In this document: positions 1 through 64,000 of the stretch, in pieces
How positions within the stretch are numbered: the first letter of the stretch is position 1
Layout of the letters: each line of letters opens with the position of its first letter
Origin: Candidatus Magasanikiibacteriota bacterium
GTDB lineage: Bacteria > Patescibacteriota > Patescibacteriia > Magasanikbacterales > GWA2-37-8
Assembly: GCA_041678665.1 (NCBI GenBank)
Contig: JBAYNU010000002.1
Coordinates: 5,039 to 69,038 of the forward strand
Length of the DNA: 64,000 bases
Reading direction: 5' to 3'
Notes under the pieces: model-generated
The model's database searches: none
Told to the model about the DNA's origin: nothing
The model's input: only the letters and a program-made list of their open reading frames with translations
Translations under genes and position numbers: made by a program

Positions 1-1359
1 TTGCCCAGAGCCAACAATTGGTGGGGGCCAGCGGGACAAACCGGACCATGCGGGCCTGATACGGAGATGTTTTATTGGAAAGGGGATACCGAATTTCCGC
101 CGGAGAATAGCAATCCCCAAACCGATGAAGATAATTGGTTGGAAATTTGGAACGATGTTTTCATGGAATATAATAAAACTGCGGATGGAAAGTATGAATC
201 ATTGGCAAAAAAGAATGTTGATACCGGCATGGGCTTGGAGCGAACTTTGGTGGTATTGAATGGTTTTGTTGATGTCTTTCAAATTGACACTTTTTGGCCA
301 TTGATTCAGAAAATTGAAGAAGTTTCCGGGCGTGAATATATTGAAAATATCAATATTACCAAGGCTATGCGTGTAATTGCCGATCATATTCGCACTGCCA
401 CCATGATTATGGGTGATGATCGCAAAATCGCGCCGTCCAATGTTGACCAGGGCTATATTGTGCGTCGGTTGGTTCGCCGCGCCGTGCGTTATGGCCGCGA
501 ACTGGGGCTTAAAGAAAATTTTTGTTCGCAGGTAGCCGAAGAAGTCATCAAAATTTTTGCCGATGTTTACCCGGAAATAGAGCGCAACCGCGAATTTATT
601 TTGGTAGAAATAGCCAAAGAGGAAAGTAAGTTTAGAAATACTTTAGAAAAGGGAATTAAAGAATTTGACAAATTAACAATTAACAATAAACAATTAACAA
701 TAACGGCAACGCAGGTTTTTGATTTGTATCAGAGTTATGGTTTTCCAGTTGAAATGACAGTGGAGTTGACCGAAGAGAGGGGATTGAAAGTAGATGTAAA
801 GGGATTTAAAGAAGAAATGAAAAAACACCAGGAACTATCCCGTGCCGGAGCTGAACAAAAATTTAAAGGCGGTTTGGCTGACCACGGCGAGATGTCAGTG
901 AAGTATCATACTGCTTGTCATTTGTTACTGGCGGCTTTGCGAGCGGTATTAGGCGAGCATGTAATACAGCGGGGGAGTAATATTACTGCCCAGCGCCTGC
1001 GTTTTGATTTTTCTCACCCGGAGAAAATGACCGATGATCAAAAAAAACGTGTAGAAGAGTTGGTTAATTATGCTATTACTCATGATTATCCGGTGGATTG
1101 CGCGGAAATGACCGTGCCCGAGGCCAAAACACTCGGCGCTATGGGCGTATTTGAAGATCGTTATGGCGCTAAGGTAAAAGTATATTCGGTGGGTGACCCC
1201 CAAACCGCGCCCGCCGCTCATGAAAATTCTCTCACTTTTTCCAAAGAAATTTGCGGCGGACCCCACGTAGAGCATACCGGCGTGTTGGGTAAATTTAGAA
1301 TAAGTAAAGAAGAATCCGTAAGCGCGGGAGTGCGGCGCATTAAAGCGATTTTAGAATAA
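1..1359 (+). CDS. alaS: alanyl-tRNA synthetase, C-terminal part (5' end outside window)
   Basis: ORF open at window start; GPCGPDTEMFYW class-II core end, editing-domain HxxxH/CGGPHV motifs. Confidence 0.85.
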   Translation: MPRANNWWGPAGQTGPCGPDTEMFYWKGDTEFPPENSNPQTDEDNWLEIWNDVFMEYNKTADGKYESLAKKNVDTGMGLERTLVVLNGFVDVFQIDTFWPLIQKIEEVSGREYIENINITKAMRVIADHIRTATMIMGDDRKIAPSNVDQGYIVRRLVRRAVRYGRELGLKENFCSQVAEEVIKIFADVYPEIERNREFILVEIAKEESKFRNTLEKGIKEFDKLTINNKQLTITATQVFDLYQSYGFPVEMTVELTEERGLKVDVKGFKEEMKKHQELSRAGAEQKFKGGLADHGEMSVKYHTACHLLLAALRAVLGEHVIQRGSNITAQRLRFDFSHPEKMTDDQKKRVEELVNYAITHDYPVDCAEMTVPEAKTLGAMGVFEDRYGAKVKVYSVGDPQTAPAAHENSLTFSKEICGGPHVEHTGVLGKFRISKEESVSAGVRRIKAILE

Positions 1360-1370
1360 TTTTTTTTAAA

Positions 1371-1820
1371 ATGTTTTCAAAGTTACTTGATTTTTTTTGG
1401 TCTTTGCGGAAACAGTTTTTAAAGTACGCCATTACTGGCGGGTCGGCGTTTATTTTGGACATGGGTACTTTGGTACTGTTTAAAGAAATATTTCATCTGC
1501 GTCCGGTGGTGGCGGTAATCATAAATCAGCCGATTGCTTTAATTTATGTCTTTCTTTTAAATAAATTTTGGACTTTTAAATCATCAGGGAAAATTCACCA
1601 TCAAGTTATCAAATTTCTCGCGCTCTACGCCGGTAATTACTTGTTTGCTATCATTTGGATGTGGTTATTTTCGGAAAAATTAGGATGGCATTATCTAGCA
1701 ATACGCATGGCTAATATCATTTTAGCGGTTAGCTGGAATTTTCTTTTATATAAGTATTGGATCTATCGAGAGACCCCTGTTAATAACCGAGCGTTTATAC
1801 CTATTGACAAAATAATTTAA
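1371..1820 (+). CDS. GtrA-family small polytopic membrane protein
   Basis: 149 aa, 4 predicted TM helices, N-terminal YAITGGSAFILD motif typical of GtrA-like proteins. Confidence 0.6.
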   Translation: MFSKLLDFFWSLRKQFLKYAITGGSAFILDMGTLVLFKEIFHLRPVVAVIINQPIALIYVFLLNKFWTFKSSGKIHHQVIKFLALYAGNYLFAIIWMWLFSEKLGWHYLAIRMANIILAVSWNFLLYKYWIYRETPVNNRAFIPIDKII

Positions 1821-1852
1821 TTTAGGTATTATATACCGCATAACATTTTATC

Positions 1853-2071
1853 ATGGTTAGTAAACAAGACATCATCGAACTTAAGGGTAAAATCACCGAG
1901 CTTTTGCCGGCTGGGACGTTTCGAGTGGAGCTCGAAAGTGGACAAGCAATTGTTGCTCATTTATCGGGTAAAATGCGTCTCAATAAAATTCGGTTATCAA
2001 TTGGAGACCAGGTAAAAGTAGAAATGACGCCTTACGATTTAACCAAAGGGCGAATAAATTATCGGTTCTAA
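1853..2071 (+). CDS. infA: translation initiation factor IF-1
   Basis: 72 aa S1-like OB fold; full-length match to IF-1 family. Confidence 0.9.
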
Positions 2072-2253
2072 CAAATTATTTAACACAATATCAACCAGTG
2101 CGGTGTAGTCTCAATTTAGGGCCTTATGTCCAAGCGAGACGTGGATATCGCGGCAGTGGTTGGTGTTTTTTGATTACAATAATGCTAATAGCTAATAATT
2201 AACGTACTTATTAGTTTTGTACCATTAAATAATAAGTATAATTCTCGCATTTT

Positions 2254-2367
2254 ATGAAAGTTCAAGCATCTGTAAAAAAGATTTGCGCCAAGTGCCAAGT
2301 AGTGCGCCGCCAAGGTCGGGTGCGTGTTATTTGCGTTAATCCCAAACACAAACAAAGACAAGGATAA
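2254..2367 (+). CDS. rpmJ: 50S ribosomal protein L36
   Basis: 37-aa [40 protein letters not shown] with CxxC...CxxxxH zinc ribbon. Not in ORF track because shorter than 60 aa. Canonical position between infA and rpsM. Confidence 0.85.
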
Positions 2368-2395
2368 AAATTCTAATCTATAAATTTTCAATATT

Positions 2396-2782
2396 ATGCG
2401 TATTGCTGGTATCAACATTCCTAAGGAGAAAAAAATCTTATATTCTTTGCCTTATATTTACGGTATTGGGCCAACTTTAGCCGCCAAAGTTCTTAAAGCT
2501 GCCGGCCTTGATGGTAATATCCGCACCAAAGATCTAAGTAGCGAGCAGGAAGATAAATTACGCGCTATTGTAGAAAAAGGCTACAAAACTGAAGGCGACT
2601 TACGTCGTGAAATTATGGCTAATATTAAACGGATGAAAGATATTAAATGCTATCGTGGTGTTCGTCACATGAAGCATTTGCCGGTACATGGTCAGCGTAC
2701 CAAAACCAATTCACGCACAGTGCGTGGTAACGTGCGCAAAACTGCCACTTCCGGTAAAAAATTGTCTACTCAAAAAACCTAG
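2396..2782 (+). CDS. rpsM: 30S ribosomal protein S13
   Basis: MRIAGINIP...YGIG... S13 signature; operon context. Confidence 0.95.
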   Translation: MRIAGINIPKEKKILYSLPYIYGIGPTLAAKVLKAAGLDGNIRTKDLSSEQEDKLRAIVEKGYKTEGDLRREIMANIKRMKDIKCYRGVRHMKHLPVHGQRTKTNSRTVRGNVRKTATSGKKLSTQKT

Positions 2783-2827
2783 CATCACGATTTTTTATAC
2801 TAATCATACGAACCAATTAATAAATTT

Positions 2828-3259
2828 ATGACAGAAGAGCAAAAAAAACCAAATGAGCCCATCGTCAAAAAAGAGGCTGAAGTAAAAACTAAAAAGAAAA
2901 AAGTTGTTAAGCAAATACCCCGTGGCAACGCCTATATTCAAGCTACTTATAACAACACCATCGTTACTATTACCGATCCCAATGGCAATGCTTTGGCTTG
3001 GTCTTCAGCCGGCATCGCCGGTTTTAAAGGACCAAAAAAGGCTACTCCTTATGCGGCTAGTATGGTGGTCAAAGCGGTGGCAGATAAAGTAGCTCCTTAT
3101 GGAATCAAAGAAGTTTGCGTATTTATTAAAGGTATTGGTGGCGGGCGCGAGGGAGCGATTCGTGCTTTTAATATTAATGGTTTAAATGTGGTGGCTATCA
3201 ACGAAGTTACGCCGATCCCGCACAATGGTTGTCGACCGCCCAAACGTCGTCGCGTATAA
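2828..3259 (+). CDS. rpsK: 30S ribosomal protein S11
   Basis: S11 family signature; operon order S13-S11-S4. Confidence 0.95.
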
Positions 3260-3277
3260 AGTTATAATTATTTTATT

Positions 3278-3904
3278 ATGTCTAAAGTTTACGATTCAAT
3301 TTGTTCTCAATGCCGCCGCGCCGGTCAGAAGTTATTTTTAAAAGGAGAGAAGTGTTTAGGGCCAAAATGTCCGATGATTAAAAGAAATTTTATTCCCGGA
3401 CAGCATGGTCCGACCGCCAGAAATAAAAAGTTATCTGGCTACGGCAAACAACTCCGCGAAAAGCAACAAGCCAAAAAAATGTATGGCTTGCGCGAAAAAC
3501 AATTTGCCAATTACGTATCCGAAGCTTCGCGAAAAACCGGTGATACCAGTAAATATTTTGTTACTTATTTGGAATCACGTTTGGACAATGCGGTATTTCG
3601 CATGGGCTTGGTAACGTCTCGTTCAGCTGCGCGCCAATTGGTTAGCCATGGCAATATCACTGTTAACGGTAAAAAAGTAGATATTCCATCTTACCGTGTT
3701 TCCGTCGGAGAAGAGATTGCCCTCAAAGAAAGCATGAAAAGCAGAAAATTGTTTGAAAATATTTTTGAACGACTGTCTAAGATAGAAGCGCCGTCATGGA
3801 TGCATGTTGATGCTAAAAAGGTATCTTTTAAAGTGTTAAATACCCCAACTTTAGATAGCGCGCCATTTAACTCCAAAGCCATCATCGAGTTTTATTCTCG
3901 TTAG
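3278..3904 (+). CDS. rpsD: 30S ribosomal protein S4
   Basis: N-terminal C4 zinc ribbon (CSQCRR...CLGPKCP), S4 domain. Confidence 0.95.
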   Translation: MSKVYDSICSQCRRAGQKLFLKGEKCLGPKCPMIKRNFIPGQHGPTARNKKLSGYGKQLREKQQAKKMYGLREKQFANYVSEASRKTGDTSKYFVTYLESRLDNAVFRMGLVTSRSAARQLVSHGNITVNGKKVDIPSYRVSVGEEIALKESMKSRKLFENIFERLSKIEAPSWMHVDAKKVSFKVLNTPTLDSAPFNSKAIIEFYSR

Positions 3905-4013
3905 TAATTTTCGCTTTTTTGTGGATCAATTTTGTCAATATATCTAAAGATATATACTCATTCGTTCGGAAAAGATTAAACACATTTAATCTTTTCTCTC
4001 ACTTATATCGTAT

Positions 4014-4853
4014 ATGGAAAACCTGCTTCTGCCATCCAAAGTGGAATTTATGGAGGGGGCCACTCCAAATTCCAGCACGGTAATTATCACTCCGTGTTTT
4101 CATGGTTACGGCACCACTTTAGGCAACAGTTTGCGCAGAGTTTTGTTGTCTTCTTTACCGGGAGCAGCCGTTGAAGCTTTCAAAATTAAAGGCGTACAGC
4201 ATGAGTTTAGCACTGTAGAAGGTGTTAAAGAAGATTTGGTAGAAATAATGTTGAATCTCAAGCAAATGGCTGTTAAGGTTTTTACTGATGAGCCGGTAGT
4301 CATTTCTTTAACTAAAAAAGGACCGGGCAAAGTTACTGCTAAGGATTTTGCTCCCAATGCCAATGCTGAAATTTTTTCCAAAGATTTGGTAATTGCCAAT
4401 TTAACTTCCAATAAAACTTTAGAAATGGAAATAATTGTAGGTAAAGGACGAGGATTTAGACCGGTAGAAGAGAAGGACCGTAAAAATTATGATTTAGGCA
4501 CTATAGTAATCGACTCTATTTATACTCCAATTCGCGACGTCGGATATAAGGTAGAATATACCCGCATGGGCGATATTACTAACTACGAAAAACTAGTTTT
4601 GAATATAGAAACCAACGGCACTATTTCGCCTTCCGAAGCCTTGCATCAAGCCACCCAAATTTTAATGGATCATTTTACTATTGTTTTGGATTCGGTAAAA
4701 GATAACATTACCACCGCAAAATTTAACACTGTTAAAGAAGCAAAGGTAGTAGTTGAGAATAATGTGGAAGAAAAAGAGGAAAAAGTTTCCAAAGCTAAAA
4801 TCAAAAAAGAAAAAATCATTAAGGAAAAAGTTAAAAAATCTAAGAAAAAATAA
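4014..4853 (+). CDS. rpoA: DNA-directed RNA polymerase alpha subunit, N-terminal domain only, with K/E-rich tail in place of the alpha-CTD
   Basis: alpha-NTD dimerisation domain through about residue 230, then 45-aa lysine/glutamate tail. No HhH alpha-CTD detectable. Confidence 0.85.
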   Translation: MENLLLPSKVEFMEGATPNSSTVIITPCFHGYGTTLGNSLRRVLLSSLPGAAVEAFKIKGVQHEFSTVEGVKEDLVEIMLNLKQMAVKVFTDEPVVISLTKKGPGKVTAKDFAPNANAEIFSKDLVIANLTSNKTLEMEIIVGKGRGFRPVEEKDRKNYDLGTIVIDSIYTPIRDVGYKVEYTRMGDITNYEKLVLNIETNGTISPSEALHQATQILMDHFTIVLDSVKDNITTAKFNTVKEAKVVVENNVEEKEEKVSKAKIKKEKIIKEKVKKSKKK

Positions 4854-4876
4854 TTGTAAAATAATATTTTTGTATT

Positions 4877-5227
4877 ATGAGACATCAAATGAAGAAAGTT
4901 ACTCTGGATCGTAAAGCTGCGCCGCGTCGAGCTCTTCTTTGTGGTCTGGTGTCCAGTTTGGTTTTATACGAAAAAATTACTACTACCAAAGCTAAAGCTA
5001 AAGCGATTAAACCGCTTATAGAAAAAGCAATTACCAAGGCTAAGAAAAATGATCTTGCGAATCGCCGTGCTTTATTGGCTCAACTGCATGCTAAAAATGT
5101 AGTTAGTAAACTCATAGAGGTTTTGGGGCCACGTTATACCACTCGTCAGGGTGGTTATACCCGCATTGTTAATTTGGGTAATCGCAAAGGCGATGGCGCG
5201 CAAGAGGTGGTAATAGAATTTGTTTAA
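4877..5227 (+). CDS. rplQ: 50S ribosomal protein L17
   Basis: L17 family signature; follows rpoA as in the alpha operon. Confidence 0.9.
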   Translation: MRHQMKKVTLDRKAAPRRALLCGLVSSLVLYEKITTTKAKAKAIKPLIEKAITKAKKNDLANRRALLAQLHAKNVVSKLIEVLGPRYTTRQGGYTRIVNLGNRKGDGAQEVVIEFV

Positions 5228-5245
5228 AAGGGTAAATTTAATCTT

Positions 5246-5596
5246 ATGTCAAAACGAAAAACCATAAAAATTGATGCCCTCGGTCAAGTGCCGGGTAGGT
5301 TGGCCACTCAAATCGCCACTATTCTTATGGGCAAAGACAAAGCAACTTATGCCCCGCATCTTGACGCAGGTAGCATCGTAAAAATTGCCAACGTTGGTAA
5401 AGTAAAATTTACCGGAAAAAAGATAGATCAAAAATTATATCGTCATCACTCCAATCATCCGGGTGGTCTCAAAGAGATTCCCGCTAAAAAAATGTTGGCT
5501 GAAAATCCAGAGCGTATTATTATTAGAGCAGTGGAAAAAATGTTGCCAAAAAATAAATTACGCGATCTTAGAATGGCACGCTTAAAATTTGAATAA
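5246..5596 (+). CDS. rplM: 50S ribosomal protein L13
   Basis: L13 family; L13-S9 pair. Confidence 0.85.
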   Translation: MSKRKTIKIDALGQVPGRLATQIATILMGKDKATYAPHLDAGSIVKIANVGKVKFTGKKIDQKLYRHHSNHPGGLKEIPAKKMLAENPERIIIRAVEKMLPKNKLRDLRMARLKFE

Positions 5597-5626
5597 ACCA
5601 TTTTATTTCACTCATTCATTTCGACT

Positions 5627-6034
5627 ATGACTAAAATAAATAAGAACCCGTCAGTTTTTAGAGCCGTGGGACGACGTAAAACCGCCAGTGCTCGTGTTAA
5701 AATTGACAAAGGCAGTGGTAAAATCATCGTCAACGGCGTAGATTACAAAATATATTTTCCTCATTTTGAGCTGAATGAGTCAGTGTTGGCTCCTTTGAAG
5801 GCGGTAGGAAAAGAAAAAGATCTAGATGTGTCAGCAAAAGTTTCTGGCGGTGGCAAGAAAGGTCAAGCCACTGCTGTTCAACATGGGATTGCGCGTGTTT
5901 TGGTGATTTGGAATGATGAATTTCATAAGACTCTCAAAACACAAGGGTATCTTACTCGCGATCCTAGATCAAAAGAACGAAAGAAATTTGGTCTCAAAAA
6001 AGCCCGACGCGCACCACAGTGGTCGAAGCGGTAA
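5627..6034 (+). CDS. rpsI: 30S ribosomal protein S9
   Basis: C-terminal ...KKARRAPQWSKR S9 signature. Confidence 0.9.
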   Translation: MTKINKNPSVFRAVGRRKTASARVKIDKGSGKIIVNGVDYKIYFPHFELNESVLAPLKAVGKEKDLDVSAKVSGGGKKGQATAVQHGIARVLVIWNDEFHKTLKTQGYLTRDPRSKERKKFGLKKARRAPQWSKR

Positions 6035-6050
6035 AAAATATTTTCAAATT

Positions 6051-6075
6051 CACCCCTTACCAAAGGGGTGTTTTG
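6051..6075 (+). terminator. intrinsic terminator after rpsI
   Basis: CACCCCTT-acca-AAGGGGTG stem followed by TTTT. Confidence 0.6.
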
Positions 6076-6155
6076 ATATTGACATGCGGTTACTTTCGTG
6101 CTACTGTATTTTTGGTTTCTTTCGATACTAACTTTGAAAAATCATGGAGGGTGTT

Positions 6156-6599
6156 ATGAAACAACAGCTGTTGATTCTGACGACGGCAGAGGAGAAGGCT
6201 GATCGGTTGAACCCCTTTCTCGGCTACTTGGCGAGATTCTTTGAGAGGCTGATATTTGCTTACGAAGAAGATGCCGCCAAGATTTCCCTGGCCGAGCGGC
6301 CGGATATGGTGTTATTTTTCTTCTTTGAATCCTCGCCGTACCAGGATCCCGAGTTCGCTCAAGGATGGAAGTGGCATACCATCGACCTGCTGAGGTGGAT
6401 ACGGAAGGGAGAGCAAGGGGAATGGGGACTCCATGTCCCTGTAGCCGTGATTAGGCACGAGGCCGGTCACGACCGGTGGGAAGATCAAATCACGGGAGAA
6501 TTGGGAAACTTTCTTCCCCCCGGGTTTATTCTCACCACCTCCGCTGGAGGGAACACGGCAGAAGAAATTCTTGCCATGCTGAATTCAATCCTCAAATAG
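6156..6599 (+). CDS. hypothetical protein encoded on a GC-rich island (about 50% GC versus under 40% in flanks)
   Basis: ORF 6144..6599. GGAGG SD is 4 nt before the second ATG at 6156. No recognisable family. Flanked by terminators. Confidence 0.5.
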   Translation: MKQQLLILTTAEEKADRLNPFLGYLARFFERLIFAYEEDAAKISLAERPDMVLFFFFESSPYQDPEFAQGWKWHTIDLLRWIRKGEQGEWGLHVPVAVIRHEAGHDRWEDQITGELGNFLPPGFILTTSAGGNTAEEILAMLNSILK

Positions 6600-6623
6600 C
6601 AAGTACACGGTGATTGCCAGCCA

Positions 6624-6651
6624 CCGGGCGTTCATAGCGCCCGGTTTTTTT
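6624..6651 (+). terminator. intrinsic terminator after GC-rich ORF
   Basis: CCGGGCG-ttcata-CGCCCGG perfect 7-bp stem followed by TTTTTTT. Confidence 0.7.
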
Positions 6652-6652
6652 G

Positions 6653-6681
6653 TTGTCAAAATAGCGGAAAAAAGGTATAAT
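6653..6681 (+). promoter_or_regulatory. sigma70-like promoter (TTGTCA-17-TATAAT) 6 nt upstream of the flippase ATG, implying a leaderless or near-leaderless mRNA
   Basis: TTGTCA at 6653-6658, TATAAT at 6676-6681, ATG at 6688. Confidence 0.4.
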
Positions 6682-6687
6682 TTTATC

Positions 6688-8118
6688 ATGTCCTACACCG
6701 TCGCCCAAAACACCTCCTTTCTAACCATTGCTTCGGTTTTACAAAAAGCCATTTCTTTTGTTTATTTTACCATCATCGCACGCCTGATTGGAGTAGAGAA
6801 CACCGGCGTGTATTTTTTTGCCATTGCTTTTACCAGTATTTTTTCCGTGGTGGCGGATTTTGGTTTGGCTTCGGTGCTCACGCGCGAACTGGCCAAAGAC
6901 CAAGGGCGTTCGCAATCGTATATCAATACCATCCTTTGGTCAAAAATTATTTTTGGTTTGGTGGCCTACGCGCTCATAGCGGTGGCCGTCAACATTTTAA
7001 ATTATCCCACTATCCTCAAAGACCTCGTTTACCTGTCCGGCATTACCATGTTTTTTGACAACTTGCACATGGTGTTTTACAGCGTATTTCGAGCGCACCG
7101 CAATTTGGTTTATGAAGCCATCGGGCTGGTCGGATCGCAAGTACTCACTCTCGTTATCGGTACGGTGGCGCTATTTGGCGGGGGAGCACTCTACTGGCTT
7201 ATTTTGGCCTACACCATTCCCGCCATCATCAACGCCGTTTATTCCGGATTTTTCGCGCGCCGCAAATTCGCGTTGCGTTTCAGTTTTTATTTTGACCGCG
7301 CCGTATTCAAATTATTTTTTCTCATGGCCGTGCCGTTTGCCTTAGCCGGCATCATCACACGTCTGTATGCGTACAGCGATTCGCTTATCATGTCCAAATT
7401 GCTTTCCGCCCGAGAGCTGGGGTATTGGAGCGTGCCGTACAAAATCACTTTCGCCTTTCAATTTATCCCTATGGCGTTATCTGCCAGTATTTATCCGGCT
7501 TTTAGCGCGTTTTTCTTACATTCTCCTCATAAAATTTCCGATTTATTCGCCAAATCTTGGCGCTACCTGTTTACTATTGTTTTTCCATTAGTTATTGGCA
7601 TTATTGTTTTGGCCAAGCCGACAATTCATTTACTTTATACCCCAAGCTATAACGCGTCTGTTCCGGTTTTACAAATTTTAGTGGTTGGTTTAGTTTTTAT
7701 TTTTCTTAGTTTTGTTACCGGTGCTTTTCTCAACGCCACCAATCGCCAATCCATTCAGACTGCTTTGATGGCCATCGCTTTAGCCATCAATTTAGCTAGC
7801 AATATTATTTTGATTCCACGTTTTGGAATTATCGGCGCCGCCATCTCCGCTTTAATTAGTAATTTAATTTTGTGGTTAAGCGGGTATATTATCGTTCAAA
7901 AAATAGCCCGTATTAATAGCGGTGAAATTATAAAATATTTTTTACAAACATTTATTCCGGCGGTAGTAATGGGAACGGTGGTATATTATTTGAGTGCGCG
8001 CATCTATTTTATTTGGACCATACCGATAGGAGCGGTGGTATATTTTATATTACTGTTCTTAACCGGTGGAATAAATATTGGATTATTAGTAAAAAAGTTC
8101 AAAGATATTAAGTCTTAA
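6688..8118 (+). CDS. polysaccharide biosynthesis protein / oligosaccharide flippase (MOP/Wzx-like)
   Basis: about 14 TM helices, polysaccharide-biosynthesis-protein family architecture; start chosen at MSYTV (ORF track begins at 6610). Confidence 0.7.
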   Translation: MSYTVAQNTSFLTIASVLQKAISFVYFTIIARLIGVENTGVYFFAIAFTSIFSVVADFGLASVLTRELAKDQGRSQSYINTILWSKIIFGLVAYALIAVAVNILNYPTILKDLVYLSGITMFFDNLHMVFYSVFRAHRNLVYEAIGLVGSQVLTLVIGTVALFGGGALYWLILAYTIPAIINAVYSGFFARRKFALRFSFYFDRAVFKLFFLMAVPFALAGIITRLYAYSDSLIMSKLLSARELGYWSVPYKITFAFQFIPMALSASIYPAFSAFFLHSPHKISDLFAKSWRYLFTIVFPLVIGIIVLAKPTIHLLYTPSYNASVPVLQILVVGLVFIFLSFVTGAFLNATNRQSIQTALMAIALAINLASNIILIPRFGIIGAAISALISNLILWLSGYIIVQKIARINSGEIIKYFLQTFIPAVVMGTVVYYLSARIYFIWTIPIGAVVYFILLFLTGGINIGLLVKKFKDIKS

Positions 8119-8121
8119 ATT

Positions 8122-9255
8122 TTGATTATGAAAACGCTCATTGTTACTTTGGAATACCCGCCTACGATTGGCGGAATTGCCAGTTATGCTTATAATTTTG
8201 CCAAACATCTTAACTCCGCCGAAACTATAATTTACGCCCCCCTAATTCAAGGAGCGAAACAGTTTGATGCGCAAAGTTCGCTTACGACTTATCGTCGTCG
8301 TCCTTTTTTTTGGATTATTTGGCCTCACTGGTTAAAATCTTTATGGCAAATTTGGCGGATTGTCAAAAAAGAAAAAATTGAAATAATCCACGTTCACCAT
8401 GTTTTACCGATGGGTTATATTGCTTATCTAATAAATAGATTTTTAAAGATACCTTACATTATTTTTTTGCATGGCAGTGATTTGCGTTTTGCCACCAGTA
8501 GTCAATTTAAACGAAAAAAATTTGGTTTTTTGTGTCGATCTGCTCAAAAAATTGTGGTTAATAGTCAATTTTCAGAAGCTCTGTTGAAATCCCTGGTAGA
8601 ACAATTGCCGACAGTGGAAGTGCTGTATCCTTGTCCAAGCGATGATTTTGTTGCTGCCACTTATTTGCCGGAAGAAATTAATAAAATAAAATCCCAGTTG
8701 GCTTTAAATGGAAAAAAAGTTATTATTTCCACCGCGCGTTTGGTAGAAAGAAAAGGGCATGCGTTGTTTATTCCGGCATTAATAAAAATTATTAAGGAAG
8801 TTCCTAACGCAGTTTGGTTAATAATTGGCGACGGTCCAGAAAAACCAACAATTGTTAGTTTCATTCAAAAAAATAATTTGCAAAGCGTGGTGCGTTTTTT
8901 ACCAAGTCAGCCACCTTCGGAAGTGGTCAAATTTTATCATTGCGCCGATGTTTTTGTTTTATTGACACACCAAGATAAAGACGGAGTGGACGAAGCTTGG
9001 GGGATAGTGTTTATGGAAGCCGCAGTCAGCGGATTGCCGGTGGTAGCCGGAAAATCAGGGGGGGTAGGGGAGGCGGTAGCCCATTTGTCTACCGGGTTAG
9101 TAATAGACGCTCACAATACCAATCTGGTAGCTACTTCAGTTATTGAATTGCTAAAAAATCCTGACTATGCCCATCAGATGGGGTCGGCCGGAAAAGAGCG
9201 AGTAAAAAATGAATTTACCTGGAAAAATCAAATGAAGAATTTCATTGAAAATTGA
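8122..9255 (+). CDS. glycosyltransferase family 4 (GT-B, GT1 clan)
   Basis: C-terminal E...GLPVVAG...GG motif typical of GT4 enzymes. Confidence 0.85.
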   Translation: MIMKTLIVTLEYPPTIGGIASYAYNFAKHLNSAETIIYAPLIQGAKQFDAQSSLTTYRRRPFFWIIWPHWLKSLWQIWRIVKKEKIEIIHVHHVLPMGYIAYLINRFLKIPYIIFLHGSDLRFATSSQFKRKKFGFLCRSAQKIVVNSQFSEALLKSLVEQLPTVEVLYPCPSDDFVAATYLPEEINKIKSQLALNGKKVIISTARLVERKGHALFIPALIKIIKEVPNAVWLIIGDGPEKPTIVSFIQKNNLQSVVRFLPSQPPSEVVKFYHCADVFVLLTHQDKDGVDEAWGIVFMEAAVSGLPVVAGKSGGVGEAVAHLSTGLVIDAHNTNLVATSVIELLKNPDYAHQMGSAGKERVKNEFTWKNQMKNFIEN

Positions 9256-9367
9256 GACTGTTTTATCGCGACCAATCTTATCCACAGGTTAAAATTGACC
9301 TAGATTTATTATGTGATATACTAAATTATAACTCACACGCGAGTTGTTTTTATTTGATTTATTTTTT

Positions 9368-9835
9368 ATGCAAGACGATCCCCAATATTTATCTGTTGAT
9401 AGTTTAGAAAATTTAAAGAAGGAGTATGAGCTTTTAAAGGTAAAAACTTTACCCGAAATTGCCAAGCGTATTGATGAAGCCAAGCAACAAGGCGATCTTT
9501 CGGAAAACGCCGAATATCATCAGGCGCGTGAAGATATGTCTTGGGCTAAAGGGCGTATGGATGAATTGGAATCTATCATCAATAACGCTCAAATTATCAC
9601 CAAAAGTTCTCAAAAACAGGGTAAAATTAATGTCGGTAGCACCATAGATATAAAAGTAGGTGACAACGAAAGAAAATACACGATTGTAGGGCAGCAAGAG
9701 GCCAACCCGTCCAAAGGCCTGATTTCCAATGAATCTCCCTTAGGAAGGGCATTTTTAGGCCATGAAGCAGGTGACGAGGTGGATGTGGTGGTCCCGGCAG
9801 GCAAGCAGACGTATCATATTATCAAAGTAAGCTAA
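9368..9835 (+). CDS. greA: transcription elongation factor GreA
   Basis: N-terminal coiled coil with DLSENAEY acidic tip, C-terminal FKBP-like domain; start at MQDDPQ. Confidence 0.9.
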   Translation: MQDDPQYLSVDSLENLKKEYELLKVKTLPEIAKRIDEAKQQGDLSENAEYHQAREDMSWAKGRMDELESIINNAQIITKSSQKQGKINVGSTIDIKVGDNERKYTIVGQQEANPSKGLISNESPLGRAFLGHEAGDEVDVVVPAGKQTYHIIKVS

Positions 9836-9850
9836 AAGAGATTTTCTTTG

Positions 9851-9877
9851 CCGCCCTTTTGATAGGGCGGTTTTTGT
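9851..9877 (+). terminator. intrinsic terminator after greA
   Basis: CCGCCC-ttttgata-GGGCGG stem followed by TTTTT. Confidence 0.7.
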
Positions 9878-9978
9878 TGAAAAAAAATGTTATTTATGAT
9901 AGGATATAAAGAGAAGAGACATTTAAACTATTTAGAAATTAAAACAAATTTCATTGTTTTTTAGTATTTTTATAAAAT

Positions 9979-11436
9979 ATGGCTTATTTAAAAGAAGACG
10001 CCGTGCGCCTGCAACATTTAGAAAATTTACGCGCTCAAAAAATTAATGTTTTTCCGGCTAATGTTACTACCAAACAAACATTGGCTCAAGCAAAAGATAG
10101 TCCTGTTGGTGGCGCTGTTCAAGTTGTTGGACGGTTAATATCCAAAAGAGAAATGGGCAAGATAGCCTTCTCTCATCTTAAAGATTTTAGCGGTCGGCTA
10201 CAAGCTGTATTTTCAGAAAAGGAGTTAGGCAAAGAGCAGTACAAATTATATGCCAAAGATATCGATGTGGGTGACTTTGTTTCTGTTGAAGGAGAAAATT
10301 TTGTTACTAAGGCCGGGGAAATATCTATTTTAGTAAAAAAGTTTTTAATTATTGCCAAAGCTTTATTACCACTTCCGGAGAAGTTTCACGGCTTAAATGA
10401 TACTGAAATTCGTTACCGTCAGCGCTATTTAGATCTTCTGGCTAATGAAGAATCAATGCAGATTGCTAAAACCCGTAGTTTATTGGTGCGTGAAATTCGT
10501 AATTATTTTGACAATCATGGTTTTTTTGAAGTAGAAACGCCAATTTTACAAACTCTTTATGGTGGCGCCAACGCCCGGCCGTTTGTCACCCATCATAATG
10601 CGTTAGATATTAATTTATATCTGCGTATTGCCCCCGAATTATATTTAAAGCGTTTAATTGTGGGCGGGTTTGAAAAGGTTTATGAAATTGCCAAATGTTT
10701 TCGTAATGAAGGTATTGATCAAAATCATAATCCTGAATTTACTCAAATCGAATTCTATTGGGCCTACGCTAATTACACCCAATTAATGGATTTAATGGAA
10801 GATTTATTGCCTAGATTAATTACTGCTGTAGGATTACCTACAAAATTTAATTCTGACGGTCAAGAAGTTGATTTTACTCCGCCTTACCCACGCGTTACCA
10901 TGCGTGAAATTATTAAAAAATACGCCGGCATTGATATTGAAGATTATTCAGATCAAGCGAGCATGCTAAAAGTGGCTCAAAAATTGAAGGTGGATGGAGT
11001 TGATAAAACTACCGGAAGAGGAAAACTGATTGATGAAATTTACAAAGCTTATGCTCGACCCAAAATTGTCAATCCGATGTTTATGATTGACCATCCGGTA
11101 GAGTTGTCACCTTTGGCTAAAAAGAAAGCTGATAACCCTAATTACGTAGAACGAATGCAACTTTTATGTGTTGGCGGTAATGAATTATGCAATGCTTTTT
11201 CCGAGTTGAACGATCCAATTGATCAAGAAAATCGGTTTCAAGAGCAGGATCGTTTGGCCAAGGGAGGAGACCAAGAAAGTATGCCTTACGACGAAGATTT
11301 CATTATTGCCTTAAAGCACGGCATGCCGCCTACCGCTGGACTCGGGATGGGTATCGACCGGTTGGTTAAACTACTGGTGGGGGCGCAAAATTTAAAAGAA
11401 GTTATTCTTTTTCCTACTTTAAAACCAGAAAAATAG
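9979..11436 (+). CDS. lysS: lysyl-tRNA synthetase (class II)
   Basis: N-terminal OB anticodon-binding domain plus class II catalytic core motifs. Confidence 0.95.
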   Translation: MAYLKEDAVRLQHLENLRAQKINVFPANVTTKQTLAQAKDSPVGGAVQVVGRLISKREMGKIAFSHLKDFSGRLQAVFSEKELGKEQYKLYAKDIDVGDFVSVEGENFVTKAGEISILVKKFLIIAKALLPLPEKFHGLNDTEIRYRQRYLDLLANEESMQIAKTRSLLVREIRNYFDNHGFFEVETPILQTLYGGANARPFVTHHNALDINLYLRIAPELYLKRLIVGGFEKVYEIAKCFRNEGIDQNHNPEFTQIEFYWAYANYTQLMDLMEDLLPRLITAVGLPTKFNSDGQEVDFTPPYPRVTMREIIKKYAGIDIEDYSDQASMLKVAQKLKVDGVDKTTGRGKLIDEIYKAYARPKIVNPMFMIDHPVELSPLAKKKADNPNYVERMQLLCVGGNELCNAFSELNDPIDQENRFQEQDRLAKGGDQESMPYDEDFIIALKHGMPPTAGLGMGIDRLVKLLVGAQNLKEVILFPTLKPEK

Positions 11437-11488
11437 CGTGCTCTCAGAATACGATGGCTGACGAGCGATTGTAAAAAAGTAAATTATT

Positions 11489-11881
11489 ATGACTAAAGTA
11501 ATGGTGTTTGGCACTTTTGATATTATTCATCCTGGACATATTCACATGTTTAAAGAAGCCAAACAGTATGGTGATTATTTGGTGATAGCGGTGGCACGCG
11601 ATCAAACCGTCTGTGATATAAAAGGAAAAACCCCCAAATATAACGAGAATATTCGCTTGCAAAATGTGTTAGAATTACACTTGGCCGATAAAGTTCGCCT
11701 GGGTTGTTTAGAAGATAAGTATCAGGCCATTCGTGAGGAAGACCCGGATATAATTGCTTTGGGGTATGATCAAAAAGCGTTTGTGGATAATTTGGCATTG
11801 GTGATTCGTCCTGATGCCAAAATTGTGCGTTTGCAACCGTATTTACCGGAAATTTATAAAAGTTCCAAAATGATTAAATAG
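11489..11881 (+). CDS. cytidylyltransferase-like nucleotidyltransferase (TagD/RibL-type HxGH fold)
   Basis: GTFDIIHPGH motif at N-terminus, about 130 aa. Confidence 0.65.
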   Translation: MTKVMVFGTFDIIHPGHIHMFKEAKQYGDYLVIAVARDQTVCDIKGKTPKYNENIRLQNVLELHLADKVRLGCLEDKYQAIREEDPDIIALGYDQKAFVDNLALVIRPDAKIVRLQPYLPEIYKSSKMIK

Positions 11882-11886
11882 TAATT

Positions 11887-12912
11887 ATGCAAAGGATCCT
11901 TATTGCTACCACTAATCTCGGTAAGTTTAATGAAATCATTTCTGAATTTGCGGATTTACCCTTTAAATTTGTAAGTTTGCGAGATTTAAAAATGGACAAA
12001 ATTGATTTGGTCGAACCTTATCAGACTCTTTGGGAAAATGCTATATATAAAGCTAAATTTTTTGGCAAAAAAAGCGGATTGGTAACCATTGCGGAGGATA
12101 CGGGGTTTTTTATTAAAGCTCTAAATGGTAGTCCGGGTATCGCACCCAAACGATTTGCTGCCACCGAAGAAGAAAGAATTAATAAAGTCCTCAAAATTTT
12201 ACGCGGTATTCCCCAAAACAAACGCCAAGCATATTTTCAGACCGAAGCTTGTTTGTATGATCCCAAAAGCGACAGCTTTACAATTTTTACCGGTAAAGTT
12301 AGTGGCCTAATAACCGAAAAAGTTTTTGGAAAAGCCAGTCCGGGGTTAGATTATGATGCCATTTTTTATTATCCGCCCTTTAAACAAGTTTTCGCCAAAA
12401 TATCGTCAGAGCAAAAAAATTTAGTTAGCCACCGCGGTCAAGTAGTTCATCAAATAAAATATTTTTTAGTTAAAAATTATGCTTTGCGTCATATTGTGGT
12501 GGCAGTGGGAATATTGGTTAAAGATAAAAAAATGCTCATCACCAAACGCCGTGATTCTCGACCGCAATTTAACAATCGTTGGGAATTTCCCGGTGGGGCG
12601 GTGGATGACGGTGAAAATTTAGAGTCTTGTCTTAAGCGCGAAATCAAAGAAGAGACCGGTTATCAAATAAAAATTTTAAAACAACTTCCTGACTTAATAG
12701 TGCGTTCGGAAAGTAAATATGGCTACCAAGTTTTTCTATGTGTTTTTATCGCCGCACCCATTTCCGGCAGGTTGCAAATTTCAGCCAACGAAAATACCGC
12801 TTCGCAGTGGGTATCGTTACAACAATGTTTAAAAAAGAAATTTTTACCACTTAATAAAATGTTTATTAAGAAAAATTTTAATATTTTAAAAGAGTATGTT
12901 AAAATAAAATGA
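11887..12912 (+). CDS. fusion protein: non-canonical purine NTP pyrophosphatase (RdgB/Ham1) N-terminal domain plus NUDIX hydrolase C-terminal domain
   Basis: ATTNLGKFNE, EDTGFF and SHRG Ham1 motifs; C-terminal GGAVDDGENLESCLKREIKEETGY NUDIX box. Confidence 0.8.
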   Translation: MQRILIATTNLGKFNEIISEFADLPFKFVSLRDLKMDKIDLVEPYQTLWENAIYKAKFFGKKSGLVTIAEDTGFFIKALNGSPGIAPKRFAATEEERINKVLKILRGIPQNKRQAYFQTEACLYDPKSDSFTIFTGKVSGLITEKVFGKASPGLDYDAIFYYPPFKQVFAKISSEQKNLVSHRGQVVHQIKYFLVKNYALRHIVVAVGILVKDKKMLITKRRDSRPQFNNRWEFPGGAVDDGENLESCLKREIKEETGYQIKILKQLPDLIVRSESKYGYQVFLCVFIAAPISGRLQISANENTASQWVSLQQCLKKKFLPLNKMFIKKNFNILKEYVKIK

Positions 12913-12913
12913 T

Positions 12914-14167
12914 ATGTTAGATATTAAATTCATCAAAGAAAATTTATCATTAGTAAAAACCAATTGTCAAAATCGTGGCGTCCAAGTGGATGTCGAAAAA
13001 ATATTGGAATTGGATGGTCGCCGTCGAGAAATTTTGAAATTAGCAGAAATTTTACGGGCACAGCGCAAGCAAACTTCCAAAAGCAAGCCGAGTGAAGAGG
13101 AAATAATTAGAATGCGCGCCATTGGCGACGATATTAAAAAGCACGAGGCAATTTTAGCCGGGGTTGAAAGTGAGCTTAATGAATTAATGCTTAAAGTGCC
13201 CAATTTAACTCATCCTGACAGTCCGATCGGGGGAGAGGAGGATTTCAGAGTTGTTTACCAGAATAAAGCCCCGAAATCCTTTAAATTTACGCCTACAGAT
13301 CATGAAACTTTATTGCTAAAAAACGACTTAATAGACGGCGAACGTGGCACCAAAGTATCAGGGGCGAAATTTTTCTTCTATAAAAATAATTTGGTACGAA
13401 TGAATCGAGCGCTAATTAATTATGGCATTGACATCGTAACAAAACGCGGCTATATGCTTATGGAAACGCCGGATGTAGCTAAAGATTTAATTTTGACTGG
13501 CGTGGGATTTAACCCACGCGGACCAGAGACGCAAATTTATTCCGTAGAAAATAGCGACTTGAGCTTGGTCGGCACGGCCGAAATTACTATGGGGGGTTAT
13601 CACGCCGGTGAAATTTTGGATCTATCCAAAGGTGCCAAAAAATATGTAGCCCTATCACATTGTTTTCGTACCGAAGCCGGCGCTTATGGCCGAGAAAGCA
13701 AGGGGCTATATCGTGTTCACCAATTCACCAAATTAGAAATGTTTGTATTTTGTAAACCGGAAGAAAGCGAAAAATATCACCAAGAAATTTTAGATATTGA
13801 AAAAGAAATTTCTGATGGTCTAGGGTTATTTTATCGTGTAATTGACATTCCAACCGGTGATTTAGGTGGTCCGGCTTATCGTAAATATGATATTGAAGGT
13901 TGGATGGTAATGAAAGGAGAAAGGGGGTCGCAAGGCGGATTTGGAGAAATCACTAGCTGTAGCAATTGTACCGGCTACCAAGCGCGCCGGCTTAACATTC
14001 GCTACCGCAAAGATGACGGATCGACTGATTTTGTTCATACCTTAAATGGAACGGCAGTCAACAATAGTCGTTGGCCATTAATTATCGTTGAAACTTATCA
14101 AAATGAGGATGGCACAATTTCCGTGCCCAAAGTCCTACAAAAATATTGTCACCTAAAAAAATTATGA
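12914..14167 (+). CDS. serS: seryl-tRNA synthetase
   Basis: N-terminal coiled-coil arm plus class II core. Confidence 0.95.
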   Translation: MLDIKFIKENLSLVKTNCQNRGVQVDVEKILELDGRRREILKLAEILRAQRKQTSKSKPSEEEIIRMRAIGDDIKKHEAILAGVESELNELMLKVPNLTHPDSPIGGEEDFRVVYQNKAPKSFKFTPTDHETLLLKNDLIDGERGTKVSGAKFFFYKNNLVRMNRALINYGIDIVTKRGYMLMETPDVAKDLILTGVGFNPRGPETQIYSVENSDLSLVGTAEITMGGYHAGEILDLSKGAKKYVALSHCFRTEAGAYGRESKGLYRVHQFTKLEMFVFCKPEESEKYHQEILDIEKEISDGLGLFYRVIDIPTGDLGGPAYRKYDIEGWMVMKGERGSQGGFGEITSCSNCTGYQARRLNIRYRKDDGSTDFVHTLNGTAVNNSRWPLIIVETYQNEDGTISVPKVLQKYCHLKKL

Positions 14168-14595
14168 TTAAACAATTGACATCTAAACAATTCAAACAAA
14201 TATTTAGTGCTGTTCCACGATTATGTGTTGAGGTGATTATTCAAAGTAACAAAGGAGTAATTCTGACCAAAAGAACCATACCTCCGGCCATAGGTTTTTG
14301 GCATGTACCTGGAGGTACAGTATTAAAAGGTGAGAAATTGGAAGCCGCTGTCGTACGGGTGGCCAAAAGCGAGCTTGGATTAAAAGTAAAAGTCATTAAA
14401 TTTTTGGGGGTTATACAATACTCATTCAAAAATTATTTTGGCTCTCCCGTGGGCTTGGCATATTCTGTAAAAATTATTGGCGGAAAATTTAATTTCGATA
14501 AAAAAGTCGCCAGTGACGCTAAATTTTTCAAAAAATTACCCAACAATACTATTCCAGAGCAAAAAAAGTTTATTACTAAACATATCAAGCTGTAA
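14164..14595 (+). CDS. NUDIX hydrolase
   Basis: GGTVLKGEKLEAAVVRVAKSELGL NUDIX box; ATG overlaps the serS stop (ATGA). Confidence 0.7.
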   Translation: MIKQLTSKQFKQIFSAVPRLCVEVIIQSNKGVILTKRTIPPAIGFWHVPGGTVLKGEKLEAAVVRVAKSELGLKVKVIKFLGVIQYSFKNYFGSPVGLAYSVKIIGGKFNFDKKVASDAKFFKKLPNNTIPEQKKFITKHIKL

Positions 14596-14596
14596 T

Positions 14597-15712
14597 ATGC
14601 TCTCATGGGTAGAAATTGATTCTAAAGCTATCAAATACAACCTAAAACAATTCCGGCGCCTGATCGGACCCAAGGTGCTTTTAATGCCGGTGATAAAAGC
14701 CAATGCCTACGGGCATGGATTTTTAGAAATTGCCAAAATATGCGCAGAAAATAAGGATGTGGATAGAATTTGCGTGGTCAATTTAGACGAAGCGGTGGAG
14801 CTAATAAAAAATAAAATTAAAAAATCAATTCAAATTTTAAGTTTTTATGAATTAGATAATAAAAAAATTTATCTGGCCGTAAAACACAATGTTATTTTTC
14901 CGGTTTACGATATTACCCAAGTAAAATTTTTGGATCGAGTAGGGGAAAGGTTAGAAAAAAACATAAAAGTTCACATTAAAGTGGATACTGGGGCCGCTCG
15001 GTTAGGCATATTACCTAAACAAGTAATAGATTTCGTTAAAAAAATAACTAAATTTAAAAACATAAAAATAGAAGGAATTTTTAGCCACTTTGCTTCCAGC
15101 GAAGATGATAAAATTTATACCGAACACCAGTTAAATATTTTTAATAAAATCACTGAGAAGCTTAAGCAAGATGGTATAAACATACCTATTAAACACTTTG
15201 CTTGTTCAGCTGCTGGTATTTTGTATGCGCAGAGTCGTTTTAACGCTATCCGAATAGGTGTAAGCATGTATGGGTTATACCCCGACGAGCTATCTCGCAA
15301 AAAATTGCATCTTAAGCCGGCCTTATCTTGGTTTACCACCATAATACAAATCAAAACCGTTCCCGCTTGGACGAAAATTGGCTACGGCGGCTCTTTTACT
15401 ACCAAAAAAATTACTAAATTAGCAATTATTCCAGTTGGATATTGGGACGGTTACGATCGTCGTTTGTCCAATAATTCCGAAGTAATAATTAAAGGCAAAA
15501 AATGTCCGGTGCGGGGTAGGATTTGCATGAACTTAACCATAATAGATGTTTCGGCTGTAAAAAATATTAAGATAGGGGAAAGAGTAATATTAATTGGTGG
15601 CAAAAAAAATTGCTCTATAACCGTCGATGATATTGCCCATCATGCCACCACCATTAATTACGAGGTGGTTGATCGTATCAACCCACTGCTTATTAGAGTA
15701 ATAAAAAAATGA
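14597..15712 (+). CDS. alr: alanine racemase
   Basis: VIKANAYGHG PLP-lysine motif; start at MLSWVEID (ORF track begins earlier at 14477). Confidence 0.85.
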   Translation: MLSWVEIDSKAIKYNLKQFRRLIGPKVLLMPVIKANAYGHGFLEIAKICAENKDVDRICVVNLDEAVELIKNKIKKSIQILSFYELDNKKIYLAVKHNVIFPVYDITQVKFLDRVGERLEKNIKVHIKVDTGAARLGILPKQVIDFVKKITKFKNIKIEGIFSHFASSEDDKIYTEHQLNIFNKITEKLKQDGINIPIKHFACSAAGILYAQSRFNAIRIGVSMYGLYPDELSRKKLHLKPALSWFTTIIQIKTVPAWTKIGYGGSFTTKKITKLAIIPVGYWDGYDRRLSNNSEVIIKGKKCPVRGRICMNLTIIDVSAVKNIKIGERVILIGGKKNCSITVDDIAHHATTINYEVVDRINPLLIRVIKK

Positions 15713-16764
15713 GATATTTTCGTTCACAAGGAGTCCATCGGCAATTCGCCCCTTACCAGAGTAGTTGGCGTCGGTTTTTGAATAATCTACGCAAAAGAAA
15801 CAGAGTGGGCGCTGTGCCACAAAATGAAACCCGCACCAGACGTAATCCCTTTCGCCCAGCAGCCAAACGATCGTCTGTTGGTTCTAGAATAAAATTATCT
15901 ATTTTCTTAGCTTTAATTATATTTATAGGTTGGATAAGCGTGTTGGTTTATTTACCTTATTTTACTATCAACAAAGTAGAATTTAGCGGATTAAAAATAA
16001 TAAAACAATCAGAAATTGAGCAGGTTATGAAAGACGAATTTTTAAGCCCGAATAAATATTGGCCACGTAGTAACTATTTCATTTTACGCAACAAAAAAGT
16101 AGCCGCCGTTTTATCTCAGCATTATTCACTAAGTTCTGTTAACGTTACAAAAATTTTCCCTAATCAATTGAATATTTACTTGGAAGAAAAAATCTCCACT
16201 GTTATTTATGATAATGGTAAAGAATACGTAATGTTAGATCAAGAGGGGGGGATAATTAAGTACCTAACCAAAGTAGAAGATGATGAAATAATAAGCCGAA
16301 ATGTGGAATTAAATGCAAGCACAACTCCATTAGCTACTTCGTCAAATTTTAATTCAATTGCGTTAGATTCTGCGACCGCATCATCATCGCCGCCAGTTAT
16401 TGAGCTTGTACACATTCCTAATTATAAAAAAATAAAAAGTGAATTTGGGTCATATCCAATAATTTATGATACCCTGTCCGTTAGCAACCCTAGTTCCACG
16501 ATAGTTTTGCCTCCAGAGGTGATTGCGGGAGTAATAAATTTCTACACTCAAATTGAGAAGCAGGGGATAGGCCAGATTAAGTATATTATTAAAAGCAATC
16601 TGTTAGCTGGCATGCTGGCGAAGACAGATAAAAAATGGGATATTTATTTTAAACCCACCCAAAGTATTTCTGAGCAGATTAATAATCTTAAACTGATATT
16701 ACGCGAAAATAAACCCACTGCCTATATTGATCTACGTTACGGGGGGAGAGTGTATTGGAAGTAG
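15709..16764 (+). CDS. FtsQ/DivIB-like cell division protein (single TM plus POTRA-like domain), tentative
   Basis: basic N-terminus, one TM helix, extracytoplasmic domain with POTRA-like start; near the alr/ddl cell-wall genes. Confidence 0.45.
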   Translation: MRYFRSQGVHRQFAPYQSSWRRFLNNLRKRNRVGAVPQNETRTRRNPFRPAAKRSSVGSRIKLSIFLALIIFIGWISVLVYLPYFTINKVEFSGLKIIKQSEIEQVMKDEFLSPNKYWPRSNYFILRNKKVAAVLSQHYSLSSVNVTKIFPNQLNIYLEEKISTVIYDNGKEYVMLDQEGGIIKYLTKVEDDEIISRNVELNASTTPLATSSNFNSIALDSATASSSPPVIELVHIPNYKKIKSEFGSYPIIYDTLSVSNPSSTIVLPPEVIAGVINFYTQIEKQGIGQIKYIIKSNLLAGMLAKTDKKWDIYFKPTQSISEQINNLKLILRENKPTAYIDLRYGGRVYWK

Positions 16765-16873
16765 TGGTATAAGATTTGACATAGTATTAAGGGTAATATA
16801 TAATTGAGTATAATAACTCTTACACTCAATTATAGTACTCAAGAATTAAGTCAAAATAGTATTTTTACCAGCT

Positions 16874-17815
16874 ATGCACAGATTACCCTATCAGGACGAC
16901 TTTATTTTAAACCTGCGAGCAAACAACTTTTCCGAAGAAACCGCCTATAATTACGAGCGTGATTTGAATACTTTTGAATCTTTTCTTAATAACGATGTTA
17001 AAAAACCGTTTGAGGATGCTACCAAAACCGATATTTTGCGTTTCAAGGCCTATCTATCTTCCACTGACCGCAAAACTGCCACTGAACATCGTTCTAAACA
17101 AAAGCTAGGTAGTTTTTCTATCAACCGTATTTTATCGGCTCTGCGATCGTATCTAAAATTTTTAGAAGATATGGATCGTAAACCGCCCGTATCTTCGGCT
17201 ACGGTCAAATTATTAAAAACCGAGAAAAAGAACGCTCGAGTGCCAGAATTTGAGGAAATTATAAAAATAATCGAAGCGCCAACTAAGTATGAGGACGATG
17301 AAAAAGTCGCCCTACGTAATCGCGCCATGCTTGAGACACTTTTTGCTACCGGTATGCGCATTTCGGAGCTTTTATCGCTTCGGGTGCGTCAAATTGACCA
17401 AACCGGACGGGTATATATCATGGGAAAAGGGAAAAAACAACGATTTGCGTATCTCACTCCACGCGCTTTAGCCCATGTAAAAAATTATATCATCAAGCGC
17501 AACAGCACTTCGGAAATGTTATTTGTTCCCTACCGCGGACGAAATAGTCAAGAAAAGGACAAAAAAATCTCCGCCAATTATTTACAATTCAAAATAAAAC
17601 GTTACCGAGAATTGTTGGATGTAAATATTCCGGTGAGCGCACATACTTTACGCCATGCCTTTGCCACTTTTATGGCAGAAAAAGGCGCCAATCCGGCCGC
17701 TATTCAAATTTTGCTTGGTCACGAGTCTTTGGATACCACCACGCGCTATGTTCATGCTTCCGACAGATACGCGGAAAAAACTCACCACGAATTTCATCCA
17801 TTATTTAATAAATAA
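16874..17815 (+). CDS. xerD: tyrosine site-specific recombinase XerC/XerD family
   Basis: R...HxxR...Y catalytic motifs (LRHAFATFM...LGHESLDTTTRYVH). Confidence 0.85.
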   Translation: MHRLPYQDDFILNLRANNFSEETAYNYERDLNTFESFLNNDVKKPFEDATKTDILRFKAYLSSTDRKTATEHRSKQKLGSFSINRILSALRSYLKFLEDMDRKPPVSSATVKLLKTEKKNARVPEFEEIIKIIEAPTKYEDDEKVALRNRAMLETLFATGMRISELLSLRVRQIDQTGRVYIMGKGKKQRFAYLTPRALAHVKNYIIKRNSTSEMLFVPYRGRNSQEKDKKISANYLQFKIKRYRELLDVNIPVSAHTLRHAFATFMAEKGANPAAIQILLGHESLDTTTRYVHASDRYAEKTHHEFHPLFNK

Positions 17816-18096
17816 AAACAAAATTTGTAAAAAATTATCTTATAAAATATACTATCCGGTGAAATAAGAAAGGGTGGTAGATTCTATGAATGACAAAAAC
17901 CTGACCGAAAAAGGTCAGGACATGTTGCAAATCGCCTATCTTACAACAACCCGTCGCAACCCGTGGCCCGGAAGCTGGCGGGGTAGCAAACCAATGGGAG
18001 GGCGGTATCTCTTTGATCCGCCATCACCCAAACGCTCGCCCCCCGTCAAATCAAACAATGGAGGAACAACCAATTTCGAAGGAGAGGAATAAATTC
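17816..18096 (+). ncRNA. candidate structured non-coding RNA (class unknown), GC-rich, terminated by the hairpin at 18097..18140
   Basis: local GC well above the genome average, perfect hairpin CCTGACC-gaaaaa-GGTCAGG and other stems; the only ORF is a low-complexity P/G-rich 72-aa frame. Confidence 0.3.
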
Positions 18097-18140
18097 AAGT
18101 GGGTACACAGATTTCACCGGCTGTTTACCCACTTTTTTAT
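18097..18140 (+). terminator. strong intrinsic terminator (possibly bidirectional, lies between convergent xerD-side transcript and ddl)
   Basis: AAGTGGGTAcACAG...CTGTtTACCCACTT, about 13-bp stem, followed by TTTTTTATTTT. Confidence 0.75.
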
Positions 18141-18141
18141 T

Positions 18142-19122
18142 TTACAAACTCGCTTTTATAATTAAATCAAGCATCTCCGTAAAGTTAATCCCCGCCTTAC
18201 TAGCCGCCTCGGGAAATAAAGATGTTTGGGTCATGCCAGGGATGGTATTTGTTTCTAAAATATACAGATTGCCATCATCGGCTACAAAAACATCAGTTCG
18301 CGACATACCGCGACAGCCGAGCGCAATATGACATTTGATAGCTAACTCTTGGATAGCGTGATTAATTTCGTGAGGAAAATCCGCCGGACAAACATGAGTT
18401 GAGCCCCCGGCGGCATATTTTGACTTGTAATCGTAGAATTCTCCTAAGTTGGGCAGAATATGCGTTGGTGGCAGGGGTATCAACTTACCTTCTTTTTCAA
18501 TCACACCACAAGTTGCCTCTTGACCACGGATAAATTTCTGCATCATGAGCCACGAGTGCTGCTTGATGGTTTTCTCAATGGCCTTAATCATCTCTATTTC
18601 GGTTTTAACAATACTGACTCCCACAGCCGATCCTTGATCAACCGGTTTGACTACGCATGGCAATCCGATTCTTTTTTTGGCATCAGACAAAATCTTTTCT
18701 CGGGATTCTTTCCAATTGCGTTTTTTGAAGTGGATAAACTGAGGAAATGGTAAACCATTAGCAAAATATATTTGATTGGCAAAAACTTTGTTCATGGCTA
18801 GGGCGCTCGACATAACTCCGCATCCGGTATATTTAACCCCCAAAGCCTCAAGTAATCCCTGTACTCCCCCATCTTCGCCAAAAGTTCCATGTAAAGCAAT
18901 AAAAACAATATTTATTTTTTTACTTAGATCATACAAATTTAGCAGCTTACGTTTTTTATTTTTTAATAAATAAAATTTGTGATCTTTTCCCATTTCTATA
19001 GATAAAATGTTATACTTTTCTTTGTTTAAATTGTCACAAATCGCCTTGCCGGTAATCAAAGATATCGCTCGTTCAACTGACGCCCCGCCCATTATTATTG
19101 CAACTCTTAATTTTTTAGGCAT
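18142..19122 (-). CDS. ddl: D-alanine--D-alanine ligase
   Basis: ATP-grasp fold, N-terminal IIMGGASVERAIS motif. Confidence 0.9.
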   Translation of the reverse strand: MPKKLRVAIIMGGASVERAISLITGKAICDNLNKEKYNILSIEMGKDHKFYLLKNKKRKLLNLYDLSKKINIVFIALHGTFGEDGGVQGLLEALGVKYTGCGVMSSALAMNKVFANQIYFANGLPFPQFIHFKKRNWKESREKILSDAKKRIGLPCVVKPVDQGSAVGVSIVKTEIEMIKAIEKTIKQHSWLMMQKFIRGQEATCGVIEKEGKLIPLPPTHILPNLGEFYDYKSKYAAGGSTHVCPADFPHEINHAIQELAIKCHIALGCRGMSRTDVFVADDGNLYILETNTIPGMTQTSLFPEAASKAGINFTEMLDLIIKASL

Positions 19123-19164
19123 AAAATTTAATTAAGTTACTACATCACTTTTTGTTATTACCCG

Positions 19165-20403
19165 TCAAGAGTTAATTAAATAATTCATTGGATCAACCGG
19201 AATGCCGTTTAAACGTGTTTCAAAATGAAGATGTGGTCCGGTAACAAACGGTCCAGATCCAATCTTGCCCGGTGTGCCGCCGGAATAACCGATGATGTCT
19301 CCTTTGCCCACAAATTGATCCTCAGAGACGTTGAGACTACTCAAGTGCCCATAAAGAGTAGACAGGTCGCCGGAATGTACTAAAAGGATGTAGCTATAAC
19401 AGGACGCAGTAGTGCACTTTTTTGCTCGCCCCACGTATCCAGCCGCAGCCGCATGTATTGCTGTTCCTTGCGAAGCGCGAATATCTATACCACTATGTTC
19501 AAATACATTACGAAACGGGTAGTCCGGTTCGTGAAAGGTAGCGGTAATATAATGACTAGGTACAGGCCAAACAAAGTTAACCGAATCGGACTCGTTAATT
19601 TTACTTTGCTGTTCTAATTTTTTTCTCACTTGGTCCTCATAATTTCTCACTTCATTTTCGATTGATTTATATTGCTGCTTTAAGCTTTCTAATAAAGTTT
19701 TATACTTTGCTTCGGATGATTGGGTTTGCACCAAAAGTATCTTTTTGTTTCCAGTTTGTTCACCTAAAGTTTTTCTTTTGTTTTCCAATTCTATTTGTAA
19801 ATTTTCATGAGTTTTTTTGCGTTCATTAACTTGCGCTTTTTTATTATCCAAATCTTCTTTAATTAAACGTAAATTTTTAACTGATTGACCCAGATCGGTA
19901 TAGATATTTTCCAAATATTGAACTTGATTATAAAAATCTGAAAAGCTATTATTAGTAAACATTATTTCTAAATATTGTTTTTGATCTTCCGCGTAGACCC
20001 CGCGAATAATAGCGGCAATGATATCTTTTTGTTTGTCTATTACCGCTTTTTTGTCGTTAATAGATAATTGTAAAGCCTCGATTTCAAGTTGGGCTTTATT
20101 AATTTCGGTTTGGGTAAGTTCGATATCAGCATCGGTTTGGGCAATACGATTATCCAGAATACTTAATTGATTTTTAAGTGAAGTCGTTTCCAGCTGTTTT
20201 TGATTAATATTGCTTTGATATTTAGCAATAGTTTCTTCCAATTGTTTAATAGTTTCTTTACGCTTAACTATTTCTTCGTTTAGCCCTGCTATTTCTTCGG
20301 TATTACCACCAATTTCAGCCTGTGCTAAATTAATTTGATAAAAAACAAAAAATAGAGTAAATAATAACCCGGATAATATTACCAATGAGTCTCCTTTTTT
20401 CAT
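19165..20403 (-). CDS. M23 family metallopeptidase with long N-terminal coiled coil (EnvC-like)
   Basis: C-terminal HxxxD...HLHFE M23 motifs; signal/TM followed by about 250 aa coiled coil. Confidence 0.8.
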   Translation of the reverse strand: MKKGDSLVILSGLLFTLFFVFYQINLAQAEIGGNTEEIAGLNEEIVKRKETIKQLEETIAKYQSNINQKQLETTSLKNQLSILDNRIAQTDADIELTQTEINKAQLEIEALQLSINDKKAVIDKQKDIIAAIIRGVYAEDQKQYLEIMFTNNSFSDFYNQVQYLENIYTDLGQSVKNLRLIKEDLDNKKAQVNERKKTHENLQIELENKRKTLGEQTGNKKILLVQTQSSEAKYKTLLESLKQQYKSIENEVRNYEDQVRKKLEQQSKINESDSVNFVWPVPSHYITATFHEPDYPFRNVFEHSGIDIRASQGTAIHAAAAGYVGRAKKCTTASCYSYILLVHSGDLSTLYGHLSSLNVSEDQFVGKGDIIGYSGGTPGKIGSGPFVTGPHLHFETRLNGIPVDPMNYLINS

Positions 20404-20405
20404 TT

Positions 20406-21980
20406 TTATGATATTAATTTTTTAATAGCTATTTTGATTCTGTTTATAGTTTCGTCTTTTTTCAGAACTTCAGCAATTTCAAATGGCCCCGGTGATTTAT
20501 CTTGTCCAGACAGGGCAACTCGCAGAGGCCATAAAATCTCTCCGTTATTATAATTATTTTCTTTAATCCACTCCCCTATTTTAATTTCTAAATCACTCTT
20601 ATTCCAAGATTGAACACTAAAAGTATTCAGCAACTCTTCTAGGCCCGGTAAAACTTTTGTCACAGTCTCCATATTACTCTTTTTCCATACCAAAAGCGAG
20701 CTGTCATATTCTGGTAATTCAAACACAAATGCTAATGCTTTCGGCAGCTCCGCGAGTGTCGCGACTCTTTCACGCTCCAATGGTAACGCCTTTGTTAGTT
20801 GTTCATTATTAATTGTTAATTTACTGGTTTTAAAAAAAGGTACCACTCTTTCCACTAAATTTTCTAACGGCAGGCGTTTAATATACTCTTTATTAAACCA
20901 ATCCAATTTTTCCAAATTAAATACCGCTCCGGATTTATTTACTTTGGCAAAATCAAATTCTTTAATCAAATCCTCTAAAGTAAAAAGCTCGCGATTGTCT
21001 CCCGGATTCCAACCTAAAAATGCTACAAAATTTATAACTGCTTCCGGCAAATAACCTTTTTTAATATAATCCTCCACCGCCACATCACCCTGGCGCTTGC
21101 TTAACTTGGATTTGTCGAAATTCAAAAGCAGGGGCAAGTGAGCGAATTCGGGCGGCTGCCAGCCGAAATATTTATAAAGCTGTAAATGTTTGGGAGTGCT
21201 GGAAATCCACTCTTCGCCACGACTGGCGACGGTAATCCCCATTAGATGATCGTCCACTACTACGGCCAAATGGTAAGTGGGAAAGCCATCGGATTTAATA
21301 ATTACCTGATCATCAACCAGCTCATTTTTTATTCTGATTTCCCCACGAATTAGATCATTAAAAACCGTTTCGCCGAATTTTGGCATTTTCATGCGAATAA
21401 CATGCTTTTCGCCGCCCGCGATACGTTTTTTGGCTTCCTGAGGATCAATGCCGGCGCATAAACCATCGTATCCGGTTGGTATTTTATTTTTCTGCTGCTT
21501 TTCTCGTAATTCCATTAAACGCTCCGATGAACAAAAACAATAATAAGCGTGACCTCTATCTAATAATTCCTGGGCATATTTTTGATAAATTTCCAAACGT
21601 TCAGACTGTATATATGGTCCACGTTTACCCACCTGCGCCACACAATTGTCATTCTGAGGCGCAGCTGAAGAATCCTTTTGGCTTTCAGGTGACAAGAGAT
21701 CCTTCCCTGAAGGGGTCCCTTTGGGATGCCCGCTCAGGATGACATTATCAGCGCTCTTTTTTAAAACTACGCCCTCATCTGGAACCAGGCCGGCCCAAAC
21801 TAAGGAATTTAAAATATTTTTTACGCCATCCTCGACAAATCGCTCGCGGTCGGTATCCTCGATACGCAACAAAAACTGTCCGCCGTGTTTCTTGGCGTAA
21901 AGATAGGCATACAAAGCCGTGCGCAAACCGCCAATATGCAAATAACCGGTGGGACTAGGAGCAAAACGAGTTCTAATCAT
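20406..21980 (-). CDS. gltX: glutamyl-tRNA synthetase carrying an in-frame insertion of about 33 aa derived from a palindromic repeat
   Basis: HIGG and KMSK class I motifs; 524 aa; insertion ...SPESQKDSSAAPQNDNCVAQVG... is encoded by repeat 21646..21745. Confidence 0.9.
   Translation of the reverse strand: MIRTRFAPSPTGYLHIGGLRTALYAYLYAKKHGGQFLLRIEDTDRERFVEDGVKNILNSLVWAGLVPDEGVVLKKSADNVILSGHPKGTPSGKDLLSPESQKDSSAAPQNDNCVAQVGKRGPYIQSERLEIYQKYAQELLDRGHAYYCFCSSERLMELREKQQKNKIPTGYDGLCAGIDPQEAKKRIAGGEKHVIRMKMPKFGETVFNDLIRGEIRIKNELVDDQVIIKSDGFPTYHLAVVVDDHLMGITVASRGEEWISSTPKHLQLYKYFGWQPPEFAHLPLLLNFDKSKLSKRQGDVAVEDYIKKGYLPEAVINFVAFLGWNPGDNRELFTLEDLIKEFDFAKVNKSGAVFNLEKLDWFNKEYIKRLPLENLVERVVPFFKTSKLTINNEQLTKALPLERERVATLAELPKALAFVFELPEYDSSLLVWKKSNMETVTKVLPGLEELLNTFSVQSWNKSDLEIKIGEWIKENNYNNGEILWPLRVALSGQDKSPGPFEIAEVLKKDETINRIKIAIKKLIS
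21646..21745. repeat. palindromic dispersed repeat, family A copy (TGTCATTCTGAGG...CTCAGGATGACA), in-frame inside gltX
   Basis: terminal inverted repeats plus internal GAAGAATCC core shared with copies at 44400, 45579, 47714, 55814, 57744. Confidence 0.7.
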
Positions 21981-22734
21981 AATATTTTGATTTTATCACC
22001 AACCAAGTAAATACTATGGTAGCATTTATTATTCTAATTAATCTCTTAGGCTGAATAATTAGTCGATACATCCATTCTAACCCAATTCGGCGTAAAAATA
22101 AAGGGGCGCGCGGCACGGCACCGGAAATATAATCAAATGACCCTCCTACCCCCATTGCAATTTTAACCTTAGGGATTTTAGCTAAATTTTCGTGGATCCA
22201 TTTTTCTTGCTTACTCATACCAAAAGCAACGAAAAGAATATCCGTACTAAAATTATTTATTTTATTTAAAATTGTTTCGTTATCAGCGATTATTAATTCG
22301 TAGTTATTAATTCGTAGTTCTTCAATCTTCGGGCCCTTGTTGTATCCCGCGATTTTTAAATTCGGAAATTGCTTCTGTAAATTTTCCGCTGTTTTTTTGA
22401 CCACATCCTCACTGCCTGAACCAAGCAAATATATACTTTTTTCCTGTTCTGCCGCTAATTTACAAATATCCAGCATAAAGTCTACGCCGGTCACACGCTT
22501 TAAATTAAAAAACAATTTTAACCCAAATCCATCGCAGGTATTAACATCGCCAGTATTTAGTACTTGTTTAAAATATTCGTCTTTCTGCGCGCGCACGATC
22601 ATTTCGGGATTAATGGTGTAAATTTTAGCCTGCTTTTCGGAGTGCAAAAAATCTTTCGCTACGTTAATAGCTCCATCTTTGGTATAACTTTCCACTTTTA
22701 CCCCAAGCGCAAACATGTAATTATTTTTTTTCAC
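21973..22734 (-). CDS. WecB/TagA/CpsF family glycosyltransferase (GT26)
   Basis: CDGFGL, RVTGVDFM, YLLGSG motifs. Confidence 0.75.
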   Translation of the reverse strand: MKKNNYMFALGVKVESYTKDGAINVAKDFLHSEKQAKIYTINPEMIVRAQKDEYFKQVLNTGDVNTCDGFGLKLFFNLKRVTGVDFMLDICKLAAEQEKSIYLLGSGSEDVVKKTAENLQKQFPNLKIAGYNKGPKIEELRINNYELIIADNETILNKINNFSTDILFVAFGMSKQEKWIHENLAKIPKVKIAMGVGGSFDYISGAVPRAPLFLRRIGLEWMYRLIIQPKRLIRIINATIVFTWLVIKSKYYD

Positions 22735-22975
22735 CTTTAATAATATATAAAGAAACCATCACTACCAAAATCGTTAGAATTAAAGCATACAATAATTTAG
22801 CCAATGCTCCGTCACCGCTAGCCAACGGAAAATATTTTTCAATCAAGGACTTAACGGCTTCGTTCCATGCCAGAGATACTATCAAGCCAAGGCCAGCCAT
22901 GATGTAAGTGCCGATTTTGTGTTTTACCTCCAAGCGTACCTTTTGGGCTTCGGATTTAATGTCGATAGTGGGCAT
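22721..22975 (-). CDS. hypothetical small membrane protein
   Basis: 84 aa, two hydrophobic helices. Confidence 0.4.
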   Translation of the reverse strand: MPTIDIKSEAQKVRLEVKHKIGTYIMAGLGLIVSLAWNEAVKSLIEKYFPLASGDGALAKLLYALILTILVVMVSLYIIKGEKK

Positions 22976-22977
22976 AA

Positions 22978-23457
22978 TTACTTTAATTTAAATACATTAA
23001 TTAATTTTTTGATTTGCCTAACAAATAAAACATTGAGAACATTGGGAACAAATTTATAATAAGCGATATTTAGTAAAATTAAAATTACAATCACTATCGC
23101 ATCGTAGCTCTGGCGCATCCAATAATTATCTTCAAGTCGCACCCACATGCCGAATTCATCAAAAGTCAAGCCCAAGCCGACTCCATAAAAAAGTGCTGAC
23201 CAACGAAAAGCATCTGATTCTGCCGGCGGACGACGTAAAAGCAGATACAGACCAACTATGCATAAAATAACCACACCGTAAGTAAAATGATGAATGTGGA
23301 CACCTTTAACAGTGAGAAAAAGATTGGGCATTAAATGGCCAAGCACCAAATATACCACCAGACGCGAGGCGGCGAAGGTAATCAAAAACGCAAAAGCAAC
23401 CAAACCAATGATGCGCTTGGAGGTGATTGACTGATTTTGAGTAACGAAATTCTTCAT
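22978..23457 (-). CDS. hypothetical 4-TM membrane protein
   Basis: 159 aa, 4 predicted TM helices. Confidence 0.45.
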   Translation of the reverse strand: MKNFVTQNQSITSKRIIGLVAFAFLITFAASRLVVYLVLGHLMPNLFLTVKGVHIHHFTYGVVILCIVGLYLLLRRPPAESDAFRWSALFYGVGLGLTFDEFGMWVRLEDNYWMRQSYDAIVIVILILLNIAYYKFVPNVLNVLFVRQIKKLINVFKLK

Positions 23458-23702
23458 AGAAATAATGCCTACATTATACTAGATTTTTTATAAAAAAACA
23501 ACCCGATTTAGTAAAGACTAAAGCGGGTTGGAAAGCTTCTTAGAATTAACACCCAAATCTGTAAAGCCAGTATACAATACCGGCGACGACTGGAACTAGC
23601 AAAAGGCCTGCAAGCCTACTTTTCCAATGGCGTTCTCATACGTGCCTTCCTTTCCATAAAAAGAACGACTTTTTCGATATTTGTGCTATAATACTAGTAT
23701 AC

Positions 23703-23730
23703 TTGACATATTTGTTCAGTATGGTAAAAT
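23703..23730 (+). promoter_or_regulatory. sigma70-like promoter for clpB (TTGACA-16-TAAAAT)
   Basis: TTGACA at 23703-23708, TAAAAT at 23725-23730. Confidence 0.5.
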
Positions 23731-23731
23731 A

Positions 23732-23758
23732 TTATCACTCTCAGTGGTAGAGTGATAA
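23732..23758 (+). promoter_or_regulatory. CIRCE-like inverted repeat (HrcA operator-like) immediately downstream of the clpB promoter
   Basis: TTATCACTC-N9-GAGTGATAA versus CIRCE consensus TTAGCACTC-N9-GAGTGCTAA. Confidence 0.55.
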
Positions 23759-23835
23759 ATCCAAAACGTTTTGAATTTTGATATTTATATTTTAAATTTA
23801 TTTAGAATTTGTAATTTTGAATTTATAATTTAAAT

Positions 23836-26466
23836 ATGCCTCCTCAAAATTTTACCAATAAATCCCAAGAAGCCATCCAGCGCGCGGCACAGATCGCCAC
23901 TCAAAACGGCCAATCTCAAGTTGATCCGCCACATTTGTTTTTCGCGTTTTTAGACGACGAGGAAGGCGTGGTGGTTTCTATTTTGCGCAAACTCAATGCC
24001 AACCTTATTTCCATCCGCGCCGGTATTCAAGCGCTCATCGACCAAATGCCCAAAGGCACTTCCCTGCCTCAAGGCGGTGTTGGTCAAATCATGCTTGGCC
24101 AGGCGATGTTATATATTTTCAATACTGCTGGACAAGAAGCCCAACGTATGGGTGATGAATTTATCAGTTTGGAACATTTATTTTTGGCGTTTCTTACCGG
24201 CAAGAATCCCATCAGCGAGCTTTTAAACAAACATAATGTTAATTACGATCAAACCTTAAAAGCTCTGTCATCTATTCGAGGCACACAAAAAGTGGATAGC
24301 CCGGAGCCAGAGGCCAAATATAATTCTTTAGAAAAATATGGTAAAAATTTGACTGACTTGGCACGGAAAGAAAAAATTGATCCGGTAATTGGACGTGATG
24401 ACGAAATCCGCCGTGTCTTGCAAATCCTTTCTCGTCGCACCAAAAATAATCCAGTATTAATTGGCGAACCTGGCACCGGTAAAACTGCCATTGCCGAAGG
24501 ATTGGCCCAAAGAATTGTGAACGGTGATGTGCCAGAATCGTTAAAAAATAAGGAAATAATCGCTTTGGACATTGGCTCGCTTTTGGCCGGCACTAAGTTT
24601 CGCGGTGAATTTGAAGATCGTCTTAAGGCCGTGCTAAAAGAAATTAATGCTTCAGGCGGAAAATTTATTTTATTTATCGATGAACTACACACCATCGTAG
24701 GCGCGGGCGCTACCGAAGGCAGTATGGACGCGTCCAACATGCTTAAACCAATGCTCGCGCGCGGTGAGCTACATTGTATCGGCGCTACTACTCTTAAAGA
24801 ATACCAAAAATATATCGAAAAAGACGCGGCCTTGGAACGCCGTTTCCAACCGGTAATGGTTGCCGAGCCTTCGGTGGCCGATGCTATCGCCATCTTGCGG
24901 GGCATCAAAGATAAATATGAAATTCACCACGGTGTGCGCATTACCGACCCGGCCCTACTCGCGGCGGTAAAACTTTCCGACCGTTATATTAGCGATCGCT
25001 TTTTGCCGGACAAAGCGATAGATTTAATAGACGAAGCGGCCAGCGCTCTGCGCCTAGAAATTGACTCCATGCCCGAGGAACTAGATAAAATGAAACGCCA
25101 AGAAATTAAATTTGAAATCGAAAAACGCGCTCTCAAAAAAGAAACCGACGAAGATTCCAAAGCGCGCCTCGCCAAAATAGAAAAAGAGTTGGCGGACATG
25201 AAAGAAAAATCTTCAGAACTCGAAGCTAAATGGAAAAATGAAAAAGAAATTATTACCAGAATTCACGACCGCAAAAAGGAAATTGATACCTTTAAACAAC
25301 AAGCAGAAATTGAAGAACGTAGAGGCGACTTGCAAAAAGTAGCCGAAATTCGGTATGGTAAAATTCCTTTATTGGAAGGAGAAAATCGCGTTGATGAAAA
25401 AAAATTAATTGAGTTACAAAAGAATCGTGGAATTTTGAAAGAAGAAGTCTCGGAAAGAGATATCGCCGAAGTAGTGGCACGCTGGACTGGCATTCCCACC
25501 TCCAAAATGTTACAAGATGAGTTAACCAAACTTACCGAAATGGAATCAACGTTGGAAAAAAGAGTGGTGGGGCAAAAAGAAGCCCTTAAATCAATGGCTA
25601 ATTCGATTCGGCGCAGTCGCGCTGGCATTTCTGACCCCAAACGCCCAATGGGTTCGTTTATCTTTCTTGGGCCAACCGGTGTGGGAAAAACCGAACTGGC
25701 CAAAGCGCTAGCGGAATTTTTATTTGATACCGAAGATGCGCTGGTACGCGTGGATATGAGTGAATATATGGAAAAACATGCAACGTCCAAAATTATCGGA
25801 TCTCCCCCCGGCTACGTCGGCTTTGAAGAAGGCGGACAACTCACTGAAATAATTCGCCGTCGACCTTACGCCGTAGTATTATTTGATGAAATTGAAAAAG
25901 CGCACCCGGATGTCTTTAATATCCTTTTGCAAATTCTTGATGACGGTCATATTACTGATGCCAAGGGACGCATCGTGAACTTCAAAAACACTGTAATTAT
26001 TATGACCAGTAATATTGGCAGCCAGGAAATTTTGGATTTCAATAAAAAGGGTGAATTGGGCTTTGGTAAAAGTCATGCTGGTAAAAAACAAAATGAAGAC
26101 GAAATTAACAAACGAATGATGGATTTGTTACGCGAACGCTTTAAACCAGAATTCATCAACCGCGTGGATGAAATTATTGTTTTTCATTCTTTAAACGAAA
26201 AACAAATTGAAGAAATTGTAAACATACAATTAACACAAGTGCAAAAACGATTGGATGATAAAAAAATAACTTTGAACGTGGATGAAGCGGCCAAAAAACA
26301 TCTAGCCAAAGAAGGCTATAATCCGGACTTTGGCGCGCGTCCACTAAAACGGCTCATCCAAAGCGAAATTTTGGATGAACTGGCTTTGCGGATTATCGAA
26401 GGCAAAGTGAAAGATGGGCAAACAGTGAAAGTGGGTATGGAAAAGGGTAAGATTGTGGTAAAGTAA
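23836..26466 (+). CDS. clpB: ATP-dependent chaperone ClpB
   Basis: Clp N domain, two AAA+ modules with Walker A/B, middle coiled-coil domain, 876 aa. Confidence 0.95.
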
Positions 26467-26541
26467 ACTCTATTAAAATACAGGAGGGACTTTTCTACTG
26501 TGACAGACGTTGGTGTGAAAAAGAAAAAAATATAATAAAAA

Positions 26542-26580
26542 CGAGCAGTTTTAAGTCATGCTCGGGACTTTTCTCATTTC
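26542..26580 (+). terminator. putative terminator hairpin in convergent intergenic region after clpB
   Basis: CGAGCA-N11-TGCTCG stem followed by T-rich tract. Confidence 0.4.
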
Positions 26581-26841
26581 TTACACAGCATGGCGATAAA
26601 TCTCATTAATAATCTCATAAAGATGCCGGGCTTCTTCGGCATCCTCTGCCGCTTTTTTTATAGCGGCATAGTTTTTTGCCGCTAGATTCTTCAGAATTTC
26701 CCCAGGGGACATCTTAATATTACGATCGTTATTGAGCATCGTCAAGATGAATGTGTCCCCTTTCTCCAGTTTTTGCCGCAAATATGGCAAATCTGTATAT
26801 AGCTCACAAGCCCTATTTATAAACTCTACTGGAAATTTCAT
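26581..26841 (-). CDS. hypothetical protein
   Basis: 86 aa ORF, no recognisable motif. Confidence 0.4.
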   Translation of the reverse strand: MKFPVEFINRACELYTDLPYLRQKLEKGDTFILTMLNNDRNIKMSPGEILKNLAAKNYAAIKKAAEDAEEARHLYEIINEIYRHAV

Positions 26842-27039
26842 TTTCTCCTCCTTTAATGTTAATAGACCCTAATAACATTATACAGATCCCAAACCAATTG
26901 TCAAGGGGGTTTATAAAATAACTACGGGGGAAATAAGTATAATAATTTTGTTAATCAAAAAAATACTATAAAATCTTGGTTTTTTGTTAAAAACATTGTA
27001 TAATACTGATAGTAAATAAAAAATCAAGTTAAAAATAAT

Positions 27040-27444
27040 ATGCTCCAAATAACTCCCTACGATCCATGCGGCCATACAAAATTAGCGGTTTCTGATTTTA
27101 AAAAAAGCTATACTTTTTATAAAGAAATTTTTGATGAGCTCGAATACCAACTGGTTTCAAATAAAGATGACCACGCTACTTGGGCTAGCCCAGATGGATA
27201 CGCTATTTTAATAACGCAGGCCAAAATAACCAACTACCCATACAAATTTGGCGCTCCCGGACTGCACCATCTTTGTTTAAAAGCCCATTCAGCGGAATTA
27301 GTGGATAAGATATACCAACTTTTACGGAAAAAAGGTGTTTATATATTTGACACCCCTCAAAAATATCCGGATTATACGGACAAATATTACGCTGTATATT
27401 TCGCTGATCCAGACGGAATAAAATTGGAAGTAGCTTATTATTGA
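27040..27444 (+). CDS. VOC (glyoxalase/bleomycin-resistance/dioxygenase) family protein
   Basis: 134 aa, paired beta-alpha-beta-beta-beta module pattern; TTGGTT-17-TATAAT promoter upstream. Confidence 0.5.
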   Translation: MLQITPYDPCGHTKLAVSDFKKSYTFYKEIFDELEYQLVSNKDDHATWASPDGYAILITQAKITNYPYKFGAPGLHHLCLKAHSAELVDKIYQLLRKKGVYIFDTPQKYPDYTDKYYAVYFADPDGIKLEVAYY

Positions 27445-27480
27445 ATTCGTATATTCAAAACCTATAATATTAAATTTTAT

Positions 27481-28005
27481 ATGGATATCAAAACAGCCAT
27501 CGCTCAACGCCGCAGTATTCGAAAATACCAAGACAAAGAAGTGCCCAATGATTTGATTGAAGAAATTATAGACGCCGCACGTTTGGCGCCGTCGGGAAAA
27601 AATTCTCAACCCTGGCGATTTTATATTGTTAAAGATCGCAAAATTAAAAACGAGTTCAAAGCTAATAAAATTTTTACCCGGGATTTCGTATATAATTCTC
27701 CCGCGTTTATTATCTGCTGTGCTGATCCGAATGTCTATCAGCACCACCCCGAAGAATTTGATAATCAAAATGACATTCGCGCCAACCGCGATCTAGCTAT
27801 TGCGTCGGCATTTTTGATATTACGCGCGACCGAATTAGGGCTTGGCACTTGCTATATCGGCTCAGTAAATCGAGATAAAATTAAAAATATTTTAAATATC
27901 CCCTCTTCCTATCTGGTTCCCTATGTTATTACTGTGGGCTACCCAAATGAAAACCCCCAACCAACGCCGAGAAAAAAACTGGAAGAAATTGTATTATTAT
28001 CATAA
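27481..28005 (+). CDS. nitroreductase family protein
   Basis: RRSIRKY...APSGKNSQPWRF nitroreductase signature. Confidence 0.8.
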   Translation: MDIKTAIAQRRSIRKYQDKEVPNDLIEEIIDAARLAPSGKNSQPWRFYIVKDRKIKNEFKANKIFTRDFVYNSPAFIICCADPNVYQHHPEEFDNQNDIRANRDLAIASAFLILRATELGLGTCYIGSVNRDKIKNILNIPSSYLVPYVITVGYPNENPQPTPRKKLEEIVLLS

Positions 28006-28014
28006 AAACTAATT

Positions 28015-29064
28015 ATGTCTTTGGTCCCCTACACAAAAATCGAAATAAAAGAAAATGGCGAACCGATGGTTGACTTGGATAAGTATGATTTTTTATTAGA
28101 GCCAAAATATTTTCAACAAGAACTTTCCCCTACCCCCAAAATGTATTTACGCGAGGGGGTGGCTCAAAAATTGTTAAAAGTACAAAAATCTTTAAGCCCA
28201 CTACGCCTAAAAATTTGGGATGCGTTTCGATCGCGTGATGTACAAAATAATATTTACCAAAAATACTGGCAAGAATTTAAAATAGCTCACCCCGAGTGGG
28301 ACAATCTTACTCTGGAATTAGAAGTAGGTAAATTTGTTTCACCTCCATACCAAACAGAGAGAATTCCTCCGCACGCTACCGGCGGCACGGTGGATTTAAC
28401 TTTGGCTGATGAAAATGGCCACGAACTGGACATGGGGACAATATTTGATCATTTTGGACCCGAAGCACAACCGGAGTATTTTGAGACACATGCCGGCAAT
28501 CCAACGGCCGCAAAAAATAGAAAAATTCTGCGAGAAGCCATGAAAGCCGAGGGTTTTACAACGGATCAAGACGAGTGGTGGCACTTTGATTATGGCAATC
28601 AAATGTGGGCGCTAAAAAGCGACCGGTCACCAGCGTTTTATGGAGAAGCAAATATATCAAAAATGCTTCAAGAAATTAGCGCTGGCGGAGTGGTGGTAAA
28701 CAATGATAAGGTGCTGGTTGTTTTTCAGGACAAAACTCAAACTTGGGCCTTGCCCAAAGGACATATAGATGAAGGAGAAACACCAGAAACCGCCGCCCGC
28801 CGAGAAATTTATGAAGAAGCCGGCATCACCGACCTAATTTTTATCAAAGAGCTAGGTTCTTACACTCGTGGCACCAAAAAACATCCGGATATCAAAAAAT
28901 TTATTACGATATCACTGTTTACCACCAATCAAAACGCACTGCAACCACTTGACATAGAAAATTCTGCAGCCAAGTGGGTGGATATCGAAGAAGTAGCTGA
29001 TTTATTGAGCTACAACGAAGATAAAAAATTCTTTTTGAAATTTAAAGACTCGCTTGATAAATAA
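28015..29064 (+). CDS. fusion protein: VanX/DdpX-type D-Ala-D-Ala dipeptidase (M15D) N-terminal domain plus NUDIX hydrolase C-terminal domain
   Basis: HATGGTVDLT and EWWHFDYG M15D motifs; C-terminal PKGHIDEGETPETAARREIYEEAGI NUDIX box. Confidence 0.75.
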   Translation: MSLVPYTKIEIKENGEPMVDLDKYDFLLEPKYFQQELSPTPKMYLREGVAQKLLKVQKSLSPLRLKIWDAFRSRDVQNNIYQKYWQEFKIAHPEWDNLTLELEVGKFVSPPYQTERIPPHATGGTVDLTLADENGHELDMGTIFDHFGPEAQPEYFETHAGNPTAAKNRKILREAMKAEGFTTDQDEWWHFDYGNQMWALKSDRSPAFYGEANISKMLQEISAGGVVVNNDKVLVVFQDKTQTWALPKGHIDEGETPETAARREIYEEAGITDLIFIKELGSYTRGTKKHPDIKKFITISLFTTNQNALQPLDIENSAAKWVDIEEVADLLSYNEDKKFFLKFKDSLDK

Positions 29065-29124
29065 AGCTTGGTTCTTATCTCAAAACATGGTATAATAAAA
29101 TCGGACTTATTTAATCCGGTTTTT

Positions 29125-31299
29125 ATGTTTAAACGAATATTAATTGCCCTATTTTGTCTGTTGTTTCCGGTCTTGACGTTGGCCCAGTCTGATTTCAACC
29201 CCAACTTCATTATTTCGGATACTGAAACGCAAGATAGCAATTGCTGGACCCGCAACGATGTCCAGCAATTTTTAACTGCACGTGGCAGTTTTTTGCGTAA
29301 CTATACTTGCGCCGATGCCAGTGGCACCACCAAAACAGCGGCCGATATTATTTACGAAGCGGCACAAACTTATAATATCAACCCTAAATTTTTATTGGTA
29401 ACCCTGCAAAAAGAACAAAGTTTGGTAACCGATGACTCGCCTTCGCAAAAACAATTGGATTGGGCGACTGGGTATAGTGTGTGCGATTCATGCTCAATGG
29501 ACGACCCGAATTTACAAAAATTCCGCGGATTCGGTAAGCAAGTGGATAACGCGGCGGGCTTAATTCGCTGGTATTACGACAATAAAGACAATAAAAGTTA
29601 TATTAAGAAAAAAGACGCGCCCGTAATGATAGATAATACCCAAGTAACCCCGGACAGTTGGGCTACGGCATTTCTTTACACCTACACCCCTCACTTGCAC
29701 GGCAACAAAAATTTTTGGCGCATTTGGGAAACATGGTTTGGCCAAGTTTATCCCAATGGCACTATTTTTAAAACAGCATCATCGAGCGAATACTGGATGT
29801 TGCAAGACGGTAAGTTAAGAAAATTCAAAAATACCACCGCGCTCATTACCCGCGCCGACCCCAAAATGGCTGTGCCTATTTCTGAAACGGATCTATCCAA
29901 TTACCCAGCTGGTTTGGAAATTTCTTTTCCCAATTATTCTTTGCTAAAAACTTCGTCTTCATACTATCTGCTTGACTACGACACCTTGCGTCCGTTTGAA
30001 AGCGAAACAACGGTGTTTAAACTTGGCTTTAACCCGCAAGAAGTAATTGATGTAACCGAAACGGATTTAGCTGGATATTTGGTCGGTGCCACCATCACCG
30101 CGTCTTCCACCGCTCCCACCGGTATTATTTATTATGTGCCGGAATTAAAAGAACCCTACTATTATATCAAGGATGGGGTGGCGCGAGTGATTATTGACAA
30201 GCGCGTGGTAGAAGTCAACTTTAAAAAACTTAAAGTGGAAAAACGCGCGATTAAAGATTTACGCAAATTTACTTTGGCTAATGATTTAATAAATTTTAAA
30301 GACGGTATATTACTAAAAGCTAAAGAATTTAAATCCATCTATGTAATTGAAGACGGCCAGGCGCGCGCCATTGCTGATAATGATACCTTCAACGCCCTAG
30401 GATATAAACACGAAAATATTATCACTGTCCCACTCACAACTCTTATGGCCCTGCCTCAAGGCGAGCCGTTATATTTAAATACTTCCCTACTCTCTAAAAC
30501 TGATAAATTTCTAGGTGATTCCGAGGCAAACGTTGATGATTTGTTTGGATCCAAACTGCCGGTGTATTTAATTGCCGAATATCCCAGCGGTCGTATTATT
30601 TCCGGGAAAAATATTGATACTCAACGGCCAATTGCTTCAATTGTAAAAATTCTTACGGCTTATGAAGCTTTAAATCAAAGTTTTGATTTGAAAAAAACCA
30701 CTGTCTATAAATCCAAACTTTACGCTTCCGAAGGCAACCCGCTCAAATTTAAAGATGGACAGAAAATTTCCAATAGTGATATTTTTGCCTCCATGCTGGT
30801 AATTTCAGCTAATACTTGCGCGCGTATAGTGGCGCAAACTAGCGGGTTAACTACAGAAGAAGGTTTTATCCATGCCATCAACAACCGTTTAGCTGACTGG
30901 GGAGCAGATAATTCCAAAATGGTCGAGCCAACCGGCCTTGATCCAAACAATGTTTCCACAGCCCGAGATTTACTTAAGATATTTGTCAAAATCCTTAAAA
31001 ATGATATAATTAAAGACAGTCTAGATGACGTCAATTACAAGCTAAATACTATATTTTCCGGCAAAACTAGACGAACCATTACTAACACCAATTTACTTTA
31101 TCAACAAAAAAAACTACCTTATAAAATTTTAGCCAGTAAAACCGGCTACATTGACGAATCGGGTTCGAATTTAATAATACTTATCGAAGATCCGAAAACA
31201 AAAAAACAATATGTAATCATCACTTTAGGAGAATCAAATTATGCCAATCGCTTTGTCGAGCCGGATAAAATGGCCAAATGGACCATCAATCAAAAATAA
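29125..31299 (+). CDS. secreted protein with large N-terminal domain of unknown function and C-terminal S11 (PBP5-type) D-alanyl-D-alanine carboxypeptidase domain
   Basis: signal peptide MFKRILIALFCLLFPVLTLA; SIVK (SxxK), SAN (SxN), KTG motifs in the C-terminal 250 aa. Confidence 0.7.
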   Translation: MFKRILIALFCLLFPVLTLAQSDFNPNFIISDTETQDSNCWTRNDVQQFLTARGSFLRNYTCADASGTTKTAADIIYEAAQTYNINPKFLLVTLQKEQSLVTDDSPSQKQLDWATGYSVCDSCSMDDPNLQKFRGFGKQVDNAAGLIRWYYDNKDNKSYIKKKDAPVMIDNTQVTPDSWATAFLYTYTPHLHGNKNFWRIWETWFGQVYPNGTIFKTASSSEYWMLQDGKLRKFKNTTALITRADPKMAVPISETDLSNYPAGLEISFPNYSLLKTSSSYYLLDYDTLRPFESETTVFKLGFNPQEVIDVTETDLAGYLVGATITASSTAPTGIIYYVPELKEPYYYIKDGVARVIIDKRVVEVNFKKLKVEKRAIKDLRKFTLANDLINFKDGILLKAKEFKSIYVIEDGQARAIADNDTFNALGYKHENIITVPLTTLMALPQGEPLYLNTSLLSKTDKFLGDSEANVDDLFGSKLPVYLIAEYPSGRIISGKNIDTQRPIASIVKILTAYEALNQSFDLKKTTVYKSKLYASEGNPLKFKDGQKISNSDIFASMLVISANTCARIVAQTSGLTTEEGFIHAINNRLADWGADNSKMVEPTGLDPNNVSTARDLLKIFVKILKNDIIKDSLDDVNYKLNTIFSGKTRRTITNTNLLYQQKKLPYKILASKTGYIDESGSNLIILIEDPKTKKQYVIITLGESNYANRFVEPDKMAKWTINQK

Positions 31300-31363
31300 T
31301 TTTTTCAAAATCTGTTACCCAAAACCTGCCGGCAGGCAGGGCTAACAGCTATTAACTAAACAT

Positions 31364-32161
31364 ATGTCTCTCGTTTTCGCCGCTATTGCGCCTCATCCGC
31401 CAATCTTAATACCCACTATCGGCCAAGAAGCATTGAAAAAAATTAACAAAACCAAAAGAGCTCTTGAACAACTGGAAGAAGATTTATATTTGAGCAAACC
31501 CGATATATTATTGGTAGTTGCTCCTCATAATAATTTGATGACCGATGCTTTTACTCTCAATGTTTGCACGGAATACGAAACTGACTTACGCGATTTTGGT
31601 GATTTATCTACCCGTCTTAAATTTAAAGGTGATATTGGCTTGGCCACCAATATTTTGGAAGCCAGCAAGGATACCAACGTCCCCACGGTAATGTTTAGTG
31701 AAAGATTAATTGATCACGGGGCAACAGTGCCACTTTTTTGCCTAGCCAACCATATTACCAATGCCAATATAATTCCGGTTGGATTCGCGACAGATTTGGG
31801 TTGGAAAAAACATGTTGATTTTGGTACGTTGATAAAAGATCAAATCATGAACACCAACAAGCGGGTGGCGGTAATTGCTTCGGGTGATTTATCGCACGCC
31901 CTCACCTCTGATTCACCAGCTGGATTCAATACCGCCGGCGTGGAATTTGATACTAAAATTCAAGAATTTCTACCCAATAAAAATTTAGTAGGCATGATGC
32001 AGTGGGAAGAAAAATTTATCAAAAATGCAGCCGCCGATGCTGGTTTTCGTACCATTCTTATTCTTATGGGAATTTTACATGATGTTAACTATACCTACAA
32101 ATCCTACTGCTACGAAAATCCGTTGGGGGTGGGATATTTAACAGCGAATTTTGTGTTATAA
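31364..32161 (+). CDS. class III extradiol dioxygenase-like (LigB/DODA/Memo superfamily) protein
   Basis: N-terminal AIAPHPP and VVAPHNN motifs resembling the HGSP and SAHW motifs of the LigB family. Confidence 0.5.
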   Translation: MSLVFAAIAPHPPILIPTIGQEALKKINKTKRALEQLEEDLYLSKPDILLVVAPHNNLMTDAFTLNVCTEYETDLRDFGDLSTRLKFKGDIGLATNILEASKDTNVPTVMFSERLIDHGATVPLFCLANHITNANIIPVGFATDLGWKKHVDFGTLIKDQIMNTNKRVAVIASGDLSHALTSDSPAGFNTAGVEFDTKIQEFLPNKNLVGMMQWEEKFIKNAAADAGFRTILILMGILHDVNYTYKSYCYENPLGVGYLTANFVL

Positions 32162-32269
32162 AAACACTACTCCCTCCCCTCTTAGGGGAGGGATAAAGGG
32201 CGGGGTATTTGGTTGGCCTTTATACCCCCACCTCTATCCTCCCCTTAAGAGGGGGAGGAAAACTACTCT
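32162..32269 (+). other. GC-rich triple-hairpin intergenic element
   Basis: TCCCTCCCCT/AGGGGAGGGA, GGGGTAT/ATACCCC and CCTCCCC/GGGGGAGG stems within about 105 nt in an AT-rich genome. Confidence 0.4.
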
Positions 32270-32560
32270 ATGGACGGCATTAGAAACATCTTGACAAAAC
32301 AGGCAAAAGATGCTATTAAACCCAATAAAAACATCCACTCCGAGGCTCATTATTGGGCCGACGTAATATCTTCGGCTTTTGGGGAACGCAAAAAATTCGG
32401 AATGTATTTAGGGATAATTAAACGAATTGGTGTGTCAGAAGCGCGCCGAATTTTTTCAGAAATTAATGACAGCCATGTGGCCAGCCCAGCCAAATTATTT
32501 TTATGGAAAGCGAGCAAGAAAAGTTTGGAGTCAACAGTTCAGAGCCAACAAAAAATATGA
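32270..32560 (+). CDS. hypothetical protein
   Basis: 96 aa ORF; stop overlaps def start (ATGA). Confidence 0.4.
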   Translation: MDGIRNILTKQAKDAIKPNKNIHSEAHYWADVISSAFGERKKFGMYLGIIKRIGVSEARRIFSEINDSHVASPAKLFLWKASKKSLESTVQSQQKI

Positions 32561-33045
32561 TTCTAAAAATCACCACCGAACCCAATCCAATTTTGCATAA
32601 AGTCGGCGCGCAAATAGCCCCGACTAATTTAATATCGGGAAAATATAATCAATTAATCGTCGACATGGTCGAAACAATGTATGCCGACGATGGTGTTGGC
32701 ATCGCCGCACCCCAAGTTGGCCAGTCTATTCAATTATGCGTGATTGCTAAACAATATAACCCAATTGATGCTAAACAAGACTTAATTTTAATTAATCCGG
32801 TCTGGGAAAAACTATCCATTCTCAAAAAAACTGATGAGGAAGGTTGTTTGTCTGTCCCTAATATTTACGGCAAAGTTAAGCGCTATACAAAAATTAGAGT
32901 GAAAGCGTTTGACCAGGCCGGTAAACCCATTAGTTTTATTGCCAAAGACTTCCCTGCTCGTATCATTCAACACGAAGTCGACCATCTCGATGGAATTTTG
33001 TTTATTGAGAAAGCAAAAAATTTACATAAAATAGAGAAGGAATAA
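32557..33045 (+). CDS. def: peptide deformylase
   Basis: GVGIAAPQ, EGCLSVP and HEVDH motifs. Confidence 0.9.
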   Translation: MILKITTEPNPILHKVGAQIAPTNLISGKYNQLIVDMVETMYADDGVGIAAPQVGQSIQLCVIAKQYNPIDAKQDLILINPVWEKLSILKKTDEEGCLSVPNIYGKVKRYTKIRVKAFDQAGKPISFIAKDFPARIIQHEVDHLDGILFIEKAKNLHKIEKE

Positions 33046-33051
33046 TCAGTT

Positions 33052-33888
33052 ATGTTTTTGTCTTTTACCATCATCGCTATTGGTTCGGCCTTTTTTGCCG
33101 CTATCGCAAACATCATAGCACGATCCTTGTTAAAAAATTTGAGTTCGCGTGATTTTGTTGGAATAAATTTTTTAACAATGGGCGCAACCATGGTATTGGT
33201 CTCGCCTTTTTTTTATCATTTTCAAGCGACCATTTGGTTAATAATTATCTTGGCCGGAATGGCGCTCGTCGACACGCTCGCTAATTATCTTTATTTTAAG
33301 ACCTTCGAAAATACCGAAGCCATCATAGCCACCCCCATTCTTTCTCTAATCCCGGCATTCACTTTTTTCTTTAGTTGGATTATCTTAAAAGAAAACACTG
33401 GTTGGCAAACTTATTTAATTTGCTTAATTATAATTTTGGCGGTGGTATTTTTTTCCGTTGACTTCAAAAATTTTTCACAATTTAAGAAATTTACACTCGT
33501 ACCAGCCATTTCCTCGGCTATTTTATTTGGTCTTACTGCCATCCCACTAAAAATACTTCTAAGCAGCGGCGCTATTAACTCCCCCACTCTTTATATGTAT
33601 CGCGCCGGCTTCATTGCTCTGTTCTCTTTGTTGTTTTTCAAATTTCCGCTACGAGATATTTCCACCAAACAATACTGGACGATATTTGCTCGTGGCCTGT
33701 TCGTCATCGCCCAATATATATTATTATATTTTGCCATCAACCAAGGTAACACTGGTGTGGCGCTAACCTTGGGTAATATTACTCCGGTTTTTGTATTTAT
33801 CTTGGGGATCATATTTTTACACGAAAAACCAACTATTAAAAAAGCTCTAACGGCTACCCTTATTTTGATATTATCTTTAATTATATGA
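33052..33888 (+). CDS. EamA/DMT family transporter
   Basis: 10 TM helices in two EamA-like halves. Confidence 0.75.
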   Translation: MFLSFTIIAIGSAFFAAIANIIARSLLKNLSSRDFVGINFLTMGATMVLVSPFFYHFQATIWLIIILAGMALVDTLANYLYFKTFENTEAIIATPILSLIPAFTFFFSWIILKENTGWQTYLICLIIILAVVFFSVDFKNFSQFKKFTLVPAISSAILFGLTAIPLKILLSSGAINSPTLYMYRAGFIALFSLLFFKFPLRDISTKQYWTIFARGLFVIAQYILLYFAINQGNTGVALTLGNITPVFVFILGIIFLHEKPTIKKALTATLILILSLII

Positions 33889-34901
33889 AAAAAATACTTG
33901 TACTATTTTGCGGCGGCACAATAGCTATGCACAAAAGTAAAACCACTGGAGCGTTAGATGTGCAAAACAAACAGATATCTGATTGGCTTTTAAAATTGGA
34001 GCCGCGTTTGGCTGATATCGCTAAAATTACCACTGAATTTATTGATAATATCGATAGCACTAATATCACCCATGTACTTTGGGAAAAATTGGTGCAAAAA
34101 ATTAATGATAACTATACCAGATATGATGGCTTCCTAATAACGATGGGTACTAATACCTTGGCCTATGCTTCAAGCGCTCTGTCATTCGCTTTATTAAAAA
34201 TAGGAAAACCAGTGGTATTAACTGGCGCCCAAATACCCGCTGAAGGAATAAGTTCGGATGCTCATAATAATTTAGTAAACGGAGTGCGAGTAGCCAGCAT
34301 GAAGTTAGGTGGCGTATTTGTAGTATTTGGCAGTAAAATTATTTTGGGTTGTCGTGCGAAAAAAATTAGCGAATCTGATCTTGATGCTTTCAAAACATTC
34401 AACAACCGTGATTTTGGGGAGATTTCTATTGGAATAAAAATTAATGACAACAACCACCTTGGCCACACCAAAAAATTTACACCCAAAAACGGATTTGATG
34501 ATAATGTTGTTTGTCTAACTTTAATTCCTGGGCTAAAAAATGAACATATTATAGGTATTATAAACAACGGGGTACGTGGTTTGGTTATTCGCGCCTATGG
34601 CTCCGGTGATATTCCATATGATTTATTGCCATCTTTAGAATATGCTAGAAATAAAAAAGTGCCAGTGGTGGTAACAACGCAATGCCCCGGTGGAGCAACT
34701 ATTATGGGATTAAATGATGTTGGGTTAAAAGCTCTTCATACCGGCGTTATTCAAGCATTCGATATGAGTATGGAAACAATGTCAACCAAACTAATGTGGT
34801 TACTAAAACAAAAAACGCCTTACGAAAAAATTCAAATAAAAATGCACGAAAATATGTGTGGTGAAGTGGATATAAACCGAGCAAAAGTATTTCTCAATTA
34901 A
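33885..34901 (+). CDS. L-asparaginase (type I) / GatD-like amidohydrolase
   Basis: N-terminal LFCGGTIAM threonine-containing motif. Confidence 0.8.
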   Translation: MKKILVLFCGGTIAMHKSKTTGALDVQNKQISDWLLKLEPRLADIAKITTEFIDNIDSTNITHVLWEKLVQKINDNYTRYDGFLITMGTNTLAYASSALSFALLKIGKPVVLTGAQIPAEGISSDAHNNLVNGVRVASMKLGGVFVVFGSKIILGCRAKKISESDLDAFKTFNNRDFGEISIGIKINDNNHLGHTKKFTPKNGFDDNVVCLTLIPGLKNEHIIGIINNGVRGLVIRAYGSGDIPYDLLPSLEYARNKKVPVVVTTQCPGGATIMGLNDVGLKALHTGVIQAFDMSMETMSTKLMWLLKQKTPYEKIQIKMHENMCGEVDINRAKVFLN

Positions 34902-34910
34902 TTTTACCAA

Positions 34911-35657
34911 ATGCCTGAGTTGCTACAAACAATCGGATTATTGCTTATTGGCTGTTTAGCTAGTTTTATTGGCTCAATGGTCGGCGGTGGCGGATTGATC
35001 AATATCACACTGTTAATTTTAGTAGGGGTACCGCCAAGTGTAGCGATTGCCACTAGTAAATTTGCCGGTGTGGCGTCGGCGGGCAGTTCTTTTACAAAAT
35101 ACGCAAAAGATAAGCAGATTGTTTGGAAATATGTTGCGATTTTGGTCATTCTAAGTCTACTGGGTGCCGTCATTGGCTCTGAGCTTCTGATAGTGACCGA
35201 CGCTAAAATACTAAAAGCCATTGTTACAATTCTTCTATTAATTCCTATTCCTTTAATCTTATTTAGTAAAAAATCGGGACTTAATATTATTACTACCTCG
35301 ATATTAAAAAAAATTATCGGGTCGCTATTATATTTTGGGGCGGGTATATATGGTGGTTTCTTTGGTGGCGGTTCTGGTATTCTAACAATTTCATCTCTCG
35401 TTTTTGGCTACGGACTAACTTACGTCAAAGCTTCGGCCACAGATGTTTTGCCTTGGCTAATATCGTCGATTATATCTTGCGTTATTTTCTATCAACATGG
35501 ATTAATTAATTTCCAATACGGTATTATCCTATTTATAGGATCTATACTGGGAGGATATCTAGGCGCCAAAACTGCCGTTCTCAAAGGTAACCGTTGGGTA
35601 AAAATAATTTTTCTATTTATGACTGTAGCTTTAGTGTTTAAATTAATCTTTTCCTAA
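34911..35657 (+). CDS. TSUP (TauE/SafE) family membrane transporter
   Basis: 248 aa, 8 TM, GGG-rich loops typical of DUF81/TauE. Confidence 0.75.
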   Translation: MPELLQTIGLLLIGCLASFIGSMVGGGGLINITLLILVGVPPSVAIATSKFAGVASAGSSFTKYAKDKQIVWKYVAILVILSLLGAVIGSELLIVTDAKILKAIVTILLLIPIPLILFSKKSGLNIITTSILKKIIGSLLYFGAGIYGGFFGGGSGILTISSLVFGYGLTYVKASATDVLPWLISSIISCVIFYQHGLINFQYGIILFIGSILGGYLGAKTAVLKGNRWVKIIFLFMTVALVFKLIFS

Positions 35658-35661
35658 TTCT

Positions 35662-36615
35662 GTGATTTCTGTAAATTTTTTTGGCACACATGATTTTGCG
35701 GCGGGAATTTTACAGGCGCTAATTGACAGCGCTGATTTTGAAATTAAAACCGTTTTCACGGTGCCGGATAAACCGATTGGTCGCCATCAGGAAATACAAA
35801 AATCTTCGGTAAAAATTTTGGCGGAAAAATATGGATTAAGAGTTGAACAACCGGAATCTCTACAAAATTTTTCCTTACTCCTTACTCCTTACTCCTTAAA
35901 CATCGTCTGCGATTACGGTTTGCTGATACCGAAAAACATTATTGATGCCCCGGGTCATGGCTCTCTCAATGTCCACCCTTCTCTACTCCCAAAATACCGC
36001 GGAGCGACACCTGTTCAGACGGCTTTAATGAATGGTGACAGCGAAACCGGTGTGACAATAATGCTGATGGATGAGAAGCTGGATCATGGCCCGATTTTGG
36101 CGTGGAAAACGATCAAAATTGATCCGACCGACAATTACACATCTTTGAGTGAAAAACTTCTAGAAACGGCCAAATCTTTGCTTATAGACACTGTCCAAAA
36201 GTGGGTTTTAGGGCCAAAAATGCCCCCCCAACCCCAGGATGACTCCAAGGCGACTGTTTGCCACGAATTGACTCGCGCTGATGGCCAGGTGGACTTCTCC
36301 GGTCAAACCGCCCAGCAGGTTTATAATCGCTTCCGCGCCCTTACCCCTTGGCCGGGGGTGTGGACGATGCTGGGTGGAAAACGGGTAAAACTACTATCTG
36401 TCATTACCGCCATGCCTACCGGCAGGCAGGCGAAAGCAGGAATCTGTGGCAGATCCCGGGTCAAGCCCGGGATGACAGCTATTGCGGATAATCAAATATT
36501 TTTTACCTGCGCCGATGGTAATCCAATCGAAGTATTAGAACTCCAAATGGAAGGAAAAAAACCAATGACTGCCAAAGAATTTATTAACGGATATAAAACA
36601 CTTCTCCATGCATAA
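35662..36615 (+). CDS. fmt: methionyl-tRNA formyltransferase (contains two short repeat-derived segments)
   Basis: formyl transferase N domain (NVHPSLLPKYRGATP) and C-terminal domain; tandem CCTTACTC x3 at 35872-35899 and a family-A-variant segment at 36410-36480. Confidence 0.9.
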   Translation: MISVNFFGTHDFAAGILQALIDSADFEIKTVFTVPDKPIGRHQEIQKSSVKILAEKYGLRVEQPESLQNFSLLLTPYSLNIVCDYGLLIPKNIIDAPGHGSLNVHPSLLPKYRGATPVQTALMNGDSETGVTIMLMDEKLDHGPILAWKTIKIDPTDNYTSLSEKLLETAKSLLIDTVQKWVLGPKMPPQPQDDSKATVCHELTRADGQVDFSGQTAQQVYNRFRALTPWPGVWTMLGGKRVKLLSVITAMPTGRQAKAGICGRSRVKPGMTAIADNQIFFTCADGNPIEVLELQMEGKKPMTAKEFINGYKTLLHA

Positions 36616-38041
36616 CTTGTCCAATCGCGCTTTAATTTTTGGACTAATTACGATCTACGCGCTTATCCGCGTGGCTTCTTTTTTGACCTACGGAGAAACT
36701 GGCGCGCAAGAAATAATTTCTATAATCCTTGCCACAATTTTTGTATTTTTTTGTATAAAAAATATTTCATGGGCGTGGACTATCCTGATTGGAGAAATTT
36801 TACTTGACGGCGCCGGACATTTTTTTGAGTTAAAAAGTTTAATCCTACGCATCTGGTTTTTGGGGATTTTTACAATTATTTGGTTGATACAAAAAATCAG
36901 CGCGCGGGAAAAATTAAACCTTCCGCCCAAAAATGTGCTGATTGGCATGGTAACATTTGGTCTTTTTCTTTTTTATGCAATTGCCAACGGGCTAGCCCTG
37001 CGGCACTCCCCTATTTTTATCGCTCAGGACGCAATTTTATATTTATTTATTCTTCTGATTTTTCCCGCATTTGATTTTAAAAAATATTTTTTGACTCCTT
37101 ACTCAGTTATCGTTAAAACCTTCATCGTGGGTTCAGTAATATTTTCTCTAGTTACATTATTTTTATATTCCAGTGGACTGGCGATTTTAACCGATCCTTA
37201 TTATCATTGGTTTCGTAATATTGCTGCCGGAAAAATCACCGATCTGGGGCAAAATTTTTTTCGCATTGTTTTACCCGAACATTTATTTATTATTCCAATT
37301 ATTTTGGTGGTTGCGGCCTGCCTTATGCGTCAGCCAAAAAAACCCAGCCTTTGGATTTTAATGATTTGCGCTATTATAATTTTGGCGCTTAATTTTACCA
37401 GAATTTATATTTTGGCAATGATTGTTGGTTTGGTTGTTCTTTTTTACCGCGAAAATTTTAAAAAATGGTTCGCTGTATCAGTCGTCGCTTTGATAAGTTT
37501 GCTAATTATTTTTTGCTCGCTCCATCTTGTTGCTAGTCGCGGACAATCACTTGGTCTGGAACTGCTCGGCGTGCGAATGACCGGCATCCAAACGCCCGTT
37601 TCCGACCCAAGCGGAGCGATTCGCCTGGCGCTTTTACCGGATATTTTTCGGACAATAAAAAATAACCCACTGCTGGGCTCGGGTTTGGGTACGACTGTAA
37701 CTTATGTTGACCCCGCGACCAAAGAAACTCAAACTCGCACGCAATTTGACTGGGGATATTTGGAAATGATTGCTGAGTTGGGAATTATAGGTACACTTGC
37801 CTATTTGTCGCTTTTGGTTATAATCATTTTAAATTTATTTCGCGCGACTTATTCCATTGACGCGGAGAAAAATTTGCAACCTCTGCGCCGGGGACTATTC
37901 GCCGGGGCGATAGCATTGTTTTTTATCAACATTACTACGCCGGCGCTATTTCAAGGATTTGGCGTAATTTATTTTGTTTTGCTTATTTTAGCAAGTGATG
38001 TTTCCGCAAAATTGTCTCCCGCGCCACCTCGTATCTCTTAA
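36608..38041 (+). CDS. O-antigen ligase / Wzy-like polytopic membrane protein
   Basis: about 12 TM helices with large periplasmic loop near C-terminus. Confidence 0.5.
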   Translation: MHNLSNRALIFGLITIYALIRVASFLTYGETGAQEIISIILATIFVFFCIKNISWAWTILIGEILLDGAGHFFELKSLILRIWFLGIFTIIWLIQKISAREKLNLPPKNVLIGMVTFGLFLFYAIANGLALRHSPIFIAQDAILYLFILLIFPAFDFKKYFLTPYSVIVKTFIVGSVIFSLVTLFLYSSGLAILTDPYYHWFRNIAAGKITDLGQNFFRIVLPEHLFIIPIILVVAACLMRQPKKPSLWILMICAIIILALNFTRIYILAMIVGLVVLFYRENFKKWFAVSVVALISLLIIFCSLHLVASRGQSLGLELLGVRMTGIQTPVSDPSGAIRLALLPDIFRTIKNNPLLGSGLGTTVTYVDPATKETQTRTQFDWGYLEMIAELGIIGTLAYLSLLVIIILNLFRATYSIDAEKNLQPLRRGLFAGAIALFFINITTPALFQGFGVIYFVLLILASDVSAKLSPAPPRIS

Positions 38042-38687
38042 CCGACTTCGTTTTCCATGGTAATTTATACATAAAACTGGGCAGCCAATTACTTATCCCC
38101 ACTCGCCCCCCCACGATCGCTTTAAACAAAACTTCCGGCACAAAAACGCCGGTTTTATTTTGCTCTAACATAGTAAGCCATAAATCCCAATCTTGGAACC
38201 TCTTTAGTAGTTCATCCCAGACAGGGCAATCAACACGCTTAATAAGCGAGGTACACATAATATAATTAACTCTTTTTAATAAATCGGCGTCAAAAAAATT
38301 ACTCTTAATTTTTTTCCAACCAAATTGAAATTGCGAATAAGCATAACTAACTTGCGAATTATTCTTTAAAGCCGCCAACATTTTTGCAAGCATATCGGGC
38401 TTAGCAACCACGTCTGCATCCCAAAAAATTATGTAATCACCGTGAGATTCTTTGAAACCGCGATTGCGCGCCGCCGGAGCGCCTTTATTCTCTTGATTAA
38501 TTAATTTAATATTTAAAGATAATTTAATATTTTTATAAACTCTACTAAAATTATCGGTACTGCCATCATTGACCACAATTACTTCAAGCGGCCGATGGGT
38601 TTGACTTGCAACTGAACATAAACATCGCTCCAGGGTGTGGGCATGATTGTATACAGGAATAATTACGCTTATTAATTCATTGTCCAT
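37983..38687 (-). CDS. glycosyltransferase family 2
   Basis: VIIPVYN...VNDGSTD GT-A motifs. Confidence 0.8.
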   Translation of the reverse strand: MDNELISVIIPVYNHAHTLERCLCSVASQTHRPLEVIVVNDGSTDNFSRVYKNIKLSLNIKLINQENKGAPAARNRGFKESHGDYIIFWDADVVAKPDMLAKMLAALKNNSQVSYAYSQFQFGWKKIKSNFFDADLLKRVNYIMCTSLIKRVDCPVWDELLKRFQDWDLWLTMLEQNKTGVFVPEVLFKAIVGGRVGISNWLPSFMYKLPWKTKSVKRYEVARETILRKHHLLK

Positions 38688-38703
38688 AAATCTTAAATTA
38701 TTT

Positions 38704-40704
38704 CTATTTTAAATATTTAGCTCCCCACCACTTTAAAAAATCTCGCGCAATCGGCATCGCGGCAGTACTACCTTCGGTTCCCTCCTCGACTAAAATAGAA
38801 ACAACGATACGTGGATTGTCATAAGGGGCAAAACTGGTAAACCAGGCGTGGGGAGCCTTGTTGTTCACCCACTGAGCGGTGCCGGTCTTGCCGGCGGTGG
38901 TAAAAGGCAAAGTTTTTAAAAGCTGACAGCTACCGGTCAATACACATTCACGCATACCTTGACGCACAACATCCATAGTTGATTGCGAAACTAAATTTTT
39001 CTTTTTAATGGGAAAATTCAATTTATTAATCTGCTTATTCACGGCATTCTGAAAATAATCTGCCAAATGCGGTACAATTATTTTACCGCCATTAGCGAAA
39101 GCCGATGTCCACATAGCCAACTGGATTGGGGTAACCAAAAGTTCGCCCTGACCGATTGACAAATTATAAGTATCTCCTACATACCACGCTTCGTTTTTGG
39201 TTTCTTCTTTCCAAGTGGGTGATGGCACAAAACCATCTTGTTCACCGGGTAAATCTACGCCGGTAATTTGTCCCAAGTTAAACAACAGCAAATATTTAAT
39301 TAACTTCTCCGCGCCCAATCCGACAAAATTACCATAGCCTCCACCAATATAATAAAAGAAAGAATTCACCGACCAAGCAATTGCTTTGGTTACATTAGTA
39401 ATACCGTGACCACCGATTTTCCAATCCCTGAATGTCCATTTACCTACTTGGATACTGCCTACACTATTAATTGCAGTATTTTTTGTAATTATTTTTTCTT
39501 CCAGCGCCGCTGCTGCAATCACCGGCTTAATAGTAGATCCGGACGGATAAGACCCACCAATAACGCGATTAAATAAGGGCTTATTAATATCGTTGAGATA
39601 TTTTTGATAATTTATTTTACTAATGCCTCCAGAAAAATCATTATTATCAAAAGTCGGCAAACTTACTAGCGCCAATACGGCCCCGGTCTCAGGATCTAAT
39701 GCCACTCCGGCCGCCCGTTTTAAGCCAAGTTCACCAAGTCTCTTGCTTATAATTGTCTCAAAAACAGCTTGAGCCTCGGCATCAATGGTCAAGTATAAGT
39801 TTTGACCAGGAATAGGCGGGTCTTCGGCTAACACATTTTGCGCTCGTCCCATTGCATCTACCTCTATTTTTTGACGACCATACTGCCCACGCAATGATTT
39901 TTCGTATTGTTTTTCTAGACCGGTTTTGCCAATGTCATCGGAAGAAAAATAACCATCAGACTGTAACAAGTGTAAATCATTAATATTGAGTTTGCCGACA
40001 TAACCAAGAAGATGCGAAAAACTTAATGCTGTTGAAGTCACGCCAAGTATACCTGAATTGATAAAACCGGTATTAATATAGTTTCTTTTGGTACCACTTT
40101 CAATAGCTACGCCTGGCAAATCGGTGTTCTGTAGGTAGAGTCGCAAAGCAGTGGTGTGATCTAAATTTTCTTTAACTACCAGCGACTCGTAACTGTAAGA
40201 CTGGTACTGCCTCAATAAATCTATAATTTGCTGATAAGACATTCCTACCATAGCGGCTACCTTTTGTAAAACCATCTCCCGCTTATCGGAATCGCTAGGT
40301 AAATCGCGTGGTACAATATTTAAAGAAAAACTAGGCACATTTTGTACTAACTGCCGAGCATGGTTATCGTAAATTATCCCTCGCTCCGCCGAAATCGGAC
40401 GCATTCTAATACGATTACCTTCCGCCAAAATACGGTAATCAGACCCCTTAATCACTTGCAAATAAAATATCCGTCCTAAAATTATACTAACACCAAAAAA
40501 AATAATCAACAAAAATAAATTTATTATTTTTTTACTGATGCTTACCCCTAAATGATTACGCTTAGAAGAAGGCGGCGAAATGCCAAAATTATCTAAATAT
40601 AAAGATTCCTCCACCCACTTTTTAGAGTAGCGGCCTGATAAATCCCCCATCTTCTTTTTATCATCGGTAATGTAAAAAAGTTTTTTGTCGGCCATAATGC
40701 TCAC
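38704..40704 (-). CDS. mrdA: penicillin-binding protein 2 (elongasome transpeptidase)
   Basis: SxxK (STIK), SxN and KTGT motifs; sits in an mreBCD-pbp2 cluster. Confidence 0.85.
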   Translation of the reverse strand: MSIMADKKLFYITDDKKKMGDLSGRYSKKWVEESLYLDNFGISPPSSKRNHLGVSISKKIINLFLLIIFFGVSIILGRIFYLQVIKGSDYRILAEGNRIRMRPISAERGIIYDNHARQLVQNVPSFSLNIVPRDLPSDSDKREMVLQKVAAMVGMSYQQIIDLLRQYQSYSYESLVVKENLDHTTALRLYLQNTDLPGVAIESGTKRNYINTGFINSGILGVTSTALSFSHLLGYVGKLNINDLHLLQSDGYFSSDDIGKTGLEKQYEKSLRGQYGRQKIEVDAMGRAQNVLAEDPPIPGQNLYLTIDAEAQAVFETIISKRLGELGLKRAAGVALDPETGAVLALVSLPTFDNNDFSGGISKINYQKYLNDINKPLFNRVIGGSYPSGSTIKPVIAAAALEEKIITKNTAINSVGSIQVGKWTFRDWKIGGHGITNVTKAIAWSVNSFFYYIGGGYGNFVGLGAEKLIKYLLLFNLGQITGVDLPGEQDGFVPSPTWKEETKNEAWYVGDTYNLSIGQGELLVTPIQLAMWTSAFANGGKIIVPHLADYFQNAVNKQINKLNFPIKKKNLVSQSTMDVVRQGMRECVLTGSCQLLKTLPFTTAGKTGTAQWVNNKAPHAWFTSFAPYDNPRIVVSILVEEGTEGSTAAMPIARDFLKWWGAKYLK

Positions 40705-41245
40705 CGGGTACTAAATTAATATATTCGGGACGAAACTTTTTTATTAATAATAATGTTATTAAATAACTAATCACTAAAACCGAAGCGGTCAAAACAGACT
40801 CATAAAATAAATTACTTAATAAATTTTGACTTGACCAAATAATACTTGCACTTGCATCACCAAAAATTAACAAACCAACAAAAAATAAAACCCGATACAA
40901 AACAACAGATATCAGACCGGATAAGAAAACAATCAAAGGAGAACGGTTGGTAAACACTGACGACAATACCCAACCGACAATTGCCAAGCTGATTACTAAT
41001 GCACTAATAATAATTCCGAAACTTTCGGCGCTAAAAATTTCTAAAAAAAATGCTACCGGGATCACCAAAAATAATATTTGTAAATCTAAACTAAACATTA
41101 AATACCATAACACCGCAACCACCGCTATGTTGATTGCGCTGAGAGGAAATGGCAAAAAATTAATAACAAAAATTTGAGTTAACACAATAACAGCTACAAA
41201 AAAAATGATTTTAATAAACTGCCATAATCTTTTTAAAAAAATCAT
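40661..41245 (-). CDS. mreD: rod shape-determining protein MreD (by position and topology)
   Basis: 194 aa polytopic membrane protein between mreC and pbp2. Confidence 0.55.
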   Translation of the reverse strand: MIFLKRLWQFIKIIFFVAVIVLTQIFVINFLPFPLSAINIAVVAVLWYLMFSLDLQILFLVIPVAFFLEIFSAESFGIIISALVISLAIVGWVLSSVFTNRSPLIVFLSGLISVVLYRVLFFVGLLIFGDASASIIWSSQNLLSNLFYESVLTASVLVISYLITLLLIKKFRPEYINLVPGEHYGRQKTFLHYR

Positions 41246-41249
41246 AATA

Positions 41250-42041
41250 TTACTTAGCTAAAACACTGACCACGTTTAAACGCGCCAAATCCAAAGCGGG
41301 AGTTAATACTGCTTGCTGAAAAGGTTTATATGCTTCGTTTTCCACCACTGCCACACTGCCAACCAAAAGCCCAAGTGGACACTCCGTTTCTAAGCCGCCA
41401 GTAACGACGGTATCCCCCACAACCACTACCTCATTACGAGGAATAAATTTGAGACGTAAAGATAGCCCATAACCACCCTCTACTATCCCCAGGCTATTTG
41501 ATTTATTTATTATCATGCCTGATATATTAAATTGGCCATCACTTATTAATCTCACCACGGCGATGTCGTTCTCAGTCTTAATAATCTTACCGACTAATAT
41601 ACCTTTACCGGCAATAACCGGCTGATTAACTTTTATCCCGTCATTAGTACCGCCTCTAATTATGATGGTTTTTTCCACCCCATCTAAACTACGCCCCAAA
41701 ACAGCGGTAGTTATCCAACGCTGGGGATTTCCAGCTTTAAAATCAACTTGCTCTTTTAATTGTTTGTTTTCATTTTCTAAATTTTTAACCTGTGCGCTCA
41801 ACAAGACTATCTGCTGTTGATTATTTTCGCACCATGCGGTAGTGGAAGCTGCTTCGCTATTTGAAAAATTAGAATTATTTAAATTAACTTTAAAATCATA
41901 TAAATTAGAAATTATCGGGACAATAAAAGATCTACCAGCATATTCTAAAGGACGCAAAATTCCTAAATAATGAAAACTTATTACTAAAAATAAGAAAAAA
42001 CCTAAATAATAGTAGGTTTTTCGATTACGAGTATATAACAT
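41250..42041 (-). CDS. mreC: rod shape-determining protein MreC
   Basis: N-terminal TM, coiled coil, beta-rich C-terminal domain; follows mreB. Confidence 0.75.
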   Translation of the reverse strand: MLYTRNRKTYYYLGFFLFLVISFHYLGILRPLEYAGRSFIVPIISNLYDFKVNLNNSNFSNSEAASTTAWCENNQQQIVLLSAQVKNLENENKQLKEQVDFKAGNPQRWITTAVLGRSLDGVEKTIIIRGGTNDGIKVNQPVIAGKGILVGKIIKTENDIAVVRLISDGQFNISGMIINKSNSLGIVEGGYGLSLRLKFIPRNEVVVVGDTVVTGGLETECPLGLLVGSVAVVENEAYKPFQQAVLTPALDLARLNVVSVLAK

Positions 42042-42050
42042 AAAACTAAC

Positions 42051-43085
42051 TTAACTAGATAAGACACCTACTTCATCAAGTAAATCTTGGTCATCTAATA
42101 ACGCTCCAGAACCGCGCACCACCGAAGTAAGCGGATCATCGGCAATACGCACTGGGATTTCGGTAGCTCGAGAAATTAACTGATCCATACCCCGCAGTAA
42201 AGCACCGCCACCTGACAACAATAGTCCGCGCTCGTGAATATCGGCCACCAATTCCGGCGGCGCCACTTCCAAGGTGGCTTTAATATTGTCAACAATCGTT
42301 CGTAGCGATTTGATAATTGCTTCACGCACCTGCGCGTCGTTAATCATTATTTCTTTAGGTAACCCGGTTAATAAATCTCGTCCTCGCATTGGATATTCCA
42401 TAGTTTCTGACATTTCAATCGCCGATCCAATGCGAATTTTTATTTCTTCTGCCTGCCGTTCACCTAAAAGCAAATTAAAACTATCACGTGCATACTGCAC
42501 AATATTACGACAAAGTTCATCCCCAGCAACCTTAATTGATTTCCAAGTAACTACCCCTCCTAAAGAAATAATGGCTATCTCGGTTGTGCCACCGCCAATT
42601 TCTACAATAAAGTTGCCCACCGGTTCCTTGACCGGCATGCGACTCCCGATCGCGGCGGCCATTGGTTCTTCTACCACCCACACTTCCCTAGCACCAGCGT
42701 TTTTTACTGCGTCAGCCACTGCTTTACGTTCTACCTCGGTAATTTCAAGCGGAACACCGATAACGGCACGCGGCCGAGATAAAAAATTAAAACTTTCTTC
42801 AAAAACCTTACCAATAAAATAACGAAGCATCTTTTCAGTTACTTCAAAATCAGAAATAATTCCGCTAGTTAAAGGACGAGTGGTAGCAATATGGGGCGGG
42901 GTTTTGCCTAACATATCTTTGGCTTCGTTGCCCACTGCCAAAATTTGTTCAGTGCGCATATTTACCGCCACCACACTAGGTTCATTTATCACAATCCCTC
43001 TACCCTTTACATAAAAAAGAGTATTGGCTGTTCCCAAATCTATAGCTATTTCTTTTCTAAATCTACTGCCAAATTTTTTTAACAT
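42051..43085 (-). CDS. mreB: rod shape-determining protein MreB
   Basis: actin-fold ATPase, full-length MreB similarity. Confidence 0.95.
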   Translation of the reverse strand: MLKKFGSRFRKEIAIDLGTANTLFYVKGRGIVINEPSVVAVNMRTEQILAVGNEAKDMLGKTPPHIATTRPLTSGIISDFEVTEKMLRYFIGKVFEESFNFLSRPRAVIGVPLEITEVERKAVADAVKNAGAREVWVVEEPMAAAIGSRMPVKEPVGNFIVEIGGGTTEIAIISLGGVVTWKSIKVAGDELCRNIVQYARDSFNLLLGERQAEEIKIRIGSAIEMSETMEYPMRGRDLLTGLPKEIMINDAQVREAIIKSLRTIVDNIKATLEVAPPELVADIHERGLLLSGGGALLRGMDQLISRATEIPVRIADDPLTSVVRGSGALLDDQDLLDEVGVLSS

Positions 43086-43091
43086 AATACC

Positions 43092-43544
43092 TTAATATTC
43101 TAAATTACTATAACGTCGATTGGTAAAAATAACCGCCTCTAAAATAACAAATAAAACTACTAAAATTATTCCGTTCCACCAAGTTAACAATTTTTCTTGT
43201 AATAAAAACAAGGCAAAAATAATCAAGGTGGTAAAAATAACACTTTGGCGAAAAGTCTTTTTTACATGACGAAAAATAACCTCATCATTTTTTACAATCG
43301 CTCGCCGCACCAAAAATACTATTACCGAAAATGTACCGACTAACGCCAAAAATAAACTCAAATAAAAGAAAGCCAAGCCTAATGTCCCGGCGCTATTGGG
43401 ATCTAAACTCAAAATTACAAATACCCAAGTTCCCCAGCAAATCAAAGTACCTAGCGACATCAAAATTAAATATTGACGGAGGGTCATATGACATTGTTTA
43501 GTAAACTGTATTTTATCCCAAAATACCTTATTTGGCAAGACCAT
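43092..43544 (-). CDS. hypothetical membrane protein
   Basis: 150 aa, 3-4 TM helices. Confidence 0.4.
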   Translation of the reverse strand: MVLPNKVFWDKIQFTKQCHMTLRQYLILMSLGTLICWGTWVFVILSLDPNSAGTLGLAFFYLSLFLALVGTFSVIVFLVRRAIVKNDEVIFRHVKKTFRQSVIFTTLIIFALFLLQEKLLTWWNGIILVVLFVILEAVIFTNRRYSNLEY

Positions 43545-43567
43545 TAAATCACTCTAAATACTTACCG

Positions 43568-46500
43568 CTAAGCCCTAAATTCGCAAATATCCCTAAAATC
43601 ACATCGTCCACAAATAAATTGACTGGGGGTGGCGGCAAAATCACGAGCGTGAATACGCTGGATAGTTTCAAGCATTTTTTCTTGCACTGCGACAATTTCT
43701 TTTTCAGAACCAAAAAATGATATCTGGGAATTTTGGTTGAGATAATAAAAAGTTAATTTACTAACAACACCAATATGATAATATTCTGGAAGCGTTTTTA
43801 CAGCCAACTGGTAAATTAATAGCTGATTTTTGTCGTCGCTCGATAATTTTTCTTTACCTTTGCCGGTTTTGTAATCCACGATATGCAATGAGCCATCGGG
43901 TAATTGATCAATACGATCAATGCGACCGCTTACCGTGAACCCGCCAATTTTTATACGAAATGACCCTTCAAGTGTAACCGGAACTGTCCAGCCATTTTTT
44001 TCATTTTCTTCATAAAATTTTTTGAGCACTTCTTTGCCTTCGGTATAATAAGTGTCACGCTGACCCTTGCTTTCGTACCAATCATCAATCCAGTGTTGAT
44101 CGTAAATTTCCAACAATTCTTTAATTTCGGGTATTTTTAGGTTACCGGATTTTTTTAAGATCGTAATCGAACTGAACAATGAATCTTGGGTGGCGCTATT
44201 TAAAACGCGCGCGCGTTCATAAAATGCCTGTAAGGTTCCATGCATGCTTTGGCCAAAACTGAAATTAGCATTACCTTTGGTGGGTATGCCGACAACATTG
44301 GCCAGCTTGTATTGATACGGACAGGTAGAATATGAATTAAGCTGTGAATAAGAAAATCGTTCGGGGAGATGATAAATTGAATCAGAACGAACTTGATCAT
44401 TGTCATTCTGAGCGGAGCGAAGCGAAGTCGAAGAATCCTTTAAACTTTGCAATCGAAGGGATTCCTCCGCTCGCCCTGCGGGCTCGGTCGGAATGACAAA
44501 TTCACTTACTCCTTTTTCCTTGCTCCTTAATCCTTTCGCCTCGTATCCGAGCTCGCTCAAAAACCGACTGTTTTTTTTCTGTCGACTGCCACCATAATCA
44601 TCAGCACTGGTTAGATATAACTTTTCCTTAGCGCGGGTCATCGCCACATAAAACAACCTTCGTTCTTCTTCGATATGCTCGTCGCCTTCCGGTAATTGCT
44701 CTTTGATTAATTCAAAAGGAATTTCAATCGCTTCGGATCTCGCGCGCGATGGAAAACGTTCTTCCACCAAATTTACTACAAACACGTATTTAAATTCCAA
44801 ACCCTTGGAGCCATGAATAGTTAAAATATTCACCGAGTCAGGGGTATCCACCATTTGATGTAATGATCCCTTGTCGCCTGAATCCACAATGTAATTAAAA
44901 TGTTCCAAAAATCCAGATACGGTCGCGCCGGCTTCGGCGGTTTCATAAGCCGAAATATATTCCAAAAATTGCTTAAGCTGGTGAATTTGTCGAATGGCGC
45001 CGCGATTACCTGCTTCTTCTTGTTTTATTAAATAACTAAAATATCCACTTTCTTCCAACCACTCCACCAAAAGCGTGGTTGGTTTGCTATTACCAACCTT
45101 GGTTTGTCCAGTTTTAATCCAAGAAGTAATTTTTTGAGCAAGTTCAAATCCAGCAACGGATAAATATAATTCCGAAGCGCGCCTAAGCGACTCGAAATAG
45201 GAAACAGATTTCTTTTTGGCAAAAGAAGTTATTTTTTGGATATCCTCGGCTGGAAATTGTAAAAACGACAAATTTAACAAACGGAATATCGCGGTTGATT
45301 CGTGGTGATTATCTAATAATTTAAGAAAGTTGATACAGTCCAAAACAATGGGCTGACGATAAAGCCCGGCTGAAGCGATAAATTCGTATGGTATCCCCTG
45401 TTTTTCCAAAGCATTAATAAACGGATCGGCATGCGCGTTGGCTCTCACCAAAATGGCAAAATCATCCCAGGTCGCGCTTTCGTTGATGGTTCTGAGCCGC
45501 GCGATTTCGTCAACCACGCTTTTTACTTCTTCATCCAGTGTGGTAGAGTGAATGTGACAGACGCTCGCCGTTCGCGCGTTGTCATTCTGAGGCGTAGTCG
45601 AAGAATCCCTTCTACTTCGAACGTTAAAGGATCCTTCGCTTCGCTCAGGATGACAATTTGCGGTGAGTCGCTTATTTATTTTGAGCTTCACCTCCAACCG
45701 ATCCGGATTATTATTCTGAATAGATTTATATGCCAAATCCAAAATTTCCTGGCAAGAACGATAATTTTCATTAAGAACAATTTCTTTGGCCTGCGAATAG
45801 TCTTCTTTAAACCGTAAAATATTATTCACGCTGGCACCGCGAAAAGCATAGATTGACTGGTCATCGTCGCCAACGACGGTAAGCTGGTTTTCTTCGCCTG
45901 CAATCATTTGTACCAACTGGTATTGCGCCCAGTTCACATCCTGAAATTCATCCACCAAAATATATTTATAACGCTCGCGTAATAATTTCAAAATATTCGG
46001 TCGTTCACGCAATAATTTTATGGTGTAAAAAATCAAATCGCCAAAATCAAGCGCGCTGTTATCAAGAAGTAATTGATTATACGCGTGATAGGCGTTGGCG
46101 ATTTCGGAAAGGCGTTTAAAATCGACGGCGGCATTACTGTCATTCCCGTGAAAACGGGAATCCGCGACTTCTGGGGCAGATCCCCGCTTTCGCCTGCCTG
46201 CCGGCAGGCATGGCGGGGATGACAATGTAGAATCGCTGTCCAACTTCATCCCTTCCGCATACTCCAAATATTCTTGCGGTGTAATAAGTTCATCTTTACA
46301 TTTAGAAAAATGTTTTAAGAGTTCGTGAATATGCTTGGCTGGGTTTCCCAAAGGTCGATAATAATCCAAATCAAATTTATCTAAATTGCGCCGCACCAAA
46401 AGCCAAGCGTCGGTTTCGGTAAGTAATTTAAATTGATTAGGTAGACCAATGTCCAATCCATGATTTTCCAAAATCCGCTGGCAAAAAGCATGGAAGGTGG

Positions 46501-46756
46501 AAATTTGCATATCCACATATCCGAGCTCAAGCATTTCATCCACGCGCGTTTGCATTTCTCCGGCTGCCTTTTCCGTAAAAGTCAACGCCAAAATTTGCTC
46601 GGGAGTAGCGAGTTTATTTTCTATTAAATGTGTAATTTTTTGCGTAATTACCGTGGTCTTACCGGTACCGGCGCCCGCCACAATCAAAAGCGGGCCGGAG
46701 GCATATTCCACGGCCTGTTTTTGCGCGGGGTTGAGAGGGTATTTTGGCATAATCAT
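43568..46756 (-). CDS. UvrD/PcrA-family SF1 DNA helicase fused to C-terminal Cas4/RecB-type PD-(D/E)xK nuclease domain with Cys4 cluster; carries three in-frame repeat-derived insertions
   Basis: GAGTGKT Walker A; C-terminal GRIDRID, VDYKTGK, QLLIYQLA nuclease motifs and STCPY...CGRCDFRDIC cysteines; 1062 aa. Confidence 0.85.
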   Translation of the reverse strand: MIMPKYPLNPAQKQAVEYASGPLLIVAGAGTGKTTVITQKITHLIENKLATPEQILALTFTEKAAGEMQTRVDEMLELGYVDMQISTFHAFCQRILENHGLDIGLPNQFKLLTETDAWLLVRRNLDKFDLDYYRPLGNPAKHIHELLKHFSKCKDELITPQEYLEYAEGMKLDSDSTLSSPPCLPAGRRKRGSAPEVADSRFHGNDSNAAVDFKRLSEIANAYHAYNQLLLDNSALDFGDLIFYTIKLLRERPNILKLLRERYKYILVDEFQDVNWAQYQLVQMIAGEENQLTVVGDDDQSIYAFRGASVNNILRFKEDYSQAKEIVLNENYRSCQEILDLAYKSIQNNNPDRLEVKLKINKRLTANCHPERSEGSFNVRSRRDSSTTPQNDNARTASVCHIHSTTLDEEVKSVVDEIARLRTINESATWDDFAILVRANAHADPFINALEKQGIPYEFIASAGLYRQPIVLDCINFLKLLDNHHESTAIFRLLNLSFLQFPAEDIQKITSFAKKKSVSYFESLRRASELYLSVAGFELAQKITSWIKTGQTKVGNSKPTTLLVEWLEESGYFSYLIKQEEAGNRGAIRQIHQLKQFLEYISAYETAEAGATVSGFLEHFNYIVDSGDKGSLHQMVDTPDSVNILTIHGSKGLEFKYVFVVNLVEERFPSRARSEAIEIPFELIKEQLPEGDEHIEEERRLFYVAMTRAKEKLYLTSADDYGGSRQKKNSRFLSELGYEAKGLRSKEKGVSEFVIPTEPAGRAEESLRLQSLKDSSTSLRSAQNDNDQVRSDSIYHLPERFSYSQLNSYSTCPYQYKLANVVGIPTKGNANFSFGQSMHGTLQAFYERARVLNSATQDSLFSSITILKKSGNLKIPEIKELLEIYDQHWIDDWYESKGQRDTYYTEGKEVLKKFYEENEKNGWTVPVTLEGSFRIKIGGFTVSGRIDRIDQLPDGSLHIVDYKTGKGKEKLSSDDKNQLLIYQLAVKTLPEYYHIGVVSKLTFYYLNQNSQISFFGSEKEIVAVQEKMLETIQRIHARDFAATPSQFICGRCDFRDICEFRA
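44400..44499. repeat. family A palindromic repeat copy, in-frame inside the helicase gene
   Basis: TTGTCATTCTGAGCG...GAAGAATCC...CGGAATGACAA. Confidence 0.7.
45579..45656. repeat. family A palindromic repeat copy, in-frame inside the helicase gene
   Basis: TTGTCATTCTGAGGCG...GAAGAATCC...GGATCCTTC...CGCTCAGGATGACAA. Confidence 0.75.
46138..46225. repeat. family A variant copy (TGTCATTCCCG...CGGGGATGACA, internal GCCTGCCGGCAGGC palindrome), in-frame inside the helicase gene
   Basis: terminal IRs; related fragments at 36410-36480, 31320-31345, 46763-46790. Confidence 0.65.
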
Positions 46757-46892
46757 TACCTATCATTCCGATGAAAATCGGGATCTTTTACTATCGTATT
46801 TTACCCTACTTTCCGCTCATTGACAAGAAAACATTTTTATGCTAAAACAATACTATGTTTTCTAATCCAAACATCCAAGCAAGGAGAGAAAA

Positions 46893-47183
46893 ATGAAACA
46901 CAACGAAAGAGTCATCAATGCCGTGGTAATAGGGGCATTGATACTGGTATTCCTCCTGTGGTGGGGGCTAGCCAATGACTACGCGTCTTTTAAAAAGATG
47001 TGCGCGTTGTCAGAAGAAGCAGCTTGTCGTGAGGCAGGTTATGCTCCGCCCATCGTATGGAGCATGAATGAGAAAGCGCTCTTTTGCCATGACGACAAAG
47101 GGCTAAAACACCAAATAAAGATTCCAGCCTGCAACTGCAAGTTGGACCCTGGAGCGAAAGAATGCCGCTTCTTGAAAAAGTAA
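46893..47183 (+). CDS. hypothetical small secreted or membrane-anchored Cys-containing protein
   Basis: 96 aa, N-terminal hydrophobic helix, 6 Cys; strong AAGGAG SD; elevated GC. Confidence 0.5.
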   Translation: MKHNERVINAVVIGALILVFLLWWGLANDYASFKKMCALSEEAACREAGYAPPIVWSMNEKALFCHDDKGLKHQIKIPACNCKLDPGAKECRFLKK

Positions 47184-47186
47184 AAC

Positions 47187-47227
47187 AGACCGTGCAATCA
47201 GGGAGGATTGCACGGTCTCTATTTTTA
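47187..47227 (+). terminator. intrinsic terminator (copy 1 of a duplicated 52-nt segment)
   Basis: AGACCGTGCAATC-agggag-GATTGCACGGTCT 13-bp perfect stem followed by TATTTTTAT. Confidence 0.8.
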
Positions 47228-47303
47228 TATGATGGATCCTTTGTTTTACAATTTCTGACAATCAATATATAATATACTAAGCTCAAAATCATAGGAGGAA
47301 ATC

Positions 47304-47636
47304 ATGAAAAAATATAAATGGGCAGTAGTATATTTATTTTTGGTCTTGCTCTTTTGGCAACTCGGCAATTTATTAAATGCCCACACCGAAAAGCTCAAAG
47401 CAGGTTTCATACTTTCGCAAGAAGCTTTATCGCTCTATTGCTATCATCGCTTCGGCGATGAAAGTGAAAAAGTAATGATAACAATAGGCGACACACAGCT
47501 GGAAAAAAAAGATTATACGATGTGTTTTGTCCCGCGAGAAGGGGCTCTCTACTTTATTGTGAGCCTAAATCAATGTACGAACACGCAGGACTATGACGAC
47601 TGCATGTTCCTCACCGGGGCGGCGGAAGAATTTTGA
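47304..47636 (+). CDS. hypothetical small secreted or membrane-anchored Cys-containing protein
   Basis: 110 aa, N-terminal hydrophobic helix, 4 Cys; AGGAGG SD. Confidence 0.5.
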   Translation: MKKYKWAVVYLFLVLLFWQLGNLLNAHTEKLKAGFILSQEALSLYCYHRFGDESEKVMITIGDTQLEKKDYTMCFVPREGALYFIVSLNQCTNTQDYDDCMFLTGAAEEF

Positions 47637-47650
47637 GCATAGCTTCAAAC

Positions 47651-47692
47651 AGACCGTGCAATCAGGGAGGATTGCACGGTCTCTATTTTTTA
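47651..47692 (+). terminator. intrinsic terminator (copy 2, identical to 47187..47227)
   Basis: same 13-bp stem followed by T-run. Confidence 0.8.
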
Positions 47693-47713
47693 TATGATGG
47701 GTCATCTTCTCAA

Positions 47714-47796
47714 TTGTCATTCTGAGGAAGTGAAACGACCGAAGAATCCCTTAAATCACAAAGTCAAAGAGATCCTTCGCTTCGCTCAGGATGACA
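47714..47796. repeat. family A palindromic repeat copy (intergenic)
   Basis: TTGTCATTCTGAGG...GAAGAATCC...GATCCTTCGCTTCGCTCAGGATGACAG. Confidence 0.7.
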
Positions 47797-47948
47797 GACG
47801 GAGATGTCTCATATTATTTCGAAGTGGCATTTGTCATTCACTCCTAAAAGCTATCAGCTACAAGCTGTAAGCTACTGGATAAGGGCTTCGCCACATATAA
47901 ACATCGCTCGCTCAAAAATAAAAATAAATTTTTATTTTACTCACTCGC

Positions 47949-49733
47949 TTAGTTTATGAACCCGCCCGCCTGAATACTCCAAAGCTTCTTGTAAACACCA
48001 GAAGTTTTTTTGACCAAATCCGCGTGCGTCCCCTCTTCAATAATTCCGCCTTCGCCAATCACAATAATTCGATCCATTTTCATGATAGTAGATAAACGGT
48101 GCGCCACGGTAATCACAGTTTTGTTTTTCATTAGATTGACAAGCGCATCTTGAATCAGATGTTCGGATTCAGAGTCCAAACTGGAAGTGGCTTCGTCCAT
48201 AATAAGAATCGGCGCGCCCCGTAAAATCGCGCGCGCAATCGCCACGCGCTGACGCTCACCGCCGGAAAGTTTTACTCCCCGCTCTCCCACAAAAGTATTA
48301 TATCCTTCGGAAAATTCGGATATAAACTCGTGACAATGCGCGAGCCGCGCGGCTACAAATACTTCTTCGTCGGTCGCGTCAAATTTTCCGTAACGAATAT
48401 TTTCCATTAAACTGCGATGAAATAAAATTGGATCCTGGGGCACATAGCTTACTGCCGCCCACAAACTTTCCAGTTTAACATCGGTGATATCATTCCCATC
48501 AATCAAAATCCGACCGCTGTCAATATCATACAAGCGCAACAATAATCTGGTAATGGTGGTCTTGCCGGCTCCCGACGGCCCCACAAACGCTACCTTTTCA
48601 CGCGAACTAATAGTCAAAGAAAAATCATTCAACACGCGCCGAGTTTCATTATAGCTAAAACAAACCTTATCAAAAACCACTTTCCCGTCTGTCGCTTGTA
48701 AATTTTTCGCTCGCGACTTATCCGCCACACCGTGCGGGGTTTTGAGAATTTCGGTCATCTCTTCGGCGTCGGCCATTTCTTGAAAAATATGGCGCATCAC
48801 CTTGCCGAAATCCCAAATCTTCATAAAAACGATAATCACATAGGATTGCAGTAATACAAAATCGCCAATTGTAAATTGTCCGGCTTGCCATAATTTTAAT
48901 CCATAGTAAAAAGCCACAAATTCCAAAATAAAAATCAAAAAACCCTGAACCGCTTCCACAGTATTATTGATATTCCAAGAGAACTTGCGCAAACGACGTA
49001 ATTTATCCAGCGCTACATCAAATAGACTGGTTTCTTTATTATAACCACCAAATAATTTTACATTGGTTTGGTTGGTAATGGTGTCTGCCAAAATAGCGGT
49101 AGTGGCCGACTCGGCTTCACTGCGTCTGATATCATAGGGCATCTTGAACTTAATCAATAGCCAATTGACGGTAAAAAATAAAGCTAACCACGCCAACATA
49201 ATATAACCCAAAAGATGACTCTTAAAAAATAACACCGCGATGACGACTGACAAGTTTATTACCAAAGGCAAAAGATTATATACCAGTCGATCCGCCAAAC
49301 CTTCAAACGCGCGTGTAAACCAATTAACCCGTTTTACCAAAGAACCCACAAAACTGCTGTTAAAAAAAGCGTAGGAATGCAAATGAAGATACCTAAAACA
49401 GGTATTGGCCAAATCCTTGAGCATCCAACTCTCCAAACTTACCAAAGTAAAAGTTTGGATGCGCCAAAACGCCCAATGTGTGAAATTGAGCGCTAAAATA
49501 ATAAGCAAAACAAACAATAAGGCATCAATAGAATTATTTTGACCAATTGATAAAATATCAAAGAATTTCTTGTAATACAGTGGAATAATCACATCAAATA
49601 CCGAAGCAAAAATTGTAGACAAAAATACCACTATCCCAAGCCAAGGATAGCGTTTTAGATGCTGCCAGTAAATTTTCATTGTCAATTTAGTATTATTTTG
49701 CATAAAATTTAGGAAAACACGACAAATCCGCAA
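47949..49733 (-). CDS. ABC transporter, fused permease/ATPase exporter (MsbA-like)
   Basis: 6 TM N-terminal domain; Walker A GPSGAGKTT, LSGGERQRVAIARA signature, Walker B ILIMDEATS. Confidence 0.9.
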   Translation of the reverse strand: MRICRVFLNFMQNNTKLTMKIYWQHLKRYPWLGIVVFLSTIFASVFDVIIPLYYKKFFDILSIGQNNSIDALLFVLLIILALNFTHWAFWRIQTFTLVSLESWMLKDLANTCFRYLHLHSYAFFNSSFVGSLVKRVNWFTRAFEGLADRLVYNLLPLVINLSVVIAVLFFKSHLLGYIMLAWLALFFTVNWLLIKFKMPYDIRRSEAESATTAILADTITNQTNVKLFGGYNKETSLFDVALDKLRRLRKFSWNINNTVEAVQGFLIFILEFVAFYYGLKLWQAGQFTIGDFVLLQSYVIIVFMKIWDFGKVMRHIFQEMADAEEMTEILKTPHGVADKSRAKNLQATDGKVVFDKVCFSYNETRRVLNDFSLTISSREKVAFVGPSGAGKTTITRLLLRLYDIDSGRILIDGNDITDVKLESLWAAVSYVPQDPILFHRSLMENIRYGKFDATDEEVFVAARLAHCHEFISEFSEGYNTFVGERGVKLSGGERQRVAIARAILRGAPILIMDEATSSLDSESEHLIQDALVNLMKNKTVITVAHRLSTIMKMDRIIVIGEGGIIEEGTHADLVKKTSGVYKKLWSIQAGGFIN

Positions 49734-49761
49734 AGGCGGATCGTTATATAATTATATAATC

Positions 49762-49986
49762 TCATTCGCTCAGAAATGTCTTTGTAAACAAAGCCACTTC
49801 TTCGCTCACTGCTATTATAGATGACGCGATAAACAAAAAAATGTTACAGTGGTAACATAAAAATTTGGACGCTAATCCATTCTCAAGACAAAGTTTATTA
49901 TTTTTCGCTGCAACCGCACCCGCAGCCATTGCCGCACTTGCAACAATGATAGCACACCGACTCTTGACAAGCGCAGCGGTCATCAT
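49762..49986 (-). CDS. ORF of 74 aa (Ala-rich N-terminus, hydrophobic C-terminus). Frame is ambiguous with the Cys-rich 42-aa ORF at 49898..50026.
   Basis: listed in ORF track; its third-codon-position composition fits the genome better than the alternative frame does. Confidence 0.2.
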   Translation of the reverse strand: MMTAALVKSRCAIIVASAAMAAGAVAAKNNKLCLENGLASKFLCYHCNIFLFIASSIIAVSEEVALFTKTFLSE

Positions 49987-50026
49987 CTTTTTCCAGAGGC
50001 ATGTTGCATTCTACGCATTTTTCCAT
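49898..50026 (-). CDS. alternative-frame 42-aa Cys-rich peptide MEKCVECNMPLEKDDDRCACQESVCYHCCKCGNGCGCGCSEK (11 Cys)
   Basis: hand translation of minus strand; overlaps the 74-aa ORF in another frame; no clear SD. Confidence 0.25.
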   Translation of the reverse strand: MEKCVECNMPLEKDDDRCACQESVCYHCCKCGNGCGCGCSEK

Positions 50027-50169
50027 ACAAAGAAGGAATAAAGAATAAGGATTAAGGAATAAACGAACACAAAATATATTTACTCCTTAATTTTTATTCC
50101 TTACTCATTATTATACCACAACCAAAAAACCCGGCAATACAACCGGGCTTTCGTGTCAAGTAGGGTAAA

Positions 50170-50604
50170 TTATTGGCTCTTGGGGAGACGCTTGTACTTC
50201 TTTCCAACATTAATGCGGTTCATTTCGCGATCAATCACGGCTTGTAAACGGGCATAATCCACATCTTGAACATTTTTGATTTTTTCCATTTGTTCCTGTG
50301 CTCTTTTATGGGCTTCCTGCGCCCTCGCGACATCAATTTCTTCTACCCGTTCAGCATTATCGGCCAAAATAACAATTTCGTTATTACCGCGCACTTCCAA
50401 AAATCCACCGGCCACGGCAATTGGATGATCCCCCGCTTTATCCACAATACGCATCTCCCCGGCTTTGAGAACGGAAACAAGCGGAATATGATTGGGCATA
50501 ACCGTAATTTCACCGTCCATGGTGGGGATGGTTACTTGCGTTACTTCGGTATTTTCGTAAACCACCTTTTCGGGGGTCGCTATCTTAAATCTTAGATTTG
50601 ACAT
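50170..50604 (-). CDS. atpC: F1 ATP synthase epsilon subunit
   Basis: beta-sandwich plus C-terminal helices; last gene of the atp operon. Confidence 0.85.
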   Translation of the reverse strand: MSNLRFKIATPEKVVYENTEVTQVTIPTMDGEITVMPNHIPLVSVLKAGEMRIVDKAGDHPIAVAGGFLEVRGNNEIVILADNAERVEEIDVARAQEAHKRAQEQMEKIKNVQDVDYARLQAVIDREMNRINVGKKYKRLPKSQ

Positions 50605-50673
50605 ATTTATTTACGATACACGATACATGGAAAATGATACATTTGTATATTATTCCATGTATTTTGCATGCTG

Positions 50674-52065
<1,392 letters not shown>

Positions 52066-52434
52066 TTAAGAGTTGGTTTTAAGATAATTAATAATATGAT
52101 CTAAAAATAATTTTCCTTTCTCGATATCATCATCTGTAGTCCGATCTGGATCGCGCTTAGGCATCGCTTGGACAAACTCGATAAAATTTTCACACTCACT
52201 TCGTATTTCTGTGCTAAGTGTTTGGTCCCTTCTTAATAGACTTACTATTTCTGACGCAATACTCGAAAACCAAGCACCACGACATCTATAATTATAATAA
52301 TTAGGATGGTCTGGTTTTAAAATCTCCGACGGTATATCATCTGTCCACTTTCTGTCATCCCGTAACTCTAGGATATTCTCCAAAACTTGTTTTCTGATTA
52401 ATTCGACCGGGTATCCTTGGGTTTCTGTGCTCAT
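52066..52434 (-). CDS. hypothetical protein inserted between atpG and atpD
   Basis: 122 aa, acidic, no recognisable family; not a canonical atp operon member. Confidence 0.5.
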   Translation of the reverse strand: MSTETQGYPVELIRKQVLENILELRDDRKWTDDIPSEILKPDHPNYYNYRCRGAWFSSIASEIVSLLRRDQTLSTEIRSECENFIEFVQAMPKRDPDRTTDDDIEKGKLFLDHIINYLKTNS

Positions 52435-52439
52435 AAACG

Positions 52440-53399
52440 TTATTCCAACGCCGCCGATCCACCGGCGATTTCCGCAATTTCTTGCGTGATGCCGGCCTGG
52501 CGGGCTTTGTTAAAATTCAAATTTAATTCTTTGATCATATCGGTGGCCGCTTCAGACGCGTTTTTCATGGCCATCATGCGGGCGCTGTGTTCGCTGGCGG
52601 ACGATTCCAAAAGCGCTTGAAAAATTTGCGTTTCTACCAAACGCGGTAAAATAATTTTTAAAACCTCGGTACGATTTGGTTCAAATAAATATTCGCCTAG
52701 TTCGATTTTTGGTTCGCTTACTCCTTGTTCCTTATTCTTTATTCCTTCATTATCCCCGATCATCTTTTCCAAATCCACTTCCGACACCGGCAAAACCTGT
52801 CTTAACTTAGCCACCTGCGCGATGGCCGATTTAAAATCGGTGTAAGCCACTACCACCTTGTCGTATTTGCCGGATTCGTAATCCGCAATTATTGTACGCG
52901 CAGCCGGCAAAATATCTTTGAGCCCGGGAGTATCTGGCAGTCCGGTATAAGACGCGGTTAAATTGTATTTCATTTTTTTGGCAAATTCGGCGCCTTTTTT
53001 TCCAATTCCCAAAACATCCACCTCAATATTATCGGACGGCTCTACTACTTTTCCGGCCACGCGCTGGCGACTAATATTTTTGGGATCCTGGAGTTGCGCC
53101 GCCGTCTTGCGAATGATATTGGCATTGAAACTGCCGCACAGCCCGCGATTGCTGGTAATCAAGATCACTAATAATTTTTTCACCGGCCTAATATCCATAA
53201 GAGCAATGCCTTCGCGCTCGCCTTTGGAAAGATTTACCAAAAGATCCCAGGCCATTTTGGCATAGGTGCGCGTGTTTTGCGCCGCTTCCACCGCTTTTCT
53301 CATCTTGACGGCGGACATCATTTCCATGGCTTTGGTAATCTTTTTGGTATTACCCACGGATTTGATGCGACGTTTGATTGCTTTGGTATTTACGGCCAT
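52440..53399 (-). CDS. atpG: F1 ATP synthase gamma subunit (contains a family-B repeat-derived segment)
   Basis: N-terminal IKRRIKSVGNTKKITKAMEMMSAVKMRKA; start taken at MAVNTK (ORF track extends to 53408 with a non-ATG start). Confidence 0.9.
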   Translation of the reverse strand: MAVNTKAIKRRIKSVGNTKKITKAMEMMSAVKMRKAVEAAQNTRTYAKMAWDLLVNLSKGEREGIALMDIRPVKKLLVILITSNRGLCGSFNANIIRKTAAQLQDPKNISRQRVAGKVVEPSDNIEVDVLGIGKKGAEFAKKMKYNLTASYTGLPDTPGLKDILPAARTIIADYESGKYDKVVVAYTDFKSAIAQVAKLRQVLPVSEVDLEKMIGDNEGIKNKEQGVSEPKIELGEYLFEPNRTEVLKIILPRLVETQIFQALLESSASEHSARMMAMKNASEAATDMIKELNLNFNKARQAGITQEIAEIAGGSAALE

Positions 53400-53425
53400 A
53401 CTTAACAATATACAAAATACATGGA

Positions 53426-53797
53426 TTACGATACACTTTCTATTTTTTCTTCTAATTTATCTATTGTCACCCAAATCATTTTTCCTATTTCATTAGACAT
53501 TTCCAAACCGACATTATATTCATCTTTACTAATCCAGTTCTGAATAAACGCGAAATATATTATATACTTACATTCTTGCGACGAACCATGTGATATCTCA
53601 TAAAAATTTAACTTAACTTTGTCTCGCCTACGCGCGTATCCCTCAACATAATTCAACATTATAGACATTGATGCTCGGCGCAACTGCGAACTAACGCCAT
53701 ACAATTCATTACTTGGAAAATTTTTCACTATCTGATAACAGTATAAAACGAATCTATTAATTTTATTTTTCAACAATACATGAAATTTTCCCTCCAT
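53426..53797 (-). CDS. four-helix-bundle protein (23S rRNA intervening-sequence protein family) inserted between atpA and atpG
   Basis: LRRASMSIMLNYVEGYARR...HGSSQECKYIIYFA core matches the TIGR02436-type four-helix-bundle family; flanked by inverted repeats. Confidence 0.75.
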   Translation of the reverse strand: MEGKFHVLLKNKINRFVLYCYQIVKNFPSNELYGVSSQLRRASMSIMLNYVEGYARRRDKVKLNFYEISHGSSQECKYIIYFAFIQNWISKDEYNVGLEMSNEIGKMIWVTIDKLEEKIESVS

Positions 53798-53828
53798 ATA
53801 AATTTGTATATTTTTCCATGTATATTGT

Positions 53829-55319
53829 CTATTGTTTCACAAACTCTTCACAAGCCCCCTTCAATTCCGCTTCAATCTTTTCATCCCAATCCGCTTTGGC
53901 GATTTTGCTCAAAAGCGCGGATTTGGAACGATTGAAAAATTCATGAAATTTATTTTCCCATGTTTGCATCCCGGCTACCGGCACGTTATCGGCAAAACCA
54001 TTGGACACGGCGTAAATAATTGCCACTTGGTTGGCCACATTCATCGGCTGATATTGCGGTTGTTTGAGCACTTCCACTAAACGCTGGCCCAAATCAATTT
54101 GTTTTTTGGTGGCTGGATCAAGGTCGGACGCAAACTGGGCAAACGCTTCCAACTCACGGAACTGGCCCATGTTTAATTTTAATTTGCCAGCGACTTTTTT
54201 CATGGGTTTAATTTGAGCATCACCACCTACACGCGACACGGATAAGCCCACATTTACGGCCGGGCGAATACCACGGAAATACAAATCCGATTCCAAAAAT
54301 ATCTGACCGTCGGTAATGGAAATTACATTGGTAGGAATATAGGCGGTCACATCACCGGCTTGAGTTTCGATAATTGGTAAAGCGGTAATGGATCCACCGC
54401 CGGCTTCTTTATTGCGGCGACAAGCGCGCTCCAAAAGACGAGAATGAAGATAAAACACATCACCCGGATAGGCCTCGCGACCCGGTGGGCGACGCAGTAA
54501 AAGCGAAATTTCACGGTAAGCCCAAGCCTGTTTAGATAAGTCATCATACACGCAGAGCACATCTTTACCTTGGTCCATAAAATATTCCGCCATGGCCACA
54601 CCGGCATAGGGCGCAATATAAGAAAGTGAAGCGGGCTGCGACGCGCCAGCCACCACGACGATTGTATAGTCCATAGCGCCATGTTCTTTGAGTTTAGCTA
54701 CAATACGCGCGATCTTGGATTCTTTTTGACCGATGGCCACATACACACAAATCATGTTCTGACCTTTTTGATTGATAATTGTATCAATGGCCAAAGCAGT
54801 TTTCCCAATCTGGCGATCGCCAATGATAAGTTCGCGCTGACCGCGCCCAATTGGAAACATAGCATCAATAGATTTAATGCCGGTCTGCACTGGTTGGTTA
54901 ACCCGTTCGCGCTTCATTACACCTGGAGCAATTTTTTCGATTGGATAAAACTTTTCGGTTTTAATTTCCACACCGCCATCAATTGCTTTGCCCAAAGGAT
55001 TTACCACACGACCAATAAGTTGTTCACCTACTGGAACAGATAAAATGCGACCAGTGCGCTTAACAGTATCACCTTCTTTAATATGGGTATATTCACCCAA
55101 AAGCACCGAGCCAACGGTTTCTTCCTCGAGGTTTAAGGCCACACCATATGTACCGCCAGAAAACTCAAGCATTTCGCTGGCCTGACATTGCGAAAGTCCA
55201 CTCATACGAGCAATTCCGTCGCCGACTTCGATTACTTTTCCCACTTCTTCCACTTCTACTTGTTTTTCAAAAGCGGAAATATTTTTGCGCAGTTCTTCTA
55301 CTATGGAATTGATAGACAT
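53829..55319 (-). CDS. atpA: F1 ATP synthase alpha subunit
   Basis: GDRQIGKT P-loop; start at [10 protein letters not shown]. Confidence 0.95.
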
Positions 55320-55324
55320 AATAA

Positions 55325-55403
55325 ATTTAATTAACAATTAACAATAAACAACTAACAAGTCAGCATACCGATTTGTTAATTGCTAATTGTTAGTTGTTAA
55401 TTT
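55325..55403. repeat. AT-rich inverted repeat built from AATTAACAA units (family C), atpH-atpA intercistronic
   Basis: AATTAACAATTAACAATAAACAACTAACAA ... TTGTTAATTGCTAATTGTTAGTTGTTAATT; same unit string at 671-704 inside alaS. Confidence 0.5.
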
Positions 55404-55406
55404 GCT

Positions 55407-55799
55407 TTATGATAATTTTTGTTTTAATCGCGCTAATTGTCTTTTTACACTCGCATCAAAAATAACTTCATCGGACTTAACTACTACTCCGCCAATAATA
55501 TCTTTATCTACAATCGGTGTAACTTCGCCTTGACTGGAAAAAACATCACCAATTTTAATTAATTCCTTATCGCTCATGCCACGAGCCGTTACCACATCCA
55601 AAGACACTATCCCCTGTTCTTTTTTGGCGTATTTTACAAATTCAGCAATTACCCGTTCGGCTTGTTTTAATTTATGCGCGCGCGCCAAAATTTTTACAAA
55701 TTCCGCGAGGATAATATGTAATTTTTCACCCTTCAAATCTTTGGTCAGCTCATACAAAGCTTTGGCGTATTGGGTTGTAGTGGTTTTCTTTTTGGGCAT
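55407..55799 (-). CDS. atpH: F1 ATP synthase delta (OSCP) subunit, short form
   Basis: OSCP-like helices; start placed at MPKKK because the 28 codons upstream are the translation of repeat 55814..55915. Confidence 0.7.
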   Translation of the reverse strand: MPKKKTTTTQYAKALYELTKDLKGEKLHIILAEFVKILARAHKLKQAERVIAEFVKYAKKEQGIVSLDVVTARGMSDKELIKIGDVFSSQGEVTPIVDKDIIGGVVVKSDEVIFDASVKRQLARLKQKLS

Positions 55800-55813
55800 A
55801 ATTGTTTTCGTTG

Positions 55814-55915
55814 TTGTCATCCTGAGTGAGCGAAGCGAATCGAAGAATCTGTGATTATTCGCCGATAAATTCTTCGACTTCATTCACCTTTGGCTCATTT
55901 CGCTCAGAATGACAA
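55814..55915. repeat. family A palindromic repeat copy, atpF-atpH intercistronic
   Basis: TTGTCATCCTGAGTGAGCGAAGCGAATCGAAGAATC...GAATTCTTCGAC...CGCTCAGAATGACAA. Confidence 0.7.
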
Positions 55916-55927
55916 ACGTATTACTGC

Positions 55928-56485
55928 TTACTTCTTTACACTATCAAGCATCTCCTCAATAATTTTCTTGTCCTTTTTCTCATCAATTTTTTCACTCAAA
56001 ATCTTTTCCAGGGCAGACACAATTAATCCAGCGGTTTCTTCTTTTAAATCCTTAACCATACTTTCTTTCTCGGTTTTAATATTGCGTCTGGCCGTTTCTA
56101 CTAATCCTTCAATCTCTTTTTTGGCTTTTACTTTTAATTCTTCCGACATTTTACCGGCTTCAACATTGGTCTTTTCCAAAATTTTGTTGGCTTCCACTTT
56201 GGCGGTGTCGATACGCGCTTGATAATCGCGCTCGCCACGACGCAAAGTTTCTTCAACTTTTTTGGAATTTTCGATACTATCATCAATCATTTTCTGACGC
56301 TCGACCATCTTCTTGGTGATTGGTTTTAGTATCAAATACCAAACCACTACCATTACAATGGCAAAATTAATGGCTTGAAATACAAATAATTGGCCATTAA
56401 TGCCAAGCGATGCCAAAACACCGGTATCGGCGGTCACCTCTGTGTGTTCGCTGGTGGTTTCTAAATTAATTTGTTCCATAATCAT
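55928..56485 (-). CDS. atpF: Fo ATP synthase b subunit
   Basis: single N-terminal TM followed by long charged helix. Confidence 0.85.
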   Translation of the reverse strand: MIMEQINLETTSEHTEVTADTGVLASLGINGQLFVFQAINFAIVMVVVWYLILKPITKKMVERQKMIDDSIENSKKVEETLRRGERDYQARIDTAKVEANKILEKTNVEAGKMSEELKVKAKKEIEGLVETARRNIKTEKESMVKDLKEETAGLIVSALEKILSEKIDEKKDKKIIEEMLDSVKK

Positions 56486-56502
56486 GAAATGTTAAATTAT
56501 CA

Positions 56503-56545
56503 AACTGTTAAATTGTCACAAAAGCAATTTGACAATTTAACAGTT
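56503..56545 (-). promoter_or_regulatory. perfect 16-bp stem-loop between atpE and atpF (candidate mRNA stability/processing element)
   Basis: AACTGTTAAATTGTCA-N11-TGACAATTTAACAGTT, 18 nt upstream of the atpF start codon. Confidence 0.5.
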
Positions 56546-56604
56546 TAGCAATTTAGCGCAAACGATCTGATTTGACCAGACCAAAATTGATCCAGTCAAT
56601 CAAA

Positions 56605-56826
56605 CTATTTGAGGGTGAAAACGACAACCAACGCGTAGATCGCGATGGCCTCGGCAAACGCGGCACCGAGTAACATTGGCACAAATACCTTGCCCGAAGC
56701 CTCCGGATTGCGTCCGATGGCTTCCATAGCCTTGGCGACTAAACGACCAATAGCCAAAGCCGGACCAATACCGCCAATGGCGATAGCCAAGGCCTTAGCT
56801 AGGGCCAACACTGATGCGTGTTCCAT
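56605..56826 (-). CDS. atpE: Fo ATP synthase c subunit
   Basis: 73 aa helical hairpin with GRNPEA loop and carboxylate-bearing second helix. Confidence 0.9.
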   Translation of the reverse strand: MEHASVLALAKALAIAIGGIGPALAIGRLVAKAMEAIGRNPEASGKVFVPMLLGAAFAEAIAIYALVVVFTLK

Positions 56827-56959
56827 ATTTTTAGACCTTTACGACACAACTTCGACGAAGGGAAAATATTTTTTACTTCGCAAAGTTACATCTTTATTAA
56901 AACATTAAAGCATGAAAACATTAAAACAAACTGTTTTTATGTTCTCGTGTTCTGGTGTT

Positions 56960-57736
56960 TTAATGTTCGCTTTCGCCGTGCGGCGCCGTGGTCATTACTG
57001 TGAGATATACCAAGGTCAACATGGTAAATACCGCCGCTTGAATCAAACCGACTAAAATTTCCAAAAGCATAAACGGGGTTGGTACAAATAACCCTACCAA
57101 ACTACTCATCACTGTCATTAAAACTTCGCCAGCAAAAATATTACCAAATAACCGCAAAGATAAAGATAATACTTTGGCCATTTCCGAAATAATTTCCAAA
57201 ATCCCCACGAATAATTCAATAAAAGCGGTAAATATAGCGATCGGTCCCTTTTTTAAACTTTTAATAAAACTGCCGATTTGAATAAATTTGTTTAGATGAG
57301 TAAAAAGACCCACGGTAATAAAACCAAACAAATGTGAAACCACTACCGATGTCAAAGCCATGGCTACAGTAAGATTAAGATCGGTGTTGGCCGGACGCAA
57401 TAACATTTTACCGCCCCAAGTAATGGAACCGGTACCAGGAATAAGACCGAGCCAATTGGAGAGTAAAATAAAAAAGAAAACCGAACCGACGATGGGCAAA
57501 AAACGCATAGTCTTTTTTCGATCTCCGGTTACTTGATCAAAATATCCCAATAAAATTTCTAAAAAATATTCAATAAAATTTTGTAATTTTTTGGGGCGAA
57601 GCGAAATTGACTTGCGTAAAATAATACCTAACACCAAAAAAATAATCAAAGCAATCCAAGTATTCAGCATGGTATTGGTGATAGCGAAGCCTCCGATGGT
57701 AGTGAGTGTATCCGGTGCTAATGTCGGTATGTGCAT
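56960..57736 (-). CDS. atpB: Fo ATP synthase a subunit
   Basis: 5-6 TM, conserved Arg-containing helix (LSLRLFGNIFAGE). Confidence 0.9.
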   Translation of the reverse strand: MHIPTLAPDTLTTIGGFAITNTMLNTWIALIIFLVLGIILRKSISLRPKKLQNFIEYFLEILLGYFDQVTGDRKKTMRFLPIVGSVFFFILLSNWLGLIPGTGSITWGGKMLLRPANTDLNLTVAMALTSVVVSHLFGFITVGLFTHLNKFIQIGSFIKSLKKGPIAIFTAFIELFVGILEIISEMAKVLSLSLRLFGNIFAGEVLMTVMSSLVGLFVPTPFMLLEILVGLIQAAVFTMLTLVYLTVMTTAPHGESEH

Positions 57737-57743
57737 AATTGGT

Positions 57744-57801
57744 TTGTCATCCTGAGTGAAACGAAGGATCTAGATTCTTCGACTACGCCTCAGAATGACA
57801 A
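57744..57801. repeat. family A palindromic repeat copy (short form), exactly fills the atpZ-atpB intercistronic gap
   Basis: TTGTCATCCTGAGTGAAACGAAGGATCTAGATTCTTCGACTACGCCTCAGAATGACAA. Confidence 0.7.
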
Positions 57802-57802
57802 T

Positions 57803-58090
57803 TTAATTTAATTTATTATACTGATCCCCGTAGCGCTTGGCCTTTTTTTGTATAATGCGCACAGTAGCGGCAAAGGCTAAAACCAAACAAATTATTAAAA
57901 AAAGAGGATATTTATCAAATTTATTATCTAACCAATTTCCTAATAATACCCCCAACACCGCCGGTACAGCAATAGCTATCCCAAAATCCCCTACGATCCG
58001 CATTGCGAACATATAATAAGCTCGATCGCTGGTTTTTCTTTGCTCGCCAGAGCCTTGACGAAGGCGAGTTTTGTCCGATTCTTCATTCAT
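57803..58090 (-). CDS. AtpZ/AtpI-like small membrane protein preceding the atp operon
   Basis: 95 aa, two TM helices, position upstream of atpB. Confidence 0.55.
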   Translation of the reverse strand: MNEESDKTRLRQGSGEQRKTSDRAYYMFAMRIVGDFGIAIAVPAVLGVLLGNWLDNKFDKYPLFLIICLVLAFAATVRIIQKKAKRYGDQYNKLN

Positions 58091-58172
58091 ACAATATATT
58101 TTTGGACGCCCATATTTTACAGGATTTACTGAAAAAGGTCAAGGGATTTTTAAAATTAATATTGGGGATAAC

Positions 58173-59021
58173 TCAAATCATGTTAGTAAACAACCTTTTA
58201 GCATTTTCGTCGGCCATTTTTACTACTTCCTCCATGCCCAGACCTTTCAACTCAGCAATCTCTTTTGCCACTTCTTTTACCATCCACGGCTCACAACGCT
58301 CGCCACGATATTTTTGCGGTGCGAGATAGGGCGCGTCAGTTTCAATCAAAATTCTGTCTAACGGACATTTGTTTACTACCTCCAATAAATCCTCGGTTGG
58401 CTTAGGGTTGGTTTTACGGGCAGGAAAAGTGATCACACCGGTAAAGCCAATATAAAATCCCATGTCTAAAAATTGTTGAGCTTGCTGCCAATTGCCGGAG
58501 AAGCAGTGAATTGTAGCTTTTAGCTTATAGCTTTTAGGTGTTAGGTTTTGTAATACGCTGATTGTTTCATTATAGGCATCTCTGATATGGATGACCAACG
58601 GCAAATCATGTTTGCGCGCAAAATTAATCTGCTGTAAAAAAATCCCAGTTTGTTTTTTGAGGATTTCTTCTTTATCCGCCTCTGGCGGTAAATGAAAAAG
58701 CTCAATGCCGCATTCCCCTACCGCGATCACCTTTTTTGACTTAGCCAATTCATCATAATACGCTTCATCAAAATCTTCTTCGCGCGACTTAAAAATTATT
58801 TCTTCTTCATCAACTTCGGTGGAAGTAATGTGAATGGGGTGAAGCCCGATAGTCGCGTACAATCCGTCATATTTTTCCGCCAACTCCACCGCCGCCTTGC
58901 TGGTATCTTTTTGTGTACCTACAATATTACATTGCACACCTTTTTCTAGACAACGTTTAATCACGACCTCGCGATCGTCTTTATAGGCATTGAATTGTAA
59001 GTGACAATGAGAATCAATCAT
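58173..59021 (-). CDS. TatD family metal-dependent hydrolase/DNase
   Basis: IDSHCHL N-terminal motif, TIM-barrel metal ligands. Confidence 0.85.
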   Translation of the reverse strand: MIDSHCHLQFNAYKDDREVVIKRCLEKGVQCNIVGTQKDTSKAAVELAEKYDGLYATIGLHPIHITSTEVDEEEIIFKSREEDFDEAYYDELAKSKKVIAVGECGIELFHLPPEADKEEILKKQTGIFLQQINFARKHDLPLVIHIRDAYNETISVLQNLTPKSYKLKATIHCFSGNWQQAQQFLDMGFYIGFTGVITFPARKTNPKPTEDLLEVVNKCPLDRILIETDAPYLAPQKYRGERCEPWMVKEVAKEIAELKGLGMEEVVKMADENAKRLFTNMI

Positions 59022-59038
59022 AAAAATAGCTTATAATT

Positions 59039-60157
59039 TTAGATATCAGATTGTAACATGCTGATTGTCAAGGTGTTAAAATTATCAAAATTATACCCAT
59101 TAAGTCGACTACTGGCAACCCACGTTTCAAAAAACTTATTAGAAATTGACGAAGTCATGAGTTGGGGTTGACTTAAAATGGATTGGAGAAAATAAATATG
59201 TGCAAACAATGATGATGAGTTCGCTGTTTCTTTATTCGAAACCGTAACTGGCAAAAACGACAGTTCAATCGCCAGCCCTTGCTGAGTTTCTTTGGAAAAA
59301 TATTGATCAAATACAAAATTACCGAGCGAATAAAAAATTGGACGATTCTTATAAATTTCCATTTCCTGTACCACGTGCGGATGATGCCCGATAATAACAT
59401 CCGCACCGGCATCAATCATTAGATGAGCGATCGCTCGCTGACGAATGTTAGAAATTGTTTTGTACTCCTCACCCCAATGAATATTAACAATTACTTTATC
59501 CGACTGCTCGACCGCTTTTTTAACTATCGCTTCTATTTTTTTATTTTCTAAACGAAAATAAGTATCATTCAAACCAACAAAAGCTAGTTTAATTCCGTTG
59601 ATTTCTTTAATTTTTATCGCTTCATCGCTGATACCGTAGCCATCACCGTAAAAATCGATACCCGCAGCCGCTAAATTTTGGGCGCTTTCTTTTAGCCCGG
59701 CACTACCCATATCCAAACTGTGATTATTGGCCACCGTAAAAATATTAAAATTATATTTTTGTAATGTTGGAATCAGCGCCGGATCAAATCGAAAAGCAAT
59801 CTCTTTGGTAGTTGATCGGCGTTTATCGGCAAAAGGACCTTCTAGGTTGGCGTGGACAATATTCGATGTAAATAAAGTGCTCGATGTTTCGTCGTATAAT
59901 TTTTGAAAAATCCAGTCCGCACCATTTTTATCAATTTGTTTTTTAACATTACGATCAAGCATCATATCGCCAAAAAACGTTAATTTAATCGTGTCAGTGG
60001 CAATAACTTGCCCTTGATCTTCGTAAATAACTTTGGAAGGTAGGTCTCCCAACACCAAAGGTGTTAATATGACGCCATTTTGGCTATCACCAAAAACCAC
60101 CGGCCCACAGCCGGTGATAAATAATAAACCAAAAATTATTAAAACAAATTTTTTCAT
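59039..60157 (-). CDS. CapA/PgsA-type metallophosphatase lipoprotein (poly-gamma-glutamate/capsule synthesis family)
   Basis: lipobox ITGCG, GDMM, VANNHSLD (GNHD/E-type) metallophosphatase motifs. Confidence 0.65.
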   Translation of the reverse strand: MKKFVLIIFGLLFITGCGPVVFGDSQNGVILTPLVLGDLPSKVIYEDQGQVIATDTIKLTFFGDMMLDRNVKKQIDKNGADWIFQKLYDETSSTLFTSNIVHANLEGPFADKRRSTTKEIAFRFDPALIPTLQKYNFNIFTVANNHSLDMGSAGLKESAQNLAAAGIDFYGDGYGISDEAIKIKEINGIKLAFVGLNDTYFRLENKKIEAIVKKAVEQSDKVIVNIHWGEEYKTISNIRQRAIAHLMIDAGADVIIGHHPHVVQEMEIYKNRPIFYSLGNFVFDQYFSKETQQGLAIELSFLPVTVSNKETANSSSLFAHIYFLQSILSQPQLMTSSISNKFFETWVASSRLNGYNFDNFNTLTISMLQSDI

Positions 60158-60176
60158 AAAATTTTAATTCTCCCGT

Positions 60177-60701
60177 TTAGATCAATCCTTCAATCGTGCT
60201 ACGCAGGGCCTTGAGCGCCTCGGGGATTAAAGGCAAAAATACTCCGGCCAAAGTTACTGTGTGAGGCACAATCACTGAATTAGCAACCCAACCCATAAAA
60301 GTTTCACCTACTGGAAAACGCGCGATAAAATAAAAAATCACACCCAAAGTCAAGGCGCCCTCCACTGCTCCAAACACGAAACCGGTTAACCGATCCAACC
60401 CGCGAATAATCGGCAAATGCGTAATGGCCGTGAGCGCTTTATTGATAAACCAAAAAATTAACACTACTAGACGATTGATGACAATAAAAGAAATTACAAA
60501 AATTATAACTTTGGAAATGTTGGGCTGCCAGCCAGTAACGGCGATGAGCCAATTGGCCCCCACATCATAATAACGCACAGCCAAATATACCGACGCTATC
60601 ATACCCACGAGTGAAATTATCACGTAAACGATGCCACGCCACAAACCATAAAGACCAAATGCGGCGATGATGACGATAAGCGCGATGTCAAAGGGGGTCA
60701 T
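60177..60701 (-). CDS. cvpA: CvpA family membrane protein
   Basis: 174 aa, 4 TM, N-terminal FDIALIVIIAAFGLYGLWRG. Confidence 0.7.
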   Translation of the reverse strand: MTPFDIALIVIIAAFGLYGLWRGIVYVIISLVGMIASVYLAVRYYDVGANWLIAVTGWQPNISKVIIFVISFIVINRLVVLIFWFINKALTAITHLPIIRGLDRLTGFVFGAVEGALTLGVIFYFIARFPVGETFMGWVANSVIVPHTVTLAGVFLPLIPEALKALRSTIEGLI

Positions 60702-60752
60702 ATGTTAAGGATTAAGGAATAAAGAGTAAGGAATAAATTATTTAGTCCACTA

Positions 60753-62276
60753 CTATCCCAGCCGAGGAAATAATGCCTCAGATTTTTTGATTTTTGTTCC
60801 CGGCTTCAATCCGCCCCATTTGGTCGCGCCTTCCCAATCAAATTTTTTCCAGTCAACTTTTATACCAAACTGCGAGAGAATCTTTTCGGCGGTAGTAGGC
60901 ATGATCGGAAGCAGAGCAACGCCGATGTGACGAAGGGCTTCGGCTAATTGATAAAGCAGACCGGAAATGTCTTCGCCTTTTTTGGCTTTTTCCCAGGGTT
61001 TTTGTTCGGAAATCAAATGGTCTGCGATAGCCACGATGCCACCAATCATATTTATCACTTGACCAAAATTATAATTATCTACCAACGAAGGTAGTTTCTT
61101 CCAAAAATCAGTAGTCCAATCAATGGTAATTAAATACTTCTTATTCTCCGGAATCTCTCCATCGCAATAATTCTCCAACATGGTTAAAATCCGCGAATTT
61201 AAATTCCCAATCCCATTCGCCAAATGCGCACCGTAAAATTCTTTAAATTTTTCATCGGTAACATCGCCATCATCATAGGCGGGCAAAGCTCCAAGTAAAT
61301 AATATCTCAAAGAATCGGTGCCAAACTTTTGCACCATTTCAAACGGATCAATTACATTGCCCAGCGACTTACTCATTTTTTGCCCACCAGAAGTAATAAA
61401 TCCGTGAATAAAAACTTGTTTTGAAGGCGGCAAGCCGGCCGACATTAACATCGCCTGCCACATTGCGCTTTGCTGACGAAGATTATCTTTACCGGCCACT
61501 TGATATCCGGGCCAAAATTCTTTAAATTTCTTGCCCTTAGGCCAGCCGAGAGTAGAAATATAATTTACCAAAGCATCAAACCATACATACATCACCTGAT
61601 CTTCATCGCCCGGCACCGGAATTCCCCATGGCATTTTAGATTTAAGGCGCGAAACAGAAAAATCTTGCAGACCACTAGCAACAAAATTACGAATTTCTAG
61701 CTGGCGATTTTTTGGCACCACAAAATCCGGATTCTTGTCATATAAATCCAACAATGATTGCTGGTATTTGGAAAATCGAAAAAAATAATTTTCTTCATCA
61801 ATCAACTCTAATTCCAAATTCGGATGCACCGGACATCTGCCATCCACTAATTCGGAATCAGTTTTTTCTAATTCGCACCCCACACAATATTTAACCTGAT
61901 ATTTCTTTTTATAAATATCACCATTTTTTTCGCATAGTTTCCAAAATTCCTGCGCCGCCTTCATGTGGTCGGGATCGGTAGTGCGAATAAATTTGTTATA
62001 ACTTAAATTAAGCGCTTGTTTTAAAGCATCAAACTTGCCGGCGTATTCATCACAATACGCCTGCGGATCTTTGCCTTCTTCTTGCGCTTTGCGATAAATC
62101 TTGATCCCATGTTCATCGGTGCCGGTATTAAAAATCACCTCATCGCCTTTTAGCATGTGATACCGCGCCAAAACATCGGCCTGAATAATTTCCAAAGCAA
62201 ACCCAATATGCGGTTTGGCATTCACATATGGCAAGGTAGTGGTGAGGTAATATTTCGACATAAAATCAAATCTCAA
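60753..62276 (-). CDS. metG: methionyl-tRNA synthetase (short form)
   Basis: HIGF (HIGH-type) and KMSKS motifs, CxxC zinc knuckle. Confidence 0.9.
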   Translation of the reverse strand: MRFDFMSKYYLTTTLPYVNAKPHIGFALEIIQADVLARYHMLKGDEVIFNTGTDEHGIKIYRKAQEEGKDPQAYCDEYAGKFDALKQALNLSYNKFIRTTDPDHMKAAQEFWKLCEKNGDIYKKKYQVKYCVGCELEKTDSELVDGRCPVHPNLELELIDEENYFFRFSKYQQSLLDLYDKNPDFVVPKNRQLEIRNFVASGLQDFSVSRLKSKMPWGIPVPGDEDQVMYVWFDALVNYISTLGWPKGKKFKEFWPGYQVAGKDNLRQQSAMWQAMLMSAGLPPSKQVFIHGFITSGGQKMSKSLGNVIDPFEMVQKFGTDSLRYYLLGALPAYDDGDVTDEKFKEFYGAHLANGIGNLNSRILTMLENYCDGEIPENKKYLITIDWTTDFWKKLPSLVDNYNFGQVINMIGGIVAIADHLISEQKPWEKAKKGEDISGLLYQLAEALRHIGVALLPIMPTTAEKILSQFGIKVDWKKFDWEGATKWGGLKPGTKIKKSEALFPRLG

Positions 62277-62331
62277 AAATCAAAAATTCTAATTTTTTAA
62301 TGTTTAATTTTTATTGAACAAACAATAAATT

Positions 62332-63357
62332 TTATATTTCCTCGCCGTCCTCTACGTCATCACCATCCAAAAAATCATTGTCATCACTTCTTAAGTTGGG
62401 CAAATAACCCATACCGGAATCGGCCAGAATTAGTTTTTTAATTTTTTCGACATATCTACCGTTTCTGTCCCCTTTTAAAAAATAAAAATTCTCGTTCAAT
62501 TGATCGGCTTGACCTAAAATAAACTCTAAATAGTTGATTTTATCCGTGATAAATTCATCATCGGTTTGGTTTTTTGCCTGACGATATTCTGCTAATATAT
62601 TTTGCATTTCTTTTTTAGCCACTTCTCTATCTCGATTAATTTTTTCACTTTTTTTAGAACTGTCGCCCCAAACGCTTCTTCTAAGATCACTAATTCTTCT
62701 GGGGAAATTAGGAAATTCTTTAATTAAGTCACTCTCTACAATATTATTGTATATTTGACTAATTCTCGAAGGATCCAGCTGGTGATCCGTTAATTTTTTA
62801 TTAAATAATTGACCGACTATTTCTTCAGCGGTAAAACCAATTGTAATACCCAAAATAATTATTTTAAAAATTTCTCTATCTTGACCATCTTTAATTTTAG
62901 CTAAAATACGCGATAAATCATGCCAAGCCTCAACATTTCCAAAATTATTATCATCCAACGGTATTTCCGGAACTGCATCTCGATTATCTTCGCCATTACC
63001 TTCTTGATTGGAAGAAAAAGAAATCTCTCTCAATTTCGGCCGCTTAGACTCATTGCGAAAAATATCAACAATCTTATTATGATAAACTGTCCTACGAAGC
63101 GAACTACTATTTAGAAAAAAATTAAGCCAGTCTAAATCATTACAACCAATCATAAATTCCTCAATATCTCCCCTGGTCTCTTCAATCATATAGTCAACTC
63201 CACTGGTATAATTCATGCTAAAATTAAATGATGTTAAGATATTCTTCATCATCTGCGCTTCTTTTTCTGAAAACAAAATCTTATGAATTTTATTTAATAA
63301 CTCTTCTTTGTTCCCCTCTAATTTATTCTCTGGATTATATTTTCCAACCTCGTTCAT
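62332..63357 (-). CDS. hypothetical acidic protein with possible HTH segment
   Basis: 341 aa, D/E-rich C-terminus, segment DREIFKIIILGITIGFTAEEIVGQLF resembles a sigma-70 region-4-type HTH. Confidence 0.4.
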   Translation of the reverse strand: MNEVGKYNPENKLEGNKEELLNKIHKILFSEKEAQMMKNILTSFNFSMNYTSGVDYMIEETRGDIEEFMIGCNDLDWLNFFLNSSSLRRTVYHNKIVDIFRNESKRPKLREISFSSNQEGNGEDNRDAVPEIPLDDNNFGNVEAWHDLSRILAKIKDGQDREIFKIIILGITIGFTAEEIVGQLFNKKLTDHQLDPSRISQIYNNIVESDLIKEFPNFPRRISDLRRSVWGDSSKKSEKINRDREVAKKEMQNILAEYRQAKNQTDDEFITDKINYLEFILGQADQLNENFYFLKGDRNGRYVEKIKKLILADSGMGYLPNLRSDDNDFLDGDDVEDGEEI

Positions 63358-63360
63358 ATA

Positions 63361-64000
63361 TTAATTAATTACTACCACAAACTCTCCTCTTTCGTCGATT
63401 GGTTGTTCCAAAATTTCGGAAATGGTGCCACGGTAAATGGTTTCAAACATTTTGGTGAGTTCGCGCGCGACCACTAGCTCGCGTTTGGAATCCAAAACTT
63501 GTGATAACTCTTGCAAACATTTGGTAATACGGTGACCCGATTCATAAAAAACCACAGTATGTTTTTGTTCGGTGACTTCTTTGAAAAACTTCTGGCGTTT
63601 ATTTTTGTGAGGCGGGAAACCCATGAAGACAAATTTGTCGGTGGGAAAGCCGGAAATGGACAGAGCCGTGATGAGCGCGCAAGGGCCTGGGATGGGGATA
63701 AAATTGTTAAATTGTTGAATTGTTAAATTGTTAATTAGTAAATTTCCAGGGTCACTTATTCCTGGGGTGCCGGCGTCGGTCACTAGCGCCAAATTTTTGC
63801 CTTCGGCTAATAAATTTTTAATTTCACGAATTTTTTTGCCATCACTATGATGGTGATAACTGATAAGCGGTTTCTTGATACTGTAATGCGCGAGCAGCTT
63901 ACCACCCTCGCGCGTATCCTCGCACAAAACCAAATCTACACTTTTTAAAACTTCTAAAGCGCGCAAAGTGATGTCGCCGAAATTACCAATAGGCGTGGCA
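63361..64000 (-). CDS. rsmI: 16S rRNA (cytidine1402-2'-O)-methyltransferase RsmI, N-terminus beyond window end
   Basis: tetrapyrrole-methylase fold motifs (ATPIGNFGDITLRALEVL continues into the last bases of the window); contains an AATTGTTAA repeat tract encoding NLLINNLTIQQFNN. Confidence 0.8.
   Translation of the reverse strand, partial: ATPIGNFGDITLRALEVLKSVDLVLCEDTREGGKLLAHYSIKKPLISYHHHSDGKKIREIKNLLAEGKNLALVTDAGTPGISDPGNLLINNLTIQQFNNFIPIPGPCALITALSISGFPTDKFVFMGFPPHKNKRQKFFKEVTEQKHTVVFYESGHRITKCLQELSQVLDSKRELVVARELTKMFETIYRGTISEILEQPIDERGEFVVVIN

Follow-up and report, generated by a model that had tools for sequence, protein, structure and literature searches.

A gene on the minus strand of a 64-kb stretch of Candidatus Magasanikbacteria DNA (64,000 nucleotides, referred to as the window) encodes a helicase-nuclease of 1062 aa, compared to about 972 to 990 aa usually found for this family in the homologue alignment. 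This raises the question of what the additional sequence consists of and whether the gene product is still a working enzyme. The extra length is made up of three inverted dimers of a hairpin repeat, 87, 76 and 98 nt long. Judged from sequence and predicted structure, the protein is likely a functional housekeeping helicase-nuclease in which these in-frame REP inserts are tolerated.

Results

The protein is identical to MFA7653614.1, encoded in a Candidatus Magasanikbacteria MAG, and is present in identical form in two assembly records. Translation probably starts at M3, which is the start in the NCBI annotation as well as in the homologue alignment. The GC content around the uninterrupted 1062-codon ORF is 39–42%. 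The features of the gene are as follows.

43568..46756, minus strand: helicase-nuclease ORF, 1062 aa, likely true start M3 at 46750
44603..46735, minus strand: SF1A UvrD/PcrA-type motor, aa 8–718, with GAGTGKT, DEFQD, GDDDQSIYAFRGA, NYRS, TIHGSKGLEF and VAMTRAK intact
43580..44359, minus strand: PD-(D/E)XK (RecB/Cas4-family) nuclease domain, aa 800–1059, catalytic-type residues invariant
44321..44323, minus strand: C812, first putative Fe-S ligand (STCPY), invariant in 60/60 homologues
43583..43612, minus strand: C1049-x2-C1052-x5-C1058, C-terminal putative Fe-S ligands, invariant in 60/60 homologues
46798..46826, minus strand: promoter-like site TTGTCA-17-TAAAAT upstream of the gene, consensus match only

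The SF1 UvrD/PcrA core assigned to this ORF in a preceding sequence-only reading was recovered in the Pfam search, where UvrD-helicase (PF00580) covers aa 8–320 (E 2.6e-80) and UvrD_C (PF13361) aa 326–718 (E 1.6e-52). Motor motifs Ia to VI and Walker A/B (Walker A GAGTGKT, DEFQD, GDDDQSIYAFRGA, NYRS, TIHGSKGLEF, VAMTRAK) are present and invariant in all 60 homologues. The predicted fold comprises the four subdomains 1A/1B/2A/2B and matches UvrD, PcrA and Rep in Foldseek (E ~5e-35, target-normalised TM ~0.65). PDDEXK_1 (PF12705) was assigned to aa 800–1059 (E 1.8e-36, 126.7 bits compared to a cutoff of 22), and the C-terminal region, for which a profile search had been suggested, matches PD-(D/E)XK/Cas4 profiles. 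The nuclease motifs GRIDRID, IVDYKTGK and QLLIYQ noticed earlier, together with the cysteine set, are found in 60/60 homologues without exception, as are E930, D947, D961, K963, Q978 and Y982. D961 stands opposite the catalytic D1014 of AdnB in the alignment; the catalytic D/E/K triad is not lacking. The arrangement of one N-terminal and three C-terminal cysteines (CxxCx5C) corresponds to the pattern described for Cas4, AddB and AdnA, and the CxxCx5C tail is also found in the Cas4-family protein ACE1 (9iac_A). By this pattern the nuclease belongs to the Fe-S "iron staple" class, with a putative cluster.

The architecture was compared to known helicase-nucleases. As in AdnAB and AddAB, one chain carries a UvrD-like motor and, after it, a RecB-family nuclease; the core matches AdnB (E 9e-54), the fold is that of AddA and AdnB, and the nuclease motifs align to both AdnA and AdnB. 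AdnAB and AddAB, however, are heterodimers encoded by adjacent genes, whereas a single gene is present here: a second helicase or nuclease ORF encoding a partner subunit was found neither in the 64-kb window, in line with the sequence-only reading, which had seen none nearby, nor beside the orthologues at two syntenic loci. In AddAB and AdnAB the Fe-S nuclease resides on the dead or motor-like subunit (AddB, AdnA), while here it is joined to a motif-intact motor. The AddA/AdnB-like architecture in one polypeptide proposed before thus holds for the live motor, but the Fe-S nuclease type belongs to AddB and AdnA; as far as motifs indicate, the motor of the protein is live and AddA/AdnB-like, and its nuclease is AddB/AdnA/Cas4-like. 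For aa 1–740, the best matches in both sequence and fold are PcrA, UvrD and Rep (~28% identity, canonical motifs), but PcrA and UvrD have no nuclease domain. With Cas4 and ACE1 the protein shares the D..DxK..QxxxY core, the 1+3 cysteine pattern and the CxxCx5C tail; those proteins, in contrast, are about 200–280 aa long and stand-alone or associated with CRISPR or pAgo, while the domain described here forms one chain with a helicase and is encoded among housekeeping genes.

Equivalog level was not reached for PcrA/UvrD/Rep (TIGR01073, 460 vs 911; TIGR01075, 338 vs 1144; TIGR01074, 391 vs 951) or for AddA and RecB (TIGR02785, 212 vs 708; TIGR00609, 184 vs 696), and the Cas4 model TIGR00372 scored 43, below the cutoff of 65. 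Since the protein scores under every NCBIfam equivalog cutoff, its precise cellular role (PcrA-like, AdnAB-like, or both) can only be inferred. Thousands of helicase-nuclease orthologues of uniform length are found across Patescibacteria, about one quarter of the top 120 homologues being at least 1000 aa long. The gene is surrounded by MreB/C/D, PBP2, small ORFs and an ABC transporter, and three genomes keep it flanked by the atp operon/ABC transporter and by mreBCD. The genes of the window are housekeeping genes throughout. No transposase and no RAYT/IS200-like gene is encoded in the 64-kb window; the sole recombinase is of the Xer type (16874..17815).

The three inverted dimers within the gene encode the peptides LSSPPCLPAGRRKRGSAPEVADSRFHGND, CHPERSEGSFNVRSRRDSSTTPQND and VIPTEPAGRAEESLRLQSLKDSSTSLRSAQND (87-, 76- and 98-nt dimer, respectively). 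The three in-frame repeat copies reported earlier are real, while the 13-aa peptides then listed are limited to the 3' part of an element together with adjoining native sequence.

46138..46224, minus strand: REP dimer A, 87 nt, aa 178–207, loop of helicase subdomain 1B, fold z −5.7
45580..45655, minus strand: REP dimer B, 76 nt, aa 368–393, variable loop before the conserved strand aa 399–406, fold z −5.0
44401..44498, minus strand: REP dimer C, 98 nt, aa 753–786, helicase-nuclease linker, fold z −2.7

All three coincide with alignment gaps and with disordered coil in the AlphaFold model, outside motifs I–VI. The structure check suggested before thus places the inserts in variable, low-pLDDT loops and spares the helicase motifs. 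pLDDT is below 50 over aa 175–205 at dimer A, where most homologues have a gap, over 372–395 at dimer B and over 742–793 at dimer C. The arms of dimer A form perfect 8-bp stems (ATCCCCGC/GCGGGGAT and ATTCCCGT/ACGGGAAT), and those of dimer B are identical to copies at 57773–57800 and 47771–47796. RNA hairpins of 30–46 kcal/mol are predicted for the elements, and no internal terminators were predicted at the three inserts. Rfam gave no match for the elements at the gathering threshold and only chance-level matches at relaxed E-values; intein motifs were not found at the inserts. A metagenome scan for empty-site alleles, in which an exact 26-mer of this gene served as the query, yielded nothing but unrelated UvrD genes (~28% identity) with the same motif III. 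The nearest homologue is only 62% identical, and no empty-site allele that would define the exact insertion boundaries or a target duplication was found.

The pattern TGTCATYCY-N(8–38)-RGRATC matches 14 times in the window (0.01 expected), and six arms among these matches, i.e. three dimers, fall in the helicase-nuclease gene. In total, the window contains eight elements with 16 arms, all arranged as inverted dimers with the tags outermost. The five elements outside the gene are listed below.

21647..21744: REP dimer in-frame in gltX, an essential gene (ORF 20406..21980, minus strand)
36399..36477: REP dimer in-frame in fmt, an essential gene (ORF 35662..36615, plus strand)
47715..47796: intergenic REP dimer, stops in 5/6 frames
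55815..55914: REP dimer at the atpF/atpH junction, stops in 6/6 frames
57745..57800: compact intergenic REP dimer adjoining atpB

(T/C)TGTC directly precedes the stem in 16/16 arms, and all stems begin AT..AT. Three arms form perfect 8-bp stems; the loop measures 4–5 nt in two of them and is long and expanded in the one at 46224. In the remaining arms, either a 5-bp clamp is combined with an interrupted stem and a GAA loop or the loop is expanded. The stem clamp covaries in six variants (ATTCT/AGAAT, ATCCT/AGGAT, ATTGC/GCAAT, ATTCC/GGAAT, ATCCC/GGGAT and ATTTC/GAAAT). Fully intragenic copies are open in the host frame in five out of five cases, while the three non-genic copies have stops in five to six of six frames; this is evidence for inserts that are tolerated and read through. 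By our own arithmetic, the chance that frame and openness are kept in all five intragenic copies is about 1e-4. Several frames of one element are in use (CHPE.., VIP.., LSS.. and ..QND, ..GMT). Three of the eight elements lie within 5% of the window (binomial p ~0.006, post hoc), which could reflect a real target preference of the elements for this gene rather than mere tolerance.

In a related genome, the same element was found in-frame in atpG and in a radical-SAM gene, and the helicase orthologue contains it four to five times. The same loops are occupied in orthologues by copies of their own, as many as five in a single gene, and two identical copies are present in one orthologous helicase gene. 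The insert-bearing orthologues are intact, and the called genes at one of the two syntenic loci run continuously through their elements. Most orthologues have no insert at a given site, and the arm variants at a shared loop differ between orthologues; different variants at the same loops point to independent insertions filtered by selection.

Beyond these relatives, a 26-nt arm motif was matched exactly in more than ten phyla. In Mucilaginibacter, a dimer of the same inverted architecture is located between convergent genes. Candidates for in-frame insertion in other phyla were rejected, as the long ORFs spanning an arm in genomes of high GC content either seemed spurious or carried it at the end of a gene. 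No recurrent gene family, such as a transposase, was found near the arm among 120 loci from many phyla. A possible association of such hairpins with small GIY-YIG genes was not borne out, as a regex scan showed such a gene close to just 1 of 139 arms, and 2 of 120 loci had one in the clustering. An origin as miniature derivatives of 23S-rRNA-IVP gene cassettes was discarded as well: the IVP gene at one of the two syntenic loci has no flanking TGTC arms, and the inverted repeat on either side of the IVP gene in the window is a different one.

Discussion

By its described features, the repeat of the window matches the CGTC/TGTC-tagged REP superfamily, which includes RPE-4 and RPE-6 of Rickettsia conorii and dRS3 of Neisseria (Di Nocera et al. 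2013, PMC3733652). Members are defined by an unpaired CGTC (often TGTC) tag, an 8–9 bp stem starting with A-T, T-A and a loop of 4–5 nt (PMC3733652); no dedicated transposase or other mobilising enzyme is known for them. The elements described here share the unpaired (C/T)GTC tag, the A-T/T-A stem start, short loops in part of the arms (GAAA in one), the C-rich tail, the predominance of inverted dimers and the location within UvrD/Rep, RecB and aaRS genes. They depart from the superfamily in many of their arms, where either the 5-bp clamp gives way to G·A mismatches and a GCGAAGC core or the loop is expanded, as well as in the CPR/Patescibacteria host and the high density within essential genes. 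REPs of this type have been reported inside UvrD/Rep, RecB and tRNA-synthetase genes, with intragenic enrichment in UvrD/RecB-type genes, and five phyla are listed for them, CPR/Patescibacteria not being among these (PMC3733652). REPs in repair and aaRS genes are already known; the CPR lineage is new for them, and the density is unusual. No report of this repeat sequence, of its peptides or of in-frame palindromic repeats in CPR was found in the searchable literature. Rickettsia RPEs, for which the insertion behaviour has been described, are about 100–150 bp long (Ogata et al. 2000/2002, summarised in PMC10969869). Like these, the elements are palindromic selfish repeats located in-frame in housekeeping ORFs of a small genome, encoding a hydrophilic peptide at a fold-compatible position while the host ORF is kept; unlike these, the dimers are only 55–99 nt long and several reading frames are used.

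In the favoured explanation, a UvrD/PcrA-type SF1A motor, catalytically complete by motif, would translocate 3'→5' on ssDNA, as expected for its family. A flexible linker would tether it to the RecB/Cas4-family nuclease, for which the invariant motifs predict a 4-Cys iron-sulfur "staple". The enzyme probably works alone or as a homo-oligomer and not with an AddB/AdnA-like partner. Three TGTC-tagged hairpin dimers would have inserted into its gene and, assuming translation through the hairpins, would be read through as about 25–33 additional hydrophilic residues that hardly affect function. The inserts would survive because each of them keeps the frame, lacks stops in the frame used and sits in a variable, disordered loop or linker; their number would be explained by the length of the gene and its several permissive loops. 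A single-chain enzyme of this type, combining a live UvrD-type motor with a Fe-S Cas4-like nuclease and widespread as it is, may be the main end-processing enzyme of these reduced CPR genomes.

Whether the inserts are merely tolerated or have been exapted, either as structured mRNA elements tuning translation or stability or as linkers modulating the enzyme, with the repair gene as a preferred or selected target, was considered in view of the speculation of Di Nocera et al. on REPs in repair genes as selected targets (PMC3733652). Such a role would fit with three of eight window elements (and up to five in an orthologue) lying in one gene, with the recurrent use of the same loops and the quarter of the top 120 homologues reaching at least 1000 aa, and with the perfect stems kept by intragenic arms and the enrichment in UvrD/RecB-type genes known from the literature. 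It is nevertheless unlikely, given that most orthologues do without an insert at each site, that genomes sharing a site have different arm variants there, and that elements are also found in gltX, fmt, atpG and intergenic DNA; moreover, the enrichment was calculated post hoc, and P0019 had been picked for its length. That the gene is a pseudogene or its function crippled, as three foreign insertions in one gene might suggest, is very unlikely considering the uninterrupted 1062-codon ORF with every catalytic and structural motif invariant, the restriction of the inserts to variable loops and the intact insert-bearing orthologues.

Removal of the elements before the mature protein is formed, by intron-like RNA excision, translational bypass or intein-like splicing, would be aided by the strong hairpin, which brings the element ends together. 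The elements, however, match no intron or other family in Rfam, have no intein motifs and, at 76–98 nt, are far under the size of group I/II introns; the frame kept without stops in 5/5 intragenic copies would be needless upon excision, and the called genes at one of the syntenic loci are continuous through their elements. This makes such a process hardly credible. Similarly implausible is a role in anti-phage defence, as a helicase-nuclease resembling Gabija GajB or Nhi, instead of a housekeeping function. PADLOC GajB models match with E-values up to 2e-97 and GajB chains in the PDB match the helicase core, but the matches are limited to the generic UvrD core, and neither an adjacent GajA/OLD-type partner nor a defence gene is found nearby. 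A defence function is also not in line with the position kept in three genomes and the thousands of uniform-length orthologues in Patescibacteria.

The genomes of Magasanikbacteria are assumed to be very small. Identical arms recur at several sites in the DNA analysed. That TGTC-REP dimers are currently mobile in Magasanikbacteria, with the UvrD-Fe-S nuclease as their preferred target or even as a processor of the hairpins, is improbable; if true, these bacteria would offer a minimal system for finding the missing mobilising activity of CGTC/TGTC REPs, and REP insertion would routinely supply CPR proteins with new disordered loops. Small CPR genomes in which elements were copied recently could also help to narrow down the candidate mobilising enzymes. 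With tolerated, read-through inserts as the preferred reading, the occurrence of in-frame palindromic repeats in essential genes is extended from Rickettsia and a few other bacteria to CPR. For annotation, such inserts would account for CPR proteins of outlying length and for their loops modelled at low confidence, and are to be taken neither as frameshifts nor as pseudogenes.

Domain organisation and conservation of the helicase-nuclease

The sequence-only reading had described a 1062-aa UvrD-type helicase fused to a nuclease and carrying three in-frame repeat inserts. This description is correct, and the way it was interpreted is right in essence. The ORF exists (43568..46756, minus strand), and both components are of known kinds: a UvrD-type helicase joined to a predicted Cas4/RecB-type Fe-S nuclease, and palindromic dimers of the REP/RPE kind that surface loops tolerate as in-frame additions. 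An identical protein is deposited at NCBI (MFA7653614.1, 1060 aa, starting at M3) and a JGI record on a differing contig holds all 1062 aa; thus, the inserts are not specific to one assembly record. Translation probably does not begin at the first ATG (46756), as M3 (46750) begins the NCBI protein and all homologues.

Pfam searches assigned UvrD-helicase to aa 8-320 and UvrD_C to aa 326-718. The nuclease proposed for the C-terminal region was recovered as a full-length PDDEXK_1 match (aa 800-1059, E 1.8e-36) and a marginal match to Cas4 (PF01930). The NCBIfam models PcrA, Rep, UvrD, AddA and RecB matched the protein strongly, yet all below their cutoffs, and the only NCBIfam matches in the nuclease region were AddB, Cas4 and TIGR03623. 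The nearest solved structures are PcrA/UvrD (E about 1e-82) and AdnB (E 9e-54) for the helicase part; the C-terminal domain profile matches the nuclease domains of AdnA and AdnB (E 1.7e-5) and structures of the Cas4-family protein ACE1, with which it has a C-terminal CxxCx5C tail in common.

Thousands of homologues are found, almost all in Patescibacteria and usually 972-990 aa long; the best non-identical one has 62% identity. The protein belongs to an uncharacterised single-chain family of this phylum. Across two alignments, of 18 and 60 sequences, the motor elements (Q-motif region, Walker A GAGTGKT, DEFQD, GDDDQSIY.FRG, NYRS), H648/K651/G652/E654 and T707-R708-A709 are invariant, as are the nuclease residues E930, D947, D961, K963, Q978 and Y982 and the cysteines C812, C1049, C1052 and C1058. 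The catalytic D/E/K residues are hence all kept, and D961 corresponds in the alignment to D1014 of AdnB, which is the position mutated in the structures of nuclease-dead AdnB.

The label "AddA/AdnB-like" holds for the motor, which resembles those of AddA, AdnB and PcrA and is motif-complete. It needs refining for the nuclease, which appears to be of the Fe-S type of AddB, AdnA and Cas4. In the literature consulted, the "iron staple" of 1+3 cysteines characterises Cas4, AddB and AdnA, and the latter two are the subunits whose domains are inactivated or motor-like; the present protein would therefore pair a motif-complete motor with an Fe-S-type nuclease. Such a combination of a putatively live motor and Fe-S nuclease lacking a partner nearby is new.

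Repeat elements in the window

Each repeat unit (arm) consists of a (T/C)TGTC tag, a stem always starting with AT, a variable loop, the complementary ..AT and a final C. The pattern TGTCATYCY-N(8-38)-RGRATC has 14 matches in the window (0.01 expected). Arms are invariably paired in inverted orientation, with a tag at either outer end, which gives eight dimers of 55-99 nt. A second family, the tandem heptamer AAGGAGT/TAAGGAG, has 9 matches (0.17 expected); one copy lies in fmt, one in the helicase gene, where it codes for GLRSKEKGVSE directly N-terminal of dimer C, and the others are intergenic.

Repeat elements of the window
21647-21744, REP dimer, in-frame in gltX
36399-36477, REP dimer, in-frame in fmt
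44401-44498, REP dimer C, in the helicase-nuclease gene
45580-45655, REP dimer B, in the helicase-nuclease gene
46138-46224, REP dimer A, in the helicase-nuclease gene
47715-47796, REP dimer, intergenic
55815-55914, REP dimer, atpF/atpH junction
57745-57800, REP dimer, intergenic
35872-35897, 44517-44535, 50047-50109 and 60707-60732, tandem heptamer repeat

The stem clamp covaries in six variants (ATTCT/AGAAT, ATCCT/AGGAT, ATTGC/GCAAT, ATTCC/GGAAT, ATCCC/GGGAT and ATTTC/GAAAT), so what selection acts on is the hairpin and not the encoded peptide. Dimers A, B and C fold better than shuffled controls (z -5.7, -5.0 and -2.7). The arms of dimer B are identical to those at 57773-57800 and 47771-47796, consistent with recent copying. 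The dimer at 55815-55914 fills the atpF-atpH junction; since the listed atpH ORF (55407..55883) starts within it and the OSCP match begins only at residue 30, the element may supply or displace the atpH start codon.

The elements match the description of the CGTC/TGTC REP superfamily by Di Nocera et al. 2013 (PMC3733652), in which stems "almost invariably" start with complementary AT residues, loops are short, tails C-rich, and the elements are organised mostly as inverted dimers without a dedicated transposase. That superfamily includes RPE-4 and RPE-6 of R. conorii and dRS3 of Neisseria, and intragenic members were reported in UvrD/Rep helicase, RecB, UvrA, PolA and tRNA-synthetase genes, their positions being similar between related species. 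The elements of the window depart from this description in two ways: in many arms the stem is interrupted or the loop enlarged, and the superfamily has not been described from the host phylum before. For the behaviour, the classic precedent is the in-frame insertion of RPEs in Rickettsia, as summarised in PMC10969869.

The exact 26-mer arm TGTCATYCTGAGCGAAGCGAAGRATC was found in at least 120 contigs in a scan with one genome per species, the matches listed including Acidobacteriota, Nitrospirota, Chloroflexota, Bacillota, Bacteroidota, Verrucomicrobiota, Planctomycetota, Gemmatimonadota, Cyanobacteria, Proteobacteria and CPR. It is strictly identical across more than 10 phyla among these matches, a much wider spread than the five phyla reported for CGTC REPs (PMC3733652). 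Outside CPR the element appears mainly intergenic, the Mucilaginibacter copy lying between convergent genes. No recurrent neighbour gene family was found among the 120 loci listed. At one of them (L087, 333-686) an arm immediately precedes a small GIY-YIG-type ORF (peptide CHPEEEQSDDEGS); as a general partner GIY-YIG was rejected, being present at only 2 of 120 listed loci.

Position of the inserts in the protein

Dimers A, B and C encode aa 178-207, 368-393 and 753-786. The three inserts are thus real and in-frame, but the 13-residue strings first assigned to them are far too short, covering only the ..QND/..GND end (the ATGACA terminus) and native flank. All three lie at positions gapped in most homologues and match three of the long coil segments with pLDDT<50 in the AlphaFold model (175-205, 372-395 and 742-793; overall pLDDT 77, pTM 0.73). 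Dimer A is located in a loop of subdomain 1B, dimer B in a variable loop that follows the "KLKINKRL" segment (aa 357-364) and precedes the strand at aa 399-406, and dimer C in the helicase-nuclease linker; motifs I-VI and the nuclease core are untouched.

Inserts of this kind could mark a pseudogene or be excised before translation. The host frame is open through all five fully intragenic dimers of the window, and the gltX dimer and dimer C are open in one of six frames only, the one in use; the three non-genic dimers have stops in five or six frames. By rough arithmetic, five random insertions would all keep the frame and be free of stops with a chance of about 1e-4, so that intact ORFs have been filtered for by selection, which disfavours both the pseudogene and the excision reading. 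Neither an intron-like nor any other Rfam family matches the elements, and no terminator is predicted at the three inserts. Three of the eight elements lie in this gene, which takes up 5% of the window; a post hoc binomial test gives p about 0.006. We attribute this mainly to the number of tolerant loops, but a target preference, though less likely, may play a part.

Inserts in orthologues

Of the 120 best homologues, roughly one in four is 1000 aa or longer. In the 60-sequence alignment the extra segments gather at about eight hot spots, and many bear tag-derived peptides (..RNDN, ..RGNDN, VIPTEP.., SFRPEP.., CHPD..). At the DNA level, the gene of orthologue P0019 (locus L121, GCA_964533715.1) contains four dimers and one arm at the gene start; two identical 50-nt arm copies at different loops (10943-10993 and 11321-11371) suggest that an arm was duplicated or transposed within this gene very recently. 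Dimers of this locus also lie inside atpG and a radical-SAM gene. Loops B and C are insertion sites common to P0019 and the protein studied here, and the arm variants differ there, which suggests that these permissive loops were hit independently. This recurrent use of loops is new, as are the lineage hosting in-frame REP dimers and the insert density (three dimers here, as many as five in one orthologue, and further ones in gltX, fmt and atpG).

Genomic neighbourhood

All sizeable ORFs of the 64-kb window were scanned. They are all housekeeping genes (among others for ribosomal proteins, RpoA, several aminoacyl-tRNA synthetases, cell-wall enzymes, ClpB, a Xer-type recombinase, MreBCD and PBP2, as well as the atp operon); neither a further helicase or nuclease nor a transposase is among them. 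The gene order atp operon - ABC transporter - small ORFs - helicase-nuclease - (DciA-like) - small ORF - mreB is kept in two orthologue loci (L121 and L122), and these lack a partner subunit as well, in agreement with the earlier statement that none is nearby. The PADLOC matches to GajB are generic and concern the UvrD core, and no GajA was found near the gene. The gene is much more likely to serve housekeeping than defence.

A weak DciA-like gene lies directly downstream in both orthologue loci (L121, 13423-13758; L122, 7078-7368); in its place, a 150-aa predicted membrane ORF (43092..43544) alone separates helicase-nuclease and mreB in the window. Two small Cys-rich ORFs without Pfam match (46893..47183 and 47304..47636) lie directly upstream of the helicase gene, and each is followed by a terminator-like hairpin of 44 nt; the two hairpins (47183-47226 and 47647-47690) are identical.

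Within the atp operon, a PF05635 gene (23S rRNA intervening-sequence protein/bAvd-like four-helix bundle; 53426..53797) is located between atpA and atpG and bounded by an inverted repeat of ~33 nt (53403-53435 and 53796-53836), a third, solo copy of which lies between atpD and atpC (50618-50676). Judged from this arrangement, gene and repeats look like a small mobile cassette. The atp operon of L121 likewise has an IVP gene (3409-3795). A second small unexplained gene of the operon, a 122-aa ORF without Pfam match (52066..52434, minus strand), is inserted between atpG and atpD.

Follow-up and report, generated by a model that had tools for sequence, protein, structure and literature searches.

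A small lineage-specific islet of two Shine-Dalgarno-led genes for candidate exported proteins in Candidatus Magasanikbacteria

Two short orphan genes, ORF1 and ORF2, lie between conserved housekeeping genes for a helicase and an ABC exporter on a contig from the MAG of an uncultured member of Candidatus Magasanikbacteria (CPR). We analysed 64 kb of this contig (the window) and conclude that the pair exists as described and is accessory DNA of a fairly ordinary sort, a small islet of foreign appearance. The explanation that we favour, with moderate confidence, is that the islet is a lineage-specific insertion of ~1.1 kb, made up of two Shine-Dalgarno (SD)-led units for exported proteins, which was horizontally acquired and within which a 56-nt terminator module was locally copied. 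The insertion would span the region from the helicase promoter (46826) to the stop codon that closes the ABC exporter gene (47949). It would consist of two genes, each transcribed independently as a unit of its own and from the strand that the neighbours do not use. Each unit would carry a promoter of the sigma-70 type, a perfect SD within its leader and a short ORF, and would close with a very stable rho-independent terminator 0-11 nt past the stop codon. The features are listed in Table 1.

Table 1. Coordinates of the features of the ORF1-ORF2 locus within the window
Feature	Position	Strand	Remarks
Helicase promoter TTGTCA-17-TAAAAT	46798..46826	-	From the sigma-70 scan; left boundary of the lineage-specific insert
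Putative ORF1 promoter TTGACA-17-TAAAAC, spacer ending TGC	46820..46848	+	Inference, read from the sequence; imperfect -10
ORF1 Shine-Dalgarno AAGGAG	46881..46886	+	ATG 6 nt downstream
ORF1, 96 aa, NCBI locus tag WCX97_01035	46893..47183	+	N-terminal signal/anchor helix, 6 Cys, orphan
Predicted terminator module, copy 1	47183..47238	+	Hairpin 47187-47218, then CTATTTTT
ORF2 promoter TTTACA-17-TATAAT	47245..47273	+	11/12 consensus; best sigma-70 match in 43000-52000 (9 kb)
ORF2 Shine-Dalgarno AGGAGG	47293..47298	+	ATG 5 nt downstream
ORF2, 110 aa, NCBI locus tag WCX97_01040	47304..47636	+	N-terminal signal peptide-like helix, 4 Cys, orphan
Predicted terminator module, copy 2	47647..47703	+	Hairpin 47651-47682, then CTATTTTTT
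Family-A palindromic repeat	47714..47796		Between module copy 2 and the end of the ABC exporter gene; -33 kcal/mol fold

Both ORFs were found where the initial annotation had placed them, with cysteines at positions 37, 45, 65, 80, 82 and 91 of ORF1 and at positions 46, 74, 91 and 100 of ORF2. The strong SDs described for the two genes were likewise borne out (AAGGAG and AGGAGG; Table 1). Each gene had also been said to possess its own promoter. This held for ORF2, whereas in the putative promoter of ORF1 the last position of the -10 element is C instead of the consensus T, and the promoter was not listed by the sigma-70 scan.

The hydrophobic N-termini noted earlier were evident in both products. 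ORF1 begins with MKHNER followed by 18-20 hydrophobic residues (Kyte-Doolittle maximum of 2.25 in a 19-residue window), and ORF2 begins with MKKYK followed by ~13-15 hydrophobic residues (maximum of 1.49). The positively charged n-region and hydrophobic h-region of a Sec type I signal are thus present in both, and each product would carry at its start either a signal peptide of the Sec type or a signal anchor. The candidate cleavage site of ORF1, GLA↓ND, agrees with the A-x-A rule (G-L-A↓N), and the long h-region could alternatively be an uncleaved anchor; the candidate site of ORF2, LNA↓HT, is marginal under the same rule (L-N-A↓H). The remaining 69-84 residues may form an extracellular helix-plus-sheet domain, probably stabilised by disulfides. 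Single-sequence AF2 models, both of low confidence, had a mean pLDDT of 69 for ORF1 (a helix over residues 3-47, then five strands) and 63 for ORF2. The ORF1 model resembles a pilin only in having a long N-terminal helix followed by beta-sheet, and assignment to the type IV pilins or pseudopilins was rejected for both ORFs since the class III motif G↓(F/M)xxxE is absent. A lipoprotein was also rejected, as there is no lipobox L-(A/S)-(G/A)-C and the first cysteine (residue 37 in ORF1 and 46 in ORF2) lies well past the hydrophobic segment.

Remote-homology searches and structure prediction, which had been proposed as a check, yielded no homologue of either protein. Only self-matches were returned when ORF1 and ORF2 were compared with 5.8 billion clusters, and a full phmmer search against 1.84 billion representatives, performed with ORF1 as the query, recovered ORF1 itself and nothing else. 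Neither ORF had a significant match in Pfam, NCBIfam, PHROGs, PADLOC or PDB sequences, and the low-confidence AF2 models gave no structural matches. IMG/VR protein scans and tblastn against phages and plasmids found nothing relevant for the pair. With the whole 1.2 kb as query, blastn also gave nothing relevant, its sole match being a 35-nt arm of the family-A repeat in Planktothrix plasmids.

The same species was detected, via the flanking genes, in a second sample (Logan SRR6484787), from which the stretch with the two ORFs was not retrieved. ORF1 and ORF2 were not found at the junction between the ABC exporter and helicase genes of six relatives. In three relatives these housekeeping genes are co-directional and separated by 314 nt (L003), 169 nt (L005) and 20 nt (L018), and in two others (L002 and L004) the junction is filled by unrelated genes of 218 aa. 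Since nothing separates the ABC exporter gene from the helicase gene in relatives, the ORF pair is a lineage-specific insertion, placed on the opposite strand. Status as conserved single-copy core genes had been named in advance as something that would count against an acquired cassette, and the two ORFs do not have it: they are absent at the junction in six relatives and no search returned a homologue. The motif TTGTCA...GTAAAAT, which forms the helicase promoter at the left edge of the insert, also precedes the helicase ATG in L002, L003 and L005. The insert at the L002 junction lies on the opposite strand, is led by AGGAGG and has a GC content of 56%, as against 45% for the L002 locus.

The SDs distinguish the pair from its host. 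Among 49 long ORFs, taken from their longest-ORF starts, none had an SD of at least 5 nt at a spacing of 4-10 nt, except for a single AAGGA, a borderline case with a spacing of exactly 10 nt. A scan that did not depend on start assignments (an SD, a start codon and an ORF of at least 40 aa, outside the long genes) returned only ORF1, ORF2 and the ORFs at 6156 and 26841, so that the SD-led genes in the 64 kb are four small orphan genes. Housekeeping genes in the relatives L002-L005 are also without SDs, and loss of the anti-SD motif has been reported in about half of Parcubacteria (PMC9297842). In several host genes inspected by eye, the -10 box is so near the start codon that the genes look leaderless.

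Composition separated the two ORFs. The pair had been described as more GC-rich than its flanks, and this was true of ORF1 (47.4% GC, the 98th percentile of 49 genes) but not clearly of ORF2 (41.1%, the 73rd percentile). GC3 was 55.7% in ORF1, compared to a gene mean of 37.9 +/- 6.4 (+2.8 standard deviations), and 45.9% in ORF2; across the four SD-led genes it ranged from 0.41 to 0.62, as against a mean of 0.379. The codon log-likelihood per codon was 0.04 for ORF1 and 0.105 for ORF2, compared to 0.32 +/- 0.12 for chunks of real genes. The comparison with host GC and codon usage therefore found ORF1 to be atypical in both GC3 and codon usage, and the composition of ORF2 to be within the host range. 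Horizontal acquisition, as suggested in the initial annotation, gains support from these results, in that both ORFs carry perfect SDs in a host lineage without them, and ORF1 is unusual in GC3 and codon usage. The restriction of SDs to four small orphans, together with the GC3 of ORF1, favours a foreign origin, with native genes that are translated in a special way as a less likely alternative. Because leadered, SD-dependent signals and the GC3 and codon usage of ORF1 are foreign to an SD-less host, a horizontal origin appears most likely, with an unsampled donor or a mobile element as the most likely source. No donor or homologue was found in the databases searched, and the argument for transfer is thus one from signals and composition.

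Each ORF is followed by a copy of the same module, which had been reported as an identical 52-nt sequence. The repeat is genuine, with an extent revised to that given in Table 1 and copies that are near-identical instead of identical. The segments 47183-47226 and 47647-47690 are 100% identical over 44 nt; beyond these come one extra T and then TATATGATGG(A/G)TC, and the boundaries of the repeat are sharp. Over 56 nt the modules are ~96% identical. A match was obtained in 0 of 100 shuffles. The module starts on the last base of the ORF1 TAA and 11 nt past the ORF2 TGA. Its hairpin has 13 perfect pairs (seven of them G-C) and a 6-nt loop, with folding energies of -24.6 and -25.1 kcal/mol in the two copies (z of -6.1 and -5.4), and the T-run, which begins 3 nt past the stem (CTA TTTTT), is accepted by the terminator scan. 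In copy 1 a T-run is present on the minus strand too, as A/T runs lie on both sides, and this copy may terminate transcription in both directions.

The perfect, G+C-rich 13-bp stem, the 6-nt loop, the T-run and the location directly after stop codons are features of intrinsic terminators, and with its A/T runs on both sides copy 1 resembles the bidirectional terminators found between convergent or divergent genes. Unlike typical intrinsic terminators, a near-identical 56-nt version is common to two adjacent, unrelated genes, the module reaches 12-15 nt past the T-run, and the T-run is 3 nt from the stem. A search for the module elsewhere indicated that it is not a common terminator. The only two copies were those in the window, with none in a further 15 kb (~79 kb of contig in total), and pattern scans of GTDB representatives, JGI metagenomes and IMG/VR, collections that exclude this MAG, gave only unrelated chance palindromes. 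A dispersed repeat of the REP/MITE type was rejected, given two adjacent module copies in ~79 kb as against at least seven copies of the family-A repeat. Judged by its sequence, the module is predicted to be a locally copied intrinsic (rho-independent) terminator and not a genome-wide element. Since the modules are ~96% identical while the intervening and surrounding DNA shows no relationship, the copying was probably recent and local. Recombination or template switching could have produced it, or the ORF2 unit could have integrated via the module. The modules, and copy 1 in particular with its T-runs on both strands, would insulate both foreign genes, keeping transcription and antisense read-through off the essential helicase and ABC genes.

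Could the two genes instead be divergent paralogues? An old tandem duplication of one gene-plus-terminator unit, with fast-evolving exported domains on a conserved cysteine scaffold and terminators held identical by gene conversion or selection, is possible, though we consider it doubtful. It is the common cysteine register that would point to paralogy: Cys 46, 74, 91 and 100 of ORF2 align without gaps, at an offset of +9, with Cys 37, 65, 82 and 91 of ORF1 (P of about 4e-4 for random placement, the register having been noticed post hoc). The two low-confidence models place their predicted secondary-structure elements in a similar order, at roughly the same offset, and BLASTP weakly aligns the N-terminal helices. 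However, outside the cysteine columns the ungapped alignment is at shuffle level (z = -0.04), MAFFT alignments are unstable and prefer other registers, and phmmer with ORF1 as the query did not recover ORF2. Moreover, a neutral 56-nt tract that stays ~96% identical while coding similarity has gone would need continuous conversion. Duplication of the whole cassette, as first suggested, found no support: the repeated sequence is confined to the 56-nt module, and the two units have nothing in common in their coding or promoter DNA. The absence of homologues could also mean that one or both ORFs are non-functional, having arisen by chance, or de novo and very recently, in an intergenic spacer that has expanded. 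ORF1 is missing in the ENA gene calls, and the codon-usage scores of the ORFs lie under the 5th percentile of those for chunks of real genes, which would be just as expected of young or non-coding ORFs. Such a reading is improbable, as it has to accommodate two ORFs, 96 and 110 codons long, that share a strand without overlapping, each with a perfect 6-nt SD 5-6 nt from its ATG in a genome otherwise without SDs, and each with a terminator of -25 kcal/mol 0-11 nt downstream. In addition, the annotated frame scores best of six for both ORFs, and both N-termini show the canonical positive stretch followed by a hydrophobic one.

The module itself may be read as a recombination site or mobile mini-element, with the promoter-ORF-module units as captured, integron-like cassettes, or as an element of the MITE/REP type that terminates transcription incidentally; we give this little credence. 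The direct repeat of the module brackets ORF2 as exactly one self-contained unit of 464 nt, which is the geometry expected from single-crossover integration of a one-module circle, and the ABC exporter-helicase junction has repeatedly taken up foreign genes in the clade. Against this, the surroundings contain no integrase; a single tyrosine recombinase is present in the window, and it is Xer-like and 30 kb away (16874-17815). Also, the module ends, as read from the sequence, are without the attC core sites RYYYAAC and GTTRRRY. The two module copies are alone in ~79 kb, with none in the three collections scanned, and three other SD-led inserts end in unrelated terminators. The locus does share with integron gene cassettes a head-to-tail series of short ORFs without assigned function, each followed by the same module with an imperfect palindrome, but it differs in having two members only, promoters for both ORFs (that of ORF1 putative, that of ORF2 at 11/12 consensus) and no integrase, attI or attC cores; an integron cassette array was rejected for want of IntI/attI and attC core motifs and because ORF2 has its own promoter. 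There is an even slighter chance that the module is the joining point in a small cassette system that works by recombination, in which promoter-SD-ORF-terminator units for hypervariable exported proteins on a C-x27-C-x16-C-x8-C scaffold are swapped or added via the module, and are SD-dependent although the native genes of this CPR lineage are SD-less. If so, an episymbiont could diversify surface or effector proteins in this way. Least probable of all is a bacteriocin or toxin with its immunity protein, exported by the neighbouring ABC transporter. Two small cysteine-containing proteins with hydrophobic N-termini do adjoin an ABC exporter, and their mature parts are oppositely charged (pI of 8.6 and 4.55). 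The exporter, however, has only the Pfam domains ABC_membrane and ABC_tran and no C39 peptidase, a double-glycine leader (GG/GA/GS) is absent from both N-termini, and neither ORF matched Pfam, NCBIfam, PADLOC or PHROGs entries. Further, the exporter gene and ORF2 are transcribed convergently, and in relatives that do not have the ORFs (L003, L005 and L018) the exporter occupies a conserved, syntenic position beside the helicase and the ATP synthase operon. The bacteriocin/immunity role and the link to the exporter put forward initially were therefore abandoned.

The favoured reading, a horizontally acquired insertion, can be set beside known systems. The pair resembles horizontally acquired islets at synteny breaks in its absence from relatives, its atypical composition and signals, its position on the opposite strand and its own promoter and terminator, and in L002 a further gene that is GC-rich and SD-led sits at this junction. 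It differs from such islets in being only ~1.1 kb long, with no mobility gene, tRNA or flanking target duplication and no identifiable donor. Lineage-specific small secreted or membrane-anchored hypothetical proteins are abundant in CPR/Patescibacteria and do not constitute a defined family. The pair is similar to these in being short, with an N-terminal hydrophobic helix and no Pfam domain, and in lying between housekeeping blocks. It is unlike them in its orphan status (for ORF1, even in 1.84 billion representatives), in being SD-led and leadered within an SD-less lineage, and in the cysteine spacing C-x27-C-x16-C-x8-C of both ORFs. Our guess is that the products serve as surface or secreted accessory factors of an episymbiont, and the pair may illustrate, on a minimal scale, how exported proteins with a disulfide scaffold diversify in such an organism.

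The contrast between an SD-less, partly leaderless-looking host and a few leadered, SD-led, GC3-rich orphans could mark CPR genes that were acquired recently or that are translated in a special way, and raises the question of whether the ribosomes of such bacteria still read SDs. The 16S rRNA lies outside the window, in which Rfam and tRNA scans gave no matches. The family-A repeat downstream of module copy 2, pointed out in the initial annotation, is real and palindromic, with at least seven copies in the window. Its arms gave 14 matches compared to 2.5 expected by chance, and it is a dispersed element unrelated to the 56-nt module.

ORF1 and ORF2, two small genes for Cys-containing and probably exported proteins, lie between the helicase and ABC exporter genes of a Candidatus Magasanikbacteria MAG, from the CPR/Patescibacteria; their contig (ENA ERZ27247350, k141_1703092) is 94.6 kb long, and the NCBI annotation lists both genes as hypothetical proteins (WCX97_01035 and WCX97_01040). 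Both N-termini consist of a brief positive stretch followed by a hydrophobic helix, with Kyte-Doolittle 19-residue maxima of 2.25 (ORF1) and 1.49 (ORF2). A strong Shine-Dalgarno (SD) sequence precedes each start, AAGGAG with the ATG 6 nt downstream for ORF1 and AGGAGG with the ATG 5 nt downstream for ORF2, so that the helices and SDs described in the initial annotation were confirmed. Its claim of a separate promoter for each gene held well for ORF2, whose promoter is the best sigma-70-type match within the surrounding 9 kb, whereas the ORF1 candidate (TTGACA-17-TAAAAC with a TGn extension) was read by eye and is absent from the promoter-scan list.

Features of the ORF1/ORF2 locus, its neighbours and the corresponding loci in relatives
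Feature	Sequence	Position	Strand	Description
ORF1	window	46893-47183	+	96 aa; Cys 37, 45, 65, 80, 82, 91
ORF2	window	47304-47636	+	110 aa; Cys 46, 74, 91, 100
ORF2 promoter	window	47245-47273	+	TTTACA-17-TATAAT
Module copy 1	window	47183-47238	+	begins at final base of ORF1 stop codon
Module copy 2	window	47647-47703	+	begins 11 nt past ORF2 stop codon
Helicase promoter	window	46826-46798	-	TTGTCA-17-TAAAAT
Helicase leader region	window	46750-46803	-	hairpin at 46765-46784
SD-led orphan	window	6156-6599	+	147 aa; between rpsI and polysaccharide flippase gene
SD-led orphan	window	26581-26841	-	86 aa; between putative ClpB-like gene and glyoxalase-family gene
Family-A copies	window	21648-21743, 44402-44448, 45581-45654, 47714-47796, 55816-55913, 57746-57799
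Cys-rich mini-ORF	window	49898-50026	-	42 aa, 14 Cys
Cys-rich mini-ORF	L003	4619-4750		43 aa
Cys-rich mini-ORF	L004	1152-1298
Junction gene	L002	301-957	-	218 aa; AGGAGG-led; opposite strand; own terminator
Junction gene	L004	3321-3977	+	218 aa; AT-rich (33.5%); hydrophobic N-terminus

The surrounding gene order (ATP synthase operon, tiny Cys-rich ORF, ABC exporter, helicase, small membrane protein, MreB-MreC-PBP2) is conserved, and the nearest relatives of the helicase are at most 62% identical to it. Exporter and helicase are co-directional with no intervening gene in three of the corresponding loci from relatives, where the gap is 314 nt (L003), 169 nt (L005) or 20 nt (L018). The junction in L002 and L004 is taken by unrelated 218-aa genes, and the GC content of the L002 gene is 56% as against 45% for its locus. 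The helicase promoter is kept in relatives, indicating that the stretch from this promoter to the exporter stop codon is extra. Judged from gene order, ORF1 and ORF2 together are a lineage-specific insertion, and the junction is a recurrent landing site. In the window a leader of about 40 nt separates the conserved -10 box of the helicase from its ATG; only 8-11 nt separate the two in L002, L003 and L005, where the helicase mRNA is therefore apparently leaderless.

Host and inserted genes differ in their use of SDs, and no other new result is as informative or as deserving of follow-up. When longest-ORF starts were used, none of the 49 long ORFs in the window had an SD of at least 5 nt at a spacing of 4-10 nt, with the exception of a borderline AAGGA whose spacing is exactly 10 nt. 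Housekeeping genes of the relatives (L002-L005) also lack SDs, and in several genes a -10 box, read by eye and uncounted, lies 7-12 nt upstream of the ATG, suggesting leaderless mRNAs. A start-independent scan for an SD, a start and an ORF of at least 40 aa outside long genes returned only four places, namely ORF1, ORF2 and the two further orphans listed in the table. All four are small orphans lacking a Pfam domain, with a consensus promoter (the last -10 base of ORF1 being off) and a hairpin terminator, which in the other two is unrelated to the module that follows ORF1 and ORF2. GC3 in these genes was 0.41-0.62, compared to 0.379 +/- 0.064 in host genes.

The initial annotation had also set ORF1 and ORF2 apart by composition, and this was borne out in part: GC3 deviates by +2.8 s.d. 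in ORF1 and by only +1.3 s.d. in ORF2, and codon-usage log-likelihoods per codon (0.04 and 0.105, respectively) are both lower than the 5th percentile for chunks of real genes (0.113), although of the six frames the annotated one scores best in either gene. Signals and composition taken together favour horizontal acquisition from an SD-using, unsampled source, which we regard as the probable origin of the pair; a possible alternative is that they are native and belong to a minority of host genes that depend on SDs. The 16S anti-SD motif is absent in about half of Parcubacteria (Tsurumaki et al., 2022, PMC9297842), and the 16S gene of this MAG lies outside the window. The 147-aa orphan likewise has the look of an insert of foreign origin: its GC is 52%, its GC3 (62%) is the highest in the window, and it has TTGACA-17-TACTGT, a GGAGG SD and a terminator rich in GC. 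It is found also in a Logan SRR6484787 contig (L015). The 86-aa orphan combines an AAGGAGG SD with a perfect TTGACA-17-TATAAT, itself preceded by TG, and is followed by a hairpin terminator; NCBI annotates a 52-aa version only.

ORF1 and ORF2 returned self-matches only among 5.8 billion protein clusters, and a full HMMER scan with ORF1 against 1.84 billion representatives recovered ORF1 alone and not even ORF2. No match was seen for either protein in Pfam, NCBIfam, PHROGs, PADLOC, PDB sequences, IMG/VR, GenBank phages or PLSDB plasmids. Single-sequence AlphaFold models were weak (pLDDT 69 and 63), each with the N-terminal helix, another helical segment and then 4-5 strands. Kinship between the two proteins is possible, though we consider it doubtful. 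All four Cys of ORF2 coincide, ungapped at an offset of +9, with four of the six in ORF1 (C-x27-C-x16-C-x8-C; P about 4e-4 under random placement), and the predicted strands roughly match at this offset. On the other hand, BLASTP found no similarity between them outside the hydrophobic helices, their alignment without the Cys columns was no better than shuffles (z = -0.04), and MAFFT favours other registers. The would-be mature parts are oppositely charged (pI 8.6 and 4.55).

The repeated terminator module noted earlier is present after both ORFs, with slightly different limits. The 56-nt copies share a core of 44 nt that is 100% identical (47183-47226 and 47647-47690), followed by one additional T in copy 2 and then by TATATGATGG(A/G)TC in both, so that they differ by one homopolymer indel and one substitution. 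The similarity ends abruptly on both sides, and shuffled sequences gave no comparable match. The predicted fold of either copy is a stem of 13 perfect base pairs and a 6-nt loop, with a T-run after it (-24.6 and -25.1 kcal/mol; z -6.1 and -5.4); by stem, loop, T-run and position after the stop codon, both are predicted intrinsic terminators. In copy 1 the minus strand carries a T-run as well, and termination there may thus be bidirectional. The module occurs only twice in the window and not at all in about 15 kb more of the same contig, reached via flanking genes. When its stem pattern, with the loop left free, was scanned against GTDB species representatives, JGI metagenomes and IMG/VR, collections that exclude this MAG, the matches were all unrelated palindromes attributable to chance. 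As far as could be tested, therefore, it is not a common element within the sequence covered.

The two units have nothing in common in their coding or promoter DNA. Since the module is nonetheless near-identical, an ancient duplication of a gene together with its terminator is an inadequate explanation unless gene conversion was continuous. As direct repeats whose starts are 464 nt apart, the copies enclose exactly one self-contained promoter-ORF2-module unit, and recent local copying of the module is the simpler reading; template switching, unequal exchange or a single-crossover integration via the module could each have left this geometry around ORF2. An integron-like system is unlikely: no integrase was found close to the locus (the window has a single one, Xer-like and 30 kb distant), the module lacks attC core motifs, and ORF1 and ORF2 have promoters of their own (a putative one for ORF1). 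The idea of a duplicated or acquired cassette was thus partly right, in that the insert is lineage-specific with foreign-looking signals, but only the 56-nt module is duplicated. As a whole, the locus is a small accessory islet of orphan genes in which a terminator was duplicated locally, and such islets are familiar.

On the reading with most support, ORF1 and ORF2 would be transcribed independently and translated via their own SDs. Their N-termini suggest export by Sec, after which the products may be released, with candidate cleavage sites GLA|ND (ORF1) and LNA|HT (ORF2), or remain N-terminally anchored; the small extracellular domains are probably disulfide-stabilised. The strong terminators could insulate the flanking essential genes from the antisense-oriented insert. 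Presumably, the products serve as surface or secreted accessory factors of an episymbiotic CPR cell. Their earlier designation as bacteriocin/immunity candidates did not survive: neither protein has a double-glycine leader, the exporter has no C39 peptidase domain, and it adjoins the helicase in genomes without ORF1 and ORF2, where it is conserved.

Unlike the module, the family-A palindrome (GTCATTCTGAGG ... GCTCAGGATGAC) occurs at least seven times in the window, once beside module copy 2. Several lie in frame within the helicase, encoding peptides such as CHPERSEGS and SLRSAQNDN, and make it about 80 aa longer than its relatives. Genes on Planktothrix plasmids contain a 91% match to one 35-nt arm.

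The Cys-rich mini-ORF (MEKCVECNMPLEKDDDRCACQESVCYHCCKCGNGCGCGCSEK) between ATP synthase epsilon and the ABC exporter has no match in Pfam, and may encode a metal-binding mini-protein linked to the exporter; its counterpart at the same position in L003 is 58% identical, and L004 has another there. According to the gene tables of L001 and L016, the ATP synthase operon holds two extra genes, at about 52060-52430 and about 53440-53810. A 123-aa 23S_rRNA_IVP/bAvd-like gene separates atpA from atpG and is present in L003 as well (2242-2616), and a 122-aa gene with no assigned family separates atpG from atpD. Logan SRR6484787 contigs L013 and L015 encode proteins identical to the S4 and a 341-aa protein of this MAG, indicating that the same species was sampled independently, and this second sample would be useful for population-level comparison.

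Follow-up and report, generated by a model that had tools for sequence, protein, structure and literature searches.

The minus-strand open reading frame at 50026..49898 of the window (the whole stretch of 64,000 nucleotides analyzed here) is, judging by comparison with its relatives, a genuine gene whose coding frame is under purifying selection. It encodes a 42-residue protein, MEKCVECNMPLEKDDDRCACQESVCYHCCKCGNGCGCGCSEK, 11 residues of which (26%) are cysteines. We assign a probability of roughly 55% to the reading that this miniprotein is a cytoplasmic metal-thiolate cluster protein with a metallothionein-like role, standing outside every known metallothionein family. To our knowledge, bacterial metallothionein-type proteins comprise few families (BmtA/SmtA, MymT and a handful more), none of them described for the Candidate Phyla Radiation (CPR), and we know of almost nothing on metal and thiol homeostasis in these tiny-genome organisms. 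A CPR-restricted miniprotein with 11 cysteines is a concrete candidate that can be tested cheaply, because a 42-residue peptide can be synthesized directly.

Coding frame of the cysteine-rich gene

The first-pass annotation had pointed to this cysteine-rich frame, and the ORF with its 11 cysteines and its translation was recovered exactly as written there. The coding sequence (49898..50026, minus strand) includes the TAA stop codon and is followed by a second in-frame TAA. An identical protein is recorded at NCBI as hypothetical WCX97_01050 (Ca. Magasanikbacteria MAG); by exact-sequence look-up, the window peptide is absent from the gene-position index. Orthologs share 83-88% identity with the peptide and keep all 11 cysteines, and an ortholog of the gene was found in identical synteny. 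Because synonymous sites of the Cys frame are saturated at low dN (0.05-0.10 among the three orthologous loci compared), with a dN/dS of about 1-1.5 for frames +1 and +2 across the gene in the same loci, we called the Cys frame coding. Between the window and locus L003, 17 of 20.5 synonymous sites differ at a dN of 0.05, and the ortholog comparison gives 5/3/15 substitutions at codon positions 1/2/3 of this frame. No Shine-Dalgarno sequence precedes the ORF, which is no argument against its translation since the genome barely uses this signal (5 of 43 genes).

The overlapping 74-aa ORF that had been listed for the same DNA is present in the +1 frame at 49762..49986 on the minus strand. Codon composition had been said to lean towards it, and this was reproduced: measured against 15 reference genes of the window, the 74-aa frame has a log-likelihood of +8.4 bits and the Cys frame one of -8.4 bits. 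The Cys frame is disfavored by such statistics because Cys codons account for only 0.6% in ordinary genes of this DNA, and the 74-aa frame remains open only because TGC/GGC-rich codons give Ala/Val in the +1 frame. A true gene in this Ala-rich, hydrophobic ORF, with the Cys-rich frame open by accident, would agree with the codon usage and with a stretch of 57 open codons in L001. However, its dN/dS across orthologous loci is 1.05-1.48, in L003 it lacks an equivalent start and its C-terminus differs, no homolog and no Pfam or NCBIfam family match was found for it, and about 40 homologs of the rival Cys frame share a conserved scaffold of cysteines. Codon-position substitutions, scaffold conservation and frame dN/dS refute the 74-aa ORF as a real gene; it is a shadow ORF, an artefact, and the opposite view is almost certainly wrong. 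The choice of frame, previously described as genuinely ambiguous, is so for composition statistics only. Asking which frame relatives conserve, the check proposed with the first-pass annotation, gave a clear decision for the Cys frame through dN/dS and codon-position substitutions. For annotation the lesson is that codon statistics favored the wrong, longer ORF and that the true gene of 42 codons came to light only through comparison with relatives.

Transcription and flanking elements

The 42-aa gene is independently transcribed. Its own promoter (50110..50137, minus strand) consists of a -35 element TTGCCG at 50137-50132, a 16-nt spacer and a TG-extended -10 element TATAAT at 50115-50110, with 10 of 12 matches in a consensus scan plus the TG before the -10. 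The window, L003 and L001 share the block TGTGGTAT(A/T)AT between diverging flanks, and a similar element is present in L021 and L029. The atp operon ends after atpC in an intrinsic terminator (50123..50152, minus strand), a CCCGG/CCGGG stem followed by a T-run, which folds at -16.1 kcal/mol with a z-score of -4.7 and overlaps the -35 element of the peptide promoter. Hairpins were found at the equivalent position in L003 and L001.

The 5' untranslated region contains a palindromic AT-rich repeat of family B (50030..50112, unstranded). It had been reported at 50033-50108 and is real, with inverted arms at 50030-50063 and 50079-50112 that are 79-90% complementary and form a long hairpin in the mRNA fold; further copies lie in the window at 52705-52751, 44495-44535 and 60707-60747. 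A functional role of this palindrome in the gene was not supported, as the orthologous untranslated regions of L003 and L001 are without it and it is a lineage-specific repeat insertion. The stretch at about 49760-49810 resembles by eye the family-A repeat 'TGTCATTCTGAGCG' and does not align with the orthologous leaders. Rfam searches of the whole window at the gathering threshold and of 49650-50200 in E-value mode returned nothing meaningful.

Behind the ORF lies a hairpin, ATGTTAC-N3-4-GTAACAT (49858-49841), and then a T-run (together 49835..49858, minus strand). Its stem is identical in the window, L003 and L001, its loop varies between 3 and 4 nt among the orthologs, and it folds at -4.7 to -6.1 kcal/mol; it probably ends the peptide transcript as a weak and leaky terminator. 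This post-ORF palindrome resembles what we take to be a gammaproteobacterial Zur box. We rejected a Fur/Zur-type operator as the primary reading: its spacer varies from 3 to 4 nt, the motif is unique within the window and the loci, and other clade members carry an unrelated GC-rich hairpin with T-run in its place. A conserved hairpin and T-run behind 11 Cys codons, with a thiol-related exporter downstream, might also belong to a Cys-codon-rich leader peptide whose attenuation controls that exporter. This is highly improbable, considering that about 40 nt separate the stop codon from the hairpin, that the fold offers no alternative antiterminator pairing, and that loci without the exporter conserve the protein sequence and keep the cysteines at exactly the same spacing. 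Moreover, leader peptides keep no foldable domain, and here a fold is confidently predicted. Further downstream, a GCGTC(A/T)TCTA motif overlapping a -10-like TATAAT (49814..49827, minus strand) precedes the exporter in the window, L001, L003, L021 and L026 and is probably the promoter or operator of the exporter itself.

Protein family and cysteine scaffold

The family of the 42-aa peptide comprises about 40 proteins of 42-77 aa, every one labeled "hypothetical", and its named members come from CPR lineages only, namely Magasanikbacteria, Paceibacteria and Daviesbacteria. It was tallied as 14 metagenome loci, 13 representative clusters, and 23-25 clusters at 90% identity. All 11 cysteines are invariant in an alignment of 24 sequences; among 40 aligned sequences 10 are invariant and the eleventh is displaced by one residue in a single member (alignments A3, A4 and A6 underlie these counts). 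The spacing of the cysteines is nearly fixed and the remaining positions diverge strongly. The pattern is present once per locus in 31 independent loci, a recurrence far beyond chance. The conserved cysteines start at residue 4, behind an N-terminal extension that is variable or absent. Pro10 is near-invariant as well, and Y/F26 (aromatic in most members) and H27 are conserved; H27 is the only histidine, and several members have N, Q, S, R, F or Y at its position.

No Pfam or NCBIfam model matches the peptide; when 24 members were scanned one by one against Pfam, the best matches were Metallothio_5 at E ~1 (3 of 24) and Fer4 at E=0.93 (1 of 24). A scan of GTDB representatives yielded nothing beyond the ortholog contig already known, and P0008 from the representative search, an animal SRCR/CUB/ZP protein, was discarded as a compositional false positive. 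The literature on the Cys motif, on cysteine-rich small proteins of CPR bacteria and on new bacterial metallothionein families contained nothing on this family. The peptide is a member of an undescribed CPR family with a conserved Cys scaffold.

Predicted fold and proposed metal binding

AlphaFold modeled the window protein with a pLDDT of 82.6 and the core of a 60-aa member with 77-86, and both show the identical beta-bridge pattern. The structural neighbors of the models, all non-significant, are only multi-zinc modules (RING, FYVE-like, PHD, LIM, AN1 and ZZ). A PDB sequence search had the RING domain of Hakai as its best match (E=0.27) and gave no metallothionein chain at E<=10. The peptide has no N-terminal hydrophobic segment or signal peptide, is net acidic and contains an odd number of cysteines, a combination that argues against an all-disulfide secreted peptide, and from its sequence we infer a cytoplasmic location.

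Because the family keeps its 11 cysteines fixed, the protein most likely holds a metal cluster; metal binding, its stoichiometry and the physiological role are what we infer along the following lines. The 11 conserved cysteines would fold around a cluster of metal ions, most likely several Zn(II), with Cu(I) or Cd(II) as further possibilities. In the alpha domain of mammalian metallothionein, which serves as an analogy, eleven thiolates bind four divalent ions. Zinc-knuckle-like turns are predicted for the N-terminal C-x2-C ... C-x-C ... C-x2-C, and the C-terminal CC-x-C-x3-C-x-C-x-C would contribute extra thiolates, probably bridging ones. The probable role of such a miniprotein would be to buffer, store or hand over thiophilic metals, and in the Magasanikbacteria-like clade metal handling may be shared with an adjacent Atm1-type exporter. 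With 42 aa, 26% Cys and CxxC, CxC, CC and CxCxC motifs, the protein falls within the operational definition of metallothioneins (<10 kDa, Cys 15-30% or more, characteristic motifs). The metallothionein-like motifs noticed at first sight point to what is still the best available reading, but the profiles of the known families do not match.

Other observations fit less well. The gene context across the family is heterogeneous and mostly housekeeping, which counts against the metal reading. No metal-sensing regulator of the SmtB/ArsR, Zur or CsoR type adjoins any family member. Pro10, Y/F26 and H27 are more in keeping with a structural zinc module that has a specific partner than with a protein that only buffers metal.

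The peptide might instead be an iron-sulfur or redox-active miniprotein, that is, a cluster carrier or thiol redox buffer and not a binder of zinc or copper. Eleven cysteines in anaerobic CPR hosts would suit this role, a link to Fe-S maturation exists for Atm1/ABCB7 relatives (PMC9000953, PMC9329353), a rubrerythrin gene adjoins one member, and one member has the weak Fer4 match (E=0.93). That match is not significant, however, and neither CxxCxxCxxxCP nor any other Fe-S ligand spacing is present, so we regard this role as quite unlikely. Spacings such as CC, CxC and CxCxC characterize metal-thiolate clusters and leave too little room for the ligation of a cubane.

Gene neighborhood and the ATP synthase operon

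The neighbors of the peptide gene in the window are ATP synthase genes, the ABC exporter and genes for an AddA-like helicase, MreBC, PBP2, TatD, MetRS and similar proteins, and at other family loci YceG, MgtA, RadC, UppS, MgsA, rubrerythrin and RlmN are found. The magnesium P-type ATPase MgtA is encoded one gene downstream in about 5-6 Paceibacteria loci. We set aside a functional link: the gene in between is a different one in each case, and the proximity probably reflects synteny within the lineage.

In the Magasanikbacteria-like clade the conserved upstream neighbor is atpC, the gene for the epsilon subunit of the F1Fo ATP synthase (50170..50604, minus strand). The peptide gene lies directly 3' of it on the same strand in nine lineages and is followed by the ABC exporter, by a helicase, or by a 114-aa ORF and RlmN. 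Syntenic atpC products with an ATP-synt_DE_N domain, 45-93% identical to the window protein, are encoded at L001, L017, L020, L021, L023, L026 and L029. This adjacency could point to a role other than metal handling. Encoded by the last gene of the atp operon, the miniprotein might assist or regulate the F1Fo ATP synthase as a zinc-cluster partner, or be a subunit of it, comparable in concept to the small inhibitor proteins of ATP synthases. The position behind atpC invites comparison with cyanobacterial AtpTheta, which we take to be a small protein that regulates this large complex. The adjacency holds in nine lineages whatever gene follows the peptide, the gap of 8-17 nt between atpC and the peptide gene in three lineages implies co-transcription, and the peptide diverges (45-88% identity) about as much as atpC does (45-93%). 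Nevertheless, atp genes are missing from the surroundings of the peptide gene in at least 15 other lineages of the family, and a terminator and a separate promoter stand between atpC and the peptide gene in the window, L003, L001, L021 and L029. The adjacency may also be merely inherited, because the whole atp-peptide-ABC-helicase-MreB block is syntenic in the clade. Although worth weighing, a partnership with the ATP synthase is unlikely.

The adjacent ABC exporter

The gene downstream of the peptide gene encodes an ABC half-transporter of 584 aa (47949..49703, minus strand) with the Pfam domains ABC_membrane and ABC_tran. The first-pass annotation had placed it at 49733-47949; its position and strand stand, whereas the start is more likely ATG 49703 than TTG 49733 because the ortholog alignments begin at the ATG. 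The designation as MsbA-like did not hold, since among solved structures the membrane domain matches only the Atm1/ABCB6/ABCB7 clade. Searched alone against the PDB at E<=1e-5, this domain retrieved only NaAtm1 (61 bits, E=1.6e-15), ABCB6, ABCB7, yeast Atm1, ATM3, a chain named 'putative iron-sulfur protein' and, weakly, ABCB9. NCBIfam scores are far under every equivalog cutoff, and Pfam detects no peptidase domain, C39 being absent.

The glutathione pocket of NaAtm1 is formed by T199, R206, R210, N269, Q272, L315, G319 and R323, and TM6 carries a kink proline (PMC9000953). T199, R206, R210 and N269 correspond to V179, K187, D191 and E250 of the exporter, Q272, L315, G319 and R323 to Q253, I296, G300 and R304, and the kink proline to K295. 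Three pocket residues are therefore identical, two conservatively replaced and three changed, and the TM6 kink proline is absent. By the PDB matches of its membrane domain the exporter is closer to the Atm1 type than to MsbA, and relabeling it Atm1-like changes the annotation of this gene in these genomes.

NaAtm1 is implicated in heavy-metal detoxification via metallated glutathione (PMC7430982), and ABCB6 binds Cd(II) together with glutathione or phytochelatin (PMC11143254). The 42-aa peptide, free or metal-loaded, might be the cargo or the thiol-ligand donor of the adjacent exporter and stand in for glutathione or phytochelatin. The exporter gene directly follows the peptide gene in 7 of the 9 clade lineages, its membrane domain matches a clade whose members handle metal-thiol peptide complexes (PMC7430982, PMC11143254) and, weakly, the oligopeptide transporter ABCB9, and the intergenic hairpin is so weak (-5 kcal/mol) that read-through is possible. 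Several findings make such a partnership doubtful. The association is confined to one clade, within which L017 and L020 have the peptide without the exporter, and in most of the family no ABC exporter is encoded in the vicinity; a terminator lies between the two genes, and a conserved motif upstream of the exporter belongs to that gene itself; the glutathione pocket is conserved only in part, with the kink proline missing; and a folded metal cluster protein of 4.5 kDa is large for an Atm1-type cavity. A broader version, to which we give an outside chance, would have the miniprotein replace glutathione or phytochelatin in glutathione-poor CPR bacteria, capturing thiophilic metals or carrying a sulfur or Fe-S species and either delivering them to the exporter or leaving through it. 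If true, peptide and exporter would form a two-gene metal-handling module of a previously undescribed kind.

The exporter also bears on the RiPP precursor that had been offered as an alternative to a metallothionein, a bacteriocin-like peptide that would be modified and then secreted by the ABC exporter. A small Cys-rich peptide with a GCGCGC tail, encoded beside such a transporter, invites this view. However, no maturase gene (YcaO, LanM/LanB, radical SAM-SPASM or MNIO) lies within about 14 kb on either side, and the sole radical-SAM neighbor at any locus is RlmN. The peptide has no leader, as the conserved cysteines begin at residue 4, and no GG cleavage motif; the exporter is without a C39 peptidase domain, most family members are without a nearby exporter, and AlphaFold predicts the fold of the peptide confidently. 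A RiPP precursor is accordingly very unlikely, and the metal-thiolate cluster protein remains the preferred reading.

Comparison with known systems

The exporter has the type IV half-transporter architecture of Atm1, ABCB6, ABCB7 and HMT-1 and keeps Q272, G319 and R323 of NaAtm1, but not the equivalents of R210, N269 and T199 or the TM6 kink proline.

The BmtA/SmtA proteins (PF02069; SmtA, PflQ2MT, TvMT) are, like the CPR protein, very small, Cys-rich and bacterial. Bacterial metallothioneins are well-folded proteins that unite a zinc-finger fold and a metal cluster, with 3-4 Zn bound (PMC10612145). The SmtA type is folded in this manner, and the CPR protein is likewise predicted to consist of zinc-knuckle-like turns followed by a Cys-dense tail. 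The ligands differ, however: SmtA uses 9 Cys and 2 His, whereas the 11 Cys of the CPR protein are accompanied by at most one semi-conserved His and are spaced differently. The Zn4Cys9His2 cluster of BmtA/SmtA is built on a GATA-like fold, and the CPR model resembles cross-brace zinc fingers, though non-significantly. PF02069 gave no Pfam match at E<=10 for the window protein or any of the 24 members, and hhalign returned a probability of 2% over 9 residues against SmtA and of 5% over 8 residues against human MT2.

The alpha domain of vertebrate metallothioneins (M4Cys11) and the fungal Cu-metallothioneins share with the CPR protein eleven cysteines per about 35 residues in CxC, CC and CxxC motifs. 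The C-terminal run, CKCGNGCGCGC, has a local resemblance to metallothionein motifs and, as in metallothioneins, the non-Cys positions of the CPR family vary strongly. In contrast to the vertebrate and fungal proteins, the CPR family is confined to bacteria, retains an aromatic residue along with a His and a Pro, and has a defined predicted fold; classical metallothioneins have few or no aromatics, from which Y/F26 in most CPR members departs.

The N-terminal part of the CPR protein has the C-x2-C ... C-x-C ... C-x2-C arrangement in common with the cross-brace modules RING, PHD, FYVE, LIM and AN1. The nine-Cys run C-x-C-x4-C-x2-CC-x-C-x3-C-x-C-x-C recalls what we take to be the Zn3Cys9 clusters of CXC/pre-SET domains. 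Archaeal C(P)XCG zinc-finger micro-proteins presumably contain 4-8 cysteines, against 11 in the CPR protein, and are comparable to it as free-standing chains of, we assume, 40-60 residues whose fold is defined by zinc knuckles.

Results

The 11-Cys peptide gene (50026..49898, minus strand) reads MEKCVECNMPLEKDDDRCACQESVCYHCCKCGNGCGCGCSEK, ends with two in-frame TAA codons and is flanked by an ABC half-transporter and, upstream, by atpC (50604..50170, minus strand), the final gene of the F1Fo ATP synthase operon. The source genome belongs to Candidatus Magasanikbacteria (CPR), and in NCBI a 93.7-kb contig encodes an identical 42-aa protein, hypothetical protein WCX97_01050. A 74-aa Ala-rich ORF (49986..49762, minus strand) overlaps the Cys ORF in the +1 frame. 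Composition favors this longer ORF, as the first-pass annotation had observed: with 15 window genes as reference, the 74-aa frame had a codon log-likelihood of +8.4 bits and the Cys frame one of -8.4 bits, a consequence of Cys codons making up just 0.6% of ordinary genes. The comparison in relatives suggested by that annotation showed the Cys frame to be the conserved one. All 11 Cys, the short ORF and the gene order are kept in the orthologous loci L001/L005 (83% identity, 43 aa) and L003 (88%). In the Cys frame, the window and L001 differ at codon positions 1/2/3 by 5/3/15 nucleotides, amounting to 13 codon changes that are synonymous and 7 that are not. Nei-Gojobori counting revealed saturated synonymous sites (17 of 20.5 differ between the window and L003) and a dN of 0.05-0.10 across the orthologous loci, while dN/dS was 0.98-1.48 for frames +1 and +2. 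Since the +1 frame evolves at a dN/dS of ~1-1.5 and in L003 lacks a matching start and ends differently, the 74-aa ORF was rejected as a gene, a reading that can be dismissed for practical purposes; it is a shadow ORF produced by a coding frame rich in TGC/GGC. As the comparative evidence outweighs composition, we are virtually certain that the Cys-rich frame is a real gene. Even a loose Shine-Dalgarno motif (AGGA/GGAG/GAGG/AAGG) was found at just 5 of 43 gene starts in the window, so that its absence at the peptide gene is no objection to translation. AT-rich tracts lie upstream of most gene starts in the window.

The atp operon ends after atpC in a strong terminator (about 50152-50123, minus strand, -16.1 kcal/mol), which is overlapped by the peptide promoter (50137-50110, minus strand; TTGCCG, 16-nt spacer, TG-TATAAT). 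The promoter block TGTGGTAT(A/T)AT is kept in L003 and L001, whereas the flanking sequence is not. The 5'UTR contains an 83-nt palindrome (50030-50112) made up of a pair of copies of a dispersed repeat. The orthologous UTRs lack it, and it thus represents a recent insertion outside the conserved design of the gene. The ORF is followed by a hairpin, ATGTTAC-N3-4-GTAACAT plus T-run (49858-49835, minus strand), that is identical in the window, L003 and L001 and weak (-4.7 to -6.1 kcal/mol); elsewhere in the clade, this site is occupied by unrelated GC-rich hairpins with T-runs. An attenuation leader, the reading to which a hairpin behind a short ORF could lead, is effectively eliminated. With its own promoter and flanking terminators, the peptide gene seems to be transcribed as a monocistronic unit, although some read-through may occur. 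Upstream of the exporter, five lineages (window, L001, L003, L021, L026) share a GCGTC(A/T)TCTA motif overlapping a -10-like box (49827-49814, minus strand), in full T-run-N0-3-[GA]CGTC[TA]TCTA with a short TCTAY-N-RTAGA palindrome and otherwise diverged flanks, which may be a promoter or operator.

A metagenome scan with a two-sequence alignment as query identified 14 loci, HMMER run exhaustively over 1.84 billion representative proteins 13 true relatives, and two profile searches of a 5.8-billion-protein collection 23-25 clusters; one further HMMER match, an animal SRCR protein, was discarded as a false positive. The members (42-77 aa) contain no Pfam domain, are all named 'hypothetical protein' at source and, where the host is named, come from Magasanikbacteria, Pacebacteria/Paceibacterota and Daviesbacteria. 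Among 24 sequences (~50% identical), exactly C4, C7, C18, C20, C25, C28, C29, C31, C35, C37 and C39 are invariant and Pro10 nearly so; in a 40-sequence alignment 10 Cys are invariant and C25 has moved by one residue in 1 member. The signature C-x(1,2)-C-x(8,14)-C-x-C-x(3,6)-C-x(1,2)-CC-x-C-x3-C-x-C-x-C occurs once in the window and once per locus in 31 of 31 loci fetched. Outside the cysteines divergence is strong, with the MP and YH positions altered too in L017 and L023. In a Paceibacteria subfamily of 56-61 aa (L004, L008, L010, L012, L031), the charged C-terminal tail, ..KKSEEKAEF, is conserved and predicted to be helical. No Pfam/NCBIfam model for the family exists and no description was found in the literature searched; the family appears to be undescribed so far.

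In nine lineages forming one clade, the atp operon is followed by the peptide, usually the ABC exporter and an AddA-like helicase, with identities to the window protein of 82-97% (atpD), 45-93% (atpC) and 49-76% (exporter). Within this clade the peptide gene always lies directly 3' of atpC, at a distance of only 8 nt in L026, 15 nt in L017 and 17 nt in L023, an arrangement that would suit a zinc-cluster partner of ATP synthase. The Paceibacteria subfamily is followed, after one variable gene, by an MgtA-type magnesium P-type ATPase (TIGR01524, 864 bits) in 4 of the first 6 loci examined and in L031; in L006 such an ATPase lies 3.6 kb from the Cys-rich gene. Other loci have rubrerythrin, a PD-(D/E)XK nuclease, UppS and MgsA, or an M23 peptidase and an integrase as neighbors. 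No functional partner is common to the whole family, and we consider the ATP synthase partner unlikely. The RiPP precursor proposed earlier did not hold up and is as good as excluded: no maturase is encoded within about 14 kb of the peptide gene (where ATP synthase, AddA-like helicase-nuclease, MreB, MreC, PBP2, TatD, PGA_cap, CvpA, MetRS and others were found), the exporter lacks a peptidase domain, the peptide lacks a leader, and the sole radical-SAM neighbor across all loci is RlmN.

The exporter (minus strand, to 47949) had been described as MsbA-like. The best single-stretch PDB matches of the full protein are ABCB6, NaAtm1 and ABCB7. The complete set of membrane-domain matches at E<=1e-5 consists of NaAtm1, 'ATM1-type heavy metal exporter' (61 bits, E=1.6e-15), ABCB6, ABCB7, a 'putative iron-sulfur protein' (7pr1), yeast Atm1, plant ATM3 and, weakly, ABCB9, and contains neither MsbA nor Sav1866 nor P-glycoprotein. 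Eight pocket residues are conserved across the Atm1 family (PMC9000953); their exporter equivalents are identical at 3 positions, conservatively replaced at 2 and changed at 3, and the TM6 kink proline position is occupied by Lys. These matches together with the changed pocket indicate an exporter that is Atm1-like by ancestry, with an altered pocket. Ortholog alignments begin at ATG 49703, which is a more likely start than the TTG 49733 of the mechanical ORF; a hairpin (49742-49725) lies just upstream of this ATG. The substrates of Atm1-type transporters are thiol-peptide metal complexes, which NaAtm1 handles in the detoxification of heavy metals (PMC7430982); with glutathione or phytochelatin as partner, ABCB6 binds Cd (PMC11143254). 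Such substrates provide circumstantial support for a metal-related role of the miniprotein in the Magasanikbacteria-like clade. They would also fit a peptide serving as cargo or ligand donor of the exporter, which is missing from L017 and replaced by another gene in L020; this role seems improbable.

The window contains two dispersed repeat families. Copies of the AT-rich family B, AAGGAATAAAGAATAAGGATTAAGGAATAAA, lie at 52705-52751, 44495-44535, 60707-60747 and 50030-50112. One is in frame inside atpG, encoding ..NEGIKNKEQGVSEPK.. in a loop that is hypervariable between orthologs and in L003 is occupied by a different repeat-like IETGNLKLETGA, one is inside the AddA-like helicase ORF between the UvrD_C and PD-(D/E)XK domains, and one directly precedes the start of cvpA; those lying in frame resemble Rickettsia palindromic elements. 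The second family, TTGTCATYCTGAG...GAAGRATC (21644-21685, 44400-44448, 45579-45656, 47740-47799, 55883-55915, 57742-57803), translates to 'RFAQDD'-type peptides, with several copies within the intact 1062-aa helicase ORF (43568-46756) and others intergenic; by eye, a fragment-like stretch is present in the exporter leader (about 49760-49810). Two small plus-strand ORFs of 96 and 110 aa (46893-47900) begin with hydrophobic segments and match nothing in Pfam; behind each lies a 44-nt hairpin terminator (47183-47226, 47647-47690), 100% identical between the two. This block is missing altogether from L003, in which the helicase lies directly 3' of the exporter, so it seems to have arisen by a recent insertion or duplication. 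The ATP synthase operon of the window is broken up by two extra genes, a 122-aa ORF without family match between atpD and atpG (52066-52434) and a 123-aa 23S_rRNA_IVP (PF05635) four-helix-bundle protein between atpG and atpA (53426-53797).

Discussion

The miniprotein has a hydrophilic, acidic N-terminus, no signal peptide and an odd number of Cys, features that speak for a metal binder in the cytoplasm and against a secreted peptide held by disulfides. Metal binding of some kind is quite probable. Most likely (roughly 0.55), the miniprotein would be cytoplasmic and carry a metal-thiolate cluster, in a metallothionein-like or metal chaperone role. An Fe-S or redox miniprotein, to which conserved cysteines and the rubrerythrin neighbor of one member might also lead, seems least likely of the alternatives still considered.

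The metallothionein-like interpretation raised at first reading remains the best one for the 11-Cys protein. Its size, 26% Cys, CxC/CC/CxxC motifs and conservation of Cys only qualify it as metallothionein-like in the operational sense. No known metallothionein family was matched in Pfam, and hhalign probabilities were 2% against SmtA and 5% against human MT2, which places the 11-Cys protein outside every described metallothionein or zinc-finger family. In the alpha domain of mammalian metallothionein, the M4Cys11 cluster uses eleven thiolates, the number also present in the CPR protein; it is by this analogy that we infer the metal stoichiometry proposed for it. When AlphaFold2 was run with the family alignment, pLDDT averaged 82.6 over the window protein (86-89 for the first 30 residues, 64-72 for the CxCxC tail); the model of a 60-aa member shares its four beta-bridges, with a core pLDDT of 77-86 and an extra C-terminal helix. 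Bacterial metallothioneins have a well-defined fold built around a zinc-finger motif, with 3-4 Zn bound (PMC10612145), and the compact fold predicted for the 11-Cys protein would be a feature shared with them.

Follow-up and report, generated by a model that had tools for sequence, protein, structure and literature searches.

We find that the small gene wedged between atpG and atpD in the F-type ATP synthase operon of a Candidatus Magasanikbacteria genome is probably a lineage-specific passenger, encoding a four-helix bundle that sits in a permissive F1 operon and is selected for a function unrelated to ATP synthase. The gene (hereafter ORF122) lies in a 64 000-nucleotide stretch of DNA (the window) from a metagenome-assembled genome (MAG) of this Patescibacteria (CPR) lineage, where it is deposited as hypothetical protein WCX97_01065. 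On the minus strand of the window, a complete ATP synthase operon runs from ~58090 down to 50170 (atpI-like, atpB, atpE, atpF, atpH, atpA, atpG, atpD, and atpC). A previous reading based on the letters of this DNA (the sequence-only reading) had described an acidic 122-aa ORF between atpG and atpD on the same strand, and the ORF list, the raw sequence (Table 1), and the pI of 4.93 (D+E = 23 vs. K+R = 17) agree with it. It had given the flanking gaps as 5–11 nt; the first value is correct, whereas the second is off by one. The neighboring four-helix-bundle gene to which it referred is indeed present and encodes a 23S_rRNA_IVP/TIGR02436 protein (hereafter IVP).

Table 1. Features of the F1 locus in the window, ORFs inserted into related atp operons, and genes beside family members at other loci (X, family member).
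Locus	Feature	Position	Strand	Remarks
Window	ORF122	52066..52434	-	ATG start, 122 aa (codons); ORF list and raw sequence
Window	atpG (F1 gamma)	52440..53408	-	Upstream neighbor of ORF122; tblastn to relatives
Window	atpD (F1 beta)	50674..52053	-	Downstream neighbor of ORF122
Window	5-nt spacer	52435..52439	-	atpG stop codon to ORF122 start codon
Window	12-nt spacer	52054..52065	-	ORF122 stop to atpD start
Window	23S_rRNA_IVP/TIGR02436 four-helix-bundle gene	53426..53797	-	Second inserted gene, unrelated to ORF122; between atpA and atpG
L045	Two unrelated ORFs	4981-6303		atpG-atpD junction
L066	Two unrelated ORFs	2099-3356		atpG-atpD junction
L075	232-aa membrane protein	767-1465		atpG-atpD junction
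L030	Small membrane ORF	4876-5192		atpG-atpD junction
L003	352-aa uncharacterized ORF	2939-3994		Between atpA and atpG
L083/L084	trxB-like, X, cobA-like, then peptidase M50 gene and rpsL-rpsG-fusA-tuf			Gaps 1 and 5 nt
L097	groES-groEL, X			Gap 18 nt
L096	X, uncharacterized gene, pyrH, frr			
L090	C5 DNA methylase and HTH gene, then X			
L088	X, heavy-metal P-type ATPase			X upstream; ATPase with heavy-metal-binding domain
L095/L098	Methyltransferase, X, Na/Ca exchanger			
L099	X, CorA			Adjoining; CorA on opposite strand
L100	NYN, X			
L101	X, then FolD			
L082	X, then PPDK			
L085	Small uncharacterized genes, X, giant surface protein			

ORF122 is a genuine, selected gene. An orthologue (75% identity) occupies the same slot on a 572-bp metagenomic contig (L001), which holds the end of atpG, the ORF, and the start of atpD in that order. 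Between the two copies, dN was ~0.13, dS ~0.93–1.0, and dN/dS ~0.14 (Nei-Gojobori, 114–122 aligned codons), and 58 flanking atp codons gave a dS of 0.41 and a dN of 0.022. Replacement sites of ORF122 thus evolve ~6x faster than those of the F1 genes, yet clearly under purifying selection, and the two lineages sharing the slot are substantially diverged at synonymous sites. That ORF122 is only a chance ORF in an expanded atpG–atpD spacer can be dismissed almost entirely: its annotation as no more than a hypothetical protein and a GC content below that of the flanking atp genes would fit such a reading, but the dN/dS of 0.14, the ~70 distant homologues with conserved motifs, and the high-confidence AlphaFold2 model presented below refute it.

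The sequence-only reading had also proposed that ORF122 is co-transcribed with the F1 genes. Its reasoning is sound, as ORF122 shares their strand, the spacers are 5 and 12 nt long, and promoter-like (27 vs. 21.5 expected) and terminator-like (13 vs. 10.5 expected) matches across the operon are at chance level; ORF122 would accordingly have no promoter of its own and would be transcribed within the F1 message. The last ~40 nt of ORF122 and the 12-nt spacer are almost identical in the window and L001, even though a 1-nt indel near the 3′ end shifts the C-terminal frame (KTNS-stop vs. KPTLNT-stop). This near-identity despite the frame shift suggests that constraint acts on the nucleotides and not on the peptide, and that the 3′ end plus spacer may now serve as the translation-initiation region of atpD. 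GC at third codon positions (GC3) was 0.309 in ORF122 vs. 0.514 in atpG and 0.480 in atpD. Although below the atp genes and 8th lowest among the 62 genes of the window, this value is inside the range of the window (0.375 ± 0.061) and therefore uninformative on recent transfer.

ORF122 belongs to a protein family that appears to be undescribed, with no relative in Pfam, NCBIfam, or the PDB. A word-indexed homologue search with ORF122 matched only itself and one orthologue, so that an exhaustive HMM search, seeded with ORF122 and the L001 orthologue and run over 1.84 billion representative proteins, was needed to expose the family. It yielded 73 matches at E ≤ 0.001, two of which are repeat-protein artefacts, leaving ~70 true members, mostly of 115–125 aa and nearly all of 105–135 aa. 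ORF122 matches the 72-sequence family profile over its full length (E 8e-38, hmmsearch). Every taxonomically named member is from Patescibacteria, including other Ca. Magasanikbacteria; the majority were recovered from metagenome contigs outside any bin, and clusters at 90% identity are nearly all singletons. This is a rare family that evolves fast. In a 245-aa protein encoded on a 3679-nt Logan contig, the family domain occurs twice in tandem, a natural duplication hinting that the family protein may act as a dimer.

Alignments of 55–72 members share three motifs, R..[DE][DE][IL]P, DPNY..YKCR, and T.EDI..AN..LD, after an N-terminus that is variable and charged. Conserved columns (in ORF122 numbering) are R25, [DE]32-[DE]33-[IL]34-P35, D43-P44-N45-Y46, Y49-K50-C51-R52, [FW]55-F56, and F84, followed by T100-x-E102-D103-I104, N108, L111-D112, I115, and L118. 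ORF122 keeps R25, D32, D33, I34, P35, P44, N45, Y46, Y49, C51, and R52 of this signature, together with T100, D103, I104, L111, and D112 in its C-terminal half; D43H, K50R, and N108K are deviations from the family consensus in both ORF122 and its L001 orthologue. The label of unknown family given by the sequence-only reading stands: searches of Pfam, NCBIfam, PHROGs, PADLOC (0 families), and PDB sequences with ORF122 returned nothing or chance-level matches. Scans of 55 relatives one by one against Pfam and NCBIfam found no model shared among them; each weak match was confined to one member, which argues against a hidden family link. The family profile likewise drew only chance matches from PDB sequences (the Max bHLH-zipper protein and a ribosomal protein), and we found no relevant literature on this family or on insertions into CPR atp operons.

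AlphaFold2 predicted ORF122 as a four-helix bundle with high confidence (55-sequence alignment, pLDDT 93.7, pTM 0.86), with helices at residues 10–25, 53–69, 75–93, and 101–121 and low confidence for the N-terminal 9 residues. The loop between the first two helices (residues 26–52) is long, confidently placed, and bears the DDIP and DPNY..YKCR motifs. Structural comparison of this model revealed no specific homologue, the fold being generic. The family has neither a conserved His nor an ExxH/ExxE pattern when examined column by column, and on these grounds we rejected HPt, HEPN, hemerythrin/ferritin-like, and MazG-like readings. CheA P1/HPt bundles are expected to carry a conserved phospho-accepting His on helix 2, and their structural scores against ORF122 were no better than those of de novo designed bundles, indicating generic fold similarity only. 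As for HEPN/KNTase-C proteins, the Rx4-6H motif is absent from the family, no MNT or antitoxin partner adjoins, and there is no Pfam match. IVP proteins (PF05635, Avd-like) are likewise four-helix bundles of ~120 aa scattered across CPR genomes, but their motifs are entirely different, and 0/55 family members match PF05635, TIGR02436, or bAvd. A direct alignment with the neighboring IVP gene gave an hhalign probability of 0.2% (the local IVP profile being shallow, with 3 sequences), from which ORF122 is not a diverged copy of that neighbor.

The sequence-only reading had placed ORF122 among possible regulatory or assembly factors of ATP synthase, by analogy with inhibitors of the epsilon, zeta, and AtpTheta types. 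Small proteins or domains that regulate F1 include AtpTheta of cyanobacteria (bioRxiv 10.1101/2021.07.30.454416), IF1 of mitochondria, and the epsilon C-terminal domain. A parallel in shape is zeta (DUF1476, PDB 2LL0/5DN6), the inhibitor of alpha-proteobacterial F1Fo-ATPase, a soluble four-helix bundle of ~100–120 aa with a flexible N-terminus and, like ORF122, a lineage-restricted supernumerary protein (PMC9317440). However, ORF122 has no sequence or profile match to DUF1476 or to the zeta chains in the PDB, and zeta was not among its top structural matches. Zeta is encoded outside the atp operons and has a strictly conserved inhibitory N-terminus; the N-terminus of ORF122, by contrast, varies, and its family shows no linkage to atp genes. 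AtpTheta, IF1, and the epsilon C-terminal domain each consist of one helix or a helical hairpin, unlike a four-helix bundle with a structured loop, and no homology to them was found. The analogy thus found no link in either sequence or fold.

Members of the family elsewhere do not accompany ATP synthase. We sampled 15 other family loci, mostly on short contigs and totaling 108 kb, and tblastn with AtpA, AtpG, AtpD, and AtpC of the window detected no atp genes in them. A degenerate DNA pattern for DPNYxxYKCR retrieved 13 loci, comprising 9 true members and 4 chance matches (L086, L089, L091, and L093). The neighbors of family members differ at every locus, and there is no conserved partner gene (Table 1). 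In related atp operons the family is equally absent: scanning for AtpG with one genome per GTDB species gave 80 loci, 74 of them holding both atpG and atpD, and none of the 80 loci, including these 74 junctions, contained a member.

We therefore find no support for a regulator or assembly factor of ATP synthase as the sequence-only reading had envisaged it, given 15 other loci devoid of atp genes and 0/74 junctions with a family member. A narrower version, in which ORF122 was co-opted as a lineage-specific F1 accessory factor after its insertion, either as an inhibitor of hydrolysis like zeta, IF1, and AtpTheta or as an assembly chaperone, is unlikely. The slot between gamma and beta would give it matched expression, it is tightly embedded by its 5- and 12-nt spacers, and purifying selection retains it at that position in a second lineage. 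The departures at D43H, K50R, and N108K could reflect neofunctionalization, and the build of zeta (~100 aa, four helices, flexible N-terminus; PMC9317440) recalls the low-confidence N-terminal 9 residues and the bundle that follows in ORF122. Against this, comparative, sequence, and structural comparisons all failed to support it, and the family as a whole has no consistent association with atp genes.

Cation handling offers another thread through these contexts, a weak functional lead. Four of ~15 distinct contexts place a member near genes of this kind, namely F1 gamma/beta in the window, a P-type ATPase (L088), a Na/Ca exchanger (L095), and CorA (L099), and carboxylates abound at the conserved site (D32, D33, D43, E102, D103, and D112). 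ORF122 might on this basis be a small cytosolic protein that binds or senses cations or metals and is tied to ion-translocating machines generally, and not to F1 specifically. We regard this as very unlikely, because the sample holds too few contexts for statistics, several of these neighbors lie 385–607 nt away or on the opposite strand, and most contexts are unrelated to ion transport; nor does the family match any known metal-binding motif or family. We are just as skeptical of a Magasanikbacteria-specific F1Fo subunit or regulator drawn from a family of carboxylate-rich bundles that perhaps modulates cation-translocating machines.

The atp operons of relatives bear on how such a gene could come to lie here. 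The sequence-only reading had called the atpG–atpD adjacency one of the most conserved in bacteria, which holds in softened form: the spacer at the 74 related junctions has a median of 27 nt and is ≤150 nt in 65/74, but ~4 junctions clearly contain inserted ORFs. Together with the 352-aa ORF of L003, the inserts in L045, L066, L075, and L030 (Table 1) indicate that Patescibacteria atp operons tolerate and repeatedly acquire unrelated passengers. In the two closest relatives, L002 and L003, the spacers measure 81 nt (66% AtpG identity) and 71 nt (70%), and contain palindromic hairpins only, with no remnants of ORF122. Absence of the gene from all close relatives with an otherwise identical operon had been named as an argument for a selfish insertion. 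The outcome is divided: the gene is retained in L001, the only relative that is truly close, and missing from the nearest relatives at species level (66–70% AtpG identity).

Two further observations concern these operons. Long perfect palindromes, such as CAGCCAGAGGCTGATCAGCCTCTGGCTG in L002 and GTCATTCC...GGAATGAC in L005, occur in the atpG–atpD spacers of L002 (4967–5047), L005 (4958–5052), and L007 (4970–5058); they may be REP-like elements or attenuator/processing hairpins between gamma and beta. L003 carries three genes between atpD and atpC: a cyclophilin-like gene flanked by two IVP copies (6464–6838 and 7587–7994). The IVP gene of the window, located between atpA and atpG, has a close homologue (phmmer E 7e-58) after atpD in L003, the nearest GTDB relative, which suggests that Magasanikbacteria IVP genes relocate within an atp operon or from one such operon to another.

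A further candidate reading is that ORF122 belongs to a selfish or mobile cassette, or is a toxin-antitoxin or defense-type gene spreading into highly expressed operons. The family is patchily distributed, occupies a different genomic site each time, often with gaps of 1–18 nt inside housekeeping operons, and almost every 90% cluster has a single member. An IVP gene lies 1 kb away in the same operon, with a closely related copy at another operon position in L003, and one member of the family adjoins a C5 DNA methylase and an HTH gene (L090). Even so, we consider this reading quite unlikely. No direct or inverted repeats were found at the boundaries of the ORF122 insertion; Pfam, NCBIfam, PADLOC, and PHROGs revealed no nuclease, transposase, integrase, or defense domain in it; and neither the DPNYxxYKCR pattern in 2.9 million viral contigs nor tblastn in 50 697 phage genomes gave a match. 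There is no constant partner, no kinship with IVP, and no foreign base composition, while the two orthologues show purifying selection and a stable position. Tiny intergenic gaps, moreover, are normal for compact CPR genomes. Of the alternative offered by the sequence-only reading, a second selfish insertion like the neighboring four-helix-bundle gene, the part that stands is a lineage-specific insertion into a tolerant operon; ORF122 is not IVP-related, and nothing marks it as selfish.

Palindromic repeats also occur elsewhere in the window. REP/RPE-like copies (GTCATTCTGAGGCG...CGAAGAATC...GATCCTTCGCTTCGCTCAGGATGAC) are located at ~21646–21685, 44419–44448, 45579–45655, 47740–47796, and, ahead of atpH, ~55800. 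A 1062-aa UvrD-like helicase ORF (43568..46756) contains two of them in frame, where they are read as peptides such as HPERSEGS and SLRSAQNDN, reminiscent of the Rickettsia palindromic elements inserted into coding genes. The longest ORF of atpH (55407..55883, minus strand) opens 28 codons ahead of a start that is more plausible (MPKKK...). Its extension (…FFDSLRSLRMTT…) appears to be a translated palindromic repeat, and the N-terminus as annotated is thus probably incorrect. Each of the small neighboring ORFs 46893..47183 and 47304..47636 is followed by a perfect 44-nt repeat that contains a hairpin, AAACAGACCGTGCAATCAGGGAGGATTGCACGGTCTCTATTTTT (47183–47226 and 47647–47690); a small-gene cassette was probably duplicated here together with its terminator.

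We hypothesize that a gene of this rare Patescibacteria family became lodged between atpG and atpD in one Magasanikbacteria lineage, and that it rides in a strongly and constitutively expressed operon as a putative passenger and not as a component of ATP synthase. Passenger status is favored because members elsewhere sit beside unrelated genes and because atp operons repeatedly host unrelated inserts. The small, soluble protein would most likely bind a ligand or partner, as the generic fold weakly suggests. The candidate binding surface is a conserved cluster of charged and polar residues on the long loop between helices 1 and 2 and the N-terminal parts of helices 2 and 4 (R25, D32, D33, N45, Y46, Y49, K/R50, R52, T100, E/D102, D103, and D112). 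Two features run against passenger status: the retention of ORF122 in the exact slot in two diverged lineages, by which co-expression with F1 could be advantageous beyond being tolerated, and the shared D43H, K50R, and N108K, which would be consistent with a function altered in this lineage.

The energy metabolism of ultra-small episymbiotic bacteria is poorly understood. If ORF122 were an F1 regulator after all, it would be an independent invention in such bacteria analogous to zeta, IF1, and AtpTheta, a fourth independent solution to the control of ATP hydrolysis, and a handle on CPR bioenergetics. Small hypothetical genes wedged into operons are nothing unusual in CPR genomes, and the novelty lies in the family, which appears undescribed: a previously uncatalogued, fast-evolving family of small proteins, apparently confined to Patescibacteria and with a conserved polar site, that could be entered in the databases as a new family without assigned function. 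Because even the classic atpG–atpD adjacency and the F1 operon are repeatedly interrupted in CPR, "guilt by association" is unreliable in these compact genomes.
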